From NCBI GenBank assembly GCA_041736465.1, contig JBGSTO010000706.1, forward strand, positions 6,588 through 70,587: a stretch of DNA of 64,000 bases, in the 5' to 3' direction. Position numbers and translations under genes: made by a program. The DNA is from Anaerolineales bacterium. GTDB lineage: Bacteria > Chloroflexota > Anaerolineae > Anaerolineales > UBA4823. Position 1 is the stretch's first letter, and each line of letters starts with the position of its first letter. The notes beneath the pieces were generated by a model. It did not search any database and had not been told where the DNA came from. It worked only from the letters and a program-made list of their open reading frames with translations. Positions 1 through 64,000 of the stretch are shown here, in pieces.

Positions 1-798
1 ACGCAGCACATCTTCAGTAGTGACCGCCGCCACCAGTCCGCCATCGGCAGTGGCGGCAACCGCCTCGAACCACTCATCATCCGGGTGTTGAATCTGCGCC
101 ATCAATTGCCCATCCGCGCCGCGGTACTTCCAGAGACCCCCCCGGTAAACCATAAAGACGTTGCCAGCCTGGTCGGCAGCCATACTTTTAACATACTGCT
201 CTGCCCCGATGTTCCACAGGAGATAGTAGTTGCCGGAAAGATCGAATTTCTGCACGCGCCCGTCTGAGTAATTGGCAATGAAAAGATTGCCCGCCGGGTC
301 GATGGATATGCCGCGAGGGTCGTCGAAAAGCCCCGCTCCGCTGCCTTCTTCACCAAACGAAAACTCCACCCTGGCAAAGGCAAGCGGATTGACGCGCGCC
401 CCAAGCATCTCCAACGGCCCGCCCGGGGAGAACAGTGCAAACAAGATAGGAATAATGGCGGCGCCCAGGAAGACAACCAGCACAATGAGGCTGACACAGG
501 AAATGCCGCCGGCTGTGGCAGCAGTCACGCCTGCCGCCGCTTTGACTGCCTTTCGACCGTCAATGACCACCGGGCTGGATTGATTAGTCATCGTGCGCGG
601 CGTCTGCACGCTGACCGCCCCGGATGATCCGTGGGTGGACGCAGAGCGGGGCTCCCGGTTTGCTTCAGGCGGTCTTGCACGCAGGGTTTCTGGCACGATG
701 ATCGCAGATTGGCAGTACGGGCACGGGATCACCGGGTCGGCGCTGGCGTCGAGATCCACGGGAGCGCCGCAATTTGGGCACTGGAAGGTTTGGGGCAC
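1..798 (-). CDS. Membrane-anchored NHL-repeat protein with an N-terminal zinc ribbon. Its 3' end lies outside the window.
   Basis: I translated the minus strand myself; the ORF track omits it because no stop is reached. GTG at 798-796 follows AGGAGG (811-806) with a 7-nt spacer. The product reads MPQTFQCPNCGAPVDLDASADPVIPCPYCQSAII (CxxC...CxxC), then a hydrophobic helix ISCVSLIVLVVFLGAAIIPILFALF, then NHL-like repeats (GLFDDPRGISIDPAGNLFIANYSDGRVQKFD). An alternative ATG at 591 would remove the zinc ribbon. Confidence 0.6.
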   Translation of the reverse strand, partial: MPQTFQCPNCGAPVDLDASADPVIPCPYCQSAIIVPETLRARPPEANREPRSASTHGSSGAVSVQTPRTMTNQSSPVVIDGRKAVKAAAGVTAATAGGISCVSLIVLVVFLGAAIIPILFALFSPGGPLEMLGARVNPLAFARVEFSFGEEGSGAGLFDDPRGISIDPAGNLFIANYSDGRVQKFDLSGNYYLLWNIGAEQYVKSMAADQAGNVFMVYRGGLWKYRGADGQLMAQIQHPDDEWFEAVAATADGGLVAAVTTEDVLR

Positions 799-889
799 TG
801 GGCAGCCTCCTGGCTGGAGTATGTAAAATCCCCACGAATTCTATCCGATAAAGCAATTATTGTGAATTGCTGGCGGTGCTCTTTCTCGC

Positions 890-926
890 CCAATTGCCGG
901 GCTTCCCACCAATTGTCATCTATAAT
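890..926 (+). promoter_or_regulatory. Candidate promoter for a leaderless mRNA, with paired direct repeats
   Basis: A perfect TATAAT at 921-926 lies only 7 nt before ATG 934, and there is no Shine-Dalgarno in between. Direct repeats CCAATTGCC (890-898) and CCAATTGTC (909-917) are spaced 19 bp start to start. A further inverted repeat GCAATT-N6-AATTGC is at 853-870. No recognisable -35 is present. Confidence 0.35.
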
Positions 927-933
927 ATGACTG

Positions 934-1926
934 ATGATTGAACTCACTCACCTGCAGAAAATTATCGATCAGCGCACTGCGGTTGACATCGACTCGCTCA
1001 ACGTCGCCGCCGGCGAGATCGCCGCCCTGGTTGGACCGCCAGGCAGCGGCGTGGAAGTGCTGTTTAATTTGCTCATGGGAAAAACGATGCCATCCGCCGG
1101 ATCGGTGCGAATTGCAGGCATCGATCCGGGGAGCGAACGATCCCGCTTAAGCAGATCGGTTGGGGTGATGTTCCAGGAGGATGCTCTTTTCCAGCGGTTA
1201 TCTCCCATCGACAACCTGCTGTTCGCCTGCCGGCTTTACGGGCTGCCCCGCCTGAGAGCGGCGCAGGTGCTCGAACAAATCGGACTGGCAGACCAGGAAC
1301 GCGCCAACCTGGAGAAAATGCCCGGTGGGCTGCTGCGCCGCCTGGCATTTGGACGGGCAATTGTGCACCAGCCGCCCGCGCTGCTGCTGTACGATCCTTT
1401 TGCCCGCTGCGACGAAGCCTCCATTACGCTCCTGTCAGATCAGATCCAGAAAGCCGCGGCAGAGGGTACCTGCACGCTGATCCTGGCGAACGACGAAGCG
1501 CACCTGGCGCCGGTCTGCGATAAAGTTCACACCTTGCAGCAAGGGCGAATTACCAGCATTCGCATTCCCAGGGAAGAAGGCGCATCTGCCCTGCCGTTCA
1601 AGATCCCTGTAAAGGTTGACGAGAAGGTGGTGCTGGTCAACCCGGCAGACATCCTCTTTGCCGATGCCATCGGCGGGCGATCCACGCTGCATACCAGTCA
1701 AGGCCCGCTGTTGAGCCAGTTTACCATCGGCGAGCTGGAAGAGCGCCTGGGGCGCAGCGGCTTCTTCCGCGCCCACCGCTCTTACCTGGTCAACCTGCAG
1801 CACGTGAAAGAAGTCATCCCCTACACCCGCAACAGCTTCTCGCTGCGCCTGGACGACGCCGGAGCAACCGAGATCCCGCTCAGCAAATCCGCAGCCGGCG
1901 AGCTGAGATCGCTGCTGGGCTATTGA
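934..1926 (+). CDS. Degenerate (probably non-catalytic) ABC ATPase-like domain fused to a C-terminal LytTR DNA-binding domain
   Basis: 330 aa. The N-terminal half has the ABC NBD layout but broken motifs. Walker A is GPPGSGVEV (no Lys, no Ser/Thr). The signature is MPGGLLRR instead of LSGGQ. Walker B is LLLYDPF (no catalytic Glu). The H-loop position reads ILANDEAH. The C-terminal part (KIPVKVDEKVVLVNPADILF...FFRAHRSYLVNLQHVKEV...IPLSKS) is a canonical LytTR pattern. Confidence 0.8.
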   Translation: MIELTHLQKIIDQRTAVDIDSLNVAAGEIAALVGPPGSGVEVLFNLLMGKTMPSAGSVRIAGIDPGSERSRLSRSVGVMFQEDALFQRLSPIDNLLFACRLYGLPRLRAAQVLEQIGLADQERANLEKMPGGLLRRLAFGRAIVHQPPALLLYDPFARCDEASITLLSDQIQKAAAEGTCTLILANDEAHLAPVCDKVHTLQQGRITSIRIPREEGASALPFKIPVKVDEKVVLVNPADILFADAIGGRSTLHTSQGPLLSQFTIGELEERLGRSGFFRAHRSYLVNLQHVKEVIPYTRNSFSLRLDDAGATEIPLSKSAAGELRSLLGY

Positions 1927-1970
1927 TTTTTTGACCCATTCAACCCTCCAAAATCGCCATTCACCTCAAC

Positions 1971-1994
1971 AGAGCGCCTTTCGGCGCTTTTTTG
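1971..1994 (+). terminator. Rho-independent terminator-like hairpin
   Basis: AGCGCC (1973-1978), loop TTTC, GGCGCT (1983-1988), followed by TTTTTT (1989-1994). It may only attenuate, because the next genes look functionally linked. Confidence 0.55.
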
Positions 1995-2039
1995 TTGCAC
2001 CGGTTTCCGTTATTTGGAATACTCATAGCGAGGTGTACA

Positions 2040-2798
2040 ATGAATATGGAAATTGATGTTCAAGATCTGGTTCGGACGTACCAAGGGCTGCGTGCTCTGG
2101 ATGGCATTACCTTCTCCGTAGCCCATGGCGAGATCTTTGGCTTTTTGGGGCCGAACGGCGCCGGCAAGACAACCACTATCAAGATCCTGACCGGGCAGCT
2201 GCGCCCTACATCTGGGGTTGCGCGTGTGTGTGGGTTTGACGTCGTCAGCCAGCGCCAGGCGCTGAAGCCCAGGATTGGGGTGGTCTTCGAGACCCAGAAC
2301 CTGTACGAGCGCCTATCTGCTCGGGAAAACCTGGCTTTCACTGCCCGGCTGTATGGCGCTCCGGCACGGCGTGTGGATGAGGTGCTGGAGCTGGTCGGCC
2401 TGCAGGGTCGGGAGCGTGAGCCGCTGAAAAAATACTCCAACGGCATGAAGCAGCGTTTGTTGATCGCCCGCGCTCTGGTGCACCAGCCGTCTGTCCTCTT
2501 CCTGGATGAGCCTACCCGCGGGCTGGACCCTAACGTGGCGCGTGAAATCCGCTCCTTTGTTGCCAATTTATCCCGCCAGGGGGTGACGGTATTCTTGACC
2601 ACGCATTACATGGAAGAAGCCGACCAGCTGTGCCACCGCGTGGCAATCCTGGATCACGGGCGCATCGTGGCGCTGGACGCGCCGCAGCAGTTGAAATCTG
2701 CTTTCAGCCAGGGCAGCGGCACCAGCCTGGAGGATGTATTCGTTCACCTGACCGGACACGCCCTGGAAGCAGAAACGCAGCAGGCAGGTGTGTTATGA
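2040..2798 (+). CDS. ABC transporter ATP-binding protein (ABC-2 / NatA-DrrA type)
   Basis: All motifs are intact: Walker A GPNGAGKTTT, signature YSNGMKQRL, Walker B VLFLDEPTRGLD, H-loop TTHYMEEA. I chose the start at ATG 2040 (MNMEIDVQDL) after GAGGTG. The track ORF starts earlier, at 1992. Confidence 0.9.
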   Translation: MNMEIDVQDLVRTYQGLRALDGITFSVAHGEIFGFLGPNGAGKTTTIKILTGQLRPTSGVARVCGFDVVSQRQALKPRIGVVFETQNLYERLSARENLAFTARLYGAPARRVDEVLELVGLQGREREPLKKYSNGMKQRLLIARALVHQPSVLFLDEPTRGLDPNVAREIRSFVANLSRQGVTVFLTTHYMEEADQLCHRVAILDHGRIVALDAPQQLKSAFSQGSGTSLEDVFVHLTGHALEAETQQAGVL

Positions 2799-5176
2799 AT
2801 GCGGCCCACACGAACCAACCCCAATCGATGAGCTTGCTCGACAGCCTCAGGATTGTCTGGGCGATCACCGCCAAGGACATCCTGGAGGGATTCAAGAACA
2901 AGAATTTGCTCGCCGTGCTCATTTCCGCTCTGTTCATGGTGATCTTCTACCGGTATATGGGCGTGTTCTTGCGGGAAGCAGAACCACCCAATATTCTCAT
3001 CTACGATGCCGGGGAGAGCGCCGGCGCACCATCTGCCCTGGTAGCTTTCCTGCAAAACAGCGACGCAGTGTCTGCCTACACCTACAAATCCGAAGCCGTG
3101 ATGAAGGAAACGCTGACACACGGCGACCTGCCAGAACTGGGCCTCGTCATCCCTCCAGGATTCGATCAATCGCTGCAAACCGGCGCTCCGCTGGAGCTTC
3201 AAGGATATGTGCTGCGCTGGGTGAAACCGGCGGATGCCATCACTCTGCAGCGCAGCGTAGAGGCTGAGGTTTCCAACCTGCTCGGCAAACCCGTGCCGGT
3301 TAACATCGCAGGTAATACCGTCCAGCTCAATCCCGACTCTCACGGGCTTGGCGTTCAGGCCGGCATGGCGATGGTCTTCAGCATCGTGATGATCAGCATC
3401 AGCCTGCTGGGCAACCTGATGCTGGACGAGAAACAGGCGCATACGCTGGATGCTTTGCGCGTCTCTCCGGCAAGCGCCGCTCACCTGGTGCTCTCCAAAG
3501 CGCTCACCGGCATTTTTTACTGTCTGCTGATGGCTGCGGTTGCCGCCTTTCTCAACAGGGAGCTGATCGTTCACTGGTGGCTGCTGTTCCTGGGAGTGCT
3601 TGCCGGGTCGCTGTTTACCGTCTCCCTGGGGCTGCTGCTGGGCATGTCGATTGAGAATCGCGGGCAGATGACTCTTCTCGCCTGGGTGATGATTCTGCCT
3701 CTGTTTCTGCCGCTCATATTCGTGATGATTGAAGAGCTTCTGCCCGCGTGGCTGGTAAAAGTCTCGACACTGATTCCGACGACAGGGTTGTTCAATTTGA
3801 TCCTGGCATCCTTCGCCGGCGAAATCGCCTGGCAGCCAACACTGCTGAGGATTGGCTGGAATCTGGCCTGCGCGGCTGTTGTGATGCTGGTGGTTATCTG
3901 GCAGGTGAAGCGCCAGGATGCCGGAGAGCAGGTAGATCTCGTTCCTGGGTGGCTGCGAAGATTTTTCCACACCCTGCGGCAAGAGACCCATCCGCCGGCA
4001 CACCTCCCGGAAACAGCTTCCGTAAAACCCAAATTACCGCGGGCAGCCTTAATCCCCGAACCGCAGGCAGCCAGACCGGTGCTGCAGAGCGGTCTGCCGG
4101 CAAACCTGCGCATCATCTGGGCAATCGCTGCTAAAGATATGCGCGATGCCTTCCATAACAAGCTGATCCTGTCCATCTTCCTGGCAAGCATGTTCATCCT
4201 GCTGTCCAATTCGGCGCTGCCTCTGCTGATCGAGCGCAGCAGTGATCCAACCGTAATCGTGTACGATGAAGGGCAGTCAACCATACTGCGGGCGTGGGCC
4301 ATCGGCGAAGGCTTCCGGGTGCGCACAACCGACAGCCGGGAGGAGATGGAGTCTATCCTGACCAGCTCTCCGGTTACCTACCTGGGGATGGTACTGCCCT
4401 CAGATTTTGATGCCCGCGCCGGCAGCAGCCAACCAGTCGAGCTGCAGGGCTATGCCGCTCACTGGGCAGATAAAGAAAAAATAGCCGGATGGGTGACCTT
4501 CTTTGAGGGGGAACTGAGCCAGGCATCCTGGAGCACAGTGCGGATTCAGTTAGCGGCTGAGCCGGTCTATCCTCCCTCCCAGTCTTCGGGACAGAACGCT
4601 TTGCTCACGCTCTCGGTGGTCATCGTTCTGATCACAGTTGGGCTGGCGCTGGTGCCCATCCTGCTGGTCGAGGAAAAAGAAAGTCACACCCTGGCTGCCA
4701 TGCTGGTTTCCCCTGCAAATATCTCCCTGGTGATCGCTGGAAAGGCATTGGCCGGGATGCTGTATTGTATGACGGCCGCGCTGGCAGGCATGATCTTAAA
4801 CCGGGCAGTCTTCATCCACTGGGGGGTTGTTTTCCTGGTGGCTTTGGTCTGCGCCATATTCGTCGTCGCCACCGGCTTGCTGATCGGGATGCTTGCTAAC
4901 AGCCCGACAGCGGCTGCTTCCATCGCCGGACCGCTGATCTTCTTGCTGTTGGTGCCGACCATGACCCGGGCTTTCAGACCTGAAGGCTGGCCCCGGTTGG
5001 TAAAAACCATCCTGGAGTGGCAGCCTGGCTCGCTGATGATCAACCTCTTCTCATTGCCCATGACACGCGATGTGCCGCTGAGCATCTTGTGGAGCAATGC
5101 AGCCGCTTTGCTGGCAATGGCTGGTGGGCTCTTTCTCGCCGTGTATCTGGTTGCCCGGCGCAGTATGTACCGGTAA
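2795..5176 (+). CDS. Tandem-fused (internally duplicated) ABC-2 / NatB-like permease
   Basis: ATG 2795 overlaps the upstream stop (ATGA). The two halves are homologous: SLRIVWAITAKDILEGFKNKN matches NLRIIWAIAAKDMRDAFHNK, and DEKQAHTLDALRVSPAS matches EEKESHTLAAMLVSPAN. Each half has one N-terminal TM helix, a large extracytoplasmic loop and a C-terminal TM bundle. Confidence 0.85.
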   Translation: MNAAHTNQPQSMSLLDSLRIVWAITAKDILEGFKNKNLLAVLISALFMVIFYRYMGVFLREAEPPNILIYDAGESAGAPSALVAFLQNSDAVSAYTYKSEAVMKETLTHGDLPELGLVIPPGFDQSLQTGAPLELQGYVLRWVKPADAITLQRSVEAEVSNLLGKPVPVNIAGNTVQLNPDSHGLGVQAGMAMVFSIVMISISLLGNLMLDEKQAHTLDALRVSPASAAHLVLSKALTGIFYCLLMAAVAAFLNRELIVHWWLLFLGVLAGSLFTVSLGLLLGMSIENRGQMTLLAWVMILPLFLPLIFVMIEELLPAWLVKVSTLIPTTGLFNLILASFAGEIAWQPTLLRIGWNLACAAVVMLVVIWQVKRQDAGEQVDLVPGWLRRFFHTLRQETHPPAHLPETASVKPKLPRAALIPEPQAARPVLQSGLPANLRIIWAIAAKDMRDAFHNKLILSIFLASMFILLSNSALPLLIERSSDPTVIVYDEGQSTILRAWAIGEGFRVRTTDSREEMESILTSSPVTYLGMVLPSDFDARAGSSQPVELQGYAAHWADKEKIAGWVTFFEGELSQASWSTVRIQLAAEPVYPPSQSSGQNALLTLSVVIVLITVGLALVPILLVEEKESHTLAAMLVSPANISLVIAGKALAGMLYCMTAALAGMILNRAVFIHWGVVFLVALVCAIFVVATGLLIGMLANSPTAAASIAGPLIFLLLVPTMTRAFRPEGWPRLVKTILEWQPGSLMINLFSLPMTRDVPLSILWSNAAALLAMAGGLFLAVYLVARRSMYR

Positions 5177-6774
5177 TGAACCTGTTCAGGCTTATCCTGC
5201 TTGTTCTGTTCGTCCCGAGCCTGGCGTCGTGTGGATCGACGTCGCCGGCCCAGACCGGCGAAACGGCAGGAACCAGCCCTGCGGCGGAAACCGCACCCAT
5301 GGCGCCTGCCATCCTGCCCCCTCCGCAGACTCCGGGCGAGTACCTGCCTGCCGCCTGCCGCTTCACCCTGCCGCAGGACCTGGTCGAGGGCGTGGATGTG
5401 GAATGCGGCTATCTTACAGTTCCCGAGCAGCGCAGTACCACCAGCGTGCATACCGGAAGGCTCATTCGCCTGGCGGTGGCGATCTTCCACCCACCGGGAG
5501 GCGCAGTCTACCCCGATCCGGTCATCTTCCTTACCGGCGGGCCAGGATTTAGCGCCATGGAAGCCATGTACTACCAGTTCGAGGCGCTCTCTGAAGCGCC
5601 TCACGCCGCGGGGCGCGATCTGCTGGTCTTCGACCAGCGCGGCATTGGCTTATCCCAACCTGCGCTCGATTGCCCGGGCTACGATCATTTCGCTCTGGAG
5701 AGCCTGCGCCTCCAGGCCGAAGGGCAGGCGCTCGATGATCAGCAAATGCTGGAAATTACCCTCGAGCAGCTATCCCTCTGCCGCGACGCCCTTGCAGGCA
5801 TCGCCGATCTCTCCGCTTATCACACGGCTGCCAGCGCCGCAGATGTAAACGATCTGCGCCTGGCGCTCGGGTATGAGCAAATCAACCTGTGGGGCGGATC
5901 CTACGGCAGCCGCCTTGCTCTGGAAGTCATGCGCCGATATCCGCAAACCTTGCGCAGTGTGATCCTGGATGCCATTTACCCTCCGGACGTTGACCTTTAT
6001 GTATCGGCGCCGGCAAATTTCCACCGCTCGCTCGAGCGCATGTTCGCCAGCTGCGCGGAGAACCCGGTATGCGACCAGTCTCACCCGAACCTACGCCAGG
6101 TTTTTTATGATACCGTCGCCAGGTTGAATACGCAGCCGGTTGTAAGAGAGATCTGGGAACCAAACAGCGGCGAGGAAATCCAGGTGAAGCTGGATGGAAA
6201 TACCCTGATTGGGTTAACTTTTCAACTGCTCTACGACAGTAAAATCCGCTACCTGCTGCCCAAGTACATCGCCGCCGCAAACCAGGGAGATTTCACCGCT
6301 TTCGACCGCATCCGCGAGGCAATCCTGATCCGGCAGAAATATTCCAGCCGGGGGATGATGTTTTCGGTGCAGTGCCACGAAGAGATCGCCTTCAGCAGCC
6401 TGGATGATTTCCAAAAGGAAGCGGCGAAATATCCGGAGTTGGCGAGCTTCTACCAGCAATCCATATTGGGAATGCTTACCTACCGCGTTTGCGAGAGTTG
6501 GGGCGCAGGCGCAGCAGATGAAAGCGCCAACCAGCCGGTGTACAGCGATATTCCCACATTGCTGTTCAGCGGTGAGTTCGATCCCATCACGCCGCCTTCC
6601 TGGGGGGCGCATACCGCCAGCACGCTGGAGAACGCCTACCATTACGAGTTCCCCGGCGTTGGGCATGGCGCCAGCGCCCTATCCGGCTGCCCGCGCCAGA
6701 TGATGGTGGAATTTTTAGGCAATCCAGGCAGACCGCCGGATGACGCCTGCATCGCCAGCCTTCTCGATCCCTGA
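5176..6774 (+). CDS. Lipoprotein alpha/beta hydrolase, peptidase S33 / tripeptidyl-aminopeptidase (TAP)-like
   Basis: ATG 5176 overlaps stop TAA 5174-5176. The lipobox is LVLFVPSLASCGS. The oxyanion motif is LTGGPGFS and the nucleophile elbow is GGSYGS. The C-terminal TAP-like segment reads LLFSGEFDPITP...FPGVGHGA. Confidence 0.8.
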   Translation: MNLFRLILLVLFVPSLASCGSTSPAQTGETAGTSPAAETAPMAPAILPPPQTPGEYLPAACRFTLPQDLVEGVDVECGYLTVPEQRSTTSVHTGRLIRLAVAIFHPPGGAVYPDPVIFLTGGPGFSAMEAMYYQFEALSEAPHAAGRDLLVFDQRGIGLSQPALDCPGYDHFALESLRLQAEGQALDDQQMLEITLEQLSLCRDALAGIADLSAYHTAASAADVNDLRLALGYEQINLWGGSYGSRLALEVMRRYPQTLRSVILDAIYPPDVDLYVSAPANFHRSLERMFASCAENPVCDQSHPNLRQVFYDTVARLNTQPVVREIWEPNSGEEIQVKLDGNTLIGLTFQLLYDSKIRYLLPKYIAAANQGDFTAFDRIREAILIRQKYSSRGMMFSVQCHEEIAFSSLDDFQKEAAKYPELASFYQQSILGMLTYRVCESWGAGAADESANQPVYSDIPTLLFSGEFDPITPPSWGAHTASTLENAYHYEFPGVGHGASALSGCPRQMMVEFLGNPGRPPDDACIASLLDP

Positions 6775-6786
6775 ACAAATAAAAAA

Positions 6787-6816
6787 GAGCCTGATCTGCC
6801 AGGCAAATCAGGCTCT
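6787..6816. terminator. Bidirectional hairpin terminator between convergent genes
   Basis: GAGCCTGAT (6787-6795) pairs with ATCAGGCTC (6808-6816). An A-run lies upstream and a T-containing tail downstream. It sits between the S33 hydrolase (+) and rpsA (-). Confidence 0.6.
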
Positions 6817-6838
6817 TAATGTTCAGATTGAAGGGCTG

Positions 6839-8092
6839 CTACTCGACGATTGTCTCGTCTTCGCCGCTCTTCGTCTCGTCCACTTCTTCAGCCATAAACG
6901 TTTTGTAGTCGAGATCGGCATAATGGGGTGAATCCACTTTGCGCAGGCTCAGGCCGATGCGGCGCCGTTCGGCATCAATTTTAATGACTCGCAGCGTCAG
7001 CGTATCGCCTTCTTTGACCACCTCTTTAGGGTGACCGATGCGCTGCTCGCTCAGCTCTGAGACGTGAATCAGGCCTTCCAGATCTTCGCCCAGGCTGGCA
7101 AATGCGCCGAACTTGGTCAGGTGGGTGATCTTGCCTTCGATGAGCTGGCCTTCCTTGATGTGACCGACGCGCCGCACCCAGGGATCGTCCAGAAGCTGGC
7201 GGATGGATAAACCGATGCGTTTGCGGTCACGATCCACGCTGATGACTTTTACATCGACTTCCTGGCCCACTTTGAGCACCTCGTTCGGGTGCTGAATACG
7301 ATCCCAGGAGATCTCAGAAAGATGTACCAGGCCATCAGCGCCGTCGATATTCACAAATGCGCCGAAATCAGCCACGCTGGTCACTCGCCCTTTGCGAATG
7401 TCTCCCGGGTTCAGCTCATCCAGCAAGCGGTCTTTCAACGACTCGCGCGTTTCTTGCAGGGCAGAGCGTTCGGAAAGAATCAAACGGCGGCGCTCGCGAT
7501 CCACCTCGATGATTTTCACGCTGATCTTATCACCGACCATCTTGCCCCAGCGCTGGTCTGGCGTATCTCCCGACATAGTGGCACGGCGCACCATGCTGAT
7601 TTGAGACGCAGGCACAAAACCACGCAGACGCCCGATTGGCACCAACAACCCGCCCTTGTTGAAGCCGATGATCTTGCTGTCGTACACGTCGTTCGATTCC
7701 AGCAGCGCTTCGGCTTCTTCCCAATCTCGCTCTTCGCGAGCGCGAGCATAGGACAATACTACATTGCCGTTTGCATCTTCTGGAACCAGCACGTAAACGG
7801 GAATCTCATCTCCCACGCGGAGGCTGGCGCGCTCCTCAGCGGGGATAGATTCCAGTTCACGACCGGAAATCACACCTTCCGATTTGGTTCCAACACTCAC
7901 CAGGATTTCATTCTCTCCCAGGGTGGCGACGATACCCGTACGGATTTCACCTTGTTTGGGGAAATCCAGGCCCAGTCCTTCCGCTTCCAACAGGGACTCC
8001 ATCGAAGCTGAATCTGGTTGTGGCTGTAGGACTTCTGCTTGCTCGCTTGCGGGCTGTCCCCCTTGCCCGATGATGACGTCTTTCTCTTCCAT
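6839..8092 (-). CDS. rpsA: 30S ribosomal protein S1 (four S1 domains)
   Basis: 417 aa with repeated S1 OB-fold modules (GEIRTGIV..., IIGFNKGGLLVPIGRLRGFVPASQIS, GDIRKGRVTSVADFGAFVNIDGADGLVHLSEIS, GQLIEGKITHLTKFGAFASL...GLIHVSELS). Confidence 0.9.
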   Translation of the reverse strand: MEEKDVIIGQGGQPASEQAEVLQPQPDSASMESLLEAEGLGLDFPKQGEIRTGIVATLGENEILVSVGTKSEGVISGRELESIPAEERASLRVGDEIPVYVLVPEDANGNVVLSYARAREERDWEEAEALLESNDVYDSKIIGFNKGGLLVPIGRLRGFVPASQISMVRRATMSGDTPDQRWGKMVGDKISVKIIEVDRERRRLILSERSALQETRESLKDRLLDELNPGDIRKGRVTSVADFGAFVNIDGADGLVHLSEISWDRIQHPNEVLKVGQEVDVKVISVDRDRKRIGLSIRQLLDDPWVRRVGHIKEGQLIEGKITHLTKFGAFASLGEDLEGLIHVSELSEQRIGHPKEVVKEGDTLTLRVIKIDAERRRIGLSLRKVDSPHYADLDYKTFMAEEVDETKSGEDETIVE

Positions 8093-8216
8093 AATAAAAA
8101 GCTTGCTCCAGGGGTGGATAGGATGTACATACCATTATAATTCGGAGCATTGAACTTGGCAACCTTCGCGAAAAATATCATTAGAGTGGGTTATAATGCC
8201 TGCTTGAGAGGCGATA

Positions 8217-9320
8217 ATGCCGTATATCTATCCGTTTACTGCAATTGTTGCGCAGGAGCGCATGAAACGCGCCCTGGTACTGAATGCCGTTGATCCACGC
8301 ATCGGCGGAGTTCTGATCCGCGGCGAGCGGGGTACCGCCAAATCTACGGCAGCCAGAGCCTTAGCGGCATTGCTGCCGAAAGTTGCCCTGGTAGCAGACT
8401 GCCGTTTCGGTTGTGACCCAGATCGCCCGACCACCTGGTGCACTGAATGCCGTGAGAGAGCTGAGCGCGGCCAGATGCTGCCGGTAGAACTGCGCACAAC
8501 GCCTTTCGTCAATTTACCCGTTTCGGCAACCGAAGACCGCGTGGTAGGCACCCTCGACATCGAAAAGGCTATCCAAAAAGGCGAGCGCCACTTCGAACCC
8601 GGCGTACTGGCAGCCGCCAATCGTGGGCTGCTGTATATCGATGAGGTCAACCTTTTGGATGACCATGTCGTTGATCTTCTGCTTGACTCTGCAGCCATGG
8701 GCATGAACATCGTCGAGCGGGAAGGCATCTCTTTCTCACACCCGGCGCGCTTCATCCTGGTCGGGACGATGAATCCCGAAGAAGGCGATCTGCGCCCGCA
8801 GCTGCTGGACCGGTTTGCGCTCTCGGTGGAAATTCACGGCATTCGCGATGCCCGTGAACGCGTACTCATCATGGAGCGAAACCTGGCCTTCGAAAGCAGC
8901 CCTGAAGATTTCCGCAAACAGTGGCTGCACTCTGAAGATGATCTGTCCCAACAGATTGACCAAGCGCGCCTGCTGGTGGATCAGGTTACCTACAGCCGCC
9001 GCGACCTGCTCTCCATTGCAGCGCTGAGCGCTTCGCTGAATGTTGATGGACATCGCGCCGACCTCGTTATCCTCAAGACGGCTCGCGCTCACGCAGCTTT
9101 CGAAGGGCGCAAAGCCATCACCGATCGTGATATCGCCCTGGCTGCCGAACTGGCGCTGCCCCACCGCATCAAGCGCGGCCCCTTCCACCAGGCTGAGATC
9201 AGCATGGAAGACCTGCAGGAGCGCATCGAGCAGCTCCAGGGGCAGACCTTTTCTTCCGGCGAACCTGAACCGGTCCCGGATGAGAACCCTCAGCAAAACC
9301 CCGAAAAAAAAAAGGGGTGA
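8217..9320 (+). CDS. Magnesium-chelatase subunit I (ChlI/BchI)-like AAA+ ATPase
   Basis: YPFTAIVAQERMKRALVLNAVDPRIGGVLIRGERGTAKST (Walker A), LYIDEVNLLDDHVVDLLLD (Walker B), GTMNPEEGDLRPQLLDRF. It is collinear with BchI as I remember it. There is a Cys-rich insert CRFGCDPDRPTTWCTEC. The C-terminal tail is Pro/Glu-rich and ends EKKKG. Confidence 0.85.
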   Translation: MPYIYPFTAIVAQERMKRALVLNAVDPRIGGVLIRGERGTAKSTAARALAALLPKVALVADCRFGCDPDRPTTWCTECRERAERGQMLPVELRTTPFVNLPVSATEDRVVGTLDIEKAIQKGERHFEPGVLAAANRGLLYIDEVNLLDDHVVDLLLDSAAMGMNIVEREGISFSHPARFILVGTMNPEEGDLRPQLLDRFALSVEIHGIRDARERVLIMERNLAFESSPEDFRKQWLHSEDDLSQQIDQARLLVDQVTYSRRDLLSIAALSASLNVDGHRADLVILKTARAHAAFEGRKAITDRDIALAAELALPHRIKRGPFHQAEISMEDLQERIEQLQGQTFSSGEPEPVPDENPQQNPEKKKG

Positions 9321-9348
9321 GTCCGGAGATTTTACCGGAAGAGGACTC
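9304..9348 (+). other. A10 homopolymer containing the heptamer A_AAA_AAG, followed by a small hairpin, at the ChlI-like/vWA gene junction
   Basis: Positions 9304-9313 are ten A residues followed by GGGG. In the ChlI frame the codons are GAA AAA AAA AAG GGG TGA. GAGTCC (9319-9324) can pair with GGACTC (9343-9348), or alternatively TCCGG (9322-9326) with CCGGA (9335-9339). Confidence 0.9.
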
Positions 9349-10267
9349 TAACCGACATCCCGCCGAGCCTGCGCCGCAGCAAGTCTTCGACACAGGCAGG
9401 GCAAACTGGTGGGAAGGCGGCGAAAAGGTTAAGATCGGGCAGTCTTTCATCCCCCGAAAAATCGAAAACCCTCTCGACCGGACGAGCCGCCGCCAGAGCG
9501 GTCGCCGGTCGCGCACCCGTACGGATCGAAAACGCGGCCGCTACATTCAAGCGCGCCCTTCTCCTGGCAAACCATACGACCTGGCTTTCGATGCCACCCT
9601 GCGCGCCGCTGCCCCATTTCAACGACAGCGCAGCGAACTGCGCAAACGTGTGGCTTTTGCGGTGCGCTCGTCCGATTACCAGCGCAAGATTCGCATCAAG
9701 AAAGCTTCTAACCTGGTTTTGTTCGTGGTGGATGCCTCCTGGTCGATGGCAGTGGCTGAGCGCATGGCAGCTACCAAGGGCGCGATCCTGTCGCTGCTCA
9801 CCGATGCATACCAACGCCGCGACCGGGTAGGACTGGTTGTTTTCCAGAAAGATCGCGCCACACTGGTGCTGCCGCCTACCAACTCGGTGCACCTGGCGCA
9901 GCGCTCCCTGGCAGACATCCCGGTTGGCGGTAAGACGCCGCTCTCCGCAGGCCTGATCATGGCGCACGAAGTCATCCGTAAAGAACGCATCGTGCATCCG
10001 GACATCAATCCATTGATCATACTGCTGACCGATGGCGCCGGGAATGTATCGCTTACCAGCCTGCCGCCGCAGGAAGAAGCTCACCGTATCGCCGCTCAAG
10101 TTGCCGAGGATGAAATCCGCAGCGTGGTGATCAATATGGAACACGCCGCTTTTGACCAGGGATTGGCTCAATCTCTGGCTGAGCAGCTCCAGGCGCCCTG
10201 CTATACGCTCAACGAACTAAAGGCTGAAGCCCTGTATCAAAAGGTGCGCGCAGAGATGGCTGCGTAG
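9317..10267 (+). CDS. von Willebrand factor A (vWA) domain protein resembling the C-terminal half of ChlD/BchD
   Basis: GTG 9317 overlaps stop TGA 9318-9320 (GTGA). An acidic/Pro-rich and then basic N-terminal linker precedes the vWA domain. The MIDAS-like motif is VLFVVDASWSM. Other vWA-type segments are GGKTPLSAGL and IILLTDGAGNV. Confidence 0.8.
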   Translation: MSPEILPEEDSNRHPAEPAPQQVFDTGRANWWEGGEKVKIGQSFIPRKIENPLDRTSRRQSGRRSRTRTDRKRGRYIQARPSPGKPYDLAFDATLRAAAPFQRQRSELRKRVAFAVRSSDYQRKIRIKKASNLVLFVVDASWSMAVAERMAATKGAILSLLTDAYQRRDRVGLVVFQKDRATLVLPPTNSVHLAQRSLADIPVGGKTPLSAGLIMAHEVIRKERIVHPDINPLIILLTDGAGNVSLTSLPPQEEAHRIAAQVAEDEIRSVVINMEHAAFDQGLAQSLAEQLQAPCYTLNELKAEALYQKVRAEMAA

Positions 10268-10276
10268 GCGAAACAC

Positions 10277-11881
10277 GTGTCTCATCCTGCTCCCCAAGAC
10301 AGATCGCTTTTGCTGTCCGTCAATGCCGGAATACAGCTGCGCAGATGGATTTTTATCCTGATGCTGAGCTTCGGGCTGGCTGCCTGCCAGGGCACGCTCG
10401 AACCTGCCTCTGGTGTGCAAACGCCCCCTCCTTCTACGACTGCTGCCTCCTTACCCGAAAAAACTCCGACTACGGAACCTGGCTCGTCGCCCACAATGAG
10501 CCCAACGGCATCTATTGATGCTTCCCCCTCCGGGTTAGAGACTGCAACGCCGCCGGCAGATGCGTTCCCCGGCATTCAGGGGCCGAGTGCGCAGTACACG
10601 CTGACCGCAGTTCTGAATTACTCCGCTCATTACATTACCGTCGACCAGCAAATCGCCTATACCAATCGATCCAGCGATGTGCTGACAGACCTGCGCTTGA
10701 TGGTCGAGCCGGCTTATTACCCGGGATCATTTCGCCTCAATGGCATCACCGTTCGGTCCGGACCGCAAATTGGAGAACCGGTCTGGGATACTGGTCAAAT
10801 CTCGCTGTCGCTGCTATCTCCATTGTCGCCAGGTGAAAGTATAACGCTGGCATTGTCGTATGAAATCAACCTGCCGAAGCCGTCGCCATCCGAAGAAACG
10901 CGCCCGGTCCCATTCGGATACACCGAACGCCAGACCAACCTGGTCGACTGGTACCCATTCATCCCTCCGTACCGGGATGGAAGCGGCTGGTTGGCCAACA
11001 AAGCCTATTTTTTTGGCGAGCACCTGGCATATGAAGCCGCGAATTTCACCGTCAATCTACGCATATCGGATGAGAATTCTTTCCACGTCGTCGCTGCCAG
11101 TTCCCAGGCGCAAGTAGACGGCGAGTGGCGAAGATATCAGATCAACGATGCGCGTGGCTTTGCTTTTTCGGTGAGCACGCAGTACCAGGTAGAAAGCCTG
11201 CAAGTAGGAGCCGTTCAGGTCACCAGCTATACCTTTCCCTTTAATCCAACTGCCGGGGAAGCCGTTTTGGATACCACAGCCAAAGCGGTGGCTTTGTACA
11301 GCGAGCTTTTTGGCCCTTACCCGCATGACACTCTGGCGGTGGTCGAAGCAAACTTCCTGGATGGGATGGAATACGACGGGCTGTACTTTCTGAGTAATGG
11401 CTTCTACAATCTCTACCAGGGCACGCCGGCAGAATACCTGATCGCCATCGCTGCGCACGAGACCGCTCACCAGTGGTTTTACGGGCTGGTGGGCAACGAT
11501 CAGGGAAATGAACCCTGGTTGGATGAGGCCTTATGCACCTACAGCGAACGCCTGTTTTTTGAGCGCTACTACCCGGAAGCCCTGGACTGGTGGTGGACTT
11601 ACCGCATAAACTACTACCAACCGCGCGGCAGCGTGGATGGTAGCATCTATAATCCGGGGGGGTACCGGTCTTACCGGGATGCAGTCTATCTCAATGGGGC
11701 TGTCTTCATGGAAGAGCTGCGGAAGACCATTGGCGAGCAGGCATTCCGTTCTTTTTTACGCGACTACGTAGATCAGAATCGAAATAAGATTGCTACCGGT
11801 GAAGATTTTTTTGACCTGTTGAAGCAGTACACAACGGTAGACCTGAGCGAGATCAAAGCGCGCTTCTTTTCAGCGCCTTAA
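10277..11881 (+). CDS. Lipoprotein M1-family (gluzincin) zinc metallopeptidase
   Basis: The lipobox is FILMLSFGLAACQG, followed by a Pro/Thr/Ser-rich linker. HETAH plus 18 residues plus E (HETAHQWFYGLVGNDQGNEPWLDEAL) equals the M1 HEXXH-X18-E signature. The gene starts 10 nt after the vWA stop. The start codon (GTG 10277) is uncertain. Confidence 0.8.
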   Translation: MSHPAPQDRSLLLSVNAGIQLRRWIFILMLSFGLAACQGTLEPASGVQTPPPSTTAASLPEKTPTTEPGSSPTMSPTASIDASPSGLETATPPADAFPGIQGPSAQYTLTAVLNYSAHYITVDQQIAYTNRSSDVLTDLRLMVEPAYYPGSFRLNGITVRSGPQIGEPVWDTGQISLSLLSPLSPGESITLALSYEINLPKPSPSEETRPVPFGYTERQTNLVDWYPFIPPYRDGSGWLANKAYFFGEHLAYEAANFTVNLRISDENSFHVVAASSQAQVDGEWRRYQINDARGFAFSVSTQYQVESLQVGAVQVTSYTFPFNPTAGEAVLDTTAKAVALYSELFGPYPHDTLAVVEANFLDGMEYDGLYFLSNGFYNLYQGTPAEYLIAIAAHETAHQWFYGLVGNDQGNEPWLDEALCTYSERLFFERYYPEALDWWWTYRINYYQPRGSVDGSIYNPGGYRSYRDAVYLNGAVFMEELRKTIGEQAFRSFLRDYVDQNRNKIATGEDFFDLLKQYTTVDLSEIKARFFSAP

Positions 11882-11955
11882 GGGCTGCACTTAATGATGG
11901 TTTATTTAACTCATTGATATTTAAAGAGTTAATATATCGTAGTATTCGTAGGGGG

Positions 11956-12253
11956 TGTGGATATGTGGAGAACCTTGTTTTCAGTCAAATTCACCCTCAG
12001 TGATATGGGAAGCAGCAGCAGTACACCCCACATTTACGGTTAAGGAGGTGTGTTTTTATCCCCAGGCGGAACGGGATGAAACGCGAGAAAGATTGGTGAG
12101 AATCGCCATCCCACACAGGAGCGCGGCTATATCGGGGAAGGGAAAAAAGACCCCCCATATATGGGGGTGGGCGGGCAGGTCATTTTTAGCACAAAATAGC
12201 CAGTTTTCCCCAGATTAGAGGATTTATCCACAGTTTTTCGCGAGTTATCCACA
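11956..12253. promoter_or_regulatory. Cluster of DnaA-box motifs in a 550-bp non-coding region
   Basis: There are two perfect TTATCCACA boxes, at 12224-12232 and 12245-12253, in direct orientation and 21 bp apart. There are three one-mismatch boxes: TGTGGATAT 11956-11964, TGTGGAGAA 11964-11972 (both on the opposite strand) and TTATCCCCA 12056-12064. Confidence 0.6.
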
Positions 12254-12357
12254 TCTGGCGGTGTGCGGGGGGACTTTCGGGTGTTTTTCTTAACCCTATA
12301 TATGGGGGTATCCTTGTCACATATAGATCGCCTATCGATAGTGTATGTGTTCAATTC

Positions 12358-12386
12358 TTGACGAGATTATTTTTCCGGTTTATGAT
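12358..12386 (+). promoter_or_regulatory. Sigma-70-type promoter for the ArsR-like gene
   Basis: TTGACG (12358-12363), a 17-nt spacer, then TATGAT (12381-12386), about 45 nt upstream of ATG 12432. Confidence 0.5.
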
Positions 12387-12417
12387 TAGATAATTGTCTA
12401 ATTAGATATATATCTAA
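12386..12417 (+). promoter_or_regulatory. Two abutting 16-bp palindromes (candidate ArsR-type operators)
   Basis: TTAGATAATTGTCTAA (12386-12401, arms TTAGA/TCTAA) is immediately followed by TTAGATATATATCTAA (12402-12417, a perfect palindrome). Both lie between the -10 and the start codon. Confidence 0.45.
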
Positions 12418-12431
12418 CCGATCGAGGTCGC

Positions 12432-13502
12432 ATGCGAGACGTAGAGATAAAGAAAACCTGGGATACAGGCAGCGCATATGATTTCTTTGCCAGCTTGCTC
12501 GTGCTGCATGACCCTGGCTTATTCGGCCTGCGCGCCTCGTGGGCTGCTGGCGTCCGGTCGCGTTTGCAGCTGGATGAGCGCCAGTTACTGGACGATTTGA
12601 TTCCAACGATCGGAGTACCGATAGCGTGGATTCTGTCGCTCCCAAATTCGCGCGACGCTTCTGCTGCTCTTTCGGCGTTGCAGCAAATCTCACCTTCGGA
12701 ACGCATGTTCAAACTCAGCAATCTTCTTCGCCTGGATAGCCGGCTAACCCAGCGGTTAAACGCCATAGCAGCGGCAGGAAAGTGGCAGGCAGAAGACCTG
12801 GATGCCCTGAAAGACGCCTTTGGCACGCATAAGGCGCCTAAAGAACGGTATCTAAAAACCTATTTGCAAGCCTGCGTGCACCCAGAAATCACCGGCGAAC
12901 GCCTGCTTGGCGCTTTGCAGTCTTACTATCAAAATTTCTTTACGGAAGAGGAAAGACATCTTCTGCCGCTTCTGGAACAAGGGCTGGCGCAGGCGCAGTC
13001 AAAAGCCGAGCAGATGAACGTTCAAGATTTGATGGTTGACCTATCCCAGGGCGTTCACCCGGCGCTGCCCGCAAAGGTATCCACCGTGATCTTCATCCCC
13101 TCGGTCTGGATCACGCCCTACGTCATCATTCACGAATTCCCGGACAGCCGCCTGGGGTTCCTGTTTGGAGCACGCCCCGACCATGTCTCCCTGGTACCGG
13201 GTGATGCAATCCCGGATGCTACACTGCGGGTGCTTAAAGCTCTGGCGGATCCGACGCGGCTAAGGATGCTGCGCTACCTGGGGGAGCAGTCTTTCACGGT
13301 AGCGGAGCTGTCGCGAAAACTGCGCCTGCGCCCACCGACCGTTGTTCACCATTTCAACATTCTGCGCCTGGCTGGTTTGGTGCACATTGCTTTGCAAGAG
13401 AGCAGTGAGCGGCGCTACAGCCTGCGCCGCGAAGGGATCCCCGTGGCATTCGAAAGCCTGGAGCAGTTCCTGCAGCCAGGAGAACCCGGGAAAGGGACTT
13501 AA
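12432..13502 (+). CDS. ArsR-family winged-helix regulator with a long N-terminal domain of unknown function
   Basis: The C-terminal LKALADPTRLRMLRYLGEQSFTVAELSRKLRLRPPTVVHHFNILRLAGLV is a typical ArsR/SmtB HTH. The preceding ~260 aa have no motif I recognise. Confidence 0.8.
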   Translation: MRDVEIKKTWDTGSAYDFFASLLVLHDPGLFGLRASWAAGVRSRLQLDERQLLDDLIPTIGVPIAWILSLPNSRDASAALSALQQISPSERMFKLSNLLRLDSRLTQRLNAIAAAGKWQAEDLDALKDAFGTHKAPKERYLKTYLQACVHPEITGERLLGALQSYYQNFFTEEERHLLPLLEQGLAQAQSKAEQMNVQDLMVDLSQGVHPALPAKVSTVIFIPSVWITPYVIIHEFPDSRLGFLFGARPDHVSLVPGDAIPDATLRVLKALADPTRLRMLRYLGEQSFTVAELSRKLRLRPPTVVHHFNILRLAGLVHIALQESSERRYSLRREGIPVAFESLEQFLQPGEPGKGT

Positions 13503-13507
13503 CTACT

Positions 13508-14794
13508 ATGGCTTTTTCTGTGCTGGAATCTACGCAGCGGGTGGCCTGCAATTATGCTGCCCAGGTGCGTGCATTTAAGCCCAACGCCCGGCTCTACCTG
13601 GTCAATGTAATCATTGCAGGGGCAGCCATGGGTGTCTTCCGCTTATTGTTTAATTTTTATGTCCTCAGCCTGGGTTTTGATCAGGCACTGCTGGGTAATC
13701 TGATTACCGCAAGCAGCCTGACGGCGCTGCTAGCGGCCTTACCCATGGGCTACCTGGCAGATGTCATCGGGCGCAAGCGATCCCTGCTGATTTCGGCCGG
13801 GCTGGTCAGCGCGTCTATCCTGGCAATGGTTATCTGGCCCTTCGCCTGGATGTTCCTGGCGATGAATGTTGTATCCGGCCTGGCGCAGAGCCTGGCTGCC
13901 GTATCCATGGCGCCATTCTTGATGGAAAACAGCGACGAGCGCGAGCGCACCTACCTGTTCAGCTTCAGCTCGGGACTGCAAATGGCAATGGCATCCCTGG
14001 GCAACTGGGTGGGCGGGTACCTGCCCGGATGGGCTGCCGCGGCGAAGAATGTCTCCCCCACCAGCAGCGGTGCGTATGCTGGCGCTTTATGGGTCATCGC
14101 CGTGGTGTACATCGCCAGCATGCTGCCGCTCGTGTTTTTGCGCTCCTCCGACCGGCGAGGCGCCGACAGCTCGATCTTTGCTCCATTGAGCTATGCCAGG
14201 AATCAACCCGTCCTGCTTGGCAAGCTCATTTTGCCGATGCTGGTGACATCGATCGGCGCCGGGTTGATCATGCCCTTTATGAACGTTTTTTTTCGTGTGG
14301 TATATCACCAACCGGACCCTGTCATCGGCGGTTTGTTCGCCTGGGGATCGCTGGCGATGGGGTTGGGGCTGTTGGCTGCCCCTCCACTGGCGGAGAGAAT
14401 GGGCAAGATCCAGCTGGTGGTGATCACCCAGGGGTTATCCATTCCGTTTCTCATCCTGTTGGGTTTTGCCCCCTGGTTTTGGGTTAGCGCTGCGGCATAT
14501 TATATCCGGGTGGCATTGATGAATATGAGCGGGCCGGTTTACCAGACTTTTGTGATGGAGCATGTCGAGCCGGAGTCGCGCGCGATGGTTGCCAGCCTGG
14601 TGAGCATGGCGTGGAACTTCGGCTGGGCCTTCACCCCAACCATCAGCGGCTGGATGCAGGTGCAGTATGGTTTCGGGCTGCCATTCTTGGGCACGATTAT
14701 CCTGTATATTATCTCCGTCGGACTGTACTGGGGCTTCTTCTGGCGCAAGCGCAAACAACCCCTGGCGGCTGTAATGCCCGGTGTTGGGGTCTAA
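13508..14794 (+). CDS. MFS transporter
   Basis: 428 aa with about 12 hydrophobic helices. The MFS loop motif is GYLADVIGRKRSL. It lies 5 nt downstream of the ArsR-like gene. Confidence 0.85.
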   Translation: MAFSVLESTQRVACNYAAQVRAFKPNARLYLVNVIIAGAAMGVFRLLFNFYVLSLGFDQALLGNLITASSLTALLAALPMGYLADVIGRKRSLLISAGLVSASILAMVIWPFAWMFLAMNVVSGLAQSLAAVSMAPFLMENSDERERTYLFSFSSGLQMAMASLGNWVGGYLPGWAAAAKNVSPTSSGAYAGALWVIAVVYIASMLPLVFLRSSDRRGADSSIFAPLSYARNQPVLLGKLILPMLVTSIGAGLIMPFMNVFFRVVYHQPDPVIGGLFAWGSLAMGLGLLAAPPLAERMGKIQLVVITQGLSIPFLILLGFAPWFWVSAAAYYIRVALMNMSGPVYQTFVMEHVEPESRAMVASLVSMAWNFGWAFTPTISGWMQVQYGFGLPFLGTIILYIISVGLYWGFFWRKRKQPLAAVMPGVGV

Positions 14795-14825
14795 AAAGCA
14801 AATCTCAATTTCCCCTCCTTGATTG

Positions 14826-14863
14826 GTGCGCCTATCCCGATGGAAACACAGGGATAGGCGCAC
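14826..14863 (+). terminator. Strong 13-bp hairpin downstream of the MFS gene
   Basis: GTGCGCCTATCCC (14826-14838) pairs perfectly with GGGATAGGCGCAC (14851-14863). Only a weak T tail follows (GCATTTG). Confidence 0.45.
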
Positions 14864-14945
14864 GCATTTGTGCAACCATTGATGCGTTTGTGCATCTAAT
14901 AGCTTGTATTAGCAATCAATACCATCGTTCGGAGGTAATTTACCC

Positions 14946-15347
14946 ATGGATATGATCATCGATTTCCCCGGCGGAGCACGCGTAGATGCGCATTTCGGCC
15001 CGTTCACCGTCCAAACAGACCAGCCGCCAGCGGCGACCGCCCCAACGCCATTTGCCACGTTTTTGGCTTCCATCGGCACCTGCGCCGGCATCTACGTGCT
15101 CGGTTTCTGCCAGCAGCGCGGCCTGCCAGCGGAGGGCATTCGCATCGTCCAGCGCATGCACAGCAATATGCTCACCGGAATGATCGGCAAGATAGAGTTG
15201 GAAATCCAGGCGCCCGCAACCTTTCCTGAAAAGTACCTGCCGGCGCTGATTCGTGCGGCTGAATTGTGCGCAGTGAAGAAGCACTTCGAGCAGCCGCCGC
15301 AGTTTGAAATCACCACTCAGGTGATGGACAAGATCGCTGTACGCTAA
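14946..15347 (+). CDS. OsmC/Ohr-family protein
   Basis: 133 aa. The paired Cys contexts (ASIGTCAGIY and AAELCAVKKH) and the size are typical of the OsmC family. GGAGG lies upstream. Confidence 0.75.
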   Translation: MDMIIDFPGGARVDAHFGPFTVQTDQPPAATAPTPFATFLASIGTCAGIYVLGFCQQRGLPAEGIRIVQRMHSNMLTGMIGKIELEIQAPATFPEKYLPALIRAAELCAVKKHFEQPPQFEITTQVMDKIAVR

Positions 15348-15370
15348 AAATCGCGGTTCGTTAAAACAAA

Positions 15371-15396
15371 AGAGGCTGGTGCAAATGCCAGCCTCT
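15371..15396. terminator. Bidirectional hairpin terminator
   Basis: AGAGGCTGG (15371-15379) pairs with CCAGCCTCT (15388-15396). It is flanked by an A-run and a T-run, between convergent OsmC (+) and glgC (-). Confidence 0.65.
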
Positions 15397-15403
15397 TTCA
15401 GGT

Positions 15404-16663
15404 TTAATCCGGACCGATGTAGGTGCCGGGGTGAAGCAGCGTGCTCTTCGGCACCACCACGATCCCATCCTGGACAGCCCAGCTGCCGGTATCCAGCTCT
15501 GTTCCCTGGGGGAATGGCTTGATGACCACGCCTTCGCCGATGCGAACGTTCTTATCAATAATTGCGCCTTCGATCACGCAGTTTTTCCCGACCCCTATGG
15601 GGATTCCGGAGGCGTGCAAGGTCTGCGGGGTGTCGTAGTAATCTGCGCCCATCAGGTAGGTTTTGCTCATGCGCACGTCGTCGGCGATCTGGCTGCGCAG
15701 GCCAATCACGCAGTCGCTGATCTCGGCGCGGTGGATTTTGCAGCCATCTGCCAGGAGCACATTGTGGAGCGTGGCGCCATCGATAACGGATCCGGGCAGG
15801 TAGCGGGGGCGAGTGTAGATCGGGCGCACCGGATCGTAGAAATTGAAGGGTGAGTCTGGTTGAGCCAGGCGTAAATTGGTCTCGTAAAAAGAGCGCATGG
15901 TCCCAATGTCTTCCCAATAGCCATCGAAATCGAAACCGGCAACGTTATGGGTGTGAATTGCGTTGGGGATGATCTGCCCGCCGAAGTCCTCCTGGGTAGT
16001 TTCTTCCAGTAAGTCGATCAGCACATCGGTATTGAAGATGTAGATGCCCATAGATCCCAGGTAGGGGAACTCTGGATCTTCCCGGCTTACAAACTGCGCC
16101 AGCACATCGGGATCGCGGGGTTTTTCGACAAAGGCAGCAATGCGGTAGTCGGGATTGCGCTTGAGCAGCCCGAAGCGGAAAGCCTCCTGTGCAGCTACCG
16201 GTTGAACTGCCACGGTGATATCCGCATGATGCTCCCAGTGGAATTCTGCCATCAATCCGTAATCCATACGGTATAGATGGTCGCCGGCCAGGATGAGCAC
16301 ATATGGCGCCCCGGTTGCTTTGATCTCGAACAGCTGCTTGCGCACCGCATCTGCCGTGCCCTGGTACCAGTCTGCGCTGCGAGGGGTTTGCTCAGCTGCC
16401 AGGATCTGCACCCAGCCGCGGTGGAAATCGTCGAAGGTATAGGTCTGAGTGATGTGGCGGTGCAGCGACACCGAGTTGAACTGCGTCAATACCGCAATGC
16501 GGTTGATGCTGGAATTGATGCAGTTGCTGATAGGTACATCGATCAGGCGGTATTTCCCGGCGATGGGCACTGCCGGTTTTGCTCGTTGGCGGGTAAGCGG
16601 GTACAGGCGTTTTCCAACCCCACCTCCCAGGATGACAGCCAGAACTTCATTCAGCGATGGCAT
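15404..16663 (-). CDS. glgC: Glucose-1-phosphate adenylyltransferase
   Basis: AVILGGGVGKRLYPLTRQRAKPAVPIAGKYRLIDVPISNCINS plus a C-terminal left-handed beta-helix repeat region. 419 aa. Confidence 0.92.
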   Translation of the reverse strand: MPSLNEVLAVILGGGVGKRLYPLTRQRAKPAVPIAGKYRLIDVPISNCINSSINRIAVLTQFNSVSLHRHITQTYTFDDFHRGWVQILAAEQTPRSADWYQGTADAVRKQLFEIKATGAPYVLILAGDHLYRMDYGLMAEFHWEHHADITVAVQPVAAQEAFRFGLLKRNPDYRIAAFVEKPRDPDVLAQFVSREDPEFPYLGSMGIYIFNTDVLIDLLEETTQEDFGGQIIPNAIHTHNVAGFDFDGYWEDIGTMRSFYETNLRLAQPDSPFNFYDPVRPIYTRPRYLPGSVIDGATLHNVLLADGCKIHRAEISDCVIGLRSQIADDVRMSKTYLMGADYYDTPQTLHASGIPIGVGKNCVIEGAIIDKNVRIGEGVVIKPFPQGTELDTGSWAVQDGIVVVPKSTLLHPGTYIGPD

Positions 16664-16744
16664 AGCTTACCTCCGGATGAACATATCGTGAAAGAGCAGC
16701 GTTTCAGATAATGATGGATTCAGCAATCACGGCAAAATAAGACA

Positions 16745-16768
16745 CTCTCCGGGAATAGCCCCGGAGAG
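16745..16768 (-). terminator. Terminator for tRNA-Leu
   Basis: CTCTCCGGG pairs with CCCGGAGAG. On the minus strand it is followed by TCTTATTTT (complement of 16733-16741). Confidence 0.55.
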
Positions 16769-16810
16769 CGTGTGCTATAATCCCTTTTTGCCGATGATTG
16801 GGACTGTCTG

Positions 16811-16892
16811 TGCCGAAGGTGGGAATCGAACCCACACTCCCGAAGGAACACGATTTTGAGTCGTGCGCGTCTGCCTATTCCGCCACTCCGGC
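16811..16892 (-). tRNA. tRNA-Leu (anticodon CAA)
   Basis: The minus-strand sequence is GCCGGAGTGGCGGAATAGGCAGACGCGCACGACTCAAAATCGTGTTCCTTCGGGAGTGTGGGTTCGATTCCCACCTTCGGCA. The acceptor pairs GCCGGAG with CTTCGGC. The anticodon stem is CACGA/TCGTG with loop CTCAAAA. It has a long variable arm and a GTGGG-TTCGATT-CCCAC T arm. CCA is not encoded. Confidence 0.9.
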
Positions 16893-16916
16893 TCACTGGG
16901 CGATTGCCTCCACTCA

Positions 16917-16945
16917 AGTATAACGAAAGTTAGTAGCAGGGTCAA
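16917..16945 (-). promoter_or_regulatory. Promoter for tRNA-Leu
   Basis: On the minus strand: TTGACC (16945-16940), a 17-nt spacer, then TATACT (16922-16917), about 25 nt upstream of the tRNA 5' end. Confidence 0.5.
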
Positions 16946-16995
16946 GATCATGGTCGATACCAAAATATTCAAGCTCAGGGCCTGGGGAGAATAGC

Positions 16996-18066
16996 ATGCG
17001 ATTAGGCATTATAGGGTTACCACAATCAGGGAAAACGACCGTCTTTAACGCCCTTACTCGGGGAGATCAGCCTGTCAACATGAGCGGCGGGCGCATCGAA
17101 GTCCACACAGCCGTTGTGGATGTGCCGGACGGGCGCGTCGACCAGCTCTCGAACCTGTTCAAGCCCAAGAAGACCATCTATGCCAAGGTCACCTATGCCG
17201 ATATCGCTGGTCTGGAAGGGAGCGCCAGCAAGAGCGGAATCTCCGGACAGTTGTTGAACCAGCTCTCCCAGATGGATGGCTTTGTGCACGTGGTGCGCTG
17301 TTTCGAAAATCCAAATGTATCCCATCCTGCAGGCAGCGTCGACCCGCGGCGCGATATTGCCGCCATGGATGCGGAGCTGCTGCTCAACGATCTGATCGCC
17401 GTGGAACGGAAACTGGAAAAGCTGGGAGAAGAGCGCAAGAAGGGCGCCGGGCGCGATCGCGCCCTGATCGAGCGGGAGCTGGATCTCTTCAACCGGTTTC
17501 ACACGCACCTGGCAGCCGATCACCTGCTGCGTGAGATGGAGATTTCTGCAGATGAATGGAAAGTGATCTCCGGTTTTGGATTCCTCTCGCAAAAACCCAT
17601 GCTGCTGCTGCTCAACCTTTCTGATGGGCAGCCCGCTCCTGCGATTGACTATCCTCACCGGCACAGTGCGGTGATTGGTCTGCAGGGACGCCTGGAAATG
17701 GAATTGGCCCAGTTGTCCACTGCAGATGCCGAGATGTTCATGGCAGAATACGGCATCGAGGAACTGGGGTTATCCAAGGTGATCGGTTTATCGTATGATT
17801 TGCTTGGACTGCAATCTTTTTTCACCGTTGGGGCAGATGAGGTGCGCGCCTGGACAATTCAGCGCGGTACTCCCGCCCTGGAAGCCGCAGGCGTCATCCA
17901 TACCGACCTGCAGAAAGGCTTCATTCGCGCAGAAGTGGTTACCTACGAAGACTTGCTCAGCCTGGGAGGCTTGAACGAAGCGCGCTCCAAAGGCAAACTA
18001 CGCCTGGAAGGAAAAGAATATATCCTCCGCGACGGCGAGATCATGCACGTCCGATTTAACCTGTAG
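16996..18066 (+). CDS. ychF: Redox-regulated ATPase YchF (Obg-like GTPase family)
   Basis: The P-loop is MRLGIIGLPQSGKTTVFNALT. The C-terminal TGS-like segment reads FFTVGADEVRAWTIQRGTPALEAAGVIHTDLQKGFIRAEV. Confidence 0.9.
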   Translation: MRLGIIGLPQSGKTTVFNALTRGDQPVNMSGGRIEVHTAVVDVPDGRVDQLSNLFKPKKTIYAKVTYADIAGLEGSASKSGISGQLLNQLSQMDGFVHVVRCFENPNVSHPAGSVDPRRDIAAMDAELLLNDLIAVERKLEKLGEERKKGAGRDRALIERELDLFNRFHTHLAADHLLREMEISADEWKVISGFGFLSQKPMLLLLNLSDGQPAPAIDYPHRHSAVIGLQGRLEMELAQLSTADAEMFMAEYGIEELGLSKVIGLSYDLLGLQSFFTVGADEVRAWTIQRGTPALEAAGVIHTDLQKGFIRAEVVTYEDLLSLGGLNEARSKGKLRLEGKEYILRDGEIMHVRFNL

Positions 18067-18128
18067 CGGCATCAGGTATAATTTCCAAACACATAATTCC
18101 CCTGCCGGAGAAAGACGAGATACCCACT

Positions 18129-19910
18129 ATGACTCTCCCTTATACGCAGACCCAATGGAACCTGGCTCCGCTGTTTCCTGCGGTCGAATCGCCTGAGGTG
18201 CGCCAGGCGGTTGACGAACTGAAAGCACAGGTCAATGCATTCGAAGCCAACCGCAGCAGACTAAGCCAGGAGATCTCAGCTTCAGACTTCTTCGAGATCG
18301 TGCATACCCAGGAAAAGATCAGCCACCTGGCCTACCGGCTGTACGGCTTTGCCGGGCTCAGTTTTACCGCCAACACCCAGGACCAGGCAGCCATGGCTTT
18401 CTTGGGGCAGGTAGAGCAGCTCATGGCGGAGCTGCAAAACCGTATCCTGTTTTTCAGCCTGTGGTGGAAAGATTTGGATGACGATAATGCCAACCGGCTG
18501 ATGGCTGAAGCAGGTGATTATCGCTACTGGCTGGAAGAGATGCGTCACTTCAAGCCGCATACGCTGTCAGAGGCGGAAGAGAAAGTTATCAATCTTAAAA
18601 ATGTTACCGGGTCGAGCGCGCTGAGCAACCTGTACGATACCATTACCAACCGCTACGTTTTCAAGCTGGAGGTGGATGGCGAGATTAAAGAGTTAACCCG
18701 CGGTGAATTGAGCATGTATGTGCGCGGCAGTGACCCGGATCTGCGCGCCCGCGCTTACCAGGAGTTATACCGGGTATATGGGGAAGAAGGTTCGATCCTG
18801 GGACAGGTATATCAAACTTTAGTGCGAGATTGGAAAAACGAGCAAATAGAATTGAGGAACTTTGCCAGCCCAATCTCTGCCCGCAACCTGGCGAATGACA
18901 TCCCGGATCAGGTAGTGGAGACCCTGCTGGAGGTATGCGAGCGCAATGCCCCCCTCTTCCAGCGCTATTTCCGCTTGAAAGCTCGCTGGTTGGGGCTGCC
19001 TCGCCTGCGCCGCTATGACATTTATGCGCCTGTGGCAGCTTCTGAAAAGACCTATGCGTATGGTGATGCCGCCGAGATGGTTCTCGAGTCTTTCCAGGAT
19101 TTCGATCCGCGGGTCGCCAGCCTGGCGCGCCGCTTATTCGATGAACAGCGGCTTGACAGCGAAGTGCGCAAGGGCAAGCGCGGCGGGGCTTTTTGCAGCA
19201 CGGTTGTACCGGATCTGACTCCCTGGGTGATGCTCAACTACCAGGGTCGTGCAGACGATGTTGCTGCCATGGCGCACGAGCTGGGTCATGCCGTTCACTC
19301 GATGCTGGCAGCGCACCACAGCCTGTTCACCTTCCATCCCTCTTTGCCCATGGCAGAAACGGCCTCCACATTTGCTGAGATGCTTCTCGTCGACAAGCTG
19401 CTTTCTAATGAACAGGACGAATCCGTGCGCCGCGACCTGCTTTTCCGGCAGATGGATGATGCCTACGCGACGATCATGCGCCAGTCCTTCTTCGCCATGT
19501 TCGAACGCCAGGCGCACGAGATGGTGCAGCAGGGCGCTGCCGTGGATGATCTGTCGAAAGCGTACATGGATAACCTTGCTCGGCAGTTTGGGGATGCGGT
19601 TGAGGTCAGCGAGGAATTTCGTTGGGAATGGGTCTCTATCCCGCATATCTACCAGGTGCCTTTCTACGTCTATGCGTACACATTTGGGCAGCTGCTGGTG
19701 CTGTCGCTCTACCAACAGTACAAGGCCGAGGGTGAATCCTTCAAACCAAGGTATCTGAAGATCCTGGCGGCGGGCGGCTCCGATGCCCCCGGGCGGGTGT
19801 TGAGAGAAGCCGGCATCGATATCTCCAGGTCCGAGTTCTGGCAGGGGGGCTTCGATGTGCTGGCAGCAACCCTGGACCAGCTTGAGAAGCTGCCTGTTGC
19901 CAATGCCTGA
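18129..19910 (+). CDS. pepF: Oligoendopeptidase F (M3B family)
   Basis: 593 aa. The zinc site is HELGHAVH with a downstream ETASTFAE. The overall layout is typical of PepF. Confidence 0.88.
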   Translation: MTLPYTQTQWNLAPLFPAVESPEVRQAVDELKAQVNAFEANRSRLSQEISASDFFEIVHTQEKISHLAYRLYGFAGLSFTANTQDQAAMAFLGQVEQLMAELQNRILFFSLWWKDLDDDNANRLMAEAGDYRYWLEEMRHFKPHTLSEAEEKVINLKNVTGSSALSNLYDTITNRYVFKLEVDGEIKELTRGELSMYVRGSDPDLRARAYQELYRVYGEEGSILGQVYQTLVRDWKNEQIELRNFASPISARNLANDIPDQVVETLLEVCERNAPLFQRYFRLKARWLGLPRLRRYDIYAPVAASEKTYAYGDAAEMVLESFQDFDPRVASLARRLFDEQRLDSEVRKGKRGGAFCSTVVPDLTPWVMLNYQGRADDVAAMAHELGHAVHSMLAAHHSLFTFHPSLPMAETASTFAEMLLVDKLLSNEQDESVRRDLLFRQMDDAYATIMRQSFFAMFERQAHEMVQQGAAVDDLSKAYMDNLARQFGDAVEVSEEFRWEWVSIPHIYQVPFYVYAYTFGQLLVLSLYQQYKAEGESFKPRYLKILAAGGSDAPGRVLREAGIDISRSEFWQGGFDVLAATLDQLEKLPVANA

Positions 19911-19982
19911 TTGCGCAGGCCCTCTAATCCAACCGGACCCAGCCACTCAACTGCCTCCGGGATCACGCCGGTATGGAATGAT

Positions 19983-20693
19983 ATGATAGAGCAACCATCT
20001 CTCGACATGATTGAACTCTTCTCCGGCGCTCTGCAGGCGTTGAAAGACCAGAGGGAGCGGTTAAATCAAGCCGATGCCACCAACGGCAATCATGGAGATC
20101 ATATGGTTGCTATCTTTGAGGTGGCAGTTCAGGCTGCCCGTGCTGAGCAGGCAGCCTTGACCGGGCAGAGATCCGGCGTTCAAGGTGTTGGCATCTCGGC
20201 TGCCATGCTGCAAGCCAGCCGGCAATTGGAGAATTTGGAAAATAATGACTCGGCCCGGCTGTATGGGCGAGGACTGGCGCTGCTGGCACAGCGGCTCCAG
20301 GAACGCACGCTTGAGCTCGACGATTTAGCAGCTTACGCCAGCTCTCTTTTGAGCGCCAAAGAGGACCAAACGGAGACCAAACCACCTGCTTCCGAGCGGG
20401 AATTGGATGTTGTCAAAGCGCTGTTGGACGCGCTGTCCGATTGGGAGCGGCACGAAACCAACCGGTTGAAAACTCCTGCGGAGCAGCAGACGCAATCGGG
20501 CACGGACCTGGGATATTTGTTTGGAGCAGGTATGGCATATCTGCAGGCCAAAGCAAAAGGCGGCGATCGCCTGGACATCCTTGCAGAGACAGCGGTGAAT
20601 GCCTCCCCTCTGGGCCGCGCTGCTCACCGGGCCGAGTCAGGCAGGCTGGTGCTCCGTACGCTGCTGCAATCCCTTGCTGGAGGCAGTCGCTGA
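19983..20693 (+). CDS. DAK2/DhaL-like domain protein with degenerate nucleotide-binding motifs
   Basis: LNQADATNGNHGDHMVAIFE resembles the DhaL LDxxxGDGDHGxNM motif with Asp changed to Asn. NNDSARLYG aligns with GGxSGxLYG. The start is uncertain; the track ORF begins at 19911. Confidence 0.45.
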   Translation: MIEQPSLDMIELFSGALQALKDQRERLNQADATNGNHGDHMVAIFEVAVQAARAEQAALTGQRSGVQGVGISAAMLQASRQLENLENNDSARLYGRGLALLAQRLQERTLELDDLAAYASSLLSAKEDQTETKPPASERELDVVKALLDALSDWERHETNRLKTPAEQQTQSGTDLGYLFGAGMAYLQAKAKGGDRLDILAETAVNASPLGRAAHRAESGRLVLRTLLQSLAGGSR

Positions 20694-20775
20694 CGATACT
20701 TGCAGGCGACTGGACAGACTCTGCCGTGAGGTTTGCAGATAAGAGCAACCTTGACGGCACACAGGATGGAGCTTT

Positions 20776-21438
20776 ATGTACATTGCGATCGAGGGCGTAA
20801 TCGGCGTTGGTAAAACCACACTGGCGCGGCTCCTGCAGCCTGCGTTTCAGGCGGAATTGCTGCTGGAAGTCTTTGAGGAAAACCCATTCCTGTCTGATTT
20901 TTATGCGGACCGCGATCGATACGCCTTCCAAACTCAGATATTCTTCTTATTGAGCCGTTATCACCAGCAGCGGCGCTCTGTGCCCGATGCACTGCAGCGC
21001 AGCGGGAACCTGATCTCTGATTACACTTTTGAAAAAGATACGCTGTTTGCGCGCATCAACCTGTACGGCGATGAACTGGAAATGTATTTCCGCGTGCACG
21101 AAGCCCTGGCAGAAAAGATAACCTTGCCAGACTTGATCATCTATCTGCGGGCTGATACGGACGTACTCATGCAGCGCATTGCACAGCGAGACCGCACATA
21201 CGAGCGGAACATGGAGCGCGCCTATATCGACCAGTTGAATCAGACTTATGAGCAGGTATACTTAAATCCGGAACGCGCCAGGTCCCAGGGCGTTCCCATC
21301 CTTGCGATTGACACCAATGCGCTGGATTTTGTCCGCAGCCTGGACAATCTGGCTCAGGTAGAAAATCGCATCCGCCAGGCCTTACACCTGTCGCCTTTCC
21401 AGGCAGAGCTGCCGTTGGATGCCGCTCACGAGATGTGA
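20776..21438 (+). CDS. Deoxynucleoside kinase
   Basis: The P-loop is MYIAIEGVIGVGKTTLARLL. The ENPFL, DRY..FQTQIFFLLSRY and RDR motifs are typical of the dAK/dGK family. Confidence 0.85.
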   Translation: MYIAIEGVIGVGKTTLARLLQPAFQAELLLEVFEENPFLSDFYADRDRYAFQTQIFFLLSRYHQQRRSVPDALQRSGNLISDYTFEKDTLFARINLYGDELEMYFRVHEALAEKITLPDLIIYLRADTDVLMQRIAQRDRTYERNMERAYIDQLNQTYEQVYLNPERARSQGVPILAIDTNALDFVRSLDNLAQVENRIRQALHLSPFQAELPLDAAHEM

Positions 21439-21479
21439 TGCTCCGATCGTAGTTGAGAAATGGGAGCGAGAGGGATAGA

Positions 21480-22496
21480 ATGCGCATCAACCGAGACACG
21501 CTACTCAAAATAACCGCGGACACTGTCCGGCAGCGAACTCGCGCCGGCAGCGATGTGATATCTGCATATCTGAGCGGATCGCTGTTAGGGGACGATTTCA
21601 TGCTAGGCGGCTCTGCCGACGTAGACATCACCTTCATTCACCTGCAAACGCCGCAAGCCGATCGAGAAATTGTGCCGGTTACGGAAGATGTGCACCTGGA
21701 CATTGCGCACTACGTGCAAAAAGATTTTCGTGATACCCGCACGCTGCGCTTGCATCCCTGGATGGGCCCTACCTTGTTTGCTTGCAAACCATTGTATGAT
21801 CCCCAGCATTTCCTGGATTTCACCCAGGCGAGCGTGCGCGGTCAATTCGACCGCCCCGATTATATATTGCAGCGCTCGCGACAGCAGTACGAGCACTCTC
21901 GCCAGATGTGGATGTCTTTTCATACTTCTCGGGAAGAACATACCTCCACCGGCGACCTGCTGCGCTACCTGCGCTCCGTGGAGCATGCCGTCAACGCCGC
22001 TGCCAGCTTGAGCGGGCTTCCGCTGACTGAACGGCGGCTCGTGCTGGCATTCGGTGAGCGGGCGAACGCATTGGGACGCCCGGGGCTGCTTCCTGGGTTG
22101 ATCGGTCTGCTGGGCGGGGCGAATGCTGGAGGACTCGGTGATCTGCAGCATCTCCTGGCAGCATGGCGAGATACGTGGAATGCCGCAATCGAAGAAAACT
22201 CGGTGGTGCTGCCGGCGCGCTTGCAGCCCGCAAGGATGGGCTATTACGCCAGGGCTTTCGATGCAATTCTGAAAGGGGATACGCCCCAGGCGATACTTTG
22301 GCCCTTGCTGCGCACCTGGACTCAAGCGGCTGGCTTGCTGCCGGAGGGACACACCCAGCGGCAAGTATGGCAGAAATCGGTTGCTGGGCTGGGCCTGGTG
22401 GGCGAGGCGCTCGCCGAACGAGTGCAGGCCCTCGACAGCTACCTGGATATGATTGACGAAGCGCTGGATGACTGGGGGCGGGCAAACGGGGTTTGA
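21480..22496 (+). CDS. Hypothetical protein, possibly with a nucleotidyltransferase fold
   Basis: ATG 21480 follows GAGAGGGA. LSGSLLGDDFMLGGSADVDITFIH resembles the GS...DxD pattern of the Pol-beta NTase fold. The rest is unassigned. Confidence 0.5.
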   Translation: MRINRDTLLKITADTVRQRTRAGSDVISAYLSGSLLGDDFMLGGSADVDITFIHLQTPQADREIVPVTEDVHLDIAHYVQKDFRDTRTLRLHPWMGPTLFACKPLYDPQHFLDFTQASVRGQFDRPDYILQRSRQQYEHSRQMWMSFHTSREEHTSTGDLLRYLRSVEHAVNAAASLSGLPLTERRLVLAFGERANALGRPGLLPGLIGLLGGANAGGLGDLQHLLAAWRDTWNAAIEENSVVLPARLQPARMGYYARAFDAILKGDTPQAILWPLLRTWTQAAGLLPEGHTQRQVWQKSVAGLGLVGEALAERVQALDSYLDMIDEALDDWGRANGV

Positions 22497-22504
22497 AGCT
22501 GGAC

Positions 22505-22559
22505 GTTTCACGTGAAACCTGATCGCCTCATCGCGCCGGACTGTTTCACGTGAAACCTG
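22505..22559. promoter_or_regulatory. Two identical 17-bp elements, each containing the perfect palindrome GTTTCACGTGAAAC
   Basis: GTTTCACGTGAAACCTG occurs at 22505-22521 and again at 22543-22559, 38 bp apart. The pair starts 9 nt after the stop of the upstream gene and about 390 bp upstream of pdxS. Confidence 0.4.
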
Positions 22560-22878
22560 CCGGGGGTTAGTGCCCTTTTTAACGCAGCGGCTGCACTGTG
22601 CGCTGCCCAGGATCAAGCTCAACACTACTTACGCTACGGATCTGCCAGAGATTAAGAATTTTACTCGGCAGCGTGTGTTCATTTTTAGACTTGGCTCAAG
22701 AGTGATTTCCTTTGGAATAAATAGTTCAATGATCGTTGAACTATTTCGGCGGGTTGCTTGTCGCCGGTGAGGGAACCCGTTGGATCAGGTTTACCGGAGC
22801 ATCAGAGCGGATCGACCAGGGGAGGATTAAGCGCGGGTTAGAGCTGATCGATTATTTATTGCACGAGCAGGCTCTGGA

Positions 22879-22907
22879 TTGTCACGCAATCCCCTGCGTG
22901 GTAGAAT
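22879..22907 (+). promoter_or_regulatory. Promoter for pdxS-pdxT
   Basis: TTGTCA (22879-22884), a 17-nt spacer, then TGgTAGAAT (extended -10, TAGAAT at 22902-22907). The imperfect hairpin CTGGGGTCTA/TAGACCCAG abuts the AGGAGG RBS. Confidence 0.5.
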
Positions 22908-22950
22908 GATTAAAAACTGGGGTCTAATTTAGACCCAGGAGGTAGATTTT

Positions 22951-23838
22951 ATGGAACAGCAGATAGCGACTTTTGCAGTAAAAAAGGGCCTGGCTCAAAT
23001 GCTCAAGGGCGGGGTGATCATGGATGTTGTCACGCCAGAGCATGCCCGCATCGCCGAAGATGCCGGTGCGGTAGCCGTGATGGCCCTGGAGCGTGTTCCT
23101 GCGGATATTCGCGCCGACGGCGGCGTGGCGCGCATGAGCGATCCTGAGCTGATCTTGAAGATCATGGATGCGGTTTCGATTCCGGTGATGGCAAAGTGCC
23201 GCATTGGGCATTTTGTGGAGGCCCAAATCCTGGAAGCGATCGGCGTCGATTACATTGACGAATCCGAGGTGTTAACACCGGCTGATGAAGCCCACCACAT
23301 TAACAAGCACCCCTTCAAGGTGCCCTTCGTTTGTGGGTGCCGCAATCTGGGTGAGGCCCTGCGCCGCACCGGTGAGGGCGCAGCCATGATCCGTACCAAG
23401 GGCGAAGCGGGCACCGGTGATGTGGTCGAGGCGGTTCGCCATGCGCGTGCCGTATTGGGCGCCATCCGCCGGATCCAGAGCATGCCCGAAGAAGAGTTAA
23501 TGGCTTATGCTAAGGAAATTGGCGCACCGTATGAGCTTGTGCTCGAGACCCGCAGCCTGGGACGCTTGCCGGTGGTCAATTTTGCTGCCGGCGGCATTGC
23601 TACCCCGGCAGATGCGGCGCTGATGATGCAGTTGGGCGTGGATGGTGTGTTCGTTGGCTCCGGCATCTTTAAATCGGGCGACCCATCCCGGCGCGGTGCA
23701 GCCATCGTGAAAGCTGTTACCCACTACAACGACCCCTATATCTTGGCAGAAGTCAGCCGCAACCTGGGTGAACCGATGGTGGGACGCCAGATTACGAGCA
23801 TTCCGGAAGCAGAACTGATCGCCGGTCGCGGCTGGTAA
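22951..23838 (+). CDS. pdxS: Pyridoxal 5'-phosphate synthase, synthase subunit
   Basis: [42 protein letters not shown]...[10 protein letters not shown]...[10 protein letters not shown] is highly characteristic of PdxS. Confidence 0.95.
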
Positions 23839-23935
23839 ATTTGCGTCCATCTTTTCCGTACAAACAGGACGCTCGGACTGCCTGCCGCGAGGATCAAGGA
23901 CAGGTAGTTTGGCTGTGGGTTATGCGGGTGCTTTC

Positions 23936-24544
23936 ATGCGAATAGGTGTGCTTGCTTTACAAGGCGATTTCGCCGAACACATCGCCATGCTGCAGCGGTT
24001 GAATGTGGAAACTGTGCAGGTGCGTTTGCCAGAACATCTGGCAGATCTGGACGGCTTGATTATCCCTGGCGGAGAGTCTACCACCATCGGAAAACTGGCT
24101 GTGGATTTTGGCTTGATGGAGCCGCTGCGCCAATTTGGCGCCAGTAAGGCTATCTGGGGAACCTGCGCCGGGGCTATCTTTCTCTCCGGCGATGCTCGCC
24201 GCCCACAACCGCTGCTCGGTCTGATGGATATCACCGTAGAGCGCAACGCTTTTGGACGGCAGATAGCCAGCTTTGAGGTAGATCTGGATGTGCCTGAGCT
24301 GCAGCTCGTGGATTCCAGCGCCCAACCTTACCACGCCGTGTTCATCCGCGCTCCGCTGATCGAAGCGGTGCAGGGCGATGCGCGTGTGTTGGCGCGCCTG
24401 GAGAATGGTCGCATTGTAGCCGCACGCCAGGGGCGCCTGTTGGCGACTTCTTTCCATCCCGAATTGACCCGTGATGACCGCTTTCACCGTCTGTTCTTGC
24501 TCATAGCTTCAGGGGTTCAGGAGAGCAGAGTAGCTTCTGTATAA
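23936..24544 (+). CDS. pdxT: Pyridoxal 5'-phosphate synthase, glutaminase subunit
   Basis: MRIGVLALQGDFAEH..., GLIIPGGESTT, GTCAGAIFL (nucleophile Cys), FHPELT. I chose the start at ATG 23936, in frame with the track ORF at 23909. Confidence 0.9.
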   Translation: MRIGVLALQGDFAEHIAMLQRLNVETVQVRLPEHLADLDGLIIPGGESTTIGKLAVDFGLMEPLRQFGASKAIWGTCAGAIFLSGDARRPQPLLGLMDITVERNAFGRQIASFEVDLDVPELQLVDSSAQPYHAVFIRAPLIEAVQGDARVLARLENGRIVAARQGRLLATSFHPELTRDDRFHRLFLLIASGVQESRVASV

Positions 24545-24552
24545 AGATCTGG

Positions 24553-25536
24553 ATGAGCGTTCGATCCTTCGACTGGCGTGATCTTCCGGCTTTGTACCGC
24601 CTCCGCAAAGAGAGCGTCTATCTTCACAACGCGCTTGTGTTGACGCGCGGCCCCATGCTGCTCTCGGGAGCAGTGTTTTCTTCATTGATGCCCGGCGGCG
24701 GCCTCTACACGGCAATTTGCGATGGCAATGATGGAACAGGCGATCTTGTGATCGGGCAGATCATCCATATGAGCGGCTCTCAGGTCGCACAGCTTACCTT
24801 TCTTGCTCCGGAGCCAGACCCTGCCGGGACCAATCTGTCAGGCTTGCTTGAGTTTTTTGCTTCCCAAGTGGTGGTGCGCGGCGCTTTCCGCCTGCTCGCA
24901 GATGTGGACGAGCATAGCTTTGTGTTTGAATCGCTGCGCCAGGCGGGTTTTGCCATCTACGCGCGCCAACGCGTCTGGCAGTTGAACCAGCATGGGGCCG
25001 GGCAGGTGCAGGCTCCTGGATGGGATACCGCCGTTGATCGAGATCTGATCTCGGTGCGCTCGCTGTACAACAACCTGGTCCCGGGGTTGGTGCAGCAGGT
25101 CGAGCCTTTCCCGGCTGAGCGGCTGCACGGGCTGGTTTACCGCCACGGGGATGACGTGCTGGCTTACGTAGAGTTGAAATATGGACATCGCGGCATTTGG
25201 GCGCAGCCTTTCGTCCATCCGGATGCCGAGGAAGCCATTGACCGGTTGGTAGATCTGCTGCAAGAGTTGTCTTATCGCCGCTCTCGTCCGATCTACCTGT
25301 GCATTCGCTCCTATGAATCCTGGTTAGAGCCGGCTGTAGAGGCTCTCGGCGCCCAGCCGGGTCCGCGCCAGGCGGTGATGGTACGCCACCTGGCTGTACC
25401 TCAAAAAGCATTACGACCCTATGCACTGCCAGCTTTGGAAGGTGGTTCACCAGAAATGACCGCACCCATCGCTCGTGTGCAAAATGTTATTGCGGAGAAG
25501 ACAGGATCTTATGTCACAAAAGCGGATAACAGATGA
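24553..25536 (+). CDS. Hypothetical protein, possibly with tandem GNAT-like folds
   Basis: 327 aa. Segments such as RLLADVDEHSFVFESLRQAGFAIYARQRVW resemble the C-terminal strands of acetyltransferase folds. No acetyl-CoA motif is seen clearly. Confidence 0.45.
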   Translation: MSVRSFDWRDLPALYRLRKESVYLHNALVLTRGPMLLSGAVFSSLMPGGGLYTAICDGNDGTGDLVIGQIIHMSGSQVAQLTFLAPEPDPAGTNLSGLLEFFASQVVVRGAFRLLADVDEHSFVFESLRQAGFAIYARQRVWQLNQHGAGQVQAPGWDTAVDRDLISVRSLYNNLVPGLVQQVEPFPAERLHGLVYRHGDDVLAYVELKYGHRGIWAQPFVHPDAEEAIDRLVDLLQELSYRRSRPIYLCIRSYESWLEPAVEALGAQPGPRQAVMVRHLAVPQKALRPYALPALEGGSPEMTAPIARVQNVIAEKTGSYVTKADNR

Positions 25537-27211
25537 TTTGCAGGCGCTGTTTGATGTTCTACCGCCAGATGTTCAAAAATCGGTGCGCAAGGCAAACGAT
25601 GAAGCCAATTTGCTGGAAGTAATCCTCGACCTTGGGCGTGTGCCGACGGCGCGATTTGTCGATCGTGAGATTGTGCTGTTATCTACAGAGGTAACTCGAG
25701 CAGAAATCGATTACGTTGTCGAGCGCATTGGCGAGTTCGATGCCGACAATCGTGCCGGCATGGAGCGCACGCTGCACCGCATCTCAGCCATCCGCAACCG
25801 GCGCGGGCATATCGTGGGGCTTACCTGCCGGGTAGGCCGCGCGGTTTATGGCACTACGGATGTCATCAAAGATTTGATCGAGAGCGGAAAGAGCCTGCTT
25901 CTTTTGGGCCGTCCGGGCGTCGGCAAAACCACGATGCTGCGGGAAGCGGCGCGCATGCTGGCGGAATCTAAACGTGTGGTGATTGTGGATACGTCCAACG
26001 AGATTGGCGGCGACGGCGATGTTCCGCACCCGGCAGTCGGTCGTGCCCGGCGTATGCAAGTCGCCAAGCCTTCGCTCCAACACGAAGTCATGATTGAAGC
26101 GGTAGAAAACCACAACCCAGAGGCCATCGTGATCGACGAGATCGGCCGCGAGCTCGAAGCCGCAGCAGCCCGCACGATTGGTGAGCGCGGCGTACAATTA
26201 ATCGGAACAGCGCATGGAAATTCGCTGGAGAATTTGCTGATCAATCCGACATTATCTGACCTGGTAGGAGGAATCGAATCGGTGACGCTCTCGGACGAAG
26301 AGGCGCGCCGGCGCGGCACCCAAAAAACAGTTTTGGAGCGGCGCTCTCCCCCTACCTTTGATGTGCTCATCGAAATTCAAAATCGGGATACATTTGCTGT
26401 GCACACCGATGTAGCCGAGGCGGTTGATTCCGTACTGCGCGGCTACCCGCAGCCCCCTGAAATTCGCATTCGCGATGACAGCGGCGGTTTCCATGTGGAA
26501 AAAGCGCCCATCGCGCCGGGCATTTTTGCCACCCAGGGACGTCCAGGCAGCAGCCGCCGCCAGGGCAACGGCGGGAACTACGACCGTGGCGGAAACTACG
26601 ACCGCGGCGGCAGCTATGAACGCGGCGGGCAGGAGCGCAGCGAGTCCGATCGAGGCGGTTACACTCGCGAGGAAGTAAGTGGGCACGGGAATGAGCGCAG
26701 CTCACGCTTTTCGCAGGAAGCCGCCCCTGCTGGGCGCTCATCGCTGCAAACCATCCGCATTTATCCTTACGGCGTTGCCCGCAATCGCCTGATTCAGGCA
26801 GCCAAGCGTCTGGGGGTGCCGGCATTGATCGTCAATGAACCGGCTGAAGCCGAAGTGCTGGTCACGCTGCGTTCTTACTACCGCAACCGGCAGCGCACAA
26901 TCATGGATGCTGAGAACCGGGGCATGCCGATCTACGTGCTGCGCGCCAACACGGTCAACCAGATGCAGCAGTTCTTGAGCGACCTTTTCAACCTGACTAC
27001 AGTGGCGATGGACGACCGCGGCGAAGATGGTGTGCGCAACGAAACTCAGGCTGCCATCGAAGCTGTAATGAATGGAGAACGTTGGGTCGAACTGCAGCCG
27101 GCTTCGGCTTCCATCCGCCGCCTGCAGCACCAGATGGCCCGGCAGGCAAACCTTCATTCGCACTCCTACGGCAAGGAACCGCGCCGCAGGGTGCGTATTT
27201 TTCGTGAATGA
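25511..27211 (+). CDS. Ycf45/SpoIIIAA-like AAA ATPase with a C-terminal R3H nucleic-acid-binding domain
   Basis: Walker A is LLLLGRPGVGKTTMLRE and Walker B is IVIDEIG. The GTAHG motif is present. A Gly/Arg/Tyr-rich repeat linker is followed by a C-terminal R3H-like LHSHSYGKEPRRRVRIF. ATG 25511 overlaps the upstream gene by 26 nt. Confidence 0.8.
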   Translation: MSQKRITDDLQALFDVLPPDVQKSVRKANDEANLLEVILDLGRVPTARFVDREIVLLSTEVTRAEIDYVVERIGEFDADNRAGMERTLHRISAIRNRRGHIVGLTCRVGRAVYGTTDVIKDLIESGKSLLLLGRPGVGKTTMLREAARMLAESKRVVIVDTSNEIGGDGDVPHPAVGRARRMQVAKPSLQHEVMIEAVENHNPEAIVIDEIGRELEAAAARTIGERGVQLIGTAHGNSLENLLINPTLSDLVGGIESVTLSDEEARRRGTQKTVLERRSPPTFDVLIEIQNRDTFAVHTDVAEAVDSVLRGYPQPPEIRIRDDSGGFHVEKAPIAPGIFATQGRPGSSRRQGNGGNYDRGGNYDRGGSYERGGQERSESDRGGYTREEVSGHGNERSSRFSQEAAPAGRSSLQTIRIYPYGVARNRLIQAAKRLGVPALIVNEPAEAEVLVTLRSYYRNRQRTIMDAENRGMPIYVLRANTVNQMQQFLSDLFNLTTVAMDDRGEDGVRNETQAAIEAVMNGERWVELQPASASIRRLQHQMARQANLHSHSYGKEPRRRVRIFRE

Positions 27212-27235
27212 CCCGGGGAGCAGGCGCGCCTGATC

Positions 27236-27883
27236 ATGTTTATTACTTTCGAAGGCCCTGAAGGCAGCGGTAAAACGACCCAGATCTGCAATCTGGCAGA
27301 ATATTTGCGCCAGAAGGGATTTAACGTCCTGCACACGCGCGAGCCGGGCGGAACAGGTATCGGCGACCAGATACGCTCGGTCTTGTTCGACATGCAGAAC
27401 AAAGCCATGCACCCGCGCGCCGAGATCCTGCTCTTTCAGGCCTCCCGGGCACAGCTCGTGGAGCAAGTCATTCGCCCGTATTTGCAATCGGGGGGGGTGG
27501 TGCTGTGCGATCGCTACGCCGACTCAACCCTGGCTTACCAGGGATATGGGCACCAGTTCGATCTGGACACCCTGGCTGAAATTGTCAGTTTTGCCACGGG
27601 AGGCTTGAAACCCGACCTGACCTTACTTCTCGATCTGGATGTGGAAGAGGGCCTGGGACGGCGCGCTCAGGGAGGCGGCTGGAACCGCCTGGATGCTTAC
27701 GAATTGGAATTTCACCGGCGGGTGCGGCAAGGCTTTTTAGCCCTGGCCCGGCAGGAACCCCATCGCTGGGTCAGGATCGATGCTGCGCAGCCGCCCGATA
27801 GCGTGCAGGCGGCAGTGCGCGCCGTCGTGCTGGATCGCCTGGCTGTGGCAGGATACCCGCCAGGCGTAGAGAGCCGGCTATAG
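27236..27883 (+). CDS. tmk: Thymidylate kinase
   Basis: MFITFEGPEGSGKTTQ, TREPGGT, DRYADSTLAYQG. Confidence 0.92.
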   Translation: MFITFEGPEGSGKTTQICNLAEYLRQKGFNVLHTREPGGTGIGDQIRSVLFDMQNKAMHPRAEILLFQASRAQLVEQVIRPYLQSGGVVLCDRYADSTLAYQGYGHQFDLDTLAEIVSFATGGLKPDLTLLLDLDVEEGLGRRAQGGGWNRLDAYELEFHRRVRQGFLALARQEPHRWVRIDAAQPPDSVQAAVRAVVLDRLAVAGYPPGVESRL

Positions 27884-28264
27884 ATCATCCCCGCCGCCAG
27901 CATCCCCCCCCAGGTCCGGGATGGCTTGTTCGATTTCGTCCGGTGACTGTCCGGATTCCAAACGGCCAACCACCTCGTCGAATTCTGGCCCCAGCTCTTC
28001 CCCCATCTCGCGGCTCATCTCGCGCATCATTCGCCCCATTGCCTTGGGATCGTCTTCCAGCCCATCTAACATCGATGGATCTGACAGCGATTCCATGCGG
28101 CTGTCTTCGGACCGGGCGACGCGCACACGCGTGATTCTGCGCTGCACCTGATCGCTCTGGCAGTGTGGGCAGTGCACGCGGCGTGTGCCGTACTCACAGA
28201 AAGTCATGAAAACATCAAAACGTTTGCGGCATTTCAAGCAGGTGTAAGGATAGGTTGGCATCAT
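27878..28264 (-). CDS. FmdB-family zinc-ribbon protein with an acidic tail
   Basis: MPTYPYTCLKCRKRFDV...VHCPHCQSDQVQR is the CxxC...CxxC pattern typical of FmdB/CxxC_CxxC_SSSS. Its stop codon abuts the tmk stop (CTATAG). Confidence 0.75.
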   Translation of the reverse strand: MMPTYPYTCLKCRKRFDVFMTFCEYGTRRVHCPHCQSDQVQRRITRVRVARSEDSRMESLSDPSMLDGLEDDPKAMGRMMREMSREMGEELGPEFDEVVGRLESGQSPDEIEQAIPDLGGDAGGGDDL

Positions 28265-28331
28265 TTACCTCCAGACGTAGGTACTTTCGAATTATAATCA
28301 GTGGGCATAATTTTTGGGAGCTTAGATATCT

Positions 28332-28955
28332 ATGAGTGAAACTGGTGAATTCAAACCGGATCGTTTCGAGCCATTGCTGATCGTGATTTCAGGTCCTTCA
28401 GGGGCGGGCAAGGACAGTGTCATCGCGCGGATGAAAGAGTGCGGGCTGCCCTTTCACTTTGTAGTCACAGCTACTACTCGCCCGAAGCGCGAGAACGAGC
28501 GCCACGGCGTGGACTATTTGTTCTACTCGCGCAGCGAATTTGCCGAAATGATCGACCGGGATGAGCTGCTGGAATATGCCATTGTGTATGAGGATTATAA
28601 AGGCATACCGAGGGCACAGGTGCGGGAAGCGCTGCAGAGCGGGCAGGATGTGATCATGCGCGTGGATGTGCAGGGGGCGGCAACCATCCGTGAGAAGGCG
28701 CCGCAGGCGGTGCTGATATTTCTGACCACAGTGAGCGAGGATGCACTCGTACGGCGCCTGGTCGAAAGACGCACCGATCCGCCGGACCAATTGAAGCTGC
28801 GCATCGCCATGGCTCGCCAGGAAATGAAGCGTATTGAAGAATTCGATTACGTGGTGATCAACCATGATAGCCACCTGAAAGAAACGGTGGACGTGATCGC
28901 TGCGATTATCCAGGCAGAACACCACAAGGTCCACCACCGGCAGGTGCAGTTATAA
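28332..28955 (+). CDS. gmk: Guanylate kinase
   Basis: LLIVISGPSGAGKDS, TTRPKRENERHGVDYLF, YAIVYEDYKGIP. Confidence 0.92.
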   Translation: MSETGEFKPDRFEPLLIVISGPSGAGKDSVIARMKECGLPFHFVVTATTRPKRENERHGVDYLFYSRSEFAEMIDRDELLEYAIVYEDYKGIPRAQVREALQSGQDVIMRVDVQGAATIREKAPQAVLIFLTTVSEDALVRRLVERRTDPPDQLKLRIAMARQEMKRIEEFDYVVINHDSHLKETVDVIAAIIQAEHHKVHHRQVQL

Positions 28956-28956
28956 A

Positions 28957-29070
28957 CTGGTCGCGCTTCATGGGCCACGCACATGGATGTCACCCTGAGG
29001 GAGCGTACTGTGCGACCGAAGGGTCTACCCGGCTGGCGGGCAAGATTCTTCGCTACGCTCAGAATGACAT
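28957..29070 (-). repeat. REP/MITE-like palindromic repeat, copy A (inverted relative to copies B and C)
   Basis: CTGGTCGCGCTTCATGGGCCACGCACATGGATGTCACCCTGAGGGAGCG...CGCTACGCTCAGAATGACA aligns base for base, with a few substitutions and a longer centre, to the reverse complement of 40561-40652. Confidence 0.75.
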
Positions 29071-29089
29071 ATCAATATAGGAGTATAGA

Positions 29090-30100
29090 ATGCGCATCCT
29101 GGTCACCGGAGGGGCGGGTTATATCGGCAGCCATACCTGCATAGAGCTGCTCAATGCAGGATTTGATGTCGTGGTTGTAGACAACCTGGCTAACAGTAAG
29201 GAAGAATCCATCCGCCGCGTACAGGCCATTGCCGGCAGATCGGTAGAATTTCACAAAGTCGATCTGCTGGATGAGGCCGCCCTGGAAGCAGTGTTTCAAA
29301 GCTCTGCGATCGATGCTGTCATTCACTTCGCCGGTCTGAAGGCAGTGGGAGAGTCGGTGGCGCAGCCGCTGCGCTACTACCACAACAACCTGACCGGTAC
29401 GCTGGTATTGTGGCGGGTGATGGAACGGGCGGGTGTAAAAGACATCGTGTTTAGCTCATCCTGCACCGTGTACGGCGAACCGCAGCGCGTGCCGGTGACT
29501 GAAGACTTCCCTCGTTCGTTCACCAACCCCTACGGGCACACCAAGTTGGTGATCGAGGATATGTTCTTCAGCCTGTACAAAGCCGATCCCTCCTGGAATG
29601 CCATCTTGCTGCGCTACTTCAATCCGGTCGGCGCGCATCCCAGCGGGCGCATCGGCGAAGACCCGCAGGGCATCCCCAACAATTTGCTGCCCTACATCTC
29701 GCAGGTGGCAGTGGGACGCTTGCGCGAGCTGTCGGTCTTTGGCGGTGATTATCCGACCCGGGACGGTACCGGGGTGCGAGATTATATCCATGTGGTCGAC
29801 CTGGCGCAGGGGCACCTGAAAGCGCTGGCGAAACTGCCGCAGAAACCGGGGGTAATTGCTTACAACCTGGGCACCGGCAGCGGCTATACTGTCCTGGAAG
29901 TCATTCAGGCTTTCGAAGAAGCCAGCGGGATCAAAATCCCCTACCGGATCGTGAATCGCCGGCCCGGTGATGTCGCTGAATCCTATGCCGACCCCAGCCT
30001 GGCAGAACGAGAGTTGGGGTGGAAGGCCAATCTGGACATCAACGCCATGTGCACGGATGTCTGGCGCTGGCAGTCGACAAATCCGCAGGGGTACGAGTAG
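29090..30100 (+). CDS. galE: UDP-glucose 4-epimerase
   Basis: [15 protein letters not shown], the SSS.TVYG and YGHTK (YxxxK) motifs, and a length of 336 aa. Confidence 0.92.
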
Positions 30101-30128
30101 CCCTGCCGCTTCGATTTTGAGAAACGGC

Positions 30129-30156
30129 TTGACGCCTGGGAATCCTGTTCTATAAT
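30129..30156 (+). promoter_or_regulatory. Near-consensus promoter for the acyl-CoA ligase gene
   Basis: TTGACG (30129-30134), a 16-nt spacer, then TATAAT (30151-30156). This leaves a leader of about 130 nt before ATG 30291. Confidence 0.55.
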
Positions 30157-30290
30157 CATACCAATCCCATCAATTTAGTATCTATCCGAAATTAGAGTTG
30201 GGTGCGTGTGCAGCCCGCAGCCAAAGCCCCAACACCCTCAAAAATTCCGGATAGGCTCTTCCTCTATACCCTGCGTCAGGAGGTCTTTGT

Positions 30291-31916
30291 ATGCAGTCGC
30301 TGATGATGGATTACCCACTCGTCCTGACACCCCTGCTTCATCGTGCAAAACGCTTGTTCGGCTCGAAAACGATCGTCACCAAGGCTGGCCCGGGCATGGA
30401 GAGGTACACCTATGCCGACATGGTAGAACGGGTTGGGCGTCTGGCAAATGCCCTGGAGAGGCTGGGCGTTCGCCGCACCGACCGCGTGGCAACGTTTGCC
30501 TTTAACAACTCGCGCCATATGGAGCTGTACTTTGCCGCGCCGTGCATGGGCGCCGTGCTGCACCCATTGAACCTGCGCCTGCCTCCCGAACAGTTGATTT
30601 ATATCGTCAACCATGCTGAGGATAAGGTGCTGTTTCTGGATCCCCAGCTTCTGCCCGCAATCGAGAAACTGGCGCCCCATTTTCGTACGGTGAAACATTT
30701 CGTGGTGATGGGCGCCAGCGTGCCCCCAACCAGCCTCAGCCCGGTCAGCGCGTACGAGGATCTATTGAGCGAGGTCGGCCCGGAATATCCCTGGCCCAAT
30801 TTAGACGAGCGGGATGCGGCTGCCATGTGCTATACCTCGGGAACTACCGGCAATCCCAAAGGGGTGGTGTATTCGCACCGCTCGATTTTCTTGCACAGCC
30901 TGGGTTTGAGCATGACCGACTCGTTTGGGCTTTCTGAGCGGGACATTTTTATGCCGGTTGTGCCGATGTTCCACGTGCTGGCCTGGGGCACGCCCTTCGC
31001 CGCCGCGATGCTTGGAACCAACCTGGTATTTCCTGGCGCGCACATGACGCCGCGCGATCTGGCGGAATTGATCCAGTCGGAACGGGTTACCTTGACGGCA
31101 GGCGTGCCCACATTGTGGTTAGGGCTTCTGCACCTGCTGGAAAATGAGCGCTATGATCTGAGCAGTTTGCGCGGCATGATTGTAGGGGGCGCGGCTGCCC
31201 CGCAGTGGATGATCGAGGCCTACGAGAAGAAGCACGGACTGACCGTCATGCATGCCTGGGGCATGACAGAGCTTTCACCTTTAGGCACGGTCAGCCGTTT
31301 GAAGAGCTATCAAATGGATCAGCCGGAGGAAGAACGGTTCAAGCTGCGCGCCAAGCAGGGCATGCCTGTGCCGGGAGTTGAAATTCGCGGCATGGATGAA
31401 GCCGGACAGGAAATCCCCTGGGACGGCGAGGCCTATGGCGAGCTGGAAGTGCGCGGCCCCTGGGTCATCAGCAGCTACTACAACGATGATCGCTCGCCCG
31501 AGTCGTTTCATGATGGCTGGTTCCGCACCGGCGATGTGGTCACGATTGATCCGGATGGCTTTATCCAGATCGTCGATCGCACCAAGGATTTGATTAAGAG
31601 CGGCGGGGAATGGATTTCCAGTCAGGAGCTGGAGAATGCCATTATGTCTCACCCCAAAGTGTTGGAGGCGGCGGTTATCGCCGTGTACCATCCGAAATGG
31701 CAGGAGCGGCCTCTTGCCTGCGTGGTGCCCAAATCGGACTTCAAAGACAGCCTGGGCAGGGAGGAGCTGTACGAATATCTGCGCCCGCTCCTTCCAGGCA
31801 TGTATTTGCCGGACGATATCATATTCATCGAGGCTGTACCGAAGACCAGCGTGGGCAAGTTCGACAAAAAAGTCTTGAGAGCACAGTATAAAGAATACAT
31901 CCTCCCCCAGAGCTGA
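30291..31916 (+). CDS. Fatty-acid--CoA ligase (AMP-dependent synthetase/ligase family)
   Basis: The AMP-binding motif is [18 protein letters not shown]. Also present are [13 protein letters not shown] and a C-terminal [11 protein letters not shown]. Confidence 0.9.
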
Positions 31917-31933
31917 TTTTTATTGAATAACAC

Positions 31934-31969
31934 CGCCGGGCGGCTGCCCCAAAGGGCAGCCGCCCGGCG
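31934..31969. terminator. Bidirectional GC-rich hairpin terminator
   Basis: CGCCGGGCGGCTGCCC (31934-31949) pairs perfectly with GGGCAGCCGCCCGGCG (31954-31969). It lies between convergent genes. Confidence 0.7.
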
Positions 31970-31993
31970 TGTATTTAACGGTTTTCCAGCTCC

Positions 31994-32785
31994 TCACGCT
32001 GAATGAGGGCGGAATTCTGGTGTGCGCTTCTCCATGAAAGCAGCCACTCCCTCCTGGTGCTCAGGACGGCGCGCGGCGATATCCTGCAGGTGGGCTTCGT
32101 AGTCCAATACGTCTTCCAGGTTGGGCAGCACGGCCCGGTTGAAAGCCCGCTTGGCAAGCCCAAATGCGCCTGCAGGGCCCAGGCTCAGCGCCTGGGCGTA
32201 TACCCTTGCCTGGGATTCTAACTCGGCGGCAGGCACCACCCGGTTCACCATTCCCCACGCAAGCGCCTGCTCTGCGCTGATCGGCAGATTGGAAAAAGCA
32301 AACTCGGTTGCCCGCCCCAATCCAATCAAAGCCGGCAAGAGCAGCGATACGGCTGAGTCTGGCGCCAGGCCGATCCCCAGGAACCCGACCACGAAGCGGG
32401 CGCTGCCGGCTGCAATGCGCAGATCGCATGCCAGCGCGATCCCCAGCGCCGCGCCGGATACCGACCCATGGATTGCTGCAACCACTGGTTTCTCGATCTG
32501 GCGCAGCTGCAGGATCAACGGGTTATAGGTGCGCTGCAGATGCTCGCGGAAAGATGTGCCCTGCGCCTGCTGAATTTCAAACAGGTCCTGCCCGGCGCTG
32601 AATGCCGGCCCACGCGCCGCCAGCAGCACGCAGCGCACCTGAGGGTTGCCGGCGGCCTGGCGGAGCGCCTTTTGCAGCGCCTGGGTCAAGGCGGCGTTGA
32701 ACGCATTCACTTTAGGCCGGTTGAGGGTCAGGGTTAACACCCCATCGTTTAAATCGGAGAGTAAGATCGATTCGCTATCTGTCAT
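31994..32785 (-). CDS. Enoyl-CoA hydratase/isomerase (crotonase family)
   Basis: LTLNRPKVNAFN, FSAGQDL, AAIHGSVSGAALGIALACD. I placed the start at ATG 32785 (MTDSES), preceded by GGAGG. The track ORF extends to 32899. Confidence 0.85.
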   Translation of the reverse strand: MTDSESILLSDLNDGVLTLTLNRPKVNAFNAALTQALQKALRQAAGNPQVRCVLLAARGPAFSAGQDLFEIQQAQGTSFREHLQRTYNPLILQLRQIEKPVVAAIHGSVSGAALGIALACDLRIAAGSARFVVGFLGIGLAPDSAVSLLLPALIGLGRATEFAFSNLPISAEQALAWGMVNRVVPAAELESQARVYAQALSLGPAGAFGLAKRAFNRAVLPNLEDVLDYEAHLQDIAARRPEHQEGVAAFMEKRTPEFRPHSA

Positions 32786-32908
32786 CGGACCTCCACTGCT
32801 TGTCTGCTGAAACGAGTCTAGCATAAAATCCTGCGCCTGCGCAGCCAGGGTTAAAAAAGACGTCCCGAGCGGTTGGCTCGGGACGTTGTTGTTTACCATT
32901 CACGGGCA

Positions 32909-33292
32909 CTAGAAAGGATTTGCATGCCCGTCATCATAGTCGACGTCGTCTGCCTCGTCGTCTTCGTAATCCAGCTCTAGCTCAACCTCTTCGTCATCCA
33001 GCCGCAGCCAAAGGATAAGAATCTGCCCTTCATCCACGTCCAGGGTACGAGCAGCTACAATCGGCGCCTCCTGCTGCAAACCATCTTCGGTGCGGTATTC
33101 CAGGTGGATCGGCTGGTGATTGCGCCAGGCGCGATGGCAGCGCTCGACTAAAGAGGGGCCGTTATACGTGCGTAAACGGGTTACGGCGATATCATTAAGG
33201 ATTGGCCCTTCACTCAGACCCAGCGCCCAGCCGTCTGGTACAGCTTCGAAGGTGGGCGGAGGCCCCTCGATAATTGTAATTTTATCTTCCAT
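32909..33292 (-). CDS. Small, strongly acidic hypothetical protein
   Basis: ATG 33292 is preceded by GGAGG with a 6-nt spacer. It is 127 aa. The C-terminus is LDDEEVELELDYEDDEADDVDYDDGHANPF. I recognise no domain. Confidence 0.55.
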   Translation of the reverse strand: MEDKITIIEGPPPTFEAVPDGWALGLSEGPILNDIAVTRLRTYNGPSLVERCHRAWRNHQPIHLEYRTEDGLQQEAPIVAARTLDVDEGQILILWLRLDDEEVELELDYEDDEADDVDYDDGHANPF

Positions 33293-33326
33293 AGCAACCT
33301 CCAAGTTAGACAAATCATACCATGAA

Positions 33327-33860
33327 TCATACAGAGTAACACCTGATGCTTATGATAGGTTCGTTAAGAAGTGCCGCTGTGGGAGAAACTTCGCCTGAAG
33401 GATAGAGCCGTTCGCATGCGGCAGCACCTACCACGGCGCCTCCCGGTGAACCAATCCCACCTGCAGCTCCTGAAATCGTCCCTGATCCATGGCCATGCGC
33501 CACCTCCCCTGGCTGGTCGACAGACATCGCCTGTACCATCCTGGCCAGATTCAGCAGCTCTGTCACCCCTGCCAACAGGGTTTCGCTGTCGCTTTCGAGC
33601 GCAATTCCCTGCTCAGTTGTATAATTTTCTATAGGAACAGCCCAGGACCAGGGAATGCCGCCTGGTTGCCCATACGGAGGCATCACGATCCAGCGCCGCT
33701 CTGAATAAGCTGCATGCCCGGCCTGGCGCAGCACCTTTACAATTTGCCCATTCAGGGGATGGTGGGCGTGGATGACCCGCACGAATCCGATAGGCCGCGA
33801 CTCGTTGGGTGTTTTTTTGTTGATTGCAACCCGATCAGATACATTGATCCTTCTGGGCAT
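33327..33860 (-). CDS. DUF5372 (Y4bD/Y4pK)-like protein, a possible remnant of a recombinase-associated mobile element
   Basis: VRVIHAHHPLNGQIVKVLRQ...ERRWIVMPPYGQPGGIPWSWAVP matches my recollection of the DUF5372 pattern (HPxHPLxGQ...RRW...G...IPxxW). Its 5' end overlaps the toxin-tip motif on the other strand, so the true start is unclear. Confidence 0.4.
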   Translation of the reverse strand: MPRRINVSDRVAINKKTPNESRPIGFVRVIHAHHPLNGQIVKVLRQAGHAAYSERRWIVMPPYGQPGGIPWSWAVPIENYTTEQGIALESDSETLLAGVTELLNLARMVQAMSVDQPGEVAHGHGSGTISGAAGGIGSPGGAVVGAAACERLYPSGEVSPTAALLNEPIISIRCYSV

Positions 33861-34472
33861 TGTTGGGGAGCGTTCAGTTGGGTTCGCAACATCCCAAGTT
33901 ATAACACGACCTGTAATAACCTGGATATGGCATATGAGATCTTATATCATCCAAAAGCCAGTTCACGTGATTAAGTATTGGCAGGCGCATATATTGCCGC
34001 TGAGGTGGCTGCGCGTGCTACTCCCGTAGTGACTGCAGTTGTTGTAGGTTGTATCGAATTTGCTCCTGGGTGTGACGACGTGGTAATTGCGGCGGGAGAT
34101 GCAGTAATAAATCTGGCAGATGCTGCCAAAGGCCATGAGCAAGCACCTGAAGAAGGCTTACCTTCGCCGCCTGCACCTACGATGCCAGGGCCACCCTCAT
34201 ATCCATCTGCACCTCCAGGTTCTACAGGCGAATATGTGTCTCCCTATGGTTATCCAAACGATCCAACAAAATCTCCTGCTGATGGATTCAATTGGGAAGG
34301 ACGCGAAGACTCAACTCCTGGGAGTAGGCAATGAAATTGGTATAACAAAGAAACCGAAGAGTGGCTAAATTATGAACCTGATTCTCCATCTCACGGGTCC
34401 CACTTCGATTATGGAGATCCTTGGCACAGAAGATACCGTATATTCCCTGATGGGAGCATGGAACCAAAATGA
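33801..34472 (+). pseudogene. Orphan RHS/YD-type polymorphic-toxin C-terminal cassette with two in-frame stops
   Basis: A single reading frame carries ...FVDCNPIRYIDPSGH (the RHS core-end motif), a linker, a Pro-rich stretch, and then NWYNKETEEWLNYEPDSPSHGSHFDYGDPWHRRYRIFPDGSMEPK. The frame is interrupted by TAA at 33972-33974 and TGA at 34332-34334. No RHS/YD core lies upstream. The terminal TGA overlaps the ATG of the next ORF (ATGA). Confidence 0.55.
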
Positions 34473-35110
34473 GTCTTAGAATGAAGCCCTTTCATTTGGT
34501 GCAAAAAGAGGCAATTGAGTATATACAACAAGAGCTTTCGCTAGGGTGGAGCTTTTCCCAAAAGCTCCTTTGGGAGTTGGATTTTAGTAAAGGAGATGTG
34601 ATCACTTTTCTGCCAAGCTTCCTATCTGAATCCGACATATTGAACTTAAGAATCAGCGTTTTTAAAACCGCACAAATGAATTTTCGAGAAGACATTGAAA
34701 ATTTTATAGCTAAACGCGTGTATACATATTTAGCAAACATTCCTAACAGTTTTTTCATAACAGAAACTTTAATGTCAAAAGAGCCAGTTCCACCTAAAAG
34801 GCCGTTGAGAAACTATTTCTTACATGCCGCTCGCATCTACCTCTTTGCGGACAAATCTGGAAATACAGATGAGATAAAGTCGGTATTAATCCGTAGCCGA
34901 GACTACCCATTAATTACATGCCTAACGTCACTGTTGGATACAAAGTTACTGCTCAGGCCTGGAGATACCGTGAGCGATCAGCTTTTGCAAGAATTAGCAA
35001 AACGAACAGAGGCATTAATTATTGGGGCATATGATGCTGAAGCATTCATTATTTGGCGAAAGACGCACAGTGTCATCTCAGACTACCATATAAAAGGCGA
35101 ATCGAACTAA
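34469..35110 (+). CDS. Putative cognate immunity protein
   Basis: 213 aa, visibly AT-rich compared with its flanks. Its ATG 34469 overlaps the toxin-frame stop (ATGA). No recognisable domain. The assignment rests on position only. Confidence 0.5.
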   Translation: MSLRMKPFHLVQKEAIEYIQQELSLGWSFSQKLLWELDFSKGDVITFLPSFLSESDILNLRISVFKTAQMNFREDIENFIAKRVYTYLANIPNSFFITETLMSKEPVPPKRPLRNYFLHAARIYLFADKSGNTDEIKSVLIRSRDYPLITCLTSLLDTKLLLRPGDTVSDQLLQELAKRTEALIIGAYDAEAFIIWRKTHSVISDYHIKGESN

Positions 35111-35114
35111 GAAC

Positions 35115-35470
35115 TCATCCGAAACTAGCGATGTCGGCCAAGAAGCTGACACAAGCGAAAAGAACAAGGGAGAGCCAGTTGGATGATTTCTCGCACCAGC
35201 GGGTACGGATACTTCGTCTTCCAGCCAGCCAACCCAAGGTGCGCTCGACGACCCACCGTCTGGCCGGGAACTGGGTTTCGCACTGGATTGGGCAAGGGTC
35301 CGGTGGTTCGCCCCGCACCCCACCTTCCTACCACGCCTTTCGCTACTCACACGGGCCCTTCCCGAATGACATACATCATGATTCCGGTTGTAACCACCAA
35401 GTTGACACTACAGCCAAAGCGGGCTGCAGCGGCGCCGGCGCCATGGTCGCCAGCCCGAACAACGACAGTG
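35115..35470 (-). mobile_element. Degraded IS4/IS5-family (DDE_Tnp_1) transposase remnant
   Basis: The C-terminal motif ARRWVVERTLGWLAGRRSIRTRWCEKSSNWLSLVLFA is typical of IS5-family transposases. The upstream pieces (ERRGRKVG; TTGIMMYVI) lie in two other frames, so at least two frameshifts are present. The N-terminal catalytic part is absent. Confidence 0.6.
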
Positions 35471-35589
35471 CGTACGACCTTCACGCGAATAAGCCACCAG
35501 TCGAATGTATTTTTACGTACTGCTATGCAATCTTCGATAAGCATGAACATTTTCACGACGAAGGTATAATTGGTGCTGGAGAGGTAACG

Positions 35590-35973
35590 ATGCACAAACT
35601 GGTCATCCTGATCGAATCACTGCCGGATCAATCCGCCTTCGATGAATCCTGGCCTCAATTTTTACACGCCGCGGAGGGTATGCCCGGCTTGCTGAGCGAG
35701 TCCACCAGCCGGGTGGACACTTTTCTGTTTGGCAGTTATGCGGTGAGCATGGTGCATGAGTTGCATTTTGCCTCTGTTGAGGAGGCCAGGCAGGCGATGG
35801 CCTCACCGCAGGGCCGGTTGGCGGGACGCCTGCTGCAAGCGATGACCGGCGGCAAGGTTACCCTGTTCCTGGCGGATCATAAAGAAGATAACCTGGAAAA
35901 TATCCTTAAACACGGCGCCTCGACCCAGCCCGATACGCCCGCCGGCACAGATGCAGCCGAGGCCAGCGGCTAA
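35590..35973 (+). CDS. EthD-family (TIGR02118-like) protein
   Basis: ATG 35590 follows GGAGAGG. MHKLVILIESLPDQSAFDESWPQFLH...PGL...HELHFASVEEARQAMASPQG fits the EthD pattern. It is the only credible part of track ORF 35053..35973. Confidence 0.6.
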   Translation: MHKLVILIESLPDQSAFDESWPQFLHAAEGMPGLLSESTSRVDTFLFGSYAVSMVHELHFASVEEARQAMASPQGRLAGRLLQAMTGGKVTLFLADHKEDNLENILKHGASTQPDTPAGTDAAEASG

Positions 35974-35977
35974 CGGT

Positions 35978-36733
35978 ATGCGCTCCGGATGCTTACGCCT
36001 GGCTGCGGCAGGCCTGTTTGTGCTGCTGCTGGTGGGCGCCTATTGGTTCTATCGCGGCTTTCGCCCGGGGATGGCTGGTGGAGGGTTGGCAGGCGGCCTG
36101 ACGCGTTCAGGCAGGGTGGTTGCCTTCCTGCGTAGCCCCAATGAGCATGCAGATTGGAGTTGGCAGGCTGGCAGACGCTGCGCGTCTGCCCCGAACGGCG
36201 CGCCGGCGCCTTTCGTTCTGCCAACCAGCGGCTTTGCCGGCTATCTGTGGGATGATTCCTTCCGCCCAGGGCACCGCCACCAGGGGATCGATATCTTTGG
36301 CGGCAGCGATGTGGGCGTGACGCCCGTGCTGGCGGCGTATGCCGGGTACCTGACTCGCCTGGCAGACTGGAAATCCACCGTCATCATCCGCATCCCCGAC
36401 GATCCGCTGCAGCCGGGTCGCCAGATCTGGACGTATTACACCCATATGGCCGGTGCCCAGGGCAGTTCCACAATCGATGCCCGTTTTCCGCCGGGAACGA
36501 TCGAGCAATACGTGGAAGCCGGTACATTGCTGGGCTATCAAGGTAATTATTCCGGCGACCCCGGCAGCCCGGTTGGCGTGCACCTGCACTTTTCGATCGT
36601 GTTGGACGACGGCGCCGGGCGTTTCCGCAACGAGCTGGAGATCGCCAACACGCTCGATCCTTCCCCGTATTTGGGTCTGCCGCTGAACGCCGGCACCAAC
36701 CAGGATCAAATCCCCGTCTGCCCGGCTGAGTGA
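35978..36733 (+). CDS. M23-family (LytM-type) peptidoglycan endopeptidase
   Basis: HQGIDIFG, YYTHMAG and GVHLHFSI match the HxxxD...HxH motifs of M23. There is an N-terminal TM or signal helix. Confidence 0.8.
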   Translation: MRSGCLRLAAAGLFVLLLVGAYWFYRGFRPGMAGGGLAGGLTRSGRVVAFLRSPNEHADWSWQAGRRCASAPNGAPAPFVLPTSGFAGYLWDDSFRPGHRHQGIDIFGGSDVGVTPVLAAYAGYLTRLADWKSTVIIRIPDDPLQPGRQIWTYYTHMAGAQGSSTIDARFPPGTIEQYVEAGTLLGYQGNYSGDPGSPVGVHLHFSIVLDDGAGRFRNELEIANTLDPSPYLGLPLNAGTNQDQIPVCPAE

Positions 36734-36769
36734 AGGTCATATGACTGAGCTATCAAAGGCTGCGGCTGA

Positions 36770-36824
36770 CCTAACCCCCCATCCCCCTTCCCGATTCGGG
36801 AAGGGGGAGTAGAGGGGGTTAGGT
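36770..36824. terminator. Nested GC-rich palindrome between convergent genes (terminator or dispersed-repeat type)
   Basis: CCTAACCCCCC...GGGGGTTAGG forms the outer arms and CCCCTTCCC-GATTC-GGGAAGGGG the inner arms. Confidence 0.4.
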
Positions 36825-36833
36825 GGTGAACAA

Positions 36834-39113
36834 CTAGCCTTGCTGCAAACGCCAGTCCAGTGCGGTATGTCGCTGGGCGACGCGGTCGTTGCTAATCGCG
36901 ATGTGAACGGCCTTGCGGCTGCCGACCAGCACGCACAGCTTTTTGGCGCGGGTAACTGCGGTGTACAGCAGATTGCGCTGCAGCATCATGTAATGTGCGG
37001 TCACCAGGGGGATGACCACCGCCGGAAATTCCGAGCCCTGCGCTTTGTGCACAGAAACGGCGTAGGCGAGCACCAGTTGGTCGGCTTCGTTCCAGTCATA
37101 AACAGCATGGTGGTCGTCGAAACCGACTGTCATGGTGTGGTTGATGGGGTCAAAGCCGGTGACCGACCCGATATCCCCGTTGAAGACATCTTTATCGTAA
37201 TTGTTTTGTACCTGCATGACTTTATCGCCCAGGCGCAAGATCTGCCCGAACAGTTTTTTCTCTGCCTTGAGGGGAGAGGCCGGGTTGAGAACCGCCTGCA
37301 GGCGTTCGTTCAGTGCGGTGACGCCGGCAGGGCCGCGGTACATGGGCGCCAGCACCTGCACGTCCCGGCTTGGGTTTAACCCAAAGCGTTCCGGGATGCG
37401 CCGGCAAACCACTTCTTCGACCCACTCAGCCGCCTGCTCGGCTGCTTCGGCGGGGAACAAGAAAAAATCCAGGCTGTCTTTGGGAAACTCGGGCATTGCT
37501 CCGTGGTTGATGCGGTGGGCGTTATCGATGATATGCGAGCCGGCAGCCTGGCGGAAGATGGTGCTCAGGCGGATTACCGGCGCGACCTGGCTGCGGATGA
37601 TATCCCGGAGCACGTCGCCAGGCCCTACGGAGGGGAGCTGGTCTACGTCGCCGACCAGCAGCAGGTGCATCCCGGGCTGCAGGGCTTTTAGCAAATGGTA
37701 GAAAAGGCTCAGGTCCAGCATCGAAGTCTCGTCTACCACCAGGAAGTCTATCGCCAGCGGGTTTTCGGCATTGTGCTTGAAGCCTTCACCGGGAGAAAAG
37801 CCCAGCAGGCGGTGCAGCGTGCTGGCTGGATGCCCGGTGGCTTCGGAGAGGCGCTTGGCAGCCCGCCCGGTAGGAGACGCCAGGGCATAGCGCTTGCGCG
37901 CTTCCTCCAGCACCTGGATCAGCGCTTTGATGCAGGTGGTCTTGCCGGTGCCAGGTCCGCCGGTGAGAACGCTCACCGGGCTGCCTAAGGCGGTGCGGAT
38001 GGCTTGCTGCTGCTCAGGAGATAGGCTTGAATCTAACGGCAGCAGCGCGGGCGGCACATCGCTCAACCGGGAGGGGAAGGCGGCTGCCATAGCCCCCAGT
38101 TTTTCGGCTGCGCCGACCTCACTGTAGTACAGCGGGGTAAGGTATACGGCTGGGATTCCATACAGCGAGGCCGGTTCACCCACCGCTCCGGGCCGGGGTT
38201 CTGCAGGCTGATCTGCCAGCCCGCCTGCAGCATCGGACCTGGTTTGGGAAGCTTGATCTGCCGGCACGGCTTCTCGCCGTATGCGCTGCTGGTTTTCCAG
38301 CCGCGCCAGTGCGGGCGGGATCAGACCGGCCTCCACGCCCAACAAGGTCACTGCTTGCTCGGTCAGCGCTTCCGCCGGGGCGTACACATTGCCCTGCTCG
38401 CTGGTTTCATTGAGGCTGAAAACCAGCCCGGCTTCGATGCGCGATGGGTGGTCGTGCGGCAGACCCAATGCCTGTGCAATCCGATCTGCGGTCTTGAACC
38501 CGATCCCGTAAATATCGCGCGCCAGGCGGTAGGGGTCGCTTTGTACAATCGCCAGCGCCTGATCGCCGTACTGCTTGTAAATCTTCACTGCCAGGTTGGT
38601 GCTGATAGCGTGCCCATGCAGGAAGAGCATGATCTCTTTGACCTGGTGCTGTTCTTCCCAGGCTGCCGCGATCAAAGCGGCGCGATGCGGGCCGATATCC
38701 GGCACTTCCTCCAGCCGCTCCGGCTGCAGCTCGATCATCTGCAGCGTCTGTGCGCCAAAAAAGTCCACAATGCGCTCTGCCAGCTTGGGGCCAATCCCCT
38801 TGACCAGCCCAGATCCCAGGTAGCGACGAATGCCTGCCACCGTGGCGGGCAGGGTTTGCTCGCAGAATTCGACCTGAAACTGCTGTCCGTGCTTGGGATG
38901 GCTGAGCCAGTGGCCCTGAAGGCGCAGGTTTTCTCCCGGCGAAAGCTCCGGCAGGTTGCCGACTACTGTGACGAGGCCATCCCGGTTTTGTCCCGGGATG
39001 CGCAGGTTTCGCTCTGGGCCTGAGCGACCTTCGGGGCGCACGCGCAGCACGCTGTACCCATTTTCGGGGTTGTAGAAGGTGACGCGTTCTACTGAGCCGG
39101 ACAGCTCATCCAT
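36834..39113 (-). CDS. recD2: RecD2-type SF1 ATP-dependent DNA helicase
   Basis: N-terminal VERVTFYNPENGYSVLRV, helix-hairpin-helix region, Walker A LTGGPGTGKTT, Walker B FLVVDETSM, C-terminal YAVSVHKAQGSEF and LLYTAVTRAK. Confidence 0.9.
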   Translation of the reverse strand: MDELSGSVERVTFYNPENGYSVLRVRPEGRSGPERNLRIPGQNRDGLVTVVGNLPELSPGENLRLQGHWLSHPKHGQQFQVEFCEQTLPATVAGIRRYLGSGLVKGIGPKLAERIVDFFGAQTLQMIELQPERLEEVPDIGPHRAALIAAAWEEQHQVKEIMLFLHGHAISTNLAVKIYKQYGDQALAIVQSDPYRLARDIYGIGFKTADRIAQALGLPHDHPSRIEAGLVFSLNETSEQGNVYAPAEALTEQAVTLLGVEAGLIPPALARLENQQRIRREAVPADQASQTRSDAAGGLADQPAEPRPGAVGEPASLYGIPAVYLTPLYYSEVGAAEKLGAMAAAFPSRLSDVPPALLPLDSSLSPEQQQAIRTALGSPVSVLTGGPGTGKTTCIKALIQVLEEARKRYALASPTGRAAKRLSEATGHPASTLHRLLGFSPGEGFKHNAENPLAIDFLVVDETSMLDLSLFYHLLKALQPGMHLLLVGDVDQLPSVGPGDVLRDIIRSQVAPVIRLSTIFRQAAGSHIIDNAHRINHGAMPEFPKDSLDFFLFPAEAAEQAAEWVEEVVCRRIPERFGLNPSRDVQVLAPMYRGPAGVTALNERLQAVLNPASPLKAEKKLFGQILRLGDKVMQVQNNYDKDVFNGDIGSVTGFDPINHTMTVGFDDHHAVYDWNEADQLVLAYAVSVHKAQGSEFPAVVIPLVTAHYMMLQRNLLYTAVTRAKKLCVLVGSRKAVHIAISNDRVAQRHTALDWRLQQG

Positions 39114-39125
39114 TTCCTTGCAGTT

Positions 39126-40541
39126 CTAGGGCATTGGGTTAGAGGCAGCCCAATCGGTCCCCAAGATGATCACCACGTCGACCTGGCTGGTGGGATCATA
39201 ACGGCTGAACAGGCGTGTTGGCTGGATGCTCATCAATTCCATCAGGAACTTGAGCGTGTAGGGCTTGCCGGTGTAGTCGAAGATCGTGGTATTGGTATAC
39301 AGCTGCTCGGCGTTGCCAGCCTCCCCAACGGTCAGGCCCTGGCTCTGCAGGTACTCGCTGGTTCGGGCGGCAAGCCCGGCGGTGGATGATCCATTCAGGA
39401 TGGACAGGCGCGGCGCTTCCGCTTTTGCCAGATCAAGCGGGGGTTGGCTGCCTGCCAGCGGGCTGATCGGCTCGGAACCAAAGAAAACCTTATCCCGCGT
39501 CTCACGAATTTTGTCGGCGATTGGCTTCAGCACCTCGTCGCCTTCCACGGTGGTGACCAGCAGAACCTGATCCGGCGGGGCGATGACGCCGCGTTGGATA
39601 TTCTCTTCCGGAATTTGCTGTGCCAGCCAGGCGAGTTGGATGGCTTGTTCCAGCGATAGGTTGGTATTCACTCCGGAAGAAAGCTCCTGGTAGAGCTGCG
39701 GCGCCCTGGAAATCAAGACGGGCAGCATATCCAGGCTGACCAGGCGGTCGCGGATTGCCAGGATCACCTGCTGCTGGCGCTGGGCGCGATCGAAGTCGCC
39801 GCCTTCGGTCTTGCGCGCCCGGGCATACGCCAGGGCGAGGTCGCCGGGCAGCGTCTGCCGTCCGGGCTTGAGAGTTTTGGTGTTGTTGTCGCCCAGCGGG
39901 TCGACGGTGATGCTTTCGGGAATATCGAGCTTGACCCCATCGATCTCATCGATAAAGCGCACAAAAGCGCTGAAATCGATCTGGGCGTAGTAATCAATCG
40001 GCACGCCCAACAGCTCTTCGACGGTTACCATCGCCAGGCCTGGCCCGCCGCCTGGAACTTCATAGGCGACGCCAAGGCTGTAGGCGGTGTTGATGCGCCC
40101 ATATTCGAACCCCGGAACGTTTACCCACAGATCGCGCGGGATAGACAGCATTCCTGCTGTGCGTGACAGCGGATCCAAGGTCAAGAGGATCATTGTATCG
40201 GTGCGCGGCGCGCCGGTGCCTGCTTCCCAATCGCGGTAATCCAATCCCATCACCAGCACAGTCACCCGGCTGGCGCCGTCCCATGCTTCTGGTGTGGGCC
40301 CGCTGGGAGGCTGCAGCGGTGTCTGGGGGTTTTCGACAATCACTGCTCCTTCGGGCGTCGGTGTGGGTTCGACAATTGCAATACCGGGAAGTGAGGTAAG
40401 TTCCCACGATACCACCAGATCGCGTACCAGGATAAAAGTCAGCACACCGGCGATCACGGTGGCGATCAGGAAAGCGATGACTACTGCCAGCGTGAGCCGG
40501 CGGGTAGTCGGATTCTTAATTTCAGGTGTCATACGATCCAT
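39126..40541 (-). CDS. LCP (LytR-CpsA-Psr) family protein with a LytR_C-like C-terminal domain
   Basis: An N-terminal TM helix, then VLVMGLDYR...RTDTMILLTLDP...SIPRDLWV, the core LCP pattern. 13 nt separate it from recD2 downstream. Confidence 0.85.
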   Translation of the reverse strand: MDRMTPEIKNPTTRRLTLAVVIAFLIATVIAGVLTFILVRDLVVSWELTSLPGIAIVEPTPTPEGAVIVENPQTPLQPPSGPTPEAWDGASRVTVLVMGLDYRDWEAGTGAPRTDTMILLTLDPLSRTAGMLSIPRDLWVNVPGFEYGRINTAYSLGVAYEVPGGGPGLAMVTVEELLGVPIDYYAQIDFSAFVRFIDEIDGVKLDIPESITVDPLGDNNTKTLKPGRQTLPGDLALAYARARKTEGGDFDRAQRQQQVILAIRDRLVSLDMLPVLISRAPQLYQELSSGVNTNLSLEQAIQLAWLAQQIPEENIQRGVIAPPDQVLLVTTVEGDEVLKPIADKIRETRDKVFFGSEPISPLAGSQPPLDLAKAEAPRLSILNGSSTAGLAARTSEYLQSQGLTVGEAGNAEQLYTNTTIFDYTGKPYTLKFLMELMSIQPTRLFSRYDPTSQVDVVIILGTDWAASNPMP

Positions 40542-40560
40542 TTTCTAAGCCTTTTTGATT

Positions 40561-40652
40561 TGTCATTCTGAGGAGCGCAGCGACCGAAGAATCTAGATCC
40601 TTCGCTTCGCTCAGGATGACATCCTTGTGCGTGGCCAACGAAGTGCGACCAG
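40561..40652 (+). repeat. REP/MITE-like palindromic repeat, copy B
   Basis: TGTCATTCTGAGGAGCGCAGCGACCGAAGAATCTAGATCCTTCGCTTCGCTCAGGATGACATCCTTGTGCGTGGCCAACGAAGTGCGACCAG. It has an internal long inverted repeat plus a tail shared with copies A and C. Confidence 0.8.
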
Positions 40653-40790
40653 ATTATGGCAGCAGATTGCCTCCGCGGCCGGAATCTCCCCTTCGATAGG
40701 GGGTAAGGGGATTATAATGTCCGAGAGCGCCTCTGGCAAGCGAATAAGCCGCCAGCCATGGGCGCCCGCATTCGTGTTTTGAGCTGGATT

Positions 40791-42803
40791 ATGTCCTTAA
40801 TTACTGCTTCCAACCTGTCTCGTTCCTTCGGTGCAGTCGATATCTTCTCAGGCATCTCGCTGAGCATTCCCCACGGGGCCAGGATTGCCATCGTTGGGCC
40901 GAACGGCATCGGTAAAACCACGCTGATCCGCATACTGATCGCATTGGATGAACCCACGACCGGCAGCGTGCAGCGCGCACGAGGTCTGGGCATCGGCTAT
41001 CTACCTCAAGAGGCCGCTCTGCACGGCAGCCACAGCGTCTGGCAGGAGTGCCTTAATGCTGTGCAGGATCTTCTGGAGATGGAGACCGAGCTGTACGCTT
41101 TGGAAGCCGTCATGGGCAATCCGGGGCAAGCCGGTGAGGCGCTGGTGCGGTACAGCGGCTTGCAGGCAGAGTTTGAGCGGCGCGGCGGCTATACCTATGA
41201 AACGCGTATCCGCCAGGTGCTGACCGGTCTGGGTTTCGACGACAGCGACTATCAACGGCCAATTTCACAGCTATCCGGAGGGCAGCGCACCCGCCTGGTG
41301 CTGGCGCGCCTGCTGCTCTCCAATCCAGACCTTTTGGTGCTGGACGAGCCGACCAACCATTTGGATATCCAGGCGGTGGAGTGGCTGGAAGGATATCTCT
41401 CACAGTGGGCAGGGGCCGTGCTGATCGTCTCGCACGACCGCTACTTCCTTGACCAGGTCGTGGACCGGGTGTGGGAGATGCGCTCCGATGGATTGGAGGA
41501 ATACCGCGGTAATTATACCGCCTATGTCCAGCAGCGGCAGGAACGCTGGAGTCTGCGGCAGAAGCTGTTCGACTCGGAAAAAGAGCGGCTGCTCAAAGAG
41601 ATTGAGTATGTCAAGCGCAACATCTCGGGGCAGCGCACCCTGCAGGCCAAGGGCAAGCTGCGCCGCTTGAGCCGCGAAGTTGAGGCGATCGAGAGCCTGG
41701 GAATCGAAGGTGTGCATGGTCGCAGATGGCTGGAAATCAGCCAGGAGGCAGATATCTCTGCTCACACCTTGAGCGTGGCTGAGGTTGAACGGCGCATTCG
41801 CTCCCTGCGCCAGCCGTCGAACCGGCTGCCCCAGTTGAACTTGCACTTGAGAACATCGAACCGCTCGGGCGATCTGGTGCTGCGCACCTACGACCTTCAA
41901 ATTGGCTACCCGGATGAAGGCCAGCCGCTTTTTTATGTGCCCGACCTGGTGTTCAAGCGCGGCGAGTGCGCTGCGATTATTGGTCCCAACGGCGCCGGCA
42001 AAACCACCTTTTTGAAAACCCTGCTGGGCATGATGGAGCCGCTCGAGGGTAAGATTGCATTAGGCGCCAGCCTGGATGTGGCTTATTTTGCCCAGGCCCA
42101 CGAAGACCTTCACCCCGAGCGCACCCTGGTGCAGGAGATCGAGGTGGCGAGACCGAATATGCTGCTGGCGGAGATCCGCGATTACCTGGCGCGCTTCCTG
42201 TTCAGCGGAGAGCAAGTCTTCAAACCGGTGAGCACCTTGTCGGGCGGCGAGCGCGGCCGACTGGCGCTGGCCAAGCTCACCCTGAGCAATGCCAATTTGC
42301 TGCTGCTGGACGAGCCAACCAACCACCTGGATATCCCCTCACAGGAAATCTTGCAAGAAGCTATGGATGCCTACCAGGGCACGATTTTGCTGGTATCCCA
42401 CGACCGCTACCTGATCGATGCGCTGGCGACCCAGGTGTGGGCTATTGAGCCAGATGAAACCTTCATGCAGGTCTTCGAAGGCGATTACAGCCAGTATCGC
42501 GCCCTTAAAGAGGCCCAACGCGCCGCTGAGGTCAATGCTCGCCAGCAGCAAACCGTGCAGGCTGCTCGCCAGAAAACCCGGCCAAACGGCACCGCAGAAC
42601 AAAAGCGCCGGAAGGCTCGCCTGGCGCAGGTGGAGAGGCAGATTGCTGATCTGGAAGTGCGCCTGTCCGATCTGTCGACCAGATTGGAAAGCCCGCCGCC
42701 GGATTCCTTAAAAGTGCAGCAGTGGGGGGAAGACTACGTGCAGATCCAGAATGAAATCAATGCCCTGCTGGCTGAGTGGGAAACCCTGCATGAGCATAAC
42801 TGA
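40791..42803 (+). CDS. ABC-F family ATPase (two NBDs, no TMD, C-terminal coiled coil)
   Basis: There are two Walker A motifs (GPNGIGKTT, GPNGAGKTT), two signatures (LSGGQRTRL, LSGGERGRL) and two Walker B motifs (LLVLDEPTNHLD, LLLLDEPTNHLD). An inter-domain linker and a Lys/Arg/Gln-rich tail are present. I placed the start at ATG 40791. Confidence 0.9.
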   Translation: MSLITASNLSRSFGAVDIFSGISLSIPHGARIAIVGPNGIGKTTLIRILIALDEPTTGSVQRARGLGIGYLPQEAALHGSHSVWQECLNAVQDLLEMETELYALEAVMGNPGQAGEALVRYSGLQAEFERRGGYTYETRIRQVLTGLGFDDSDYQRPISQLSGGQRTRLVLARLLLSNPDLLVLDEPTNHLDIQAVEWLEGYLSQWAGAVLIVSHDRYFLDQVVDRVWEMRSDGLEEYRGNYTAYVQQRQERWSLRQKLFDSEKERLLKEIEYVKRNISGQRTLQAKGKLRRLSREVEAIESLGIEGVHGRRWLEISQEADISAHTLSVAEVERRIRSLRQPSNRLPQLNLHLRTSNRSGDLVLRTYDLQIGYPDEGQPLFYVPDLVFKRGECAAIIGPNGAGKTTFLKTLLGMMEPLEGKIALGASLDVAYFAQAHEDLHPERTLVQEIEVARPNMLLAEIRDYLARFLFSGEQVFKPVSTLSGGERGRLALAKLTLSNANLLLLDEPTNHLDIPSQEILQEAMDAYQGTILLVSHDRYLIDALATQVWAIEPDETFMQVFEGDYSQYRALKEAQRAAEVNARQQQTVQAARQKTRPNGTAEQKRRKARLAQVERQIADLEVRLSDLSTRLESPPPDSLKVQQWGEDYVQIQNEINALLAEWETLHEHN

Positions 42804-42847
42804 CCCGTGGATATGCCGTGATGTGCCGTGTAATCCTTATTTGATCA

Positions 42848-42961
42848 GTCATCCTGAGCGGAGCGAAGGATCTAGATCCTTCACTTCGTTCAGGATGACA
42901 TCCTTGTGCGTGGCCCACTACGTGCGAGCAGCTTTTGCGTGGCCCACGAAGCGCGAGGAGC
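42848..42961 (+). repeat. REP/MITE-like palindromic repeat, copy C (with duplicated tail)
   Basis: GTCATCCTGAGCGGAGCGAAGGATCTAGATCCTTCACTTCGTTCAGGATGACATCCTTGTGCGTGGCCCACTACGTGCGAGCAG, plus a second GCGTGGCCCACGAAGCGCGAGGAGC tail. Confidence 0.8.
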
Positions 42962-43065
42962 TTGTCCGCCTGCAATAGCTTCCGGCGGTTTGGCTGTCTT
43001 TCCGTAAACTTTACCCACCGCGGCGCTTAATTTTCCTCCAATCTTCTTCTGTTACAATCATTGCC

Positions 43066-44322
43066 ATGCGAAAATTTTCCTGGTTAAGAATTGTGCTGGT
43101 TTTCGCCGGGTTGGCCCTGCTGGCTGCCCTGGTTTACCAGCTTCCGGCGGTGCAGCAGCGTTTGGGTTGGCGCGTGGATTTCGCCATGGCATACGTGCGC
43201 GGCGTCATCTCGCCGGTTGGCGAGCTGCCTACCCCTTTGCCGCCGCCTGCCGTTAAAGTTACAGCACGTCCATCGCCTACCCCCACAGCCTCACCCACGC
43301 CAGAGGCGACGAGCTCGCCGACGCCTGGCGCAACGCCTACGCCCACGCTTACCCCCACGCCAATCCCGGCGGCGATATCGCTCACACCCCCCAAGTGGGA
43401 AAAGCAGGATGCCAATGCCTGCGGCCCTACCACCCTGGCCCTGGGACTGCGCTATTGGGGTTGGGAGGGCGACCAGTTCACCATCTCCGAGCTGCTGAAG
43501 CCGAAGCGCGAAGATCGCAACGTCAACGTGGAAGAGCTGATCTACTACACCCGCACCCGCGCCGGCTGGCTGCATGCCGAGTACCGGGTGGGCGGCGATC
43601 TGGAGACGCTGAAGCGCTTGATCGCCGCGGGCATTCCCGTAATCGTTGAAGAGGCTTTTCTGCTCGAAACCACCTACTGGCCTAACGATGACCGCTGGGC
43701 AGCGCATTACAACTTGCTGACCGGCTACGATGACGTTGCCGGCGTGTTCACCGGGCAGGATACCTACATCGGCGCCGACCAGCGCCTGCCATACGCCAGG
43801 CTGGATCGCGACTGGCAGGCATTCAACCGGGTGTACATCCTGGTTTACCCGCCGGAAAAAGAAGAGCTGGTAAAGTCGATTCTGGGTCCCAATTGGGATG
43901 TGGACTACAACCGGCAGCAGGCGCTGCAAACGGCGCAGGCAGAGGCAGAAACCGACCCGCAGAATGCCTTTACCTGGTTCAACCAGGGCACGAACCTGGT
44001 GTACTTCGAGCGCTATGGCGAAGCCGCCGCCGCATTCGACCGGGCGCGCCAGATTGGGCTGCCGCAGCGTATGCTGCGCTACCAGTTCACCCCCTTCTTC
44101 GCCTATTTCCATTCTCGCCGTATGGAGGACCTGCAGGCGCTGGTGGATTATTCGCTGCGCATTACCAAGAACAGCGAGGAAGCGCTGCTGTGGCGCGGCT
44201 GGTATAAGTACCGGGAGGGGGATACATTGGGAGCGGTAGAGGATTTCCGCCAGGCTCTGCTCGAGAATCCCAATTACGAGGATGCCAAGCTGGCAATTGC
44301 GTTCGTGACCAACCGGCAGTGA
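43066..44322 (+). CDS. Membrane-anchored C39-like cysteine peptidase domain protein with C-terminal TPR repeats
   Basis: An N-terminal TM helix, a Pro/Thr/Ser linker, QDANACGPTTLALGLRYWGW (the papain-like Cys context of Peptidase_C39_2-type domains), then TPR-like repeats (AFTWFNQGTNLVYFERYGEAAAAFDRA...). Confidence 0.65.
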   Translation: MRKFSWLRIVLVFAGLALLAALVYQLPAVQQRLGWRVDFAMAYVRGVISPVGELPTPLPPPAVKVTARPSPTPTASPTPEATSSPTPGATPTPTLTPTPIPAAISLTPPKWEKQDANACGPTTLALGLRYWGWEGDQFTISELLKPKREDRNVNVEELIYYTRTRAGWLHAEYRVGGDLETLKRLIAAGIPVIVEEAFLLETTYWPNDDRWAAHYNLLTGYDDVAGVFTGQDTYIGADQRLPYARLDRDWQAFNRVYILVYPPEKEELVKSILGPNWDVDYNRQQALQTAQAEAETDPQNAFTWFNQGTNLVYFERYGEAAAAFDRARQIGLPQRMLRYQFTPFFAYFHSRRMEDLQALVDYSLRITKNSEEALLWRGWYKYREGDTLGAVEDFRQALLENPNYEDAKLAIAFVTNRQ

Positions 44323-44337
44323 TCTGGCTGTACCGGA

Positions 44338-44739
44338 TCAATCAGGTGCCTGCCGGCTGCCCGTAATTTTTGCGCCGATCAGGCGCCAGATCAGCAGCCC
44401 CAATATTCCCCCAGCCAGGTCTATCCCCAGGTCGAATAAAACCCCGGGCAGCCAGAAAATTTGCTGGCTTAAGGTCTGCAGGGCTTCCTGCAAAATGCCT
44501 ACGCCGAGCGCCGCCAGCAGCACGCCGGCAGCCCTTGCCGGGGAAAGCGCGATGCGATAGTTCCAGGAAAGCAGCAGCGTAAAACCGGCGAACAGGATGA
44601 TGTGCACCAGCACATGTATCCAGTCCGGGTAGAAGATGGCGTCGAACTGGCGGCGAAAAGCAGGCCAAAATTGGCGGAACATGGCCACCGGGAAGAGGAT
44701 GGCAAACAGCCACACCACAAGCATCCAACGCAGGCGCAT
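44338..44739 (-). CDS. Small polytopic membrane protein (VanZ-like?)
   Basis: 133 aa with four hydrophobic helices. It lies 64 nt downstream of the 1427-aa gene on the same strand. The family assignment is weak. Confidence 0.4.
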   Translation of the reverse strand: MRLRWMLVVWLFAILFPVAMFRQFWPAFRRQFDAIFYPDWIHVLVHIILFAGFTLLLSWNYRIALSPARAAGVLLAALGVGILQEALQTLSQQIFWLPGVLFDLGIDLAGGILGLLIWRLIGAKITGSRQAPD

Positions 44740-44803
44740 GCTCCCGATGATAACATACCAGCCGCCGCGAACGCGGCGGCTGGCTCACTCACTCGTACAG
44801 GGA

Positions 44804-47800
44804 TCAGCGGTAGATCAAGCGGTACAGGCTATTGATGAACAGCTTTTGCCCGGTTTCATTCATGATGCTCGGATTGCCATTGAAGCCCCACAGCATGTAG
44901 ATGCGGTTCTCCATCAGCAGATTGGCGTATGTGCTGTCAGCGTCATTCAGGCCAAAGATCTCCACGCCGGAAGGTTCGGCTCCCACGTAGATATCCACCC
45001 GGGGGTTGAGCGTGCGGTACAGCACCAGCGGATCTTTGGGCAATGGGATGAGGAAATACGGCTGACTCCAGATCAAGTCGCCGCCGTCCAACCAACTGAT
45101 GGCGGTTCCGGCGCCGTGTGCGCCCTGGGGATAGCCGATTTGCAGCTTAATCTGTCCGAAAAAGGCGTAGCCGCCTTCTCCTATGCCAAGCACGCCCCGC
45201 TGGCTGTTCACCACTGCGCTGACCGCCTCCGGTGTGCCCCAGCTGCTCAGGGATCCCGTGTCCGGGCCGATTACGATCACATCATAAGGGAAGAACGACG
45301 TTTTCTCGACCTCACCCATATGCACCGTATCCACCAGCATGCCGGCCTGCGAAATCAGCTTCTCGAAAGCCAGGCGGCTGTCCAGATCGGTCTTCCAGAT
45401 GTAAGCTGCCCGGCGCAGCACGTTGAATCCGGTGCTGGCGTAGCGCAGGAAGGTCTCGCCGCTGTTATTTACCCCTGAAGCAACTACCTTCACCATGTAG
45501 CTTCCGGGTACCGATACGCTGTACAGGGTATCGGCATACCAGCCGTCTCCAGCTTTGCCATCCCCATGGGCGCCGTCGTCGTACAGGCGCATGATCAGGC
45601 TGCCATTGACGCTCTCCTCGCCCGGCACGACGCCCGTCCCCGCCACCAGGGCGAATACATCTGCCCCGGGAATCGGTTTGTAGTCGCTCAGCACACCGTA
45701 GATTGGCACTGGCGTGCCTACCACGCGCTCATCTGGATCGCCTCCCACAGCAGCGATGAGCGTGGTGTTCGAGCGCCCGGACAGCGTGAAATGGTATTCC
45801 AGGCTGGGCTTGAGCATACTGATCGCCACCTGCCAGGTGCCTGCTTTCGGGTTAAGCACCCGCAGTTGGTGGTGGGTATCGCTGCGGTATTCAGCATCCG
45901 GCTTGACCGCCGCCCCGCCTGGATCTATCAGCCTCAGGGTGAGGTAGCCCGCCGGGTCATTCCAGTTGATGGCGAAGACGGCTTCCGGCACGCCATCCGG
46001 CACTGCCACCTGCAGCACGGTGGGTTCTTGAGCTGGCCCTTGCAGCGCTGCCAGGCGCTGGTAACCGTGGGTCAATTCACCAACCGAGAGATAAGCATCT
46101 GCCAGGCGGTTGGGCAGCGTATCGGGCATGTCCAGGGGCGGGCCAGCTTCGGGCAGGCCGCCCAGGCTGGCGACCGGAGCGATCACGTCCACGAAGAAAT
46201 AGTTGCCGTGGCGCGCCCCGGCAATGCTCTGCAGCAGGGCTGTGTCGGCGTCCTCGCCTAAAGCCACGGTGTGGATCACCACATCGGTGACGGTGGGGGC
46301 AATGTCAGCCCAGTAAGGGGGCACGTTTTCCCAGCCATCGCTGAGCAGCACCAGGGACCAATCGTGATCGGGGATGCCGCTGCCAGTCAGCAGGCTGTGG
46401 CCTGTCTGCACCCCTTGCCCCAATGCAGTTGACCCGCCGGCAGACAGCCCATCGATGGCAGCAATGGCATCCTGGCGGGTGGTTGTATCGGGAGCGATTT
46501 CAGTCAGACCGAAGTCGGTGCTGGCGCTGTTGGCAAAGCTGGTGACTCCGACATAATCGCCGTCGCTCAAGAAGTCGACAAAGGCGCTGGCGGCATTTTG
46601 GGCGGCGCCGATCTTGTCATCCGACAGCATGCTGCCGGAGCGATCCAGTACAATGACCTCGTCTTTGGGCGTCTTGGGCAGGTAATAAACCGCGCTCATC
46701 TCCAGGTCGCTGCCGGATCCGCTTAATTCTACCTGCAGGTCGTAGTAATCGGCGCTGGATTGAGCTGGCGGATTGACGACCAGGAAGGTGGTGTCGCTGG
46801 CGGTGTACAGGGAAAGCACATCGCCGCTGTTGGCGCCCACCTGCACGCTGAAATCTCCCGGCGCCAGGGAAAGTGTCCATCCGGCGGGTGCAGCCGTGCT
46901 GACCTGCACCAGGATTTTGTCCGGAGAGCTATGCTCGCCGGCGTTCTCCGGTACGGTCTTGAGCGGGTAAAGGATGTCGAACACCGGCACACAAGCCTGC
47001 TGGCTGCTGGCATTCAGGTTGTCTGTCTCACCCAGCCCCGCTTCGAAGATGCCATTATAGTTGGTGTCTTCGCAGCCCTCGGGTGAACCGTCGTTGTCGT
47101 TGTCGAAATCCAGCTCTTTGCGCAGCCCGTCGCCATCCCAATCGGAGCCGCGGTGATTGTAATTGCCGGCCGCGTCGAAGACATACTCGCGCATGTCCTG
47201 TTTGTCCAGCACCCAGTCGTTATCGCTGTCGCTGTCGTAAACGCCGGTGAAGAAGCGCCTGGCCTCATCGAAATCCATGATACCATCGCCGTCGCTGTCG
47301 GTCGATACGCTGGCTTCGTCATGGCGGGAAGTGCCGCTGGCAGGGCCAACCCAGTAGCCGTCGATCGTTTGTGTGTCGTAATCCTGCCAGCGCTCCAGAT
47401 CGGGCGGCTGGTCAGGATCGAGCACGTGCAGGAACTGGTCGCCAGAATCGGTCTGGCGGTAGCCATCGATCACCATCATGTGCCCCGGTCTGCGGAACAT
47501 GATCGGGCGGTCAGCGTCGATCCAGATGATGATATCGGCAAAGGCGGGCTTGCCGCCGAGGGTCGAATAAGTGCCCAGGTTGAGCGCCCAGGCAAAGATC
47601 TCATCCTCCTCACCCGGATACCACATGCCGCGGTTGTAGCCCAGGTCATTGTCGGGATTGGAGTCATTTGATCCGGGGTTGGTGTTGCCGGTCCATTCCT
47701 CGAGGATGTAATAGCTCAGGCGGTCCATGCTGAGCACATCTCCCGGTGAGGTGTTGTACCAGCTTGCCACCATGCGGGCGGAGGCGCGCACACAGTACAT

Positions 47801-49087
47801 ATTGCCGTGCACGAACTTGGTGTAATCGGCGCACGGCGGGTTGACGCAGGGGGCGGGCGAGTCCCAGGCGTCCTCGGGCGTATCGGTAGCAGAGTTGCCC
47901 TCTGGAGCGCCATCCAGACCCAGCAGGTAGCTGTCTTTGTTTTGGCGGAGTTTGGCGATGCCCAGCACCTTCTCCAGGTCGGCTTCTCCGTAAAATGCAG
48001 AGCTGACCGCCTCGATGGTGAACGGTCCGATCCACCCCGCTGGAAAACCGGCGTATTCTGGGTTGATGCGCCAGTAGTAGACGCCCGCCGCCAGGCTGGG
48101 TGAAGGTTTAAAATAGGTGCTGGTCAGGAACTGGTCGAACAGAGGTGTGGCAAAATCGGCGGCGTCATCAAGCTGGAAGCGATAGCGGCTCGCTCCTGCT
48201 GAAGCCCTCCAGCTCAGTGACAGGGTGCTGGTTTCGACGCGCGCGCCGCTCTCGGGTGTGATGTAGGTAGAAGGCTGGACGGGATTGGGTGTGCCAGGGG
48301 TCAGGTGGCTGGCGGGGTAGTTGGCCCACACCTGTAAGCCGAACCCCGGCGCTCCGGGGTAGCGCCCCAGCGACTCATTCGGCTCGAGAATATCGCTCTC
48401 GCTGATGTCGCCGAGCCCGTTCTCAAAACTGGCAGCCTGTCCGGATCCCCACAGCCCGGCGCTGACTGCATTAGCCCCGGCAGAATCTGAGAAGCCTCCC
48501 CAGGCAAGGAAATCGGCGATGTGCGCCGGATCCAGCCCGCCGCTGCGGTAAAGAGCTGTCTGCCCGGCTGCATCGGGAAAGATATCGGTCATGCCGGCAG
48601 GGGTGTGCAGGTGGATGACGCCGTCCGAAGGATCGTATTCGTCTGCCCCGGCGCCGGCGCCGTCAAAGTGGATCAATAGAAAAGTACCCTTCGGCACGGC
48701 AGTCAGTGCGGCTGGCAGGGTGTAAACTTGCCCAAGCTCATTGGTGACTTTCCAGCCTGCCATATTGAGCGTTGGCAGGGCACCTGGTGCGAGCGGCTGC
48801 TCAGCCGCCGGGGCGGACTGGCTGCTGCTTGCGGCCCGCACCACCACCGGCAGGTACAGGTGCTGCATCTGCTGGTCGACGTACAGCTCTACCCAGGCGT
48901 AGCCATCGACAGAGGGCTTGGGCATGACCTCGTTCAGCACAGCGAACAGCTCTCCCACGCTGAATTGGGCTGCTTCTACCCGCACGGGTACGGCTGTTTG
49001 CCGGGCAGCCTCTCCGCTGCCAGAGAACAGCAAGATCACCCCCAGGCAGAAGCCCAGGAGTACGTGCTTGATCCATTGGATTTTCAT
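44804..49087 (-). CDS. 1427-aa secreted multidomain protein with lamin-tail-like, FN3-like, papain/C39-like peptidase, TSP3-type Ca-binding repeat and vWA domains plus an unknown C-terminal domain
   Basis: Signal peptide MKIQWIKHVLLGFCLGVILLFSGSGEA. LTD-like LNEVMPKPSVDGYAWVELYV. Cys/His/Asp peptidase contexts MYCVRASARMV, GHMMVIDGY and HVLDPD. Asp-rich repeats DSDGDGIMDFDE, DSDSDNDWVLD and DWDGDGLRKELDFDNDNDG. vWA MIDAS VIVLDRSGSM ... GGSTALG ... LLSDGWEN. Confidence 0.8.
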   Translation of the reverse strand: MKIQWIKHVLLGFCLGVILLFSGSGEAARQTAVPVRVEAAQFSVGELFAVLNEVMPKPSVDGYAWVELYVDQQMQHLYLPVVVRAASSSQSAPAAEQPLAPGALPTLNMAGWKVTNELGQVYTLPAALTAVPKGTFLLIHFDGAGAGADEYDPSDGVIHLHTPAGMTDIFPDAAGQTALYRSGGLDPAHIADFLAWGGFSDSAGANAVSAGLWGSGQAASFENGLGDISESDILEPNESLGRYPGAPGFGLQVWANYPASHLTPGTPNPVQPSTYITPESGARVETSTLSLSWRASAGASRYRFQLDDAADFATPLFDQFLTSTYFKPSPSLAAGVYYWRINPEYAGFPAGWIGPFTIEAVSSAFYGEADLEKVLGIAKLRQNKDSYLLGLDGAPEGNSATDTPEDAWDSPAPCVNPPCADYTKFVHGNMYCVRASARMVASWYNTSPGDVLSMDRLSYYILEEWTGNTNPGSNDSNPDNDLGYNRGMWYPGEEDEIFAWALNLGTYSTLGGKPAFADIIIWIDADRPIMFRRPGHMMVIDGYRQTDSGDQFLHVLDPDQPPDLERWQDYDTQTIDGYWVGPASGTSRHDEASVSTDSDGDGIMDFDEARRFFTGVYDSDSDNDWVLDKQDMREYVFDAAGNYNHRGSDWDGDGLRKELDFDNDNDGSPEGCEDTNYNGIFEAGLGETDNLNASSQQACVPVFDILYPLKTVPENAGEHSSPDKILVQVSTAAPAGWTLSLAPGDFSVQVGANSGDVLSLYTASDTTFLVVNPPAQSSADYYDLQVELSGSGSDLEMSAVYYLPKTPKDEVIVLDRSGSMLSDDKIGAAQNAASAFVDFLSDGDYVGVTSFANSASTDFGLTEIAPDTTTRQDAIAAIDGLSAGGSTALGQGVQTGHSLLTGSGIPDHDWSLVLLSDGWENVPPYWADIAPTVTDVVIHTVALGEDADTALLQSIAGARHGNYFFVDVIAPVASLGGLPEAGPPLDMPDTLPNRLADAYLSVGELTHGYQRLAALQGPAQEPTVLQVAVPDGVPEAVFAINWNDPAGYLTLRLIDPGGAAVKPDAEYRSDTHHQLRVLNPKAGTWQVAISMLKPSLEYHFTLSGRSNTTLIAAVGGDPDERVVGTPVPIYGVLSDYKPIPGADVFALVAGTGVVPGEESVNGSLIMRLYDDGAHGDGKAGDGWYADTLYSVSVPGSYMVKVVASGVNNSGETFLRYASTGFNVLRRAAYIWKTDLDSRLAFEKLISQAGMLVDTVHMGEVEKTSFFPYDVIVIGPDTGSLSSWGTPEAVSAVVNSQRGVLGIGEGGYAFFGQIKLQIGYPQGAHGAGTAISWLDGGDLIWSQPYFLIPLPKDPLVLYRTLNPRVDIYVGAEPSGVEIFGLNDADSTYANLLMENRIYMLWGFNGNPSIMNETGQKLFINSLYRLIYR

Positions 49088-49428
49088 CGCCCACTCCTTT
49101 ACTTAGGTGACAGGCGCATGCAAAGGCCGCCTGCCTGAGTTTTACGCCCTGCCCCTAATTGGGCAGCTGAGGCGCTTTAATGGTCATATTGGCGGTTGGA
49201 TATCGCTATACGATTGCAGCAGACGCACCGGCTAAATTACCAACATTTAGAAATGCGTTTAATCAATCACATCCCCCATGTAAGAGTGAAACAGTTCTAC
49301 TTATGATTATATAGAAAGATTCGAAGGAATCAATGATCTGTTTCGCCTATTACTGCTTAAAAAAACAGGGCCTGCAGATGGCAGTTCGATCGCCATTCGC
49401 AGACCCTCGCTTGGAGAGCGGTTTCGGG

Positions 49429-50832
49429 CTAATGCGTACCAGAGCCGCGCGCCAGACCGGCTGGCAGCGCTTCTTCCTTTCCGGGTTTGATATAAATCAG
49501 GCTGATCACCAGCAGAACTGCCATGAGCAGACCCCCTAGCAGGAACGGCGCGGTGGAGCCCAGCCCCTGGAAGATTGCCCCGCCGATCAACGGAGCGATG
49601 GCATTGGCGCCACTCAAGAATGCGGCGGAGATACCCAGCATGCCGCCTACCTCGCTGCGACCGATGCGCTTGGTAATCAGGCTGTTGATGCTGGGCTGCA
49701 GGACGCCGCCGCCGATGGCTGCCGGGATCATGGCGACCAGTATCCATGCCAGCCCCAGCCAACCTTTTTCATCATCGGGCGGCAGTTCCACCGCCAGGTT
49801 TTGGGTGGTTGGGTTTTCGTGCGTGCGGAAATCGCCGCTGGCGTTCAGCTCTGCTTCCAGTGCGGCGCGCGAATAGGATGGCAGCGGCTGGCGCGGCGTG
49901 AGCGCGGCCATGCTCAGCCCAATTGTCAGGGCTGCCAGACCGGTGTAAATCAACCGACGGTCGCCAAACCTGCGGCTCCAGGGGCCGATAAAGCCGCCCT
50001 GCACGGCAACCACCAAGATCCCCACGAACACAAAAATGATGGCGTTGCCGGAAGCGTTCATCCCCATGCGGTTGAGGGTGAACAGCGCCAGCAGCTGCTC
50101 GAAGCCGCCGAACGCGACCTGTTGGGAGAACATCAGCACCAGCAGTAAACCTACTGCAGGATGGCGCAGCGCCTGAAGCATGGCGTCGATAGAAAAGGCC
50201 TTCCGGCTGCTGGCGCCACGCTGCTCGGCAGGCAGCGACTCTTCCAGCCAAAACCAGGTAAGCAGCACCGAAAGCAGGGAAAAGCCGGCGGCTACGAATG
50301 CCGGTACGCGGTAATCGTTGCCGCTCAATGCCAGCGAAAGGAAGGCAATCACCGGACCGACGACGAAGCCCAGGCCAAATGCAGCGCCCACCAGGCCCAG
50401 GCCCTGGGTGCGGGTCTTCTCGGAGGTATTGTCGGTGATGACTGCTTGCGCGGTGGAGATATTCGCGCCAGAAATGCCGTCGATGATGCGCGCCGCAAAC
50501 AGCAGCCACAATGAATTGGCAAAACCCAGCAGGAGAAAGCCCAGGAAAGTGCCGATCTGGCTGATCACCAGCACCGGTTTGCGCCCGTAGCGGTCTGAAA
50601 GGCGACCCAGCAGCGGCGCGCCGATGAACTGCATCACCGGGTAAGCTGCCCCTAACAGCCCGATCGTTATGGCATTGGCTCCGAAAGATGTCGCATACAG
50701 CGGCATCAAGGGGATGATGATCGTCAGGCCTAACAGGTCTACCAGTATGATCACAAATACCGGCAGAATTTTTTTGAAATCCAGGCGCTCCTCGGATGGG
50801 GAGGCAATGTTAGATTGTGTAGGATTTGACAT
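49429..50832 (-). CDS. MFS transporter (drug:H+ antiporter-like) with a long central loop insertion
   Basis: 467 aa. The MFS motif A is GRLSDRYGRKPVL, with about 12 TM helices. The insertion reads PRQPLPSYSRAALEAELNASGDFRTHENPTTQNLAVELPPDDEKG. Confidence 0.85.
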   Translation of the reverse strand: MSNPTQSNIASPSEERLDFKKILPVFVIILVDLLGLTIIIPLMPLYATSFGANAITIGLLGAAYPVMQFIGAPLLGRLSDRYGRKPVLVISQIGTFLGFLLLGFANSLWLLFAARIIDGISGANISTAQAVITDNTSEKTRTQGLGLVGAAFGLGFVVGPVIAFLSLALSGNDYRVPAFVAAGFSLLSVLLTWFWLEESLPAEQRGASSRKAFSIDAMLQALRHPAVGLLLVLMFSQQVAFGGFEQLLALFTLNRMGMNASGNAIIFVFVGILVVAVQGGFIGPWSRRFGDRRLIYTGLAALTIGLSMAALTPRQPLPSYSRAALEAELNASGDFRTHENPTTQNLAVELPPDDEKGWLGLAWILVAMIPAAIGGGVLQPSINSLITKRIGRSEVGGMLGISAAFLSGANAIAPLIGGAIFQGLGSTAPFLLGGLLMAVLLVISLIYIKPGKEEALPAGLARGSGTH

Positions 50833-50849
50833 GCGAATCAGTGTTAAAT

Positions 50850-50863
50850 AGTCAATATTGACT
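50850..50863. promoter_or_regulatory. Perfect 14-bp palindrome AGTCAATATTGACT (candidate repressor operator)
   Basis: It lies between the predicted -10 (50874-50879) and the MFS start codon (50832), overlapping the expected early transcribed region. Confidence 0.45.
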
Positions 50864-50873
50864 GCGGGGCGGG

Positions 50874-50902
50874 ATTATACTGCCCCGAAAGATGCCTGTC
50901 AA
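50874..50902 (-). promoter_or_regulatory. Consensus sigma-70 promoter for the MFS gene
   Basis: On the minus strand: TTGACA (50902-50897, overlapping the patatin stop codon), a 17-nt spacer, then TATAAT (50879-50874). Confidence 0.6.
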
Positions 50903-51828
50903 GCTGGCCCGCTGCCCAGGCGTTTCATGCCTCCCAATATTTCGCGGGCGCGATCCACGCCTGCCTGCAGCGAGCGCTGGATAGCTGCCTGTGAAAAGTC
51001 CAGCGTATCCCCTAACGCTTCCTGGGGCGAGATGATCTTGCATTCGTAATACTTGTACGGGCGACCGGAGGGGTGATAAAGGGTCACCCCCTGCGCCTCT
51101 GCCTGTTTCACCAGGTGGTTGATGCGCAGGAATTCGCGCACATCGCTGGCGAACAGCTCGTCCAGCAGGATATCCAGGGTGCGCAGACCAATTTTGGCGA
51201 TGTCTTTAGGGGAGACAGGCAGTGCGCTGAACTGCTCAGGATTGCAGTTGATGATCACGATCTCACTGGGACCGGCATCCAGCACATCGCCGATAGGGCT
51301 GATATTGCGCACACCGCCATCCACCATGCTCAGGTGCTGTTCGGAGATATCCACCGGTTCCCAGATGATGGGCATCACTGTGGAAGCCAGGATGGCTTTT
51401 TCCAGGTTGGGATCGTGGGCGCGAAATTCAACGTACTCGCCGCTGACCAGCGATACCGTCCCCACCCGCAGATCGGCGCGGATGCGCTGCGGTTCGAACT
51501 CCTGGTGCAGCAGGCGCTGCAGGGGCTGGTTGCCGTAGAAGGATTTTGCGCCGAGCAGCAGCCGGATCACGGAGATCAAATTGAAACCGCCGGTGTAGAC
51601 CTGGTCGTTGGTTATCGTGTTCCAGATCTCCATCAGGCGGGCATACTTTTCCATCGCCAGCATGGCGCCGTTCAGGGCGCCGACCGAGACGCCGGCGATG
51701 ATATCCCAGCGGTAGCCCTTGACTTCGCGGGCATAGCGTTCTGCCCCTGCCTGAAAGGCGCCTTTAGCGCCGCCGCCGCTGAGCACAAGTGCAGTCTTTT
51801 TCACAACAGCTCCTCCATCCGCTGGCAA
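50899..51828 (-). CDS. Patatin-like phospholipase
   Basis: LVLSGGGAKGAFQAGA (oxyanion GGGxKG), GVSVGALNG (GxSxG nucleophile) and a downstream DGG catalytic Asp context (MVDGGVRN). Confidence 0.85.
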   Translation of the reverse strand: MPADGGAVVKKTALVLSGGGAKGAFQAGAERYAREVKGYRWDIIAGVSVGALNGAMLAMEKYARLMEIWNTITNDQVYTGGFNLISVIRLLLGAKSFYGNQPLQRLLHQEFEPQRIRADLRVGTVSLVSGEYVEFRAHDPNLEKAILASTVMPIIWEPVDISEQHLSMVDGGVRNISPIGDVLDAGPSEIVIINCNPEQFSALPVSPKDIAKIGLRTLDILLDELFASDVREFLRINHLVKQAEAQGVTLYHPSGRPYKYYECKIISPQEALGDTLDFSQAAIQRSLQAGVDRAREILGGMKRLGSGPA

Positions 51829-52005
51829 ACTTCAAAACAGCCCTGCGGCAGGACTGCCCTCAGACCTGGTCGATTGCCCGACCAGACAGTGAGGCTGGTC
51901 GGGCAACACTTGTGCCGGCATCCATGCCCACCAGTCTGCTGGCAGGTTCATACCGCAGGGCTGTTTGCAGTTAATGCAAGAGCCGTGCCGCCTGCGTGCT
52001 GCTCG

Positions 52006-54528
52006 TTACCTGGGTTCCAGGGTCAAGATGTCATGCGGGCCGCCCTCCACCTGCTGCCGTTCCCAGTTGGAAGCGTGGTAGCGGAAGTTGCGCCAGTCGT
52101 CGATGAAGTGATCGTAAGTGGGGTGCAGCGGGTGACCGCTCTGACCCAGGCTGTGGATCATGCGCGAGTTGCCCAAATTGCCCAGGTCGATCACCTGGCG
52201 CAGCGCCGGTATGCAGGTCACCTCGTAGCCGCGGGTCGCGTTCCAGCAGGTTTTCTGCGGCACCGACTCGCTGCCGTTGGTGGGGAAAGGCCCGCGATTG
52301 AAGATATCCTCGATCAGTTTGATGCCCGATCTGCCCAGGGTGGCGTGGCGGTAAAAGATGGTGTGCAAATCGCCCCACCGCCATTGGTTCAGATCGGCAC
52401 CAAAGCGCTCCAGCCCCTCGGCATAGGCGGCTTCGAACGAACTCTTAAGGACATCGTCGCGCGTCTCGAGCGCTTCGTTGCTGTCCAGCTGATCCCACCA
52501 GGCCTTTCCGGGCTGCTGCAGTAGGAAGTACATGGCGTCCGAGATTTCGTGGCTGCCGCTGGGGCGGAAAACCGCCGGCACCTGGTCGGTATAGGTGTCT
52601 GCCAGCAGGTGCTTCCAGAAGATGTTGAACAGCGCCGCCTCGGGGCTGTCCATTTTCATCTGCGCGTCCCAGCCCAGCAGGCGGTCGCGCCCTGCGGCGA
52701 CTGCGGGGTCGTCGAAGGACAGCTCCTTCAGGTAGGGAATGATCTCCAGCGCCGATAGGCTCTGGTTGTCTGTCTGGATCGCTATCATGTCGTCTACGGT
52801 GATGCCGTCGCCGTCGCCTTCGATCAGGCTGGTGATGCGCTGCGCCCGCTGCCCGCGGTCGTGGCTGGTGTTCAGCAGGTAAGGATACTCATCGTAGCGC
52901 ACCTGCGGGTTGTTGGCGGTGGCAATGAAGCCGCGCTCCGGATTGAAAGCCTTGGGCATCTCTTCGTAAGGGATAAACCCGTCCCAGATGTAATCGTCGT
53001 TCCAGCCCGGCACCGGCAGCGAGCCATCGCCTCCCGCCCGGACGGGCACCTTGCCGGGCAGCACGTAGCCGATATTGCCATCCACGTCGGCGTACAGCCA
53101 GTTCTGCTTGCCGGCGTCGAAATAGCTCAGGGCGTTAACGAAATCGTCCCAGTTCTGCGCCCGGTTGACCATCTGTAAAGCGCGTACCGACTGCACCGGC
53201 TCCAGCGCCGTCCAGGCAAAGGATAGGGCATACAACTGGGCTTCTTCGCCATCATAAGAGAACGGTTTCTGGCTGACCATGTAGTCGCTGGCGATCACGC
53301 CGTTGCGCGTGCTGCGCACGAAGAACACGGTAGGCTCAGCCTGCCCCTGCACCCGGATCTCTTCACGCCGGATGTCCATATCCACCCACTCGCCGTTGAC
53401 TTCATACTGGTTGGGATTCTCGGGGTTGATGCGCTCGATGAACACGTCCTCGGCATCGAATGCGGCGTTGGTCAGCCCCCAGGCAATGCGGTCGTTGTGA
53501 CCGATCAGGATGCCCGGCACTCCGGGCAGGGAGAAGCCGCGGAAGTTATACGGGCAGGTCTGGGTCTTCTCCTTGCAGTGCATGCCGATCTCGTACCACA
53601 GCGCCGGGGCGTTGACCGACATGTGAGGATCGTTGGCAAGCAAGGGCTCGCCGGTGGTGGTGCGCTCCCCGGAGACCACGAAGCTGTTCGAGCCGCCGTT
53701 CAAGCCGAAACCCAATTCAGCCAGCATTGCCGGTTCTTTGGATAGTGCCTGGATATCCTGCCATAAGCCGGCGATCGTTTGCATCTCAGCCTGGCTGAAG
53801 GCGGGCTTCTGGCTGGCAGCGCCCTGCTCGATCAGCTCTTCGCTTTCCAGGATTGTGGGGCGGTCATCGCGGTATGCCGGGTTCAGGTCGTTGTAGCGAT
53901 CCTGACCCACGGCTGCCAGCAGCTCGATGTTGCGGATGTCGTCGATGGGCTGCGATCCCTGATCGTAGATCATCATCTCGGCCCAAATCATCGCATCCAC
54001 CGGCGTCCATGGTTCAACCTCGAATTTGACCCCCTGCACCCCCAGCAGGGCAAACTCCAATCCGAGCTGGGCCGGTTTGCGGTTGGAGATGTAGGCATTG
54101 ACGCCTGCGGTATAGGCATCGATCACGCCGCGGGTTTCTTCGTCCAGCATCTGGTAGGAGCGTGAGGTTACACCGTAGAAGTTGAAGTGCCGCAGGTAGC
54201 GGTCGGTTTCCAGTGTGTTGGCGCCGAAGACCTCTGAGAGCCGGCCGGCAGCCGTGCGCCGCTGGAATTCCATCTGCCAGAAGCGTTCCTGAGCGTGGAC
54301 ATAGCCCTGGGCGAAGAACAGGTCTTCGGAGGTGCTGGCATAGATGTGCGCCACCCCGTACTGGTCCCTGACGATCTCCACCTGCTGGCCGAGTCCCTGC
54401 AGGCGAACAGTGCCGCTGGTCTTCGGCATAGCCTGGCGGGTAAACCAGTACAAATAGCCGCCCACGGCAGAGGCCAGGACGGCGACGACTAAAACCAGTA
54501 TCCCAATGACGCGAACAGTTCTGGACAT
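52006..54528 (-). CDS. Penicillin acylase-family Ntn hydrolase (penicillin amidase / acyl-homoserine-lactone acylase-like)
   Basis: An N-terminal TM/signal helix, then RDQYGVAHIYA. GLNGGSNSFVVSG carries the autoprocessing Ser nucleophile context. 841 aa from ATG 54528, which is preceded by GGGAGGGAG. Confidence 0.85.
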   Translation of the reverse strand: MSRTVRVIGILVLVVAVLASAVGGYLYWFTRQAMPKTSGTVRLQGLGQQVEIVRDQYGVAHIYASTSEDLFFAQGYVHAQERFWQMEFQRRTAAGRLSEVFGANTLETDRYLRHFNFYGVTSRSYQMLDEETRGVIDAYTAGVNAYISNRKPAQLGLEFALLGVQGVKFEVEPWTPVDAMIWAEMMIYDQGSQPIDDIRNIELLAAVGQDRYNDLNPAYRDDRPTILESEELIEQGAASQKPAFSQAEMQTIAGLWQDIQALSKEPAMLAELGFGLNGGSNSFVVSGERTTTGEPLLANDPHMSVNAPALWYEIGMHCKEKTQTCPYNFRGFSLPGVPGILIGHNDRIAWGLTNAAFDAEDVFIERINPENPNQYEVNGEWVDMDIRREEIRVQGQAEPTVFFVRSTRNGVIASDYMVSQKPFSYDGEEAQLYALSFAWTALEPVQSVRALQMVNRAQNWDDFVNALSYFDAGKQNWLYADVDGNIGYVLPGKVPVRAGGDGSLPVPGWNDDYIWDGFIPYEEMPKAFNPERGFIATANNPQVRYDEYPYLLNTSHDRGQRAQRITSLIEGDGDGITVDDMIAIQTDNQSLSALEIIPYLKELSFDDPAVAAGRDRLLGWDAQMKMDSPEAALFNIFWKHLLADTYTDQVPAVFRPSGSHEISDAMYFLLQQPGKAWWDQLDSNEALETRDDVLKSSFEAAYAEGLERFGADLNQWRWGDLHTIFYRHATLGRSGIKLIEDIFNRGPFPTNGSESVPQKTCWNATRGYEVTCIPALRQVIDLGNLGNSRMIHSLGQSGHPLHPTYDHFIDDWRNFRYHASNWERQQVEGGPHDILTLEPR

Positions 54529-54672
54529 AGTGCTGCTCCCTCCCAATTCTCCCTGTGAATTTACCGGGCGATGGCGAGTCGCCCGGTCTGGTAGATAGAG
54601 ATTCTATCAAATAAGCCCGGTAAATGGTCGCTTATTGCACTAATGAATTCCCACCAACCGCAAAGTTTGTTA

Positions 54673-56346
54673 TCACCGGCTCCCACGACCAGACCAGCGC
54701 GCCAGCCCGATTGCCAGCACCGAGAGCAAAATTCCGAGAGCGGCAGCCATCAAGATCTGGATCAGCGAGATGAATGCCATGAACAAGCTGGGAAAATGAG
54801 GCAGCGTCCAACCGGCGGCGAAGCCGTTCAACCAGAAGCTTACCCACACCGGCAGCGACAGCAGGTAAATCACAGCCAGGGCTACCTCCAGGGTGGAGAT
54901 GCCTGCCTGGATAGGCGGCTGGCGCAGGCTCTTCTGCCTCCAGGTATACACCAGCCAGGCGGCTGCCAGGGCCAGACCTGCCGTGATGGCGCTGTAGGCA
55001 ATGATATCCCCCGCACTGACGACCGAGCTGAGTGAGTAGGTGCGCCCGTCAATCAGGGCATAGCGCATATTGAAGCCTGCCAGGTAGATCAGGCCAGCCG
55101 CCAGCAGCCACAGGCTCTGCTGGCGAGGCCGGCGCAGCAGCCAGATCAGCGGCAGCAGTGCGCCTGCCAGCGCGGGCAGCAGCCGCAGCAGCCGCTCCCG
55201 GTTCAGCCGCGATTGGCGGGCGTCATCCAGCGCCGACTGGTACACGGCGACGATATCGCCAACCCCGCTCGTACCTGGATTGAGCGGCGGGCTGTTGTCG
55301 CCGATCCCTTGCCGGTAGGCTGCCAGCAGCGCCGCCTGCTGGCTTTCCAGTGCTCCCGGCAGCGCGGTTTGCACGCTTTCGGGCAGGGAAAGCATACCGT
55401 CGAGCACCCGCCCCTGGCTGGCTGCCGGCAGGTTAATGCCCAGCAGGGCTGCCAGCGTCGGAGCCACGTCCACCATGCGAATGTCATCGTGGTATCCGGG
55501 GCTAACCCCGGCGCCGGCAAGCACAAAAGGCTCGGTCAGCACCACGGTCTCTGTGCCGCCGTGCCCGCCGCGATCGATCTGCCCGTGATCGCTGAGTACC
55601 AGGAGCGTGTCCTGGCTCAAGTCCAGGGTGGTGGCAATTTCAGCGATCAGGCTGTCGGCACGGCGGGCGGCTTCGTTCCAATGCGGATCGCGCGGGCCGC
55701 CCTCGTGGTGCCCGGCATAGTCCACCTGGTCGATGTGAATGAGCACCAGTTGGTAATCGCCTGATTGCAGCCAGGACAGCGCTGCATCCACCACCTGGCG
55801 GTCAGCCTGCTGGTCTTCGCCCGGGGTGTAAAAACTGGCGCTCACTGCCTGCTGTGGTACCAGCTTCTCGAACCAGTAGTAGGCTGAAATGGCGGTTTTT
55901 AGACCAGCTCGGTGAGCGGCCGAGAACAGGTTGTCCTGTGTCCAGGTGGGGATATCGTCATACTCCAGGTTGAACGCCGGGCCATCGCTCACATCGGGCC
56001 AGGCGCCTGTAAAGAGCACCGAATACCCGGGGGCAGAGTAGGATGGGGGACGGCTGCGCATTTCTCCCCAGGCGGCTTGCTGGCGAAGCTGGTTTAGATA
56101 GGGCATAACCTGGGAGTCGGCGGCTGTATCGGCGCGCAGTGCGTCTACCAGGATGAATACCACCCGGCGCGAGGGCCTTTCAGCCGGGTCGTTGACCAGA
56201 GCGGCTCCGGCTGCGGGGGGCCTGTCTTTGAGCGGCGAGCGATAAGCATACAGCGAATCGATCAACCCTGTAGCCCAGAAATACGCACCGGCTGCCAGGG
56301 CAGCGCACACCAGCAGGCGAACGAGCAGAGCAGCTGAGTTTTTCAC
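54673..56346 (-). CDS. Membrane-bound alkaline-phosphatase-superfamily enzyme (type I phosphodiesterase / nucleotide pyrophosphatase-like)
   Basis: VVFILVDALRADT and LVLSDHGQIDRGGHGG are the metal-ligand motifs. There is an N-terminal TM helix and a C-terminal bundle of about 5 TM helices. The start is uncertain: GTG 56346 is chosen, while the track ORF extends to 56439 and would overlap the upstream gene. Confidence 0.7.
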   Translation of the reverse strand: MKNSAALLVRLLVCAALAAGAYFWATGLIDSLYAYRSPLKDRPPAAGAALVNDPAERPSRRVVFILVDALRADTAADSQVMPYLNQLRQQAAWGEMRSRPPSYSAPGYSVLFTGAWPDVSDGPAFNLEYDDIPTWTQDNLFSAAHRAGLKTAISAYYWFEKLVPQQAVSASFYTPGEDQQADRQVVDAALSWLQSGDYQLVLIHIDQVDYAGHHEGGPRDPHWNEAARRADSLIAEIATTLDLSQDTLLVLSDHGQIDRGGHGGTETVVLTEPFVLAGAGVSPGYHDDIRMVDVAPTLAALLGINLPAASQGRVLDGMLSLPESVQTALPGALESQQAALLAAYRQGIGDNSPPLNPGTSGVGDIVAVYQSALDDARQSRLNRERLLRLLPALAGALLPLIWLLRRPRQQSLWLLAAGLIYLAGFNMRYALIDGRTYSLSSVVSAGDIIAYSAITAGLALAAAWLVYTWRQKSLRQPPIQAGISTLEVALAVIYLLSLPVWVSFWLNGFAAGWTLPHFPSLFMAFISLIQILMAAALGILLSVLAIGLARWSGRGSR

Positions 56347-56399
56347 TTGTACCCCACGATCCCCAATCTTCCTACGGGTATTCGATCTCTCCGGGCGGG

Positions 56400-57560
56400 T
56401 TACGCTTCCGCCGGCGCCAGGTCGTTCAGGAAGACCCACCCTTGCAGATATTTAAAACGCGGCACGGGCTGCAGTAATCCTATCATAGCCAGGTCTCCCT
56501 GCACGCTCAAGATGCGCACTGGAGTTTCTTCGGGAATGTATTCCACAGGGTGGCGCGGCGGCTCTGGACCCGGTACCACACCGATGTTCTTGTAAATCTC
56601 GGCATGTCTTGCCACCACACCGTTTTGCACCAGGTCGGCCTTCATCCAGCCCTGCATGTTGAACAGCCTGCCGATCAGTCCGGAAATGCGCACCAGCACC
56701 CACTGGTCCGAGGTCTTGACCACCTGCTTGTTTTTCTTTTTGGGGACGTCTTTCTTTTTCTTCTTCTTCCCGGGCATCTCGATGACCTCGACCTTGAAGG
56801 ATGTGACCGCCTTCGTCACTTTTACCTGGGTGCCGGGTTCCAAGGGGCTCTGTGCCAGGCGCGGCGGCAGGTGGGGCGGCAGCCCGCCTTCATCGAGGTA
56901 AACCCGCGATGGTCGCCGGGTGGAAAAGCGCTCTACGAAAGGAAGCTTGCGACCGAAGAGCTGTTCTCGGAAATGCTCCATGGGGAAAGCTGGTCCCGGG
57001 TCCACTTTGGCAACGTGAATATCATCGTGACCGAGGACTTCCTGCAGCTGGTAGTGTTCAACGATCAGGCGGGAAACTTCGAGCGCAGCGTCGAGCTGCG
57101 CCTGGGGGAAAAGCTGCCAGCCGTTTTTCTGAAAATTCTTCCAATGAGCCTCTACCAGCACTTCATTCTCTTGATAGGTGGCGCCGGATTTTGCCACCCA
57201 GCCATTGGGGCCTGGCTTCAAGGCGCCGTCATTGTCCAGCTCGATGCCGATGGAGCAGCGGTTGAGCAGCCGCCGCCCCTCCCAGAAGCTGAACCCGGCA
57301 TGCCAGGCGATGCGGTCGAATGGCACCAGCTGGGTGATCTGTCCATCGCGGCCGATGACCAGATGCGCTGAAACGCGCTTGTCAGGATTTCCCGACTGAG
57401 GGTCGGTCAGCCATTGGATCGCCCCCTCGGCGTTGGACCCGGCGGTGTAATGCATGATCAAAAAAACATGCTCAACTGCTCCTCCGATATTTGGGCTGGG
57501 GACAAACGGGTAGGGGGTGCCATCATCGTGATACAGCCTGTGATCCTCGTGAATTTTCAT
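56400..57560 (-). CDS. N-acetylmuramoyl-L-alanine amidase (Amidase_2/PGRP fold) with a Lys-rich linker and SH3-like C-terminal region
   Basis: FLIMHYTAGSNAEGAIQWL...VSAHLVIGRDGQITQLVPFDRIAWHAG is the Amidase_2 core. The linker reads MPGKKKKKKDVPKKKNK. ATG 57560 is preceded by GGAGGA. The track ORF extends to 57647. Confidence 0.8.
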   Translation of the reverse strand: MKIHEDHRLYHDDGTPYPFVPSPNIGGAVEHVFLIMHYTAGSNAEGAIQWLTDPQSGNPDKRVSAHLVIGRDGQITQLVPFDRIAWHAGFSFWEGRRLLNRCSIGIELDNDGALKPGPNGWVAKSGATYQENEVLVEAHWKNFQKNGWQLFPQAQLDAALEVSRLIVEHYQLQEVLGHDDIHVAKVDPGPAFPMEHFREQLFGRKLPFVERFSTRRPSRVYLDEGGLPPHLPPRLAQSPLEPGTQVKVTKAVTSFKVEVIEMPGKKKKKKDVPKKKNKQVVKTSDQWVLVRISGLIGRLFNMQGWMKADLVQNGVVARHAEIYKNIGVVPGPEPPRHPVEYIPEETPVRILSVQGDLAMIGLLQPVPRFKYLQGWVFLNDLAPAEA

Positions 57561-57801
57561 GTAAATCCTCCGATAAGCTGGCGAGACCGGGTAATATGAA
57601 TGCTCAATGGGAGCTGCAGCGGCGGGAAAGTTGGTGTCAAGAGCCAATTATAAGACATATTTGATCTGAATTAATCTGACTTCTCCTGCTGCTTAACGAG
57701 CACAAAATAATCGATGCTGCGGCAGGGCAATAAGCTGTTACAATAACAGGGGGTAATCGGATAAACCAAGTCTTAATCAGGTCTCGATTGGGAGGTAAAC
57801 C

Positions 57802-58338
57802 ATGGATACACTGGCTGCCACCATCCAGAAGCTCAAGGACGCCGGGCTGTCGCCCACGGTGCAGGTGAGCGTTCCCTTGTCCAAAAACGAGCTGGATGAG
57901 CTCAAGGAAATCAGGTCCCGCCTGGCGAAGCAGGGTATTACGTCACAGGTGCATTTAATCGTCAGCCTGGCGGAGCAGCCTGCCGGTCCAGGAGATGCAC
58001 CCGGCGAGGAGCAGCCGCCGGTGGATCCGGGTACGCAGGAGCCAATCGTAAAAGAAGGCTTCCTGGTGATGGTGCGCTCTGCCAAGGTCAACTGCATGAA
58101 TTTTACCCGCCGTGACAAAGCAGACAAGCCGATCATGGAGCCGGTAACGCCGCGCATCCAACTTTTTCAGGGCAGCACACTGCGCGTCTCAGCGCAGCAC
58201 AAGCTCAGCGACAAGGACGCTGGAGACGGCAATATCACCGCTACCGGCGGGCTGAAATTCTATTTCATCACCGACAGCCCGGATAACAGGCGTGCGGAAG
58301 GATTGTACATCCGCCAGGAAGAGGTCACGAAGGTGTAG
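57802..58338 (+). CDS. Hypothetical protein
   Basis: 178 aa. GGGAGG lies upstream of ATG 57802. It is divergent from the amidase gene. It has a Pro/Glu-rich middle segment and no recognisable domain. Confidence 0.55.
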   Translation: MDTLAATIQKLKDAGLSPTVQVSVPLSKNELDELKEIRSRLAKQGITSQVHLIVSLAEQPAGPGDAPGEEQPPVDPGTQEPIVKEGFLVMVRSAKVNCMNFTRRDKADKPIMEPVTPRIQLFQGSTLRVSAQHKLSDKDAGDGNITATGGLKFYFITDSPDNRRAEGLYIRQEEVTKV

Positions 58339-59443
58339 CTGCCTGCTCCGGGATGAGTAGCTTGCCGTTTTGAATGATCGCCAGGCCATCTACTTCCAGT
58401 GTGGCGTGCGGCAGGCTGTAACCAAGGATGCCGGTGGAGTTCACTGTGCCGCCAAAGTCCTGGTTGTCGCCAATGTTTATCATCACGGTACCGCGCATCA
58501 GCATATCCAGGTAAACGAATCCCACCGGCGTGGCATGCGGGTTCAAGCCGATCGACAGCAGCCCGAAGCGGTCATAGTCGCCGCCTGCGGAGGAGATCGC
58601 ATCCTCGAATATCTTGCCGTGCTCTTCGGCATCCCAGCTGACCAGGCGCCCGTTCTTGAAAGTCCAGCTCAGGTTGCGCACCAGCTTGCCCCATAACGGC
58701 ACGCGCGGGAAGACGATCGTGCCGTTGGCGCTGTCTTCATCGGGAGCGACGCTCACCTGACCGGCGGGAAACTCGCTGTAGCGCCCGCCCCTGGCCAGGT
58801 CATCCTGGTCGATAATGCCGTCATCCACCACAGCTTTTCTTCCCAATAGGCGGAATTCCAGGTGAGTCTGGTCACCGGCGGTCAGGCGCACCTGCTGCCC
58901 CTTCTCCAGTATAGCGGCGACCTGTTTTCCGGCGGCGGCGATCTCATCGTAATCGGCCTGCATGGCATTTGCCAGCGACGAGCGCCAGGCGGCGTAATCC
59001 ACCCCGTACTGGCGGGCGCGCTGCGGCGTGCACAGGCTCCACCCCAGCCCAATTTCACGGATTCGGCGCTGGCGCGCCAGCTCGAACAGGGGTTTGTTGG
59101 CCCGGAGTAGGGCATTGGAAATGCTGATAGAACCCGCATCGAAGACATGTGGGTCTTCCACCTGGCTGATCTGAATTATAGCGTCGGTTTTCTCCAGGGC
59201 ACTGAGGAAATGGGTGGGGACCCTTTCCAGGTGTTCTTCGGGGATCTCGCTGCAGTAGGAACGGAACAAATTATCGGTATCATAGAGGATCATGGGCACG
59301 GCGCCAGCCTGGTAGCTGGCAACCGCCAGCGCCTCCGCCATTGAAATGGTGTGCTGGTGAGCGTTGATCAACACCATCTCGCCGGGCTGGATGCCCAGGC
59401 AGGAATGTACGATCCGTTTGGCAATATCGCGCTCGAATGACAT
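58325..59443 (-). CDS. M29-family (AmpS/PepS-like) aminopeptidase
   Basis: EFPAGQVSVAPDEDSANGTIVF ... WTFKNGRLVSWDAEEHG ... FGLLSIGLN follows the thermophilic metalloprotease (M29) pattern as I remember it. AAGGAGG lies upstream. Confidence 0.7.
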   Translation of the reverse strand: MSFERDIAKRIVHSCLGIQPGEMVLINAHQHTISMAEALAVASYQAGAVPMILYDTDNLFRSYCSEIPEEHLERVPTHFLSALEKTDAIIQISQVEDPHVFDAGSISISNALLRANKPLFELARQRRIREIGLGWSLCTPQRARQYGVDYAAWRSSLANAMQADYDEIAAAGKQVAAILEKGQQVRLTAGDQTHLEFRLLGRKAVVDDGIIDQDDLARGGRYSEFPAGQVSVAPDEDSANGTIVFPRVPLWGKLVRNLSWTFKNGRLVSWDAEEHGKIFEDAISSAGGDYDRFGLLSIGLNPHATPVGFVYLDMLMRGTVMINIGDNQDFGGTVNSTGILGYSLPHATLEVDGLAIIQNGKLLIPEQAATPS

Positions 59444-59470
59444 GGCAAACCTCCTTTGGCATGCTCGAAC

Positions 59471-59501
59471 AAAAAAAGCCAGTGGCAGACCGCCATTGGC
59501 T
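59471..59501 (-). terminator. Intrinsic-terminator-like hairpin plus U-tract immediately upstream of the aminopeptidase RBS
   Basis: The minus strand reads AAGCCAATGG-CGGTCTG-CCACTGGCTT followed by TTTTTTT (8 of 9 pairs). No annotated minus-strand gene lies upstream of it. Confidence 0.4.
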
Positions 59502-59613
59502 TTCGATATATACAGCGATGCAGGCTTGGGCCATCTGATCCGGTCCCACCTGTCAAATAGAAAATACGGCTCTTTCCCCTGTAATGATCTTATAATAAAA
59601 AAGAGTTTGGAGT

Positions 59614-59642
59614 CAATATCAGTTTGCGTAACACAATATCAG
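59614..59642 (+). promoter_or_regulatory. Direct repeat CAATATCAG x2 upstream of the DUF47-PiT operon
   Basis: CAATATCAG occurs at 59614-59622 and 59634-59642, exactly 20 bp apart. The extended match is CAATATCAGnTT. TATAAT at 59591-59596 lies just upstream. Confidence 0.35.
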
Positions 59643-59771
59643 GTTTCGATCTCGAAAAACGAAGTTTTGTGGTAAAACTTTTAGGAGAGTTGCCTGGTTT
59701 CAGAAGGAATGGGCGTGTGCGGGAGGGCTTAGCCCGCCCATACTCACCCATAAAATACTGGGAGAAGAGAT

Positions 59772-60392
59772 ATGTTCCGCTTTTTTAAGAAAAGGCAGGA
59801 TACCTTTTTGCGTCTGATCATCCAGCAGGCTGAGCTGACGGCGCAAGGCACCGACCTGCTGAAGAAGTACATGGACTCGCCTTCCGCCGAGGTGAGCGCA
59901 CAGATTACCGTCACCGAGAAAGAAGCCGACGAAGTCCGCCGCATCTTGATCGACGAGCTGAACCGCACTTTCATTACACCGATCGATCGCGAAGACATCC
60001 ATTCCCTGTCACGTGCCGTCGACGACATGCTGGATTACGCTTACTCGACGGTCAGCGAGATGGAAGTTCTCAAAGTGCGCCCCACTGCCCATATGGTGCG
60101 CATTGCCGGTCTGCTGCACGACGCTGCCGCGGAGATCCTCCTGGCGGTACAGCGGCTGGAACACCACCCCAACGTGGCAAACGACCACGCCCAGCGCGCC
60201 AAGGCGCTCGAAAACCGGGTGGAGAGCGTTTATCGCGAGGCGTTGGCGGAGCTGTTCAGCGGGCCGGAGGACGTGCAGCACATCGTCAAGATGCTCAAAA
60301 AGCGCGAGGTGTACCGGCACTTAAGCAACTCGGCAGACCGGGGGGATGAGGCTGCCAATGTGATTGCCGACATCGTGGTAAAGATTACCTAG
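59772..60392 (+). CDS. DUF47 (PhoU-like, TIGR00153) phosphate-transport regulator
   Basis: MFRFFKKRQDTFLRLIIQQAEL..., 206 aa, helical, immediately upstream of a PiT transporter. This is the classical pairing. Confidence 0.85.
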   Translation: MFRFFKKRQDTFLRLIIQQAELTAQGTDLLKKYMDSPSAEVSAQITVTEKEADEVRRILIDELNRTFITPIDREDIHSLSRAVDDMLDYAYSTVSEMEVLKVRPTAHMVRIAGLLHDAAAEILLAVQRLEHHPNVANDHAQRAKALENRVESVYREALAELFSGPEDVQHIVKMLKKREVYRHLSNSADRGDEAANVIADIVVKIT

Positions 60393-60404
60393 CCGGGGGG
60401 ATGC

Positions 60405-61379
60405 ATGCCTGAAGCTCTGATCATATTGATCGTCCTGGCAGTTTTTTTTGATTTCCTCAATGGGATTCACGATTCGTCCAACATCGTGGCGACGATGATC
60501 TCGTCGCGCGCCTTCGGGCCGCGTGCCGCTCTGGGAATGACCGCCGTGGCGCATTTCGTCGCCCCATTCATGTTCGGTGTGGCTGTGGCAAAGACCATCG
60601 GGCACGACATCGTCGCCGCAGATGCGATTACCCTGCAGGTGCTCATTGCCGCACTGATCTCCGCCATCCTGTGGAACCTGCTCACCTGGTTCTTCGGCAT
60701 CCCCTCCAGCTCCTCGCATGCCCTGATCGGCGGCATCCTGGGAGCAGTAGCAGTTTCTGCCGGGCTGGGCGTGGTGCATATGGACGGGTTGACAAAGGTG
60801 CTCAGCGCCTTGTTCGTCTCCCCGCTGCTCGGTCTGATCGGCGGCTTTCTCTTCGCCCGGCTGGTATTTGCCCTGGCGGCGAACGCCTCGCCGCGCATCA
60901 ACTGGTTCTTCAAACGCGCCCAACTGATCACCGCGATGGCGCTGGCCTTCAGCCACGGCACCAATGATGCCCAAAAGACGATGGGTGTGATCACCCTGGG
61001 GCTGGTAGTGACGGGCTCCTTGAGCAGCTTCGCCGTTCCGCTGTGGGTGGTGGCGATCAGCGCGGCGGCGATCGCCCTGGGCACCGCCCTGGGCGGCTGG
61101 CGCCTGATCCGGACGCTGGGCGGGAGGTTTTATAAGATCAAGCCGGTGGATGGTTTCAACGCCCAGGCAACCTCTACCCTTATCATTCTGGCGGCGTCAC
61201 TGTCCGGCGGGCCGGTGAGCACCACGCACGTGGTCAGCACCGCCATCATGGGCGCCGGCGCGGCTGAGCGCATCAACAAGGTGCGCTGGCGCGCCGCCGG
61301 TGAGATCCTGATTGCCTGGCTGATCACCATACCGATCACCGCCCTGGCAGCGGCGGGCATTTACCTGCTGCTCGGTTGA
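60405..61379 (+). CDS. Inorganic phosphate transporter, PiT (PHO4) family
   Basis: FDFLNGIHDSSNIVATMISS and FSHGTNDAQKTMGVI are the duplicated PiT signature GxNDxxNxxxxxx regions. The protein is polytopic. Confidence 0.9.
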   Translation: MPEALIILIVLAVFFDFLNGIHDSSNIVATMISSRAFGPRAALGMTAVAHFVAPFMFGVAVAKTIGHDIVAADAITLQVLIAALISAILWNLLTWFFGIPSSSSHALIGGILGAVAVSAGLGVVHMDGLTKVLSALFVSPLLGLIGGFLFARLVFALAANASPRINWFFKRAQLITAMALAFSHGTNDAQKTMGVITLGLVVTGSLSSFAVPLWVVAISAAAIALGTALGGWRLIRTLGGRFYKIKPVDGFNAQATSTLIILAASLSGGPVSTTHVVSTAIMGAGAAERINKVRWRAAGEILIAWLITIPITALAAAGIYLLLG

Positions 61380-61393
61380 GGAAGGTGAGAACG

Positions 61394-61903
61394 ATGGAAC
61401 TGGGACTGCTCTTTCAGATTGTTTCCACCACCATCATGGTCATTGGCGTCATCTTCGGGATTCAAAATATCCGCCAGTACCAGGCCAACCGCAAGCGTGA
61501 GAGCGCCATTCTGATGCTGAATTCGTTCCAGACTCCCGATTTCGTGCGCGGGCTGCTCTCGATTTTCAACCTGCCAGATCACGCTGGCAAGGATGTGGTG
61601 GACGGCTTGCCGGCGGAGGAGTTCATGGCGATATATATGGTCATGGGCGCCTGGGAGCGCCTGGGGGTGCTGATCTTCCGCGGCGAGATCCCGCTGCACC
61701 TGGTGGACGACGCCTTCAGCGGGCCAATCGTGCAGTCGTGGCAAAAGCTGGACGCCTACGTAAGCGAGTTCCGGGCGCAGATCGGGCGTGATACCTTTAT
61801 GGAATGGTACCAGTGGCTGGCGGAGCGTATGCTGGAAAGGGAGCAGGCTGCCGGTCCGGTGCCCGCTTACCTGGCGCACCGGGATTGGAAGGCGAGGAAG
61901 TAG
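61394..61903 (+). CDS. Hypothetical membrane-anchored protein
   Basis: ATG 61394 follows AAGGTGA. One N-terminal TM helix (LLFQIVSTTIMVIGVIFGI) precedes a soluble helical domain. It lies directly downstream of PiT. Confidence 0.5.
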   Translation: MELGLLFQIVSTTIMVIGVIFGIQNIRQYQANRKRESAILMLNSFQTPDFVRGLLSIFNLPDHAGKDVVDGLPAEEFMAIYMVMGAWERLGVLIFRGEIPLHLVDDAFSGPIVQSWQKLDAYVSEFRAQIGRDTFMEWYQWLAERMLEREQAAGPVPAYLAHRDWKARK

Positions 61904-61958
61904 GTAGCGCAGCGCCGCTGGTTATTATCGGGACAGCGAACGGCAATCAATACTCGAG

Positions 61959-61986
61959 CGACTGGCAAAGCCAGTCGTCTTTATTT
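61959..61986 (+). terminator. Rho-independent terminator of the DUF47-PiT operon
   Basis: CGACTGGC-AAA-GCCAGTCG followed by TCTTTATTT. Confidence 0.65.
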
Positions 61987-62000
61987 CCAAAATTCAGGTA

Positions 62001-62028
62001 TTGACAAGCGAAAAATATTCTGTATAAT
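62001..62028 (+). promoter_or_regulatory. Consensus promoter for the ROK regulator gene
   Basis: TTGACA (62001-62006), a 16-nt spacer, then TATAAT (62023-62028). Confidence 0.6.
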
Positions 62029-62035
62029 CTTATTG

Positions 62036-62056
62036 TTTGTTAATTTAACTAACAAA
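62036..62056 (+). promoter_or_regulatory. Inverted repeat TTTGTTA-N7-TAACAAA (candidate ROK/XylR-type operator)
   Basis: It lies between the -10 and ATG 62067. The TTTGTT/AACAAA arms are reminiscent of Bacillus XylR operators. Confidence 0.4.
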
Positions 62057-62066
62057 GTAGAGGCCC

Positions 62067-63242
62067 ATGCGCACCTTACCCACCAAAGCCACCCACCAGC
62101 AAACCAGGACCTATAACCAGCAGCTTGTCCTGCGCACCATCTTCGATCACGGCAAGATCAGCCGCGCAGACGTTGCCCGCCAGACAAAGCTCACGCGGGT
62201 TACCGTCTCCGAGATCGTCTCCGATCTGATCGATACCGGTCTGGTGGCTGAAGTTGGCATGGGCACTTCTGCCGGCGGTAAGACCCCCATTCTGCTCAGT
62301 GTGGTCGACGACTCCTACCACATGATCGGAGTCGACCTGGCCAATGATGAGATCCGCGGCGCGGTGGTCAACCTGCGCGGCGAGATACGCCACGCGCTGA
62401 GTCTGCCCCTGGAAAGCGTGGACAGCGAGGTCTCCCTGAACCAGGTGTACGAGCTGCTGGATGCCCTCATCGCTCAAACCGACCGGCCCCTGCTTGGGAT
62501 TGGCATTGGCACTCCGGGCCTGCTGGATACCACTAACGGGATCGTGCGCCACGCCGTCAACCTGGGTTGGGTAGATCTACCCCTTGGCAGCCTGCTCCAG
62601 GATCGCTATGCGGTGCCGGTCTATGTAGCCAACGACAGCCAGGTTTCAGCACTGGCGGAACACATCTTCGGCGCGGGGCGCCGCGAGTCCAGCCTGGTAG
62701 TCGTGCGCGTAGGGCGCGGCATCGGCGCCGGCGTCATCCTCGATCGGCAGCTTTTCCAGGGTGAGGGCTTCGGAGCCGGCGAAATTGGTCACATCGGGCT
62801 GCGTTCAGACGGCGACCGCTGCCGCTGCGGCAATGATGGCTGTATTGAGACGGTTGGCAGCACCCTGGCGATCGTACGCCGGGTGCAGGCTGTCGCCAGC
62901 CATCTGGGCGCCGCCCCGGACATGGAAGATATCCTGGCAGCCTTCGAGGCGGGCGACCCTGTAGTGCGCCAGATCATCCAGGAGGCCGGGCGAGCGGTAG
63001 GGTTTGGTGTCGCCTGCCTGACCAGCTCATTGAACATCCGCCATGTGCTGCTCGTCGGCAGCGTCACCCGCTTTGGCGAGTTCTGGCTGCAGGCGGTGCG
63101 GGAAGAAATGAACCGCTGCACACTGCCGGCCCTGGCTGCAGAAACCCGCCTGGCATTTGGAGAGATCGGCGCCAACGCCGTCATCTTGGGCGCCTGTGCA
63201 TTGTTAATGACCAGGGAGATCGGTCTGAACCTGGTGCGCTGA
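62067..63242 (+). CDS. ROK-family transcriptional repressor (NagC/XylR-like)
   Basis: An N-terminal winged HTH (ISRADVARQTKLTRVTVSEIVSDLI) plus a ROK sugar-kinase-like domain with the zinc motif GHIGLRSDGDRCRCGNDGCIE. Confidence 0.85.
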   Translation: MRTLPTKATHQQTRTYNQQLVLRTIFDHGKISRADVARQTKLTRVTVSEIVSDLIDTGLVAEVGMGTSAGGKTPILLSVVDDSYHMIGVDLANDEIRGAVVNLRGEIRHALSLPLESVDSEVSLNQVYELLDALIAQTDRPLLGIGIGTPGLLDTTNGIVRHAVNLGWVDLPLGSLLQDRYAVPVYVANDSQVSALAEHIFGAGRRESSLVVVRVGRGIGAGVILDRQLFQGEGFGAGEIGHIGLRSDGDRCRCGNDGCIETVGSTLAIVRRVQAVASHLGAAPDMEDILAAFEAGDPVVRQIIQEAGRAVGFGVACLTSSLNIRHVLLVGSVTRFGEFWLQAVREEMNRCTLPALAAETRLAFGEIGANAVILGACALLMTREIGLNLVR

Positions 63243-63376
63243 TGCACAGCGGATCAAAAGGAGAGAAACTGACCTTGAGAAAAAAACCGAAATTGTCTTG
63301 TGCTGTCCGCATCGCCGGTGCTCGCACCGCCTGCTACACGATTACGAAATCCAATTGATAAAGAGGAGAGATTAGC

Positions 63377-64000
63377 ATGAATAAGCATCACCTGTTCCGC
63401 GTATTAAGCCTGCTCGTTCTCGCCAGCTTGATCCTGGCATCTTGCGCAGCACCCACCCCTCAGACCATCATCCAGACGGTTGAGGTGGAGAAAACGGTCC
63501 GCGAAACCCAGATCGTTATTCAGACCTCTGTGGTTGAGGTGGAGAAATTGGTCGAGGTCACTCCGATGCCCGGGCCGCATCCGGAGGCCGTCATTCAGGG
63601 TGTGGAACCCAACGCCGAGATCACCCTGTGGACCTTCTGGCTCTCGCCCACCTTTGATGATTTCATCAAGAGCACCCTTGCCCGCTTCCAGGAAGCCTAC
63701 CCCGGCGTGACCGTCAACTGGGAAGATCACCAGGCTACCTTCCAGGACGACCTGCGCAACGCCTTCGCTGCCGGGAATGCCCCGGACGTGATCAACCTGT
63801 CCATTTCCGAGGGCTGGGTCAGCGATTATGCCACCCAGGGCTTGCTGCTGCCCCTGGACAGCGTGGTGCCCCAGGCGGTGGTGGATACCTACTTCCCCAA
63901 CCTGTGGGAACAGCAGGTTGTCGATGGGGCGCACTACCAGTTCCCCTGGTACCAGGGCATTATCGTCAACCTGGTCAACACCCAGATCCTCAGCGACGCC
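63377..64000 (+). CDS. ABC sugar transporter substrate-binding lipoprotein (SBP family 1). Its 3' end lies outside the window.
   Basis: I translated this myself; no stop is reached. MNKHHLFRVLSLLVLASLILASCAAP is the lipobox. A short repeated linker (QTVEVEKTVRETQIVIQTSVVEVEKLVEV) follows. ITLWTFWLSP...FQEAYPGVTVNWED...AGNAPDVINL is typical of family-1 SBPs. GAGGAGAG lies upstream. Confidence 0.8.
   Translation, partial: MNKHHLFRVLSLLVLASLILASCAAPTPQTIIQTVEVEKTVRETQIVIQTSVVEVEKLVEVTPMPGPHPEAVIQGVEPNAEITLWTFWLSPTFDDFIKSTLARFQEAYPGVTVNWEDHQATFQDDLRNAFAAGNAPDVINLSISEGWVSDYATQGLLLPLDSVVPQAVVDTYFPNLWEQQVVDGAHYQFPWYQGIIVNLVNTQILSDA

Follow-up and report, generated by a model that had tools for sequence, protein, structure and literature searches.

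A degraded orphan Rhs toxin tip with a predicted immunity gene beside the remnant of a large-serine-recombinase element in an Anaerolineales genome

Orphan toxin–immunity modules and the setting of the locus

Orphan rhs-CT/rhsI and cdiA-CT/cdiI modules are accounted for by a model of C-terminal displacement (Poole et al., 2011; PMC3150448). Such orphan tips and spare immunity genes influence which bacteria coexist, and the detachment and archiving of tips has so far been explained by homologous recombination alone. The locus described here, which is located in a stretch of 64,000 nucleotides (the window) from an Anaerolineales genome, resembles these modules in several respects: its tip lacks a start codon and opens with the core-end motif, the immunity gene is closely coupled to the tip, the G + C content is below that of the host, debris of insertion sequences (IS) is present, and the immunity gene has outlived the toxin. 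In contrast to them, the tip is dead and is not preceded by a stretch of core homology, the module lies far from rhs genes and between two housekeeping genes, and a serine-recombinase element ends where the tip has its 5′ edge. The island that contains the tip is likely to be a wrecked rhs toxin–immunity module, whose tip was orphaned by the insertion of this element and which was subsequently hit by an IS5-family element and decayed. As an orphan cassette it is ordinary; moderate novelty lies in the rhs-targeting element and in the new immunity family.

The island (positions 33366–35550, without strand assignment) has a size of ~2.2 kb, and its borders at ~33366 and ~35550 were determined by comparison with relatives. 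In a genome of the same genus (G001), homology to the window ends at 33365 and picks up again at 35551, and in five other genera the two flanking core genes are only 86–262 bp apart and enclose no island. A first-pass annotation made from the sequence had placed the island at 33327–35600; it was right in recognizing an insert, but the comparison with relatives moved both borders. The left flank is a core gene for an acidic protein of 134 amino acids (32909–33313, reverse strand), which was found in 12 of 13 relatives, and the right flank is an EthD-like core gene (35590–35970, forward strand; TIGR02118, E = 3.2e-6). The EthD-like gene is kept beside the gene of the acidic protein in relatives, and the two adjoin each other in divergent orientation in the five other genera. 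The acidic protein was also considered as a component of the island and was rejected, being the product of a conserved core gene. The G + C content is 48% in the toxin tip and 39% in the immunity gene, compared to 58% in the window. The low G + C content that the first-pass annotation had attributed to the whole island thus holds for these two genes, but not for the DUF5372-like remnant (57%) and the IS tail (59%), which are close to the window value. A scan for promoters and terminators yielded no site above chance. The host genome has a size of 6.3 Mb and a G + C content of 58%, and it uses standard stop codons elsewhere.

The toxin tip pseudogene and its immunity gene

The tip (33828–34472, forward strand) starts with the RHS core-end motif NPIRYIDPSGH (33828–33860, forward strand), and this motif lines up with the core ends in the intact homologs L009, P0012, and P0013. 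The tip as a whole can be aligned from end to end with two intact orphan RHS proteins, P0013 and L009 (8910–10004), and in the latter Rhs_assc_core (TIGR03696) was detected at 45.3 bits. A six-frame regular-expression search for motifs of the NPIRYIDPSGH type gave five matches in the 6.3-Mb genome, and since the other four are all situated in RHS contexts, the match in the island is not a chance hit. RHS proteins are indeed encoded elsewhere in the same genome: contigs C87, C316, and C126 carry RHS genes and orphan arrays, and RHS repeats are confined to C87. The tip is an orphan, because no YD-repeat core is present upstream of it in the window. The first-pass annotation had described exactly this, an orphan RHS-type tip with a translationally coupled immunity gene, and its position for the core-end motif as well as the compact C-terminal domain that it had noticed (34335–34457) were confirmed.

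The state of the tip had been judged differently. It possesses neither a start codon nor an RHS core 5′ of the motif, its reading frame is interrupted by an in-frame TAA (33972–33974) and an in-frame TGA (34332–34334), and in its G-P-H-W-D-Y motif Pro is changed to Ser and Trp to Phe, the Trp being invariant and the Pro nearly so in 11 homologs. For these reasons the tip is a pseudogene and not the stored, reusable toxin module that had been proposed. The presumed frameshift was not found either, as one single frame is maintained across about 215 codons despite the two stops. An independent assembly (L015) has a sense codon in place of the first stop, and the second stop is present in two assemblies, which perhaps are not independent of each other. 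Recoding of the stop codons was ruled out, since TGA also terminates the same gene. P0008 and P0009 were discarded as spurious repeat-protein matches.

The last ~90 residues of the tip constitute the region of a divergent Ntox37-like toxin domain (34200–34469, forward strand), which is broken by the TGA at 34332. Ntox37 toxins (PF15535) have been predicted to be all-beta, with the conserved residues E, [KR], and Hx[DH], and their listed immunity protein is Imm32 (Zhang et al., 2012; PMC3482391). PF15535 is matched by 8 of the 11 aligned tip homologs (best E = 3.2e-10), and the window tip belongs to a clade with 100/100 support within this family. The tip itself and its closest homologs score below the Pfam cut-off, with the closest intact homolog reaching 10.5 bits (E = 0.98) vs. 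a cut-off of 27.8. Through the matches of its homologs, the domain, for which the first-pass annotation could not name a family, is now assigned by sequence comparison to a putative divergent subfamily of Ntox37 below the Pfam cut-off. With AlphaFold2 (AF2), the intact L009 domain was modeled as all-beta, with six strands and no helix (pLDDT 85.6). In the alignment of the homologs E54 is nearly invariant (at least 90% of the sequences), and H68-W-D70, R80, and K90 are invariant; the window domain retains the His and the Asp and carries Phe at the position of the invariant Trp. The clade thus shares with Ntox37 toxins the small size and all-beta fold of the domain, its C-terminal position on RHS proteins, the conserved Glu, Arg/Lys, and His-x-Asp, and the occurrence in Chloroflexota. 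It differs from the Ntox37/Imm32 pair by scoring under the Pfam cut-off and by its partner, an undescribed alpha/beta family of ~200 amino acids. One may guess that the domain acts as a nuclease. PDB sequence searches and Foldseek, applied to the toxin domain and the immunity protein, retrieved nothing significant; a weak structural match to the CdiA-CT of E. cloacae (4ntq_A; E = 7, TM 0.35–0.40) is a lead only.

The stop codon of the tip overlaps the start codon of an intact gene for a protein of 213 amino acids (34469–35110, forward strand) in the sequence ATGA (34469–34472). Both the overlap and the open reading frame (ORF) had been noted in the first-pass annotation and were confirmed, and the frame stayed open in 0 of 20,000 shuffles of the stretch. 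A homolog with 63% identity (P0002) is encoded directly 3′ of the intact toxin in L009 and shows the identical ATGA overlap. Full-length members of the family (~200 amino acids), which were recovered solely from ORFs downstream of toxin matches, are located directly 3′ of Ntox37 tips in 10 loci that span three phyla (Chloroflexota, Actinomycetota, and Alphaproteobacteria), and N-terminal fragments follow the tips in two additional, partial loci (L035 and L036). The gene is thus conserved next to homologous tips elsewhere, and because of this arrangement in the 10 loci it is predicted to be the cognate immunity gene of the Ntox37-like tip and to represent an undescribed family. Toxin phylogeny and immunity class vary together: the class of immunity gene changes four times on the toxin tree, compared to a mean of 10.5 changes after shuffling, and none of 500 shuffles matched the observed value. 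Most other Ntox37 tips found in this analysis are followed by an undescribed Cys-rich ORF of ~90 amino acids. No Pfam family, Imm32 (PF15566) included, was matched by the 213-aa protein or any of the 10 family members, no PDB entry was matched by the 213-aa protein, and a profile scan of the genome and metagenome collections with the immunity alignment found nothing. The AF2 model of the immunity protein, whose family is alpha/beta, has a pLDDT of 83.6. The protein presumably would bind and neutralize the toxin domain, and its gene may have been kept through ongoing protection against neighbors that deliver the toxin. P0007 turned out to be a wrong-frame gene call over a further homologous toxin–immunity junction.

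The serine-recombinase element at the rhs core end

Elements with large serine recombinases include Tn4451 (TnpX), Tn5397 (TndX), and SCCmec (CcrAB). A copy of 2,705 bp of such an element was found on a metagenome contig (L084), where it splits an rhs gene at the codons for N-P in the core-end motif and consists of two genes, the first coding for a DUF5372 protein and the second for a large serine recombinase with the domains Resolvase, Recombinase, and Zn_ribbon_recom; a recombinase of this type is present in part in L085. When the L084 flanks are joined without the element, an intact rhs frame is restored (...WDRYAYANNNPVMYTDPDGH... / ...YAYANNNPVMYTDPDGH...). In the L084 copy, the recombinase gene abuts the rhs core with its 3′ end. 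The inferred attP around GATTGCAAC-CCG-TTGCTATC is an imperfect palindrome, whose arms match at 15 of 20 positions. The ends of the L084 element were analyzed by hand, and a generic search of L084 for inverted repeats yielded noise only. With its Resolvase, Recombinase, and Zn-ribbon domains and the lack of a target duplication, the element resembles Tn4451, Tn5397, SCCmec, and the multi-copy DUF5372 + recombinase modules on rhizobial plasmids (identity ~40%). It further shares with large-serine-recombinase elements a short shared crossover core, an imperfectly palindromic attP, and a small gene beside the recombinase that possibly codes for a directionality factor. It is unlike them in its target, which is the coding sequence of an rhs core end, and in being complete at 2.7 kb and cargo-less. 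The best PDB match of the L084-type recombinase covers the resolvase catalytic domain only (E = 9e-6).

The window contains an ORF of 177 amino acids (33327–33860, reverse strand) that is a remnant of the DUF5372-like first gene of this element, with 81.5% DNA identity to L084. The element-derived DNA extends from ~33464 to 33833 and corresponds to the right ~370 bp of the element, and the initial nine codons of the ORF, including its ATG, are made of toxin-tip DNA. Its homologs P0005 and P0006 are encoded immediately 5′ of a gene for a large serine recombinase, and P0005 (78% identical) overlaps by 4 nt the start of the gene for a Resolvase + Recombinase + Zn_ribbon_recom protein of 722 amino acids. 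The 177-aa ORF itself had no match in Pfam to DUF5372 (PF17342), and the DUF5372 HMM aligned to P0005 (E = 0.11) and P0006 (E = 0.031) over the N-terminal 20 positions only and below the cut-off; the cut-off was passed by four of six syntenic small ORFs upstream of related recombinases. The ORF would thus be distantly related to DUF5372, a label justified by synteny. Accordingly, the DUF5372-like ORF that the first-pass annotation had seen at the edge of the island stands as an ORF with a synteny-backed label, but has no Pfam match of its own.

Where the element meets the core-end motif, the window carries the right terminal half-site GTTGATTGCAACCCG (33819–33833, forward strand) in an attR-like junction, and the same 15 bases are found at the right junction in L084. 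Identity to L084 amounts to 92% in the 60 bp left of the junction and 54% in the 60 bp right of it and falls sharply at 33833, with the similarity at the junction being partly forced by the conserved motif. Three tips that are unrelated to each other, those of the window, L084, and L085, adjoin the same junction. The window possesses the right junction only and no left junction, and no homolog of the recombinase was found in the window or anywhere in the genome; its history is therefore deduced from other loci. In total, the rhs-inserted element is represented by one complete copy (L084) and two right junctions, and no further rhs-inserted copies were detected in ~400 genomes of the class, ~400 genomes of the phylum, and IMG/VR. 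Recombinases from genomes of the phylum were at most 45% identical and had no RHS motif nearby.

According to these data, the tip probably was orphaned by site-specific insertion and not by homologous displacement. Classical C-terminal displacement through core-end homology, with the DUF5372-like ORF and the IS tail as unrelated debris alongside, is an unlikely origin of the tip. It would fit the orphan modules on C316 and in L009, each of which retains 46–170 core codons upstream of the motif, and recombination of rhs pieces does occur at this site, since in a close relative of the locus (L117) it is occupied by an RHS core fragment and a different tip. However, no core sequence at all remains upstream of the Asn-Pro codons in the window, the break falls exactly where the recombinase element ends in its conserved 15 bases, and in L084 an rhs frame that is otherwise perfect is split by the element at these same codons. 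Recombination through the core-end sequence, which the first-pass annotation had favored, thus fits poorly with a 5′ edge that coincides to the base with the element end. It also seems improbable that the tip and the immunity gene are cargo of the element, which would then be a cassette that swaps tips in frame, with the window junction as its attP-like end. A tip abuts the DUF5372-proximal element end in all three loci, as expected for cargo, but in L084 the rhs core directly meets the recombinase 3′ end and leaves no space for a tip, and the two flanks, once rejoined, give an rhs frame without a break. Moreover, the elements of the window and L084 are ~80% identical and their neighboring tips unrelated, and neither a recombinase nor a DUF5372 gene was found near 45 other Ntox37 tips. 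Finally, continued function of the toxin frame through stop readthrough or an internal restart is hardly conceivable, because, although some 215 codons have stayed in frame and one stop is a sense codon in L015, TGA also terminates the same gene here and in L009, a start codon, an RHS delivery shell, and a promoter signal are missing, a near-invariant motif residue is changed, and the genome (6.3 Mb, 58% G + C) uses standard stops elsewhere.

Site-specific insertion by an element with an rhs core-end attachment site would be a second route of tip detachment and would explain core-less orphans; our literature search found no report that ties serine recombinases to Rhs core ends. Tentatively, L084-type elements might in general be cargo-less, home to rhs core ends, and act as a reversible Rhs switch, and the ~200-aa family might have a new fold that neutralizes Ntox37. 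If this were true, every integration of the element would detach a tip and create an orphan module, and excision would re-attach the tip if the DUF5372 protein were the directionality factor. The element then would be a reversible on/off switch of Rhs and a site-specific source of orphans, alongside homologous displacement. DUF5372, an uncharacterized family, gains a context as partner of a large serine recombinase, and Ntox37 and the new, widely distributed immunity family make up a ready pair for biochemical study. The window taken alone represents modest biology: the toxin is dead, the immunity gene is probably protective, and mobile elements have left scars.

Proposed history and the IS5 remnant

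For the preferred reading, site-specific insertion followed by decay, we infer the following order of events. The region 33828–34472 would once have encoded the C-terminal tip of an Rhs/YD-type toxin, consisting of a hydrophobic linker and the small all-beta Ntox37 domain. First, the element with the DUF5372 and large serine recombinase genes would have integrated at the Asn-Pro codons of the core-end motif and separated the tip from the RHS core and the promoter. Subsequent deletions may have erased the rhs core and the recombinase gene and trimmed the DUF5372-like gene at its 3′ end. Then the immunity stop codon would have been hit by an IS5-family element that was later reduced to its last ~210 bp, and the silenced tip would have gained the nonsense mutations and the substitutions at near-invariant residues.

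The IS5-family remnant (35107–35318, reverse strand) comprises the last 67 of 281 transposase codons and, overlapping the stop codon of the immunity gene, the IS terminus. It is 60–67% identical to residues 215–281 of the full copies on contigs C39, C322, and C573. The transposase tail is a single open piece and lacks the frameshift reported in the first-pass annotation, whose IS5 assignment probably holds. Its Pfam scores remain below the cut-off (PF13586, E = 0.002; PF01609, E = 0.009), and it is a remnant rather than a functional member of the family. As in other IS5-family elements, the RRWVVERT..W motif and the IS terminus are kept, but only the last 24% of the transposase gene is left and the tail is therefore immobile. 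Of the full copies in the same genome, the one on C39 carries the domains DUF4096 and DDE_Tnp_1.

Extent and composition of the island

The window lies on contig C401 of a metagenome-assembled genome of 733 contigs. Listing the ORFs, reading the sequence directly, and translating it in three frames recovered all features of the first-pass annotation at their respective places. The forward strand carries the RHS core-end motif NPIRYIDPSGH (33828–33860), the compact C-terminal domain of the toxin tip, which ends at 34469, an ATGA overlap of toxin stop and immunity start (34469–34472), and the 213-aa immunity ORF (34469–35110). A 177-aa DUF5372-like ORF (33327–33860) lies on the reverse strand, and a transposase-like tail occupies 35115–35318. 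Relatives retain both flanking genes, one coding for a 134-aa protein (32909–33313) and one EthD-like (35590–35970). In five other genera of the family, the two are divergent neighbors with a spacing of 86–262 bp, compared to 2,276 bp in the window. Since DNA homology to the same-genus genome G001 breaks off at 33365 and returns at 35551, the insert spans about 33366–35550, which is nearly the island range of 33327–35600 proposed from the sequence alone. Except for the IS tail, no homologs of the island genes were found in 40 relatives or elsewhere in the same genome. The low G + C content ascribed to the island as a whole applies to the toxin tip (48%) and the immunity gene (39%; window mean 58%), but not beyond these two.

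At the right edge, the transposase tail corresponds to residues 215–281 of 281-aa transposases with DUF4096 and DDE_Tnp_1 domains, which are encoded on three other contigs of the genome (C39, C322, and C573). The IS terminus and the immunity gene overlap at the stop codon of the latter.

The very acidic 134-aa protein is a core gene product present in 12 of 13 relatives, always in a divergent pair with the EthD-like gene. This conservation rules it out as island cargo, and the idea of a DNA mimic tied to mobile DNA thus loses its positional argument. Compared with the window and the five other genera, contig C32 of G001 (L033, L034) carries a large inversion (at least 33 kb). One of its breakpoints falls into the intergenic gap that the island occupies in the window; no RHS, recombinase, or IS sequence was seen at the inversion junction.

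A decayed RHS tip with an Ntox37-type domain

A six-frame regular expression search of the whole genome for the core-end motif returned five matches. Because the other four lie within RHS contexts (on contigs C87, C126, and C316, where RHS genes and orphan arrays were also confirmed by TIGR03696 and RHS_repeat searches), NPIRYIDPSGH is not a chance match, and RHS/YD genes do exist elsewhere in the genome. As an orphan rhs-CT/immunity module, the cassette is of the type described by Poole et al. (2011; PMC3150448).

The toxin is encoded in a single reading frame (33828–34472), which is interrupted not by frameshifts but by two in-frame stops, TAA at 33972–33974 and TGA at 34332–34334, and intact homologs have sense codons at both positions. 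A locus of an Anaerolineales MAG, L009, encodes an intact 364-aa orphan RHS protein (Rhs_assc_core, 45.3 bits), which precedes the immunity homolog P0002 with the same ATGA overlap and whose last ~100 residues are ~80% identical to the window frame. A region search with this protein yielded 11 proteins. One homolog, P0013, aligns to the window frame over its full length, starting at the motif and covering a Cys-rich and hydrophobic linker, and the 215 codons thus represent one former gene. Within the G-P-H-W-D-Y motif, the window departs from its homologs at two positions, one an invariant Trp and the other a nearly invariant Pro. As it lacks a start, core, and delivery shell, the toxin tip of the window is a pseudogene. 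The same locus was assembled independently in L015 (SRR28170474), with a sense codon at 33972 in place of the stop. This is the only mismatch to the window in 3,023 bases, and it is due to a recent polymorphism or else to an assembly error.

The toxin domain, which could not be named from the sequence alone, was identified by profile searches: the closest intact homolog had no match in Pfam or NCBIfam, but 8 of the 11 aligned homologs matched Ntox37 (PF15535; best E-value 3.2e-10). Ntox37 has been described as an all-beta domain with conserved E, [KR], and Hx[DH] residues, listed on RHS proteins (including those of Chloroflexi) with Imm32 as immunity protein (Zhang et al., 2012; PMC3482391). 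Likewise, the AF2 model of the L009 toxin domain is all-beta (pLDDT 85.6, pTM 0.76); a Foldseek search with the toxin domain against the PDB gave nothing significant (best E-value 1). The divergent Ntox37 clade that includes the window tip is new. The residue set and small size hint that the domain could be a nuclease, an assignment we consider doubtful.

Immunity genes downstream of the tips

Among 5.8 billion proteins, the sole full-length relative of the immunity protein is the distant P0002 (63% identity). A scan with the tip alignment, using one genome per species, retrieved 43 loci from many phyla, to which metagenomes added three, and the ORFs immediately 3′ of these tips fall into two families. 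The 213-aa ORF is indeed conserved beside homologous tips, as its ~200-aa family lies directly downstream in 10 loci, among them the window, L009, Roseiflexus, two Actinomycetota, and several Alphaproteobacteria; in L035 and L036, the tips are likewise followed by partial N-termini of family members. The family has a common C-terminal motif, SAYDxESFVVW. The other family (L041–L083) follows the tips in 29 loci and consists of Cys-rich proteins of ~90 aa (about 80–109 aa), whose paired Cys motifs resemble a zinc ribbon; it is a second candidate Ntox37 immunity family. The toxin tree tracks the immunity class. Neither family matched any Pfam model including Imm32, and the window thus differs from the described Ntox37/Imm32 pairing in having a ~200-aa partner. 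This ~200-aa immunity family paired with Ntox37 is new and undescribed.

The immunity protein was modeled confidently by AF2 (pLDDT 83.6, pTM 0.81), without a match in the PDB; its last ~13 residues are unconserved and of low model confidence. The frame has stayed open in an AT-rich stretch, whereas none of 20,000 shuffles did. We read the 213-aa gene as a cognate immunity gene that is probably still under selection, and infer that it still protects against the toxin.

A proposed site-specific element at the rhs core end and turnover of the locus

The 177-aa ORF has four homologs. In L084, a 78%-identical homolog overlaps by 4 nt with the start of a gene for a 722-aa large serine recombinase, and L085 has the same layout. 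On the opposite strand, a conserved element end is joined directly to the rhs core-end motif in all three loci (window, FFVDC/NPIRYIDPSGH; L084, FFVDC/NPVMYTDPDGH; L085, SFALG/NPVRYTDPSGH), followed by unrelated tips. To the left of base 33833, the window and L084 are 92% identical over 60 bp; to its right, identity over 60 bp is 54%. The second element end in L084 adjoins WDRYAYANNNP, and once the 2,705-bp insert is taken out, its flanks join into one continuous rhs frame. For attP, an imperfect palindrome (15/20) around CC was inferred. The recombinase gene is absent from the window, where homology to L084 ends at about 33464. Based on one complete element (L084) and two right junctions, we conclude that a DUF5372 and recombinase element probably detached the tip by inserting site-specifically, with a subsequent deletion. 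The element would have entered at the Asn-Pro codons of the rhs core end, separating the tip, and the deletion would have followed this insertion. A DUF5372 and serine-recombinase element with rhs core-end coding sequence as its apparent target is new, and no report of one was found in the literature.

Elsewhere in the phylum, small ORFs upstream of 37–45%-identical recombinases are true DUF5372 members in four of six cases, which justifies the label "DUF5372-like" as a distant relation. Related recombinases occur in several copies on rhizobial plasmids. Enzymes about 40% identical to that of L084 were found in 469 PLSDB plasmid records, mostly rhizobial (e.g., NZ_CP080528.1 and NZ_CP141049.1), at up to 15 places per record. 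These copy numbers fit an IS-like, multi-copy lifestyle of such modules. The tips at the element end in L085 (238–810, reverse strand) and L084 (1–200, reverse strand) bear no relation to Ntox37 and gave no match in Pfam. One of them, of 190 aa, has a D...E-x-K pattern suggestive of a restriction-endonuclease-like fold; the other, cut by a contig end, has an H-x-G-x-D pattern.

A close relative of the locus, L117 (JGI 3300061641; 908 bp), is 91% identical over window positions 33293–33739, a stretch that includes the left deletion joint as well as the 3′ part of the DUF5372-like remnant. From 33739 on it differs, with a fragment of RHS core (~115 codons) whose core end, NPINFIDPSGM, is intact, and with another tip. 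Because of this different right half, the site must still be turning over, and it is a hotspot of rhs-fragment turnover. The window's tip was found in none of the RHS loci of C316, C126, and C87. On C316 (1970–6642), start-less RHS core-end fragments form an array, each with ~66 codons of core followed by a small ORF, and an RHS gene on C87 is split across two frames. Downstream of the intact module in L009 (10857–13759) lie an IS110-family transposase gene and then a second orphan RHS tip with an HExxH zincin-like domain (Pfam match below threshold only) and a downstream ORF of its own (222 aa).
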